NCBI GenBank assembly: GCA_043818055.1
Contig: JBDRGF010000082.1
Location: forward strand, 1 to 11,534
Length of the DNA stretch: 11,534 nucleotides
Reading direction: 5' to 3'
Origin: Pseudomonadota bacterium
GTDB taxonomy: Bacteria > UBA10199 > 2-02-FULL-44-16 > JBDRGF01
Positions 1-11,534 of the stretch are shown here, one piece after another (position 1 is the stretch's first letter; each line of letters begins with the position of its first letter). The notes under the pieces are model-generated. The model was not told the DNA's origin, ran no database searches, and worked only from the letters and a program-made list of their open reading frames with translations. The position numbers and the translations under genes are program-made.

Positions 1-2397
1 ATGCGTCCTGTAACAGGAAGCTTCGGAGGTTCATATCGCAGCCCCTACGCCTCTTGGGATAGAAGCAGCTTTGTATGGGGGAGTGGCGATCGCAGCTACG
101 GATCGCGCTCAAAACATTTTAGAACCTCTGGCCTTTTCAGACCACCAACATCTCAAAGCATATATGCGGCCAGTGTAGGTAAGATATTAGAGAATTTCCA
201 ACGCAGCGCTGCAGGCATGAGCGCAAGTACAGACAGGATGGTCGCCCCGATCGTCGCAGGCCTCTTCGGCAATGGCCAATCATCCACTGCCCAGCCACAG
301 GCTACAAATGGCGGCGGCAACGACATGACCTTCACACCGGTCTCAGCAGCCCATACCCCCCGCCCGAATTACAATGTTCCGAATTATGGTAACACTGGAG
401 GAACGAACGGAACTGGGGGGACAGACAAAGTTGACACCAACAAACCTGAACCAGTCACAGCAGATGATAAAAAGAGCGCAAAGAAAGACATCATGGCCAA
501 AGGCTACGGCTCTGCCGAAGCCGATGCAATCATTAAAAAGCTTGAAGCAAAGGGGAAAGATGCTCTAGAAAATGGAAAGGATGTTCCTGATAAGAAATAT
601 CATAAAATTGAAGACAAAAAAGAAAGAGAAAAAGCCTACAAGAAATGGATCAAAAAATTCTCAGATTGGTATGCACAACACATCGGCAAGGAGAACACAG
701 GAAAAGACCTAAAACGAATCGCTGCTTACGATAGAGTTGATCCTGAAGCGGGTAAACCGTCAAAACCTGGAAAAAAGTGGAAAAATTTAACAATAGACTC
801 TTCAACTGTTGAACTTGGTTATGCTGTTTTTCCAATTACGAATAAGCTTTTAAAGAAGAAGCTTGGAGGTGTCAGTAAGGTTTATGCACAGATTAAAGGG
901 GATAAAGTAGTGGCGCTTTATAGAAAAGGGCCCCCGTTCAAGAGAGCGACTAAAATTCGTGGTGTTTGGTTTGAGGGTGATAACCGAAAATTGAAATTAA
1001 GAATTAGAAGAAGTAAAAAGAAGGTAACCACGCCATCAAAGTTGGATTATGCAAAGCTCTCATTTGCCGGAGTTGAGAAGATAAAGGTTGCGGGAAAGAT
1101 GATGCCCGCGATGAAGTTTAAGGTGGAGGATGCCAAGGGGGTGAAATCAAATGAGCTGAAGAATCAATTTATATATCTGGTCGGAAAGACAAAATGGTTT
1201 AAAAAGGATGGCGACAAATTTGCACCTCTGACCCCAAAAGAATTCATCAAGGATGAGATGAGGCTCTACTTTGGTTTGGGAAAACTAAAACTTAAAGAGG
1301 ATATTAAAGATGGTGTGAGTGCAACTGACTATCTTGGAAGATTGGATGCTGCAGCAAAGAGAATTACTGATGGTAATAAAAATTGGAAGGGTTTGAGAAA
1401 AAGGGCGATTGAGTTTCGACATGTTAAGTTTAAAACTGCAGTGAAGGGAGCCTTTCCAACTGTCATTACGGATAAGGATTTTGCTATAACCTATGATCCT
1501 AAAAAGCGAAGCTTAAAGATTTCGTGTAGTAAGAAACTAGCTCATAAAGCTTTAGAAGAGATGGAAAAAAACAAGGCGAAGTTAAAATCTGCATTAGCAT
1601 GGCTAGGTAAGATTAACGATTTTAACGGCGAGAGTGTTTACGATGTTAATCCGTATGCTAGGATAAAAAAGTTTTTAGAAGGGGTGATCGGGACAACAGC
1701 CTCTTCACTCTCTGAAGTTGAGAAGAAGTTTTTAGCTAAGGCTGAAGAGGAATATAAATCTAAATATGATGTTTTTTCTCTTTCATTTGTTTCAGCAAAA
1801 GGAAAAGCCATCACTTCACCATTCATTAAGCAGCTTTATATAGAACTTCAACATGCTCATAAAAAATACATGACAGTGGTCGCTCAGATTAAAACTAATC
1901 ATCCAGGGGAATCGCTCGAACCTAAAAAATATTTCGCTGAAGCTCAAAAACTTCTCAAGAAGCAAAAGGTTAAAAACAATAGAAAAAAAAGAGGCAAGGG
2001 GCTGCTTAAAATAAGAAAAAAGAAAAGAACTAGAGTGCACCCAATAGTACTACCAAAAGCTCCCCCAGTAACCGCTACCAGAATAGAAAGAGATATACTG
2101 GTAATTGGAAGTCATGCTTTAAAGGGTCCTCTATCCCAAAACAACTTTGGTGCATTCCACCGTGAGACTTGGTTAGCCAATATAGCTGAATTTTTGAAAG
2201 ATAAGATTGTGCAAAAGCTGCTCTCAGCCTCTTCAATAGAGAGGATTGATTTAAAGGACATCCATTTCCAGGTAGGCTCTAAAAAGCTTCTCAAAAGGTC
2301 CGAATGGAATAGGGTGATCCAAATGCTTAAAAAAAAGGGAATTACCATTCCGGTAATCGATAGCAAGATAGGATCTAAATCCTACCTTTCAGAGTGA
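1..2397 (+). CDS. Hypothetical Lys-rich protein (798 aa) with a Gly/Ser/Asn/Thr low-complexity N-terminus; true start may lie upstream of the window
   Basis: Uninterrupted 798-codon ORF, ATG at 1, TGA at 2395-2397. No family motif, signal peptide or clear TM helix recognised. The upstream RBS is not visible because the ORF begins at the window edge. Confidence 0.85.
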   Translation: MRPVTGSFGGSYRSPYASWDRSSFVWGSGDRSYGSRSKHFRTSGLFRPPTSQSIYAASVGKILENFQRSAAGMSASTDRMVAPIVAGLFGNGQSSTAQPQATNGGGNDMTFTPVSAAHTPRPNYNVPNYGNTGGTNGTGGTDKVDTNKPEPVTADDKKSAKKDIMAKGYGSAEADAIIKKLEAKGKDALENGKDVPDKKYHKIEDKKEREKAYKKWIKKFSDWYAQHIGKENTGKDLKRIAAYDRVDPEAGKPSKPGKKWKNLTIDSSTVELGYAVFPITNKLLKKKLGGVSKVYAQIKGDKVVALYRKGPPFKRATKIRGVWFEGDNRKLKLRIRRSKKKVTTPSKLDYAKLSFAGVEKIKVAGKMMPAMKFKVEDAKGVKSNELKNQFIYLVGKTKWFKKDGDKFAPLTPKEFIKDEMRLYFGLGKLKLKEDIKDGVSATDYLGRLDAAAKRITDGNKNWKGLRKRAIEFRHVKFKTAVKGAFPTVITDKDFAITYDPKKRSLKISCSKKLAHKALEEMEKNKAKLKSALAWLGKINDFNGESVYDVNPYARIKKFLEGVIGTTASSLSEVEKKFLAKAEEEYKSKYDVFSLSFVSAKGKAITSPFIKQLYIELQHAHKKYMTVVAQIKTNHPGESLEPKKYFAEAQKLLKKQKVKNNRKKRGKGLLKIRKKKRTRVHPIVLPKAPPVTATRIERDILVIGSHALKGPLSQNNFGAFHRETWLANIAEFLKDKIVQKLLSASSIERIDLKDIHFQVGSKKLLKRSEWNRVIQMLKKKGITIPVIDSKIGSKSYLSE

Positions 2398-2536
2398 CAA
2401 AAAACAGGTTTTATAAAAAATAATTATTGACACATAAAATAATTTTATATACCTCGTTCACTGTTCAATTTTCAATTGATATGAATTATTTGGATTGAAG
2501 ATATGGAATTTAGTGAAATTAAAAGACATGCACTTA

Positions 2537-2549
2537 CAACTCCCTGATA
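2537..2549. promoter_or_regulatory. Putative IHF-like binding site
   Basis: CAACTCCCTGATA matches the reverse IHF consensus YAANNNNTTGATW with one mismatch and starts 60 nt upstream of the shared promoter motif. The AT-rich context raises the chance of a spurious match. Confidence 0.3.
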
Positions 2550-2596
2550 TAACATGGTAAAACAGCTTAACATAAATAGTATTTTTTATTCAGAAT

Positions 2597-2628
2597 TAGC
2601 AACTTTATCGGAACTTCAACCGATAATA
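2597..2628 (+). promoter_or_regulatory. Sigma-28 (FliA-family)-like promoter upstream of ORF2
   Basis: TAGCAACTT-N12-AACCGATAATA. The -10 part ACCGATAA matches the sigma-28 consensus GCCGATAA at 7/8. The identical motif with identical spacing recurs at 6685-6716. Confidence 0.7.
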
Positions 2629-2644
2629 AGAATGAAACAAAACA

Positions 2645-2650
2645 AAGGAG
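2645..2650 (+). promoter_or_regulatory. Shine-Dalgarno site for ORF2
   Basis: AAGGAG abuts ATG 2651 (0-nt spacing) and lies 6 nt before the in-frame ATG 2657, which favours 2657 as the start. Confidence 0.7.
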
Positions 2651-2656
2651 ATGATC

Positions 2657-5600
2657 ATGTCGGACAATAAACTCTGTCTATTCAGGGACCTTAGTAGAAA
2701 TAAAAATGTAATCGATAGCTGTACAAAACCAATTACTAAAAAAAGACGGGAATTTTTTAAATTCAAGAATCAGGTTGATGAAAAGTTCTGGAAAGGAAAA
2801 CATAAAAATAATAAAGATTCCGAGCTCCTTAAAATGCTCTGTAAAAGGCTTTATAACTCCACTAACTGTGTTATCTCTTATTCTAATGATTGGTGGCGAC
2901 TCGTCAATGAATCTCAAATAAGTGTGAAGCCGACAAACAAATTTGCAAATGTGGCTGATACAAATATCCTAGGACAATTTGAAAGGATCAGAGAGATTCA
3001 TCTTAATTACATTAGAACAAGCGATAGGGAGAAGAGATATCAGGCGATGCGTAAAGCGACTCGTATTCTTTCTAAAGTGCTTCGAAAGACAAGGGGGGGA
3101 GATAAAGGTCGTAAAGAGATAAAAACATCATATGATGCAATTTTGATAGATCTCTCTAAATTAGCCCGCTCCATTACAACCAAGGCGACTCAGGATAAAC
3201 TCAAAGCAACCCAAATGATGCTGATGACGTTCATCCGCATTTTTCCCAAAAAAAAGGAATTGAATTACATGGCGAGATACAAATCTCAAAAAATTGCAAG
3301 AGTCATCAGTGAGATGCGAAGTGAGATGGTGTTGTCATACGAAAAGACAATCGTTAATATCGACAAAACGTATCAACTTCATAACGGTGGAAAGAGCTGT
3401 GGTTTGGTACCGCCGAACCCCTACTTAAATAGTTGTAATCTCAATGCGGTTGATCAGTCGAGGGCGCATAATTCGAGATGGTTTTTACCTGAAAAGTTCA
3501 AGCTGAATGTCAGAAAATATGTCTATGTCGGTCTTGCTGAAATAGTTAAAAAGCCTATGGAGAAGGGGTCTCGTGCTACTGAAACTGCCTTTTTGCCTTT
3601 CAACAAGATAAGCACGCTTAAATTAACACAATCAGACATCGATAACTCGGCCAAGTATACTCCGATAACGATCTCTGCAACGGATAATCGAAAGGGGATG
3701 TATTACAATCTCAATTCGATTTTACGAGTGCAACGTCGTGAATCGAAAACAACCAGTCGTATGGTTGAGAAGAGCGCACTTGAGATGAATGGATACAAAA
3801 AGATTGCTTATGTACAGAAGTCTCTGGATACCGGTCTGCCACGGGTCTTTGCTTACAAAAAACGTTATCCCTGGTCGTTGGGTGCTGCACTCTATAACAC
3901 ATATGACCCGCGTATTCATAATTTGGTTAGGCCTACCTCGATATCACTCTCCCCTTATGAGGCAGCGGCTATTTACCGCATGCGTAGTTCAATGCAAGTC
4001 GGTTTTAGAAATATGGCTCTTGGTGAAAGCACTTTCGATCCGGATACTGCAAATTTTAATAAAAAGGTAAGATACTTTTTTCCGCACAGTGTTCATGAGG
4101 TGATGAAGTTAGCCAAGCGAATCGGTGGTAGAAAGGGAATATTAGCTGCGTTGAAGGTATATAAGGTTTTTGAGTTTTTGGGGCTTTCAGAGCGAATCAG
4201 TCAGAATAAGGCGAAATTAGCTGAGGCATATGTTAAGATTATTGAAGAACATACAGGAAAAACTTTTCCAGCGAATGCTCGAGCAAAAATGATCTCAGAA
4301 GCCAAAAATCGGTTTGAAGCGATCTCGAATGATCTTTGGGATCGCGGTGATCTTGAGGATAGACGTTTTGGGATTAGCATGCAGTGGTTAGGCTTGAGTG
4401 CGAGTTTCGGTTTCTTGGTATATGTGGCCGGTATTCCGCTGTCAAAGAAGGTCTGGAATTATTTCTTTAATAAGCCGGCTAAGCAGATCAACAAGGAGAT
4501 GGACGGCAAATATAAAGCGAATAAACTCGATACACCAGAGGGCTTTAAAAACACCGGGAGAGAGTCTGAACTCAGGAATTTAACAGAATTTTTGCGCAAT
4601 CCCGACAAACAACATATCATCGCCACCGGTTGGACCGGCAGTGGTAAGGATTTTGCAATTGAGTATCTGCTTCAGATGATTGCAAAAGGGGATGAGCGTA
4701 TTCCTGTCGATTTTCGAAAAGCTAAAATCTATCGTATCGATGCGGCCTCCTTTCAGGCGGGAACCGAGTATCGTGGTGCCGTCGCTTCAAAGATTGAGGC
4801 GATTAAAAAATTAGCAAAAGGAGGCGAGAAAGTTGTAGTCTATATGCCTGAGATCGATAAGATCCTGACAGCAGGTGGTACGTCGAGTGGTAACGCAGAA
4901 CAGGTGGCAGGTCTCTTACTCGATGTGATGGAGAATAACAAAAATATTGTCTTTATCGGAACGACGAGTCGAAAAACAATTTTGACCGAGGCTTGTCCCG
5001 ATTTACAGCGCCGTGCTAATTGGCAGCATATAAACGCGCTCCCGGTGGAGGATGTGGTCAGAATCTTACAGAATCAGAAGTCTTTCAAAGAGCAGTGTAA
5101 AAATGTCTATGGATTTGACTATTCGGATAAGCAGTTGGATGAACAGGTAAAACTGGTAGCCCGTTTGACAGAGAAATATGTGCGCGATTTTGGAAAACTG
5201 GATAATGCAGCACCACGATTTAACGCTGTTCGTGATACCTTCTTTACTGCACTCAGTATTGCTAGAAGTAGACATCAGAAAAGTGGTGAGGATAAGTCAT
5301 TATGGAAACTGGAATTAAAAGATATCGTTGAAGCAGTTAATACACAGGCGAAGAATTTACGGACTGGTTGGTCGGAAAAAAATGCAGTGAATGAAGATAA
5401 GGCGAAAGAGGTGATAAATACAAAAGAATGGAACAAAGAAATCGACAAAGAAGGAGTGACCGCAAATATCATGAGTGAACTGCGTTCGGTCGTTGGTGAA
5501 AATAGTGCGCCACTTCTCGCGCGCGTCGCGAATGAGGTTTTAAAGAGCGAAATAGTCAAGATGAATAGGCCTGTTGAAGCGAATTGGGTTGCCATGAAGC

Positions 5601-6625
5601 TTTTGAAAAGATGGTATGAGATGTCGCAACTTGAACGCAGTATAGCATGGACAAGTTTCGACAATTTTAATCCTCAAATTGGCCAGGTTCAGCCCGATTC
5701 AAATGTGCCCTCTCCAACTTTTATAAGGGAAAATGCTGCAAAGATGGCTAGAGAGTTGATTGCTCAGGACATTATTAAAGAGGATGCCATGGAAACAACA
5801 GCGAAAACAACATCATCGATTCAGCAAATACAGAGTCAACAAAGCTCAACTGTGGTTAATGTTGATGTGATAAAGTTAAGAGGGCGAGTAACACAAATGC
5901 TCAAAAATGCAGGAATCACACATCCGGCAGAGGTGGAAATTACAAATTGGAGCGAATATGCAAGGGAATTTCTCAAACCCAAAGATATGAAAAATGGTGA
6001 AGTGAGTGAGGCGTTTTATACAGCAGTCGAAAATGAAATTTTAAAGACTCATGCTAAGGGAAAAACGGTGTTTAAGCATGAAGGAACATGGTATCCAGGT
6101 GAACGAAATAAGGTAATTAGTGCCCTTCAAAATGGTACTGCTCGCCGAACTGAACAAGATTCAAATGGTCCAAAAAATGCCAGACGCAAAGTTCGTGAAA
6201 ATAGAGATGATCTTCCAAGACAGCGAACAAAACATACTCCCGCTAATAAACGTTCCACTGCTCGTCGTTCGGCACTTGAACGTGCAGAGGCGCTGTTGCA
6301 GAGTCAAAAACAAGCCCCGAAAGAGGCCCTAACAGCTGACGTTTTGAACCGTTATCTGATGGCCGCCAGTCGAAACGAGTTCGGCTCTCTCAGACTCGAG
6401 GTGAAGCGTAGCATAATTGCTGATCTCAAGGCCAATATAGAGCAGGGTAGGGCGGCTGATGCTAGTGCGCGTGCCAGTTTGGCTAGCCGTGTTTGGGCTG
6501 AAGAGCTGAAGAGACGCAACTCTCCAAGTCGTCGTCGTGAAGTGCGACGTGCAGAAGAAAGAACACCTGAGCAGAGGGTCAGGCGCGCTGAGAGACTTCT
6601 CAAAATGATGCGCATGGGAAAATAG
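2657..6625 (+). CDS. Large membrane-anchored protein with a single ClpA/ClpB-like (NBD1) AAA+ domain carrying degenerate Walker motifs
   Basis: Region ~4523-5260 follows ClpB NBD1 motif by motif: KLD...GRESEL (ClpB KLDPVIGRDEEI), Walker A GWTGSGKD (4628-4651), pore loop AGTEYRG (4757-4777; ClpB AGAKYRG), Walker B VVVYMPE (4832-4852), IGTT (ClpB VGATT), DLQRR (5000-5014; ClpB ALERR) and VEDVVRIL (ClpB VEDTIAIL). Hydrophobic segment FGISMQWLGLSASFGFLVYVAGIPL at 4367-4441. No Clp N-domain or second NBD recognised. The ORF track starts at 2651. Confidence 0.85.
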   Translation: MSDNKLCLFRDLSRNKNVIDSCTKPITKKRREFFKFKNQVDEKFWKGKHKNNKDSELLKMLCKRLYNSTNCVISYSNDWWRLVNESQISVKPTNKFANVADTNILGQFERIREIHLNYIRTSDREKRYQAMRKATRILSKVLRKTRGGDKGRKEIKTSYDAILIDLSKLARSITTKATQDKLKATQMMLMTFIRIFPKKKELNYMARYKSQKIARVISEMRSEMVLSYEKTIVNIDKTYQLHNGGKSCGLVPPNPYLNSCNLNAVDQSRAHNSRWFLPEKFKLNVRKYVYVGLAEIVKKPMEKGSRATETAFLPFNKISTLKLTQSDIDNSAKYTPITISATDNRKGMYYNLNSILRVQRRESKTTSRMVEKSALEMNGYKKIAYVQKSLDTGLPRVFAYKKRYPWSLGAALYNTYDPRIHNLVRPTSISLSPYEAAAIYRMRSSMQVGFRNMALGESTFDPDTANFNKKVRYFFPHSVHEVMKLAKRIGGRKGILAALKVYKVFEFLGLSERISQNKAKLAEAYVKIIEEHTGKTFPANARAKMISEAKNRFEAISNDLWDRGDLEDRRFGISMQWLGLSASFGFLVYVAGIPLSKKVWNYFFNKPAKQINKEMDGKYKANKLDTPEGFKNTGRESELRNLTEFLRNPDKQHIIATGWTGSGKDFAIEYLLQMIAKGDERIPVDFRKAKIYRIDAASFQAGTEYRGAVASKIEAIKKLAKGGEKVVVYMPEIDKILTAGGTSSGNAEQVAGLLLDVMENNKNIVFIGTTSRKTILTEACPDLQRRANWQHINALPVEDVVRILQNQKSFKEQCKNVYGFDYSDKQLDEQVKLVARLTEKYVRDFGKLDNAAPRFNAVRDTFFTALSIARSRHQKSGEDKSLWKLELKDIVEAVNTQAKNLRTGWSEKNAVNEDKAKEVINTKEWNKEIDKEGVTANIMSELRSVVGENSAPLLARVANEVLKSEIVKMNRPVEANWVAMKLLKRWYEMSQLERSIAWTSFDNFNPQIGQVQPDSNVPSPTFIRENAAKMARELIAQDIIKEDAMETTAKTTSSIQQIQSQQSSTVVNVDVIKLRGRVTQMLKNAGITHPAEVEITNWSEYAREFLKPKDMKNGEVSEAFYTAVENEILKTHAKGKTVFKHEGTWYPGERNKVISALQNGTARRTEQDSNGPKNARRKVRENRDDLPRQRTKHTPANKRSTARRSALERAEALLQSQKQAPKEALTADVLNRYLMAASRNEFGSLRLEVKRSIIADLKANIEQGRAADASARASLASRVWAEELKRRNSPSRRREVRRAEERTPEQRVRRAERLLKMMRMGK

Positions 6626-6635
6626 GTTTTAGATC

Positions 6636-6648
6636 TAACCTGTTGAAA
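6636..6648. promoter_or_regulatory. Putative IHF-like binding site
   Basis: TAACCTGTTGAAA matches YAANNNNTTGATW with one mismatch and starts 49 nt upstream of the second promoter motif. Confidence 0.3.
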
Positions 6649-6684
6649 TAATTATGTTTATTTTTATAAGATACTTGTTGAACG

Positions 6685-6716
6685 TAGCAACTTCAGGGGT
6701 TTTTAAACCGATAATA
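6685..6716 (+). promoter_or_regulatory. Sigma-28 (FliA-family)-like promoter upstream of the paralogue array
   Basis: TAGCAACTT-N12-AACCGATAATA: 20/20 identical positions and the same spacing as the motif at 2597-2628, with a different spacer sequence. Confidence 0.7.
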
Positions 6717-6791
6717 TATGTGAGGGGGAGAAAATACTTATATATACAATAAACCTCATTTAAGAGGGATTTGAGCGTAAAAGAGGATAGC

Positions 6792-8285
6792 ATGGCTAAA
6801 GATGGAAAAATTAAAGGCGTAAAGAATGGGCCATTTCCTCCTGCATCCCGACGGGTTAAGCTGTTACGGAGGAAGAAACCGACCACTCAAAAGGCTCCCA
6901 AAAAGCTTTTCGATCGGAGTAGAATCGAGACCAAAAAATACCCTACCAATTGCCATGTGTCGTGGCCTAAAGGGGTCATTCATACCGAGGTAGAACCTAG
7001 CATAAAATGTGTTAATTTTTTTAAGAGAAGCGATTACTTTCGAATCATTCCTGGCCTTAAGATGTCGCCTGTTGAGTTGCTTACTTTTGCAGAGGATGCG
7101 GGGCTCTCTCTCCAAGATGTCGGCTTCGAGAAATCGGTTATGAATTTGCTCGCCTTGAGGAATGGTAATAAGGCTCAGATTATCATCAACGTTCTCAAGA
7201 AGAATCTCATCGTGCAGCACAAAGGCAAATTGCGAAAGACATTTGTGAAGGATGATATCTACATGCGAGTGATGCTCTTTTTTCGAAATATCACAGTTGG
7301 CAAGGGTGAGTTTAAGTGTGTTGAGTTAGGCCAAGGCAGCTTGGCAGCTGCTAAATGTGGTGACCTGACGCTCAGACCGGTGGGTGATCTGTTGAGCGTT
7401 ATCCCAGGTCTTTTGATGACGCCCAAAGAGGTTCTTGCATTGAACAAAGCCCTTAAAATTTCCGATGAAGATTTTACTCTGAGATATACAGAGACTAATT
7501 TGAAGAGACGTCTATTCCAAGGCGATATGGGTGAGGTTGTAATGAACCTAATCTTTGTTGATTATTTTGTTGAGAATAGAAATGTTGTTTGGAAGCATCT
7601 GGGGGAGGAACGAAGTAAACTGCTCTATCGTCACTTTGACGATGAAAAGTTGGTTGAGCCAGGTTGGTGCAAAAAGACATGGGATGGAATTACAGATCGC
7701 ACAGCTTGGAAGGAATTTTTAATTGGATCTGCAACCCTTTATGCTCTATTTGGTTCTAAAGGAATTATTAGGTGGTGGCACAAAAGGGGTATCAATGATG
7801 ACGATAACGATCAAAAACCGCCTCCACCGTCTCCACCACCTGTAGAGCAGAAGACACCTCGTCCGAAAAAACCGATGTTTCTTCCTGACCCTGAGAGTAG
7901 GTATCGCATTACAGTCGATTGGTCCTATAAACCGAGCCCTGTTTCAGTTTTTAAATCAACTCCGATTCCGATTCACCTCATTCCACACACTGCGCCAGTT
8001 ACGATGGCAAGTGCGTCACCGATAATGGGTGCAGCGATGGCAACAGCTAAAGTCGGTTTGAGTTCTGAGGTCGTTCGTCAAACTGCGAAGAATGTTGCAA
8101 AGGTTGGATTTTGGGCAACACTCGCTGCAGGTGCAGTAAAAGTTTTCAGCACAGTTAAAACTGTTGCGTTTGGATTTGCAAGAGCTTTACCATCGATAAT
8201 GTTTCGCGCTGGTAATGCAGCGGCTAGCGGAGTACTTCCGCCTGTATTTATTGTGCCAGAAAAGTACCAAACATTTAAAGGATAA
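6792..8285 (+). CDS. Paralogue A: hypothetical single-TM protein with two Cys-pair repeat domains, a Pro-rich linker and a conserved C-terminal tail
   Basis: Long ORF. The track starts at TTG 6771, but ATG 6792 follows the SD-like AAGAGGA at 6781-6787. Clear similarity to the next two ORFs. Repeats start at about 6945 and 7311, TM at about 7716-7769, then KPPPPSPPPV, and the tail at 8100-8282. Confidence 0.9.
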   Translation: MAKDGKIKGVKNGPFPPASRRVKLLRRKKPTTQKAPKKLFDRSRIETKKYPTNCHVSWPKGVIHTEVEPSIKCVNFFKRSDYFRIIPGLKMSPVELLTFAEDAGLSLQDVGFEKSVMNLLALRNGNKAQIIINVLKKNLIVQHKGKLRKTFVKDDIYMRVMLFFRNITVGKGEFKCVELGQGSLAAAKCGDLTLRPVGDLLSVIPGLLMTPKEVLALNKALKISDEDFTLRYTETNLKRRLFQGDMGEVVMNLIFVDYFVENRNVVWKHLGEERSKLLYRHFDDEKLVEPGWCKKTWDGITDRTAWKEFLIGSATLYALFGSKGIIRWWHKRGINDDDNDQKPPPPSPPPVEQKTPRPKKPMFLPDPESRYRITVDWSYKPSPVSVFKSTPIPIHLIPHTAPVTMASASPIMGAAMATAKVGLSSEVVRQTAKNVAKVGFWATLAAGAVKVFSTVKTVAFGFARALPSIMFRAGNAAASGVLPPVFIVPEKYQTFKG

Positions 8286-8310
8286 TTTTTGGAGATAAAA
8301 ATATGCCACC
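8015..8310 (+). repeat. 296-bp direct repeat, copy 1 (3' end of paralogue A, intergenic spacer and first codons of B)
   Basis: Ungapped match to 9430-9725 (offset 1415); 15 mismatches counted by hand, about 95% identity. Confidence 0.95.
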
Positions 8311-9700
8311 TGAAAAGGTAAATTTAAATAGAGCAACTTCAAGACCTGTTAAGGTATTCGTTGGGAAGGGTCCAGGGAAGAGTCGTGAGGTTAAAGAGAA
8401 GAGAGCTTCATCACGTGCAACCTCATTCGAGAGGAAGAGTGAATCTTTTAAGTGTAAAGATATTACAGTCAACGGCTTTAGCTTAATTAGGTGTGGAGGG
8501 GTTAGAAGTCGGCGTGCTAGTGCAAAAATGATTCGAATGCCCGATGTAAAATTTATACCAAGTGAGATCGTCTCTTTTGTAAAGGAGATCAATGCTACAC
8601 TTGATGATGTGGGTTATTCCAACGATTTTGAAAATATGAAGGGGCTTTTGAGCGGAAAGCCTGGTGAGATAGTTCTTAACTCATCCTTCGATTTTGTCAT
8701 CAAATATAAAAAAGCAAACTTGATCAAACTACTTGGAGATTCGCGTGTGAATAGGATTCTTGCTGCTTTGAAAAGAGAGAAAAGTACTTTCACATGTAAA
8801 CGTAATGGTGCTGTGAAATGTGGTCCTCTCACATTGAGAAATGCGAATAAAACGATGACGGTTATACCTAAGTTATTTATGATGCCAGCTGAGGTGGTCG
8901 CTTTTAATAAAACATTCGGGTTTACTGATAGAATCTTTTCTTTAAGAAATTCCGCTTCCAATATAAAAAGGATTAACGATGGGAAAACAGGTGAAGTTGT
9001 TTTAAATCTCGAATATGCAAAGGATATTCGAAAGGATTGGAAGAGAGCTGAGAATTTGCTCGATAAGCATTACAAACTAAGTAAAAAACAGCAAAAGAGA
9101 AGTGAGATTCTTTATAGTTTTTTAATACGCAAGCATGCGATTGAAAAAACTATTTATGCAGAGCTCTATGATTGTGCCACTGATGGTAAGATGTGGTTTT
9201 GGTCTTTTATGTATGGTACAATACTTTACATTGTTTTTAAGCCTGAATTACCAAAGGGGCCTCCGTCATCAGGGAGTGATGAACCAAGGCCTGCAAATCC
9301 AACCTCACCTGATAATAATTATCGTAGATTACTTTGGGAGCCTTCAAAGGTGAAATATCCTATTTTTAAACCCGCATCCATTCCTGTCCATGTAGTGCCA
9401 CATACCGTTCCCATCACTATTGCAAACGAGTCACCGATAATGGGTGCAGCGATGGCAACAGCTAAAGTCGGTTTGAGTTCTGAAGTCGTTCGTCAAACTG
9501 CGAAGAAGGCTGCTAAGATTGGATTTTGGGCAACACTCGCTGCAGGTGCAGTAAAAGTTTTCAGCACAGTTAAAACTGTTGCGTTTGGATTTGCAAGAGC
9601 TTTGCCATCAATGATGTTTCGCGCTGGTAATGCAGCAGCTAGCGGAGTGCTTCCGCCTGTATTTGTTGTGCCAGAAGAGTGCCAAACATTTGAAGGATAA
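8303..9700 (+). CDS. Paralogue B: hypothetical single-TM protein, same architecture
   Basis: 465-aa ORF, GGAG at 8291-8294 upstream of the ATG. Repeats start at about 8447 and 8789, hydrophobic segment MWFWSFMYGTILYIVF at 9191-9238, tail at 9515-9697. Confidence 0.9.
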   Translation: MPPEKVNLNRATSRPVKVFVGKGPGKSREVKEKRASSRATSFERKSESFKCKDITVNGFSLIRCGGVRSRRASAKMIRMPDVKFIPSEIVSFVKEINATLDDVGYSNDFENMKGLLSGKPGEIVLNSSFDFVIKYKKANLIKLLGDSRVNRILAALKREKSTFTCKRNGAVKCGPLTLRNANKTMTVIPKLFMMPAEVVAFNKTFGFTDRIFSLRNSASNIKRINDGKTGEVVLNLEYAKDIRKDWKRAENLLDKHYKLSKKQQKRSEILYSFLIRKHAIEKTIYAELYDCATDGKMWFWSFMYGTILYIVFKPELPKGPPSSGSDEPRPANPTSPDNNYRRLLWEPSKVKYPIFKPASIPVHVVPHTVPITIANESPIMGAAMATAKVGLSSEVVRQTAKKAAKIGFWATLAAGAVKVFSTVKTVAFGFARALPSMMFRAGNAAASGVLPPVFVVPEECQTFEG

Positions 9701-9725
9701 TTTTTGGAGATAAAGATATGCCACC
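9430..9725 (+). repeat. 296-bp direct repeat, copy 2 (3' end of paralogue B, intergenic spacer and first codons of C)
   Basis: Ungapped ~95% match to 8015-8310. Confidence 0.95.
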
Positions 9726-11133
9726 AGTAAAGATTGCAAAAGAGACTGTTAAGGTTGCCAAAGGAAAACTAGTGCGACCAAATCAGAAATTGAAAGCTCC
9801 TACGTCTCAGAAAACGAAGGTAGTCCCTAGGTTAAATAAACATAAGCCGATGAAGGAAAAATATACTTGTGGTGCTTTTCATGAGGGGAAAAGAAGATTT
9901 CTTGCATGTGACGGAATTCGTCTTTTTGATCCAAAAAGTAATAAGAAGATGGTTTTAATTCCAGGTGTAAAAATGATGCCGAGTGAAGTGATGCAAATTG
10001 CATGGGAGCTGAATTTGTCATTGTACACCGATATTGGATTTCGTGAGGCTCTGTATAATTTAGGCGAGCAAACGGATAATAAACCCGGTCAGGTTGTGAT
10101 GCGAATAAATTCCACAATTTTAAACGCAATCGATTCAAAGAAAGCGAAGCTGCTTAAAATTCTTGGTAAAGAGCGTTTTAGCTTTTTAAAAACTTTTATC
10201 AATAGTCTGAATTTTCCAAAGAATTCCTTCAAGTGTACGGAGGGATCTTCATCTGCGCATTGCGGCAAATTAAAACTGATGCGTGATGGAAATAATGTGG
10301 TTGTTGTTAAAAAACTTTTTCTCACTCCGAATCAGGTAGTAGCTTTAAACAAGGCATTAAAGCTTCCAATTGGTAATCTATCCTTGCTTCATTCTGATCA
10401 TAATATAAATCGATTGCAGAAAGGAGAGGCTGGCAGTGTAGTCGTTAGTTTGAGTTATGCGAAGTTCATCTATGCAAAATATGATGTTATCGAGAAAACG
10501 ATAGGCTCAGAGGGTGCAAAGCGATTCTATGATTGTTTTGTTGAAAATCAGAAGATTAAAAAAGGATGGTGGGATAGTATTAAGGGTGATCTAACTCCTT
10601 CGAAGGTTTATAGGGGAGTAATGCATCTGTTTGAAACATTTCTAGTGTTTGGTGTTATACTTGGATATGTGCAGCGCAAAAAACCTCCTCCTGGAATGCC
10701 TGGTGGTGGCAATTCAGGCGGAGAAAACTCCTCATCACCAGAGAATGGTAATTATAAACGATTACTTTGGGAGCCTTCAAAACAAGCTGCTGCAGCGAGT
10801 CTTACGCTAGCAACCGTGGCAACACATAAAGTTGGACATACTCAAAAATTGACTATGCAATCAAGTGCTCGTGCATCATCAATCGCATTCGGAGGAGCAG
10901 CAGTTGCAACCGGAGTTGTGGCTAAAGAGGTTGTGAAAAAAGCCGCCAAGATCGGTTTCTGGGCAACCCTTGCAGCAGGTGCAGTCAGCGTATTCAGCAA
11001 GGTAAAAACTATAGCCGTTGGTGCGGCAAGGGTTTTACCAAATTTAATGTTGCGTGCAGGAAACGCCGCCGCAAACGGAGTTCTTCCTCCAGTCTTTATT
11101 ATCCCAGAAGAATTTCAATCCCACGAAGGCTAA
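9718..11133 (+). CDS. Paralogue C: hypothetical single-TM protein, same architecture
   Basis: 471-aa ORF, GGAG at 9706-9709 upstream of the ATG. Repeats start at about 9862 and 10228, hydrophobic segment VMHLFETFLVFGVILGYV at 10618-10671 followed by QRKKPPPG, tail at 10948-11130. Confidence 0.9.
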   Translation: MPPVKIAKETVKVAKGKLVRPNQKLKAPTSQKTKVVPRLNKHKPMKEKYTCGAFHEGKRRFLACDGIRLFDPKSNKKMVLIPGVKMMPSEVMQIAWELNLSLYTDIGFREALYNLGEQTDNKPGQVVMRINSTILNAIDSKKAKLLKILGKERFSFLKTFINSLNFPKNSFKCTEGSSSAHCGKLKLMRDGNNVVVVKKLFLTPNQVVALNKALKLPIGNLSLLHSDHNINRLQKGEAGSVVVSLSYAKFIYAKYDVIEKTIGSEGAKRFYDCFVENQKIKKGWWDSIKGDLTPSKVYRGVMHLFETFLVFGVILGYVQRKKPPPGMPGGGNSGGENSSSPENGNYKRLLWEPSKQAAAASLTLATVATHKVGHTQKLTMQSSARASSIAFGGAAVATGVVAKEVVKKAAKIGFWATLAAGAVSVFSKVKTIAVGAARVLPNLMLRAGNAAANGVLPPVFIIPEEFQSHEG

Positions 11134-11163
11134 GATCTAATTATCCCATTCCACGCATTCACG

Positions 11164-11189
11164 GGCGGGCTACCAACCCCGCCTTTTTT
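11164..11189 (+). terminator. Rho-independent terminator ending the paralogue operon
   Basis: Stem GGCGGG (11164-11169) / CCCGCC (11178-11183), 8-nt loop, followed by TTTTTT (11184-11189), starting 30 nt after the stop of paralogue C. Confidence 0.8.
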
Positions 11190-11227
11190 CATCCTGGACT
11201 GATTTTTTTATTACCACCCTCATTTCA

Positions 11228-11256
11228 ACACCGGGTGTCACCCCTACACCCGGTGT
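11228..11256. repeat. Perfect 11-bp inverted repeat (hairpin)
   Basis: ACACCGGGTGT-cacccct-ACACCCGGTGT; no adjacent U-tract on the + strand. Confidence 0.8.
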
Positions 11257-11290
11257 GGGGAAAAAGTCAGCAATTCTCGTGCCATTCCAC

Positions 11291-11320
11291 CCCGCAGGTG
11301 GAACGTTTTCCACCTACGGG
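11291..11320. repeat. 13-bp inverted repeat with one mismatch (hairpin)
   Basis: CCCGCAGGTGGAA-cgtt-TTCCACCTACGGG. Confidence 0.8.
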
Positions 11321-11381
11321 ATGAAAGGAAAAGGTGAATTTAATCTTGAGCCTGAATGAGATTTAGTGTAATTACTTTCGC

Positions 11382-11534
11382 ATGGGGAATGAAACTCAAT
11401 TATGGATAGAAAGGGCAGATTATGATTTGGACACAGCTGAAGCAATGTTGAAGTCTGCTCGCTATCTCTACGTGGCATTTGCCTGTCAACAGGCGGTAGA
11501 AAAGTATCTCAAAGCGATTATTCAGAAAAGGTCT
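11382..11534 (+). CDS. HEPN domain-containing protein, 5' part only (runs off the window); probable HEPN/MNT toxin-antitoxin component
   Basis: Translated by hand, absent from the ORF track: MGNETQLWIERADYDLDTAEAMLKSARYLYVAFACQQAVEKYLKAIIQKRS. It carries the typical HEPN N-terminal pattern W...A..DL..A......Y....F.CQQAVEK.LKA. Confidence 0.85.
   Translation, partial: MGNETQLWIERADYDLDTAEAMLKSARYLYVAFACQQAVEKYLKAIIQKRS

Follow-up and report, generated by a model that had tools for sequence, protein, structure and literature searches.

A membrane-anchored Clp-like ATPase gene, ORF2, and an adjoining family of partner genes, P3 to P5, form a gene pair that is conserved in an uncultured bacterial lineage and was previously undescribed. 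Judged from sequence, the module is real, and it is comparative genomics, not the promoter, that ties its genes together. They point to a hitherto unknown membrane machine, which probably acts when the cell touches prey or a host. The module offers a handle on the lifestyle of an uncultured phylum of small-genome bacteria.

The window is the whole 11,534-nucleotide stretch of DNA that was analysed. Motif names in ORF2 follow Clp D1 usage, and their positions were read off an alignment with ClpA.

2597-2626, + strand: promoter motif copy 1, sigma-28-like, GCAAC-N16-CCGATAA, upstream of ORF2
2645-2650, + strand: AAGGAG, used to choose the ORF2 start (ATG 2651 is an alternative)
2657-6625, + strand: ORF2, 1322 aa; N-region with Cys residues, then one helix, a lone Clp D1 AAA+ domain and a charged C-terminal region
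3794-4111, + strand: N-terminal module in ORF2, common to the ATPases of relatives and more distantly to the partner family
4385-4441, + strand: predicted transmembrane helix of ORF2 (aa 577-595), followed by 4 Lys/Arg within 15 residues
4637-5017, + strand: ORF2 ATPase motif block; Walker A GSGKD (4637-4651), pore loop AGTEYRG (4757-4777), Walker B VVVYMPEID (4832-4858), sensor-1 region IGTTSR (4955-4972)
5000-5017, + strand: ORF2 arginine fingers, DLQRRA
6685-6714, + strand: promoter motif copy 2, upstream of the partner array P3-P5
6792-8285, + strand: P3, 497 aa; begins basic and of low complexity, then has two Cys-pair modules, a marginal helix (7713-7769), a Pro-rich linker and an Ala/Gly amphipathic tail
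8084-8310, + strand: homogenised tract with a copy at 9499-9725, spanning tail, stop, spacer and start of the next gene
8303-9700, + strand: P4, 465 aa, P3-like layout; its helix (9191-9238) is the most marginal
9718-11133, + strand: P5, 471 aa, P3-like layout; helix at 10618-10671
11163-11194, + strand: intrinsic-terminator-like hairpin and T run downstream of P5; 7 pairs, 6 of them G-C

P3, P4 and P5 are tandem paralogues with 33-41% pairwise identity. Only its position supports the hairpin as terminator-like, since a scan returned 11 sites of this kind and shuffled sequence gave 10.2 on average. In one run of a groundwater metatranscriptome, 23 contigs, which could be DNA, fell on all five ORFs at at least 99%, one of them crossing the P3/P4 junction; a second run of the same study gave 0. 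Because the run may be the source of the assembly and a DNA origin is possible, these contigs were not counted as support.

Linkage of the ATPase and partner families

The order was surveyed in 22 genomes. Partner genes were found in 14, all of which carry the ATPase (14/14), and in 13/14 the two families lie in the same gene run, although related genomes and sequences are not independent samples. This co-occurrence and neighbourhood check of both families had been set beforehand, and it was passed. Partners in G016 are on a separate contig with no adjoining ATPase. Among loci found blind, an ATPase-family gene adjoins 4/5. Adjacency is kept where the chromosomal surroundings differ, both in four of the order's families and in G044, which belongs to another order. 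In three order genomes, G004, G005 (100% complete) and G015, an ATPase gene was found but no partner match, so the pair is not obligate. The earlier note had proposed one functional module; the linkage upholds this, while the common promoter does not carry it and the two families are not inseparable. Further orphan genes share these gene runs and vary between genomes.

The linkage could be historical, with the partners being a duplicated 5' half of the ATPase gene left behind in a regulon island and the proteins acting independently. The common module and helix position, the three ATPase-only genomes and the variable orphan genes are consistent with this. We consider it improbable, as the partners are a family of their own with their own consensus, adjacency persists across the different contexts, and no partner occurs in a genome without the ATPase.

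The partner family has a Cys/LTxxE module, a helix, a Pro/Gly linker and an Ala/Gly tail, and is positioned after the ATPase. The assignment of P3-P5 to this family is weak by individual E-values, and independent tests agree strongly. Against module-only profiles P3-P5 gave E 0.5-1.2 and ranks 2-5 of 5280, and a profile built from the window alone placed five partner proteins on top among 361 others. ORF2 ranked first of 5280 ORFs (E 0.0016) with an N-module profile that excluded window sequences. The N-module is common to ATPases and partners, with profile scores of 31.8, 32.9 and 28.3 versus maxima of 15.9, 18.9 and 16.8 among 60 decoys per comparison. A motif common to ORF2 and the paralogues, suspected earlier, thus holds at the family level. 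Direct BLAST of ORF2 against P3-P5 was not significant, and first profile-profile comparisons were weak (probability 2-51%). A direct homologue search with P4, and alignment A1 searched against 60 relatives, each returned only the window's own proteins; P4 had no usable match in the Atlas (TM up to 0.31). Pfam gave no consistent family for the N-module of ATPases or of partners.

The C-terminal tail had been described as invariant. This did not hold, as the tails of P4 and P5 are only 69% identical and other genomes carry other tails. The identity of the P3 and P4 tails reflects recent gene conversion, since 41/45 four-fold sites are the same; the homogenised tract is 94% identical over 202 nt and the spacers are nearly identical. 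The window tail profile found only the G017 partner (E 0.004). It missed the G018 partner, though that tail is alike by eye (AAKIGxW...PVF). Partner N-modules diverge while the tails, which are Ala/Gly-rich and amphipathic, are homogenised or shuffled.

The ORF2 ATPase

ORF2 has a single AAA stretch in Pfam, of the Clp D1 type, with Tyr in the pore loop. Residues 614-838 match ClpA TIGR02639 (E 7e-20), though at 70.9 bits ORF2 is below the ClpA equivalog cut-off of 993. In the PDB it comes closest to Clp proteins, ClpA among them (E 1e-28 to 2e-25), and HSP101 chains were also matched. The Clp-like NBD1 domain read from the bare sequence was confirmed by domain match. ORF2 has no second AAA stretch, and the D2 Walker A pattern is absent from P0001-P0032. 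Pfam Clp_N was unmatched in ORF2 and in the 32 rows of alignment A8. No M41 protease domain, as found after a classic-clade AAA domain, was matched (Pfam E up to 1, NCBIfam E up to 0.1). PHROGs matched only a Clp family, and the protein models of known anti-phage systems in PADLOC-DB 2.0 gave 0 families for ORF2, P3-P5 and 4 relatives.

In the ORF2 clade a Cys-rich N-domain is joined to one helix and one Clp D1 ATPase, with D2 absent, and the clade forms a branch separate from Clp (support 100/99). Ordinary ClpA/ClpB genes are present separately in these genomes. P0017 is a full-length ORF2 orthologue that aligns over 1172 aa at 31% and retains the Cys pairs. A direct search with residues 230-900 at E 1e-15 returned only the window's own protein; this search is insensitive, as P0017 was also missed. 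Two other leads were set aside. A TraD match (E 7e-5) was read as helix plus P-loop, and a GAF-domain identity for the ATPase N-domain (Atlas, 0.90, 104-114 shared features) was at chance level.

Both Walker motifs of ORF2, GSGKD and VVVYMPEID, are non-canonical, which the earlier note had missed. In 46 family sequences the Walker A Lys is present in 45/46, and the Thr position is Asp in 39/46 and Thr in 1/46. The Walker B Asp is found in 0/46 and the catalytic Glu in 46/46. Arginine fingers are kept in 42/46 and 44/46. An aromatic pore-loop residue (Tyr or Phe) occurs in only 22/46, the position otherwise often being aliphatic. A second subfamily with the same outer module retains canonical GK[T/S] and DE. 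GKD in a Clp D1 ring joined to a membrane helix, with the Walker B Asp missing, would make the active-site arrangement a new one among AAA+ proteins.

The two Walker changes together could cripple hydrolysis. D1 might then be a nucleotide switch or scaffold and no motor, with ATPase and partners as receptors that sense a target by their variable outer modules, which would signal inward. The Walker substitutions, the often aliphatic pore loop and the divergence of partner N-modules over homogenised or shuffled tails would suit such a role. The nearly invariant Lys, Glu and arginine fingers, the canonical second subfamily and the chance level of the GAF lead make it improbable in our view.

Regulon, topology and proposed mechanism

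The motif TAGCAACT-N14/16-ACCGATAA has 2 matches in the window (2597-2626 and 6685-6714) and 0 in 200 shuffles. Genome-wide, [GA]CAAC-N-CCGATA occurs 43 times at spacer 15, 43 times at spacer 16 and 8 times at spacer 17, and 0-8 times, mostly 1-5, at each other spacer from 8 to 29. The roughly 80 sites in the genome include a type III secretion (T3SS) cluster with SctJ/N/Q, in which genes behind the same motif flank a FliA/WhiG-like sigma factor gene. The motif lies at most 260 bp upstream in 21/24 ATPase-family genes checked, and 7/18 partner genes have their own copy. Five relatives have 13-40 sites each, and 4/5 of them are without a match to either family. ORF2 and the array had been placed behind one bipartite promoter as a mark of one module; both copies were confirmed, but with about 80 genomic sites the motif is not specific to the module and does not by itself establish one. 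The suggestion of a sigma-28 regulon with export independent of Sec gained support, in that the promoter belongs to the T3SS regulon. We infer that the cluster's sigma factor pairs with it. In this lineage the promoter delimits a candidate regulon, and the conserved two-family module inside that regulon is open to cloning and testing.

The T3SS cluster encodes an inner-membrane export apparatus and an LcrH-like chaperone. No flagellin was found. Three secretins are in T2SS, type IV pilus and Tad contexts; G005 has none near SctJ, and the T3SS cluster of the window genome ends at a contig edge. A search for the SctF needle gave no match, nor did it in any control genome. A Tad-type cluster and DSBA-family proteins are present.

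All four window proteins were said to have an internal helix followed by basic residues. By 19-residue Kyte-Doolittle maximum this is clear for ORF2 (1.62) and P5 (1.74) and marginal for P3 (1.15) and P4 (0.83), and P4 has only 1 Lys/Arg in the 15 residues after the helix. The tails of P3-P5 score 1.34-1.43, higher than the P3 and P4 helices, which may fail to span the membrane. An N-terminal hydrophobic stretch is absent from all four by hydropathy, in agreement with the earlier reading of no signal peptide. Cys per 100 aa falls from 2.0 before the helix to 0.21 after it in 28 ATPases and from 2.3 to 0.47 in 21 partners. Lys/Arg are enriched after the helix (p 7e-6 for ATPases, 0.005 for partners). 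Both asymmetries suggest an N-out, C-in topology. Helix hydropathy is 1.72 in ATPases and 1.55 in partners versus 2.76 in 13 hand-picked housekeeping membrane proteins, matching the intermediate hydrophobicity described for helices of T3SS membrane substrates (PMC6110835).

We tentatively favour, at somewhat less than even confidence, ORF2 and P3-P5 as subunits of one T3SS-regulon membrane machine whose ring pulls polypeptide into the cytosol. The scheme builds on the families, their linkage, the common promoter motif, motif conservation and the Cys and charge asymmetry, as read by sequence analysis. Each protein would be exported N-terminus first by an apparently secretin-less T3SS. Export would halt at the helix, and the simplest site for this is the inner membrane of the producing cell. 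Against the scheme, lateral release from a T3SS into a membrane has no documented case, and for the translocon a review states a lack of data (PMC9993115). The N-modules would be disulfide-bonded in the periplasm, with the ATPase and partner tails in the cytoplasm, and homologous modules and helices would mediate association. The ORF2 helix sits at the position of the Clp N-domain, so the ring entrance is predicted to face the membrane. Through ATP hydrolysis the ring would pull polypeptide into the cytosol, either from within the membrane or from its far side. The partners would most likely be the substrate, taken by linker and tail for assembly or reset of a contact structure, and their variable modules may give target specificity.

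Both families could instead be T3SS effectors put into a prey or host membrane, where the ATPase would burn the target's ATP and extract or unfold its proteins, and the amphipathic tails would disturb the membrane or aid insertion. The common promoter, the absence of a Pfam match in 18/26 tested genes at or beside regulon sites, the intermediate helices and the Ala/Gly-rich tails fit this, as does the Tad-type cluster, given that in Myxococcus the needle-less T3SS and a Tad pilus act together to lyse prey (PMC12075869, PMC10433427). We hold it possible but unlikely. Such placement would require a folded ATPase to pass through the target membrane with a domain of 130-580 aa left outside, and no secretin is near SctJ in G005. 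No immunity-like small gene was seen in the window. Ankyrin families gave no match, which suggests absence of a eukaryote-style effector repertoire. A single span with large domains on both sides is at least as compatible with the inner membrane of the producing cell.

A bolder form of the inner-membrane machine, which we think very improbable, is an ATP-driven protein importer. Its subunits would be planted in the inner membrane by a needle-less T3SS through N-first export and stop-transfer, and the weakly hydrophobic helices would form a channel. Proteins from prey would be captured by the variable periplasmic modules and pulled into the cytoplasm by a Clp ring whose Walker residues are reciprocally swapped. 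If true, both the route of membrane-protein biogenesis and the feeding mode, for a predatory or parasitic bacterium, would be new.

Comparison with known systems

No described system was matched, as first surmised. The T3SS resembles the needle-less T3SS of Myxococcus xanthus in its inner-membrane apparatus, LcrH-like chaperone, lack of an adjoining secretin found and Tad cluster, but differs in that a cluster-internal FliA/WhiG-like sigma factor and a promoter motif define a candidate regulon. The substrates of needle-less systems are stated as unknown (PMC10433427) and their function is left open (PMC3459982); the parts of this literature cited here make no mention of such an ATPase/partner module. 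The module proteins are like the T3SS transmembrane effectors Tir, SseF/G and Chlamydia Incs in lacking a signal peptide and in intermediate helix hydrophobicity. The membrane effectors listed in PMC9993115, these among them, are hairpins of two helices that leave both ends in the host cytoplasm, whereas in the module proteins the Cys-rich domain lies across the membrane from the ATPase or tail.

The proposed machine would be like Plasmodium PTEX HSP101-EXP2 in having a Clp-family ring, polypeptide passing through a membrane and dedicated partners. HSP101 differs: it is soluble, with two ATPase rings, and the pore on which it docks is separate. Homology to PTEX partners was not seen in Pfam searches.

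ORF2 has the D1 fold and motifs of class 1 Clp/Hsp100 proteins (ClpA/ClpB/ClpC/ClpV), but a helix and outer module replace the Clp N-domain, there is no D2, and it has GKD and no Walker B Asp. FtsH, Msp1/ATAD1 and Bcs1 belong to the classic AAA clade. Like them, ORF2 would have a single AAA+ ring, an N-terminal helix tether and an entrance at the membrane. Unlike them, it is derived from Clp D1, lacks both a protease domain match and a signal sequence, and is accompanied by a family of partners that carry its outer module too. ORF2 most likely works like these membrane-anchored AAA+ extractors and translocases, and would be a new kind of either.

The locus and its partner family

The source genome G000 (2.93 Mb, 93.6% complete) carries the window as one entire contig, C82.

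Features of the window
1-2397: ORF1, an orphan of 798 aa, rich in Lys and of low complexity at its start
2657-6625: ORF2, the ATPase
6792-11133: the tandem paralogues P3, P4 and P5
after P5: a terminator-like hairpin
11385-11534, beyond the terminator: first part of a gene with a HEPN domain (Pfam E 1e-13)

Nothing points to module membership of the HEPN gene. Neither G000 nor the fetched loci had a homologue of ORF1. The end of contig C102 overlaps the first 141 nt of ORF1, and C82 and C102 therefore probably join. Matches in ORF2 were to Pfam AAA (aa 657-781) and to the ClpA D1 region (aa 614-838, score far under the ClpA cut-off). For P3-P5, no meaningful match came from Pfam, NCBIfam, PHROGs or PADLOC. 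In each, two Cys-pair modules are followed by a helix, a linker rich in Pro and an Ala/Gly tail.

Direct homologues of P3-P5 were not found beyond the window (P4 search; alignment A1 in 60 relatives). Downstream of the relatives' ATPase genes are mutually similar genes of 270-540 aa with a Cys module, a helix, a Pro/Gly linker and an Ala/Gly or hydrophobic tail. The class search covered 93 genomes, and widening it to the phylum at 85% completeness yielded no genome from beyond the class; the partner-family alignment A9 matched in 15 of the 93. Since A9 holds P3-P5 and seeds from ATPase neighbourhoods, its matches to those loci are circular. Five loci were new, and an ATPase-family gene adjoins four (G007:C48, G018:C98, G019:C355 and G021:C137) and not the fifth (G016:C3).

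Within the order (22 genomes including G000), 14/22 genomes have a partner, all 14 have an ATPase-family gene, and in 13/14 the two lie in one co-oriented run; the G019 ATPase is split across two contigs and that of G016 ends at a contig edge. The arrangement in G014, an ATPase followed by tandem two-module partners, is like that of the window. An adjacent pair was also found beyond the order in G044, and a weak partner (E 1.5e-4) lies four genes downstream in G022. Three genomes (G004, G005, G015) have the ATPase without a partner match, and neither was found in G001, G003, G009, G010 and G012. Beyond the order, the divergent Clp-like proteins of G023, G026, G032, G037, G038, G051 and G075 had no partner match. 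That the linkage is merely historical would fit the ATPases without a partner match; we consider it improbable.

Six relatives have the ATPase locus near a gene that, by its sequence, is probably gyrA (L025, L026, L036, L037, L038, L060), which suggests that the locus keeps its place in the chromosome and is not mobile. A second locus in G021 (L069:1552-2728) has a partner broken by a TAG stop downstream of an ATPase with degenerate motifs. The tail of one partner (L030:1072-1875) has an ATGVG-DD motif, which may resemble the hydrophobic segment of polymorphic toxins.

Four sequence comparisons, each not strong alone, agree in placing P3-P5 in the partner family. Of 5280 ORFs, a window-free partner profile matched two, P5 (E 2e-4) and P4 (E 0.017), via linker and tail. 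Module-only profiles matched P3 and P4 twice each, at both repeats (E 0.5-1.2, ranks 2-5). In profile-profile comparisons the window repeats scored 31.8 (probability 78%) against the partner module (decoy maximum 15.9) and 32.9 (74%) against the ATPase module (decoy maximum 18.9), which bears out, at family level, the motif that the earlier note thought ORF2 may share with the paralogues. Partner against ATPase module gave 28.3 (50%; decoy maximum 16.8); with 60 block-shuffled decoys per comparison, these scores are also compatible with convergence on a common strand-helix pattern. A window-only profile against 361 other proteins ranked seven partners and two ATPases in its top 10 (E 0.003-0.67), and a window-free ATPase-module profile ranked ORF2 first (E 0.0016).

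The tail of the paralogues had been described as invariant, which did not hold. P3 and P4 tails agree at 41/45 four-fold sites, and the identity extends across the spacer as far as the start of the following gene, indicating recent conversion. P4 and P5 tails share 69% of amino acids yet only 6/20 four-fold sites, indicating selection as well. Conversion is seen in the G014 partner pair and selection in that of G021. Tails vary from genome to genome, and the pattern is one of variable outer modules and a genome-specific constant end. P0155 is an exact chimera of the two G021 partners joined at the linker, either a recombinant or an assembly artefact.

Other genes of the same runs
L025:1475-3598; L037:5345-8062; L082:9351-11297; L060:12218-13822; L026:12354-13730; L043:5170-6267: short N-region, usually a helix, long C-region
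L022:7093-8866; L069:2807-5452; L043:11745-15533: ~590-880 aa proteins downstream of a partner, with several Gly-rich hydrophobic segments

Some of the first group have an N- or C-terminal end in common with the neighbouring ATPase, and the group is possibly a third component. Several ATPases (P0003, P0017, P0077) are extended at the C-terminus by a hydrophobic stretch. By eye, the Gly-rich proteins and extensions appear translocon- or pore-like.

Promoter motif and candidate type III secretion regulon

ORF2 and the P3-P5 array stand behind the same bipartite motif, GCAAC-N15/16-CCGATAA, and both copies are real. In G000 the motif occurs 43 times with spacer 15 and 43 times with spacer 16 (background ~3), and two sites lie in the type III secretion (T3SS) cluster (SctJ, L, N, Q and an LcrH-like chaperone). 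Because it is genome-wide and in the T3SS cluster, having this promoter in common assigns the genes to a T3SS regulon and does not define a module. What the earlier note saw is confirmed in part, for the genes and both promoter copies; its reading, one functional module unlike known systems, is likewise supported in part, by the conserved linkage of the two families.

Five relatives have 13-40 sites each (reversed control 0-1). The motif lies ≤260 bp upstream of 21/24 ATPase genes and 7/18 partners, conserved within the family; in a separate count of the relatives' loci it was at 39/303 ORFs, 25 of which are ATPases or partners.

A FliA/WhiG-like sigma factor is encoded within the T3SS cluster. 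The sigma-28 -35 consensus is TAAA; the -35 box here is unlike it. Besides the T3SS cluster, the motif is found at dozens of large orphan ORFs. Promoter sites, about 80 in G000, include L034:675 and L034:2786. Twenty-six large genes without signal-like starts, picked from 85 at or beside sites, were examined, and 18/26 had no Pfam match. Recognisable parts at or beside sites (L083-L100, G000) were SNF2 helicase with DUF488, FHA, transglutaminase-like, kinase with 5'-nucleotidase, SLOG, DEAD helicase and heptosyltransferase-like; ankyrin families had no match in the G000 genome. The identical sequence GCCTCGCACAC lies upstream of GCAAC at several promoters (contigs C14, C18, C60, C111, C130, C156, C164, C165), often ~150 nt from a contig end, and suggests a repeat element ending at the -35 box.

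SctV is located elsewhere in G000, and matched in 21/22 order genomes (18 above the cut-off). No flagellin was found in G000. Its three secretins are in T2SS, type IV pilus and Tad contexts, and none was near SctJ in G005. The needle search had no match in G000, nor in any control genome. The T3SS may be of the Myxococcus type; the G000 cluster runs past its contig end. Genes at motif sites can serve directly as candidates for the substrates of a possibly needle-less T3SS.

ATPase motifs, topology and a possible mechanism

A profile of the ORF2 ATPase and nine relatives, searched against 1.84 billion entries, found 37 representatives at E ≤1e-30; none of the top 32 has a D2 motif, and in most of them a helix lies ~40 residues ahead of the domain. 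P0017 is a full-length ORF2 orthologue (31% over 1172 aa) with the N-terminal Cys pairs kept. In a 31-row tree, 14 family rows split from 14 canonical Clp and three second-subfamily rows (support 100/99); a 173-row quick tree was also made.

Second ATPase subfamily (G007, G015, G020, G026 and one metagenome contig)
L060:8454-11129
L023:1006-3645
L081:2808-5822
L055:173-4660
L059:398-3073

These share the layout, have an insertion, and carry motifs that are canonical or nearly so; both subfamilies occur together in G015 and on one metagenome contig. G075 (L064:373-9671) has three tandem helix plus Clp-D1 genes of divergent type with no partner match.

Of 46 aligned family members, 45 keep the Walker A Lys, and the next residue is Asp in 39 and Thr in one. 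The Walker B Asp is kept in 0/46 (Ser 19, Pro 16, Glu 6). In canonical Clp the Walker A Thr and Walker B Asp touch each other near the Mg ion; the two positions look reciprocally exchanged here. That the ATPase is a non-motor switch or receptor would suit the altered Walker motifs and the often aliphatic pore-loop position (Tyr 18, Phe 4, Ile 10, Leu 8), but has little probability in our view, with the catalytic Glu kept in 46/46 and the arginine fingers in 42 and 44.

In 28 ATPases (two further ones left out) and 21 partners, Cys is 5-10x denser N-terminal of the helix than C-terminal of it, and Lys/Arg is more frequent C-terminal, which implies that the N-terminal side lies outside, in an oxidising compartment, and the C-terminal side inside. 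The Cys number ahead of the helix is even in 21/28 ATPases and 18/21 partners; P3, P4 and P5 have five each. DSBA-family genes are present.

Sec has difficulty moving a domain of 130-580 residues that precedes the first helix and lacks a signal peptide; with a co-regulated T3SS at hand, the T3SS would be the natural exporter. Mean helix hydropathy is 1.72 (ATPases) and 1.55 (partners) vs 2.76 in 13 hand-picked housekeeping proteins, P3 and P4 lying at the low end; the consulted part of PMC6110835 gives T3SS membrane substrates similar, intermediate hydrophobicity. Export by a T3SS would also suit ATPase and partners acting as effectors in a target membrane, a reading we hold less likely. Hairpins make up the T3SS membrane effectors listed in the consulted part of PMC9993115. 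One span flanked by large domains points to stop-transfer in the course of export, and passage through the producer's inner membrane with the N-terminus leading would give the orientation seen.

Substrates enter Clp rings on the N-domain side, so the ORF2 ring would face the membrane and pull inward. We tentatively favour, on sequence grounds, an inner-membrane complex of ATPase and partners in which the ring may act on partner tails.

Comparison with known systems

Searches of open full-text literature gave no title or abstract opening that described such a module. Comparison was based on the consulted parts of PMC10433427, PMC3459982, PMC12075869, PMC9993115, bioRxiv 10.1101/2020.04.27.061960 and PMC6110835. 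ORF2 is not a class 1 Clp, having no D2, no N-domain and altered Walker motifs, nor is it a member of FtsH. Together the ATPase and partners are a conserved, undescribed two-family module within a T3SS regulon, in which ORF2 presumably would work in a mode like that of FtsH, Msp1 or Bcs1.
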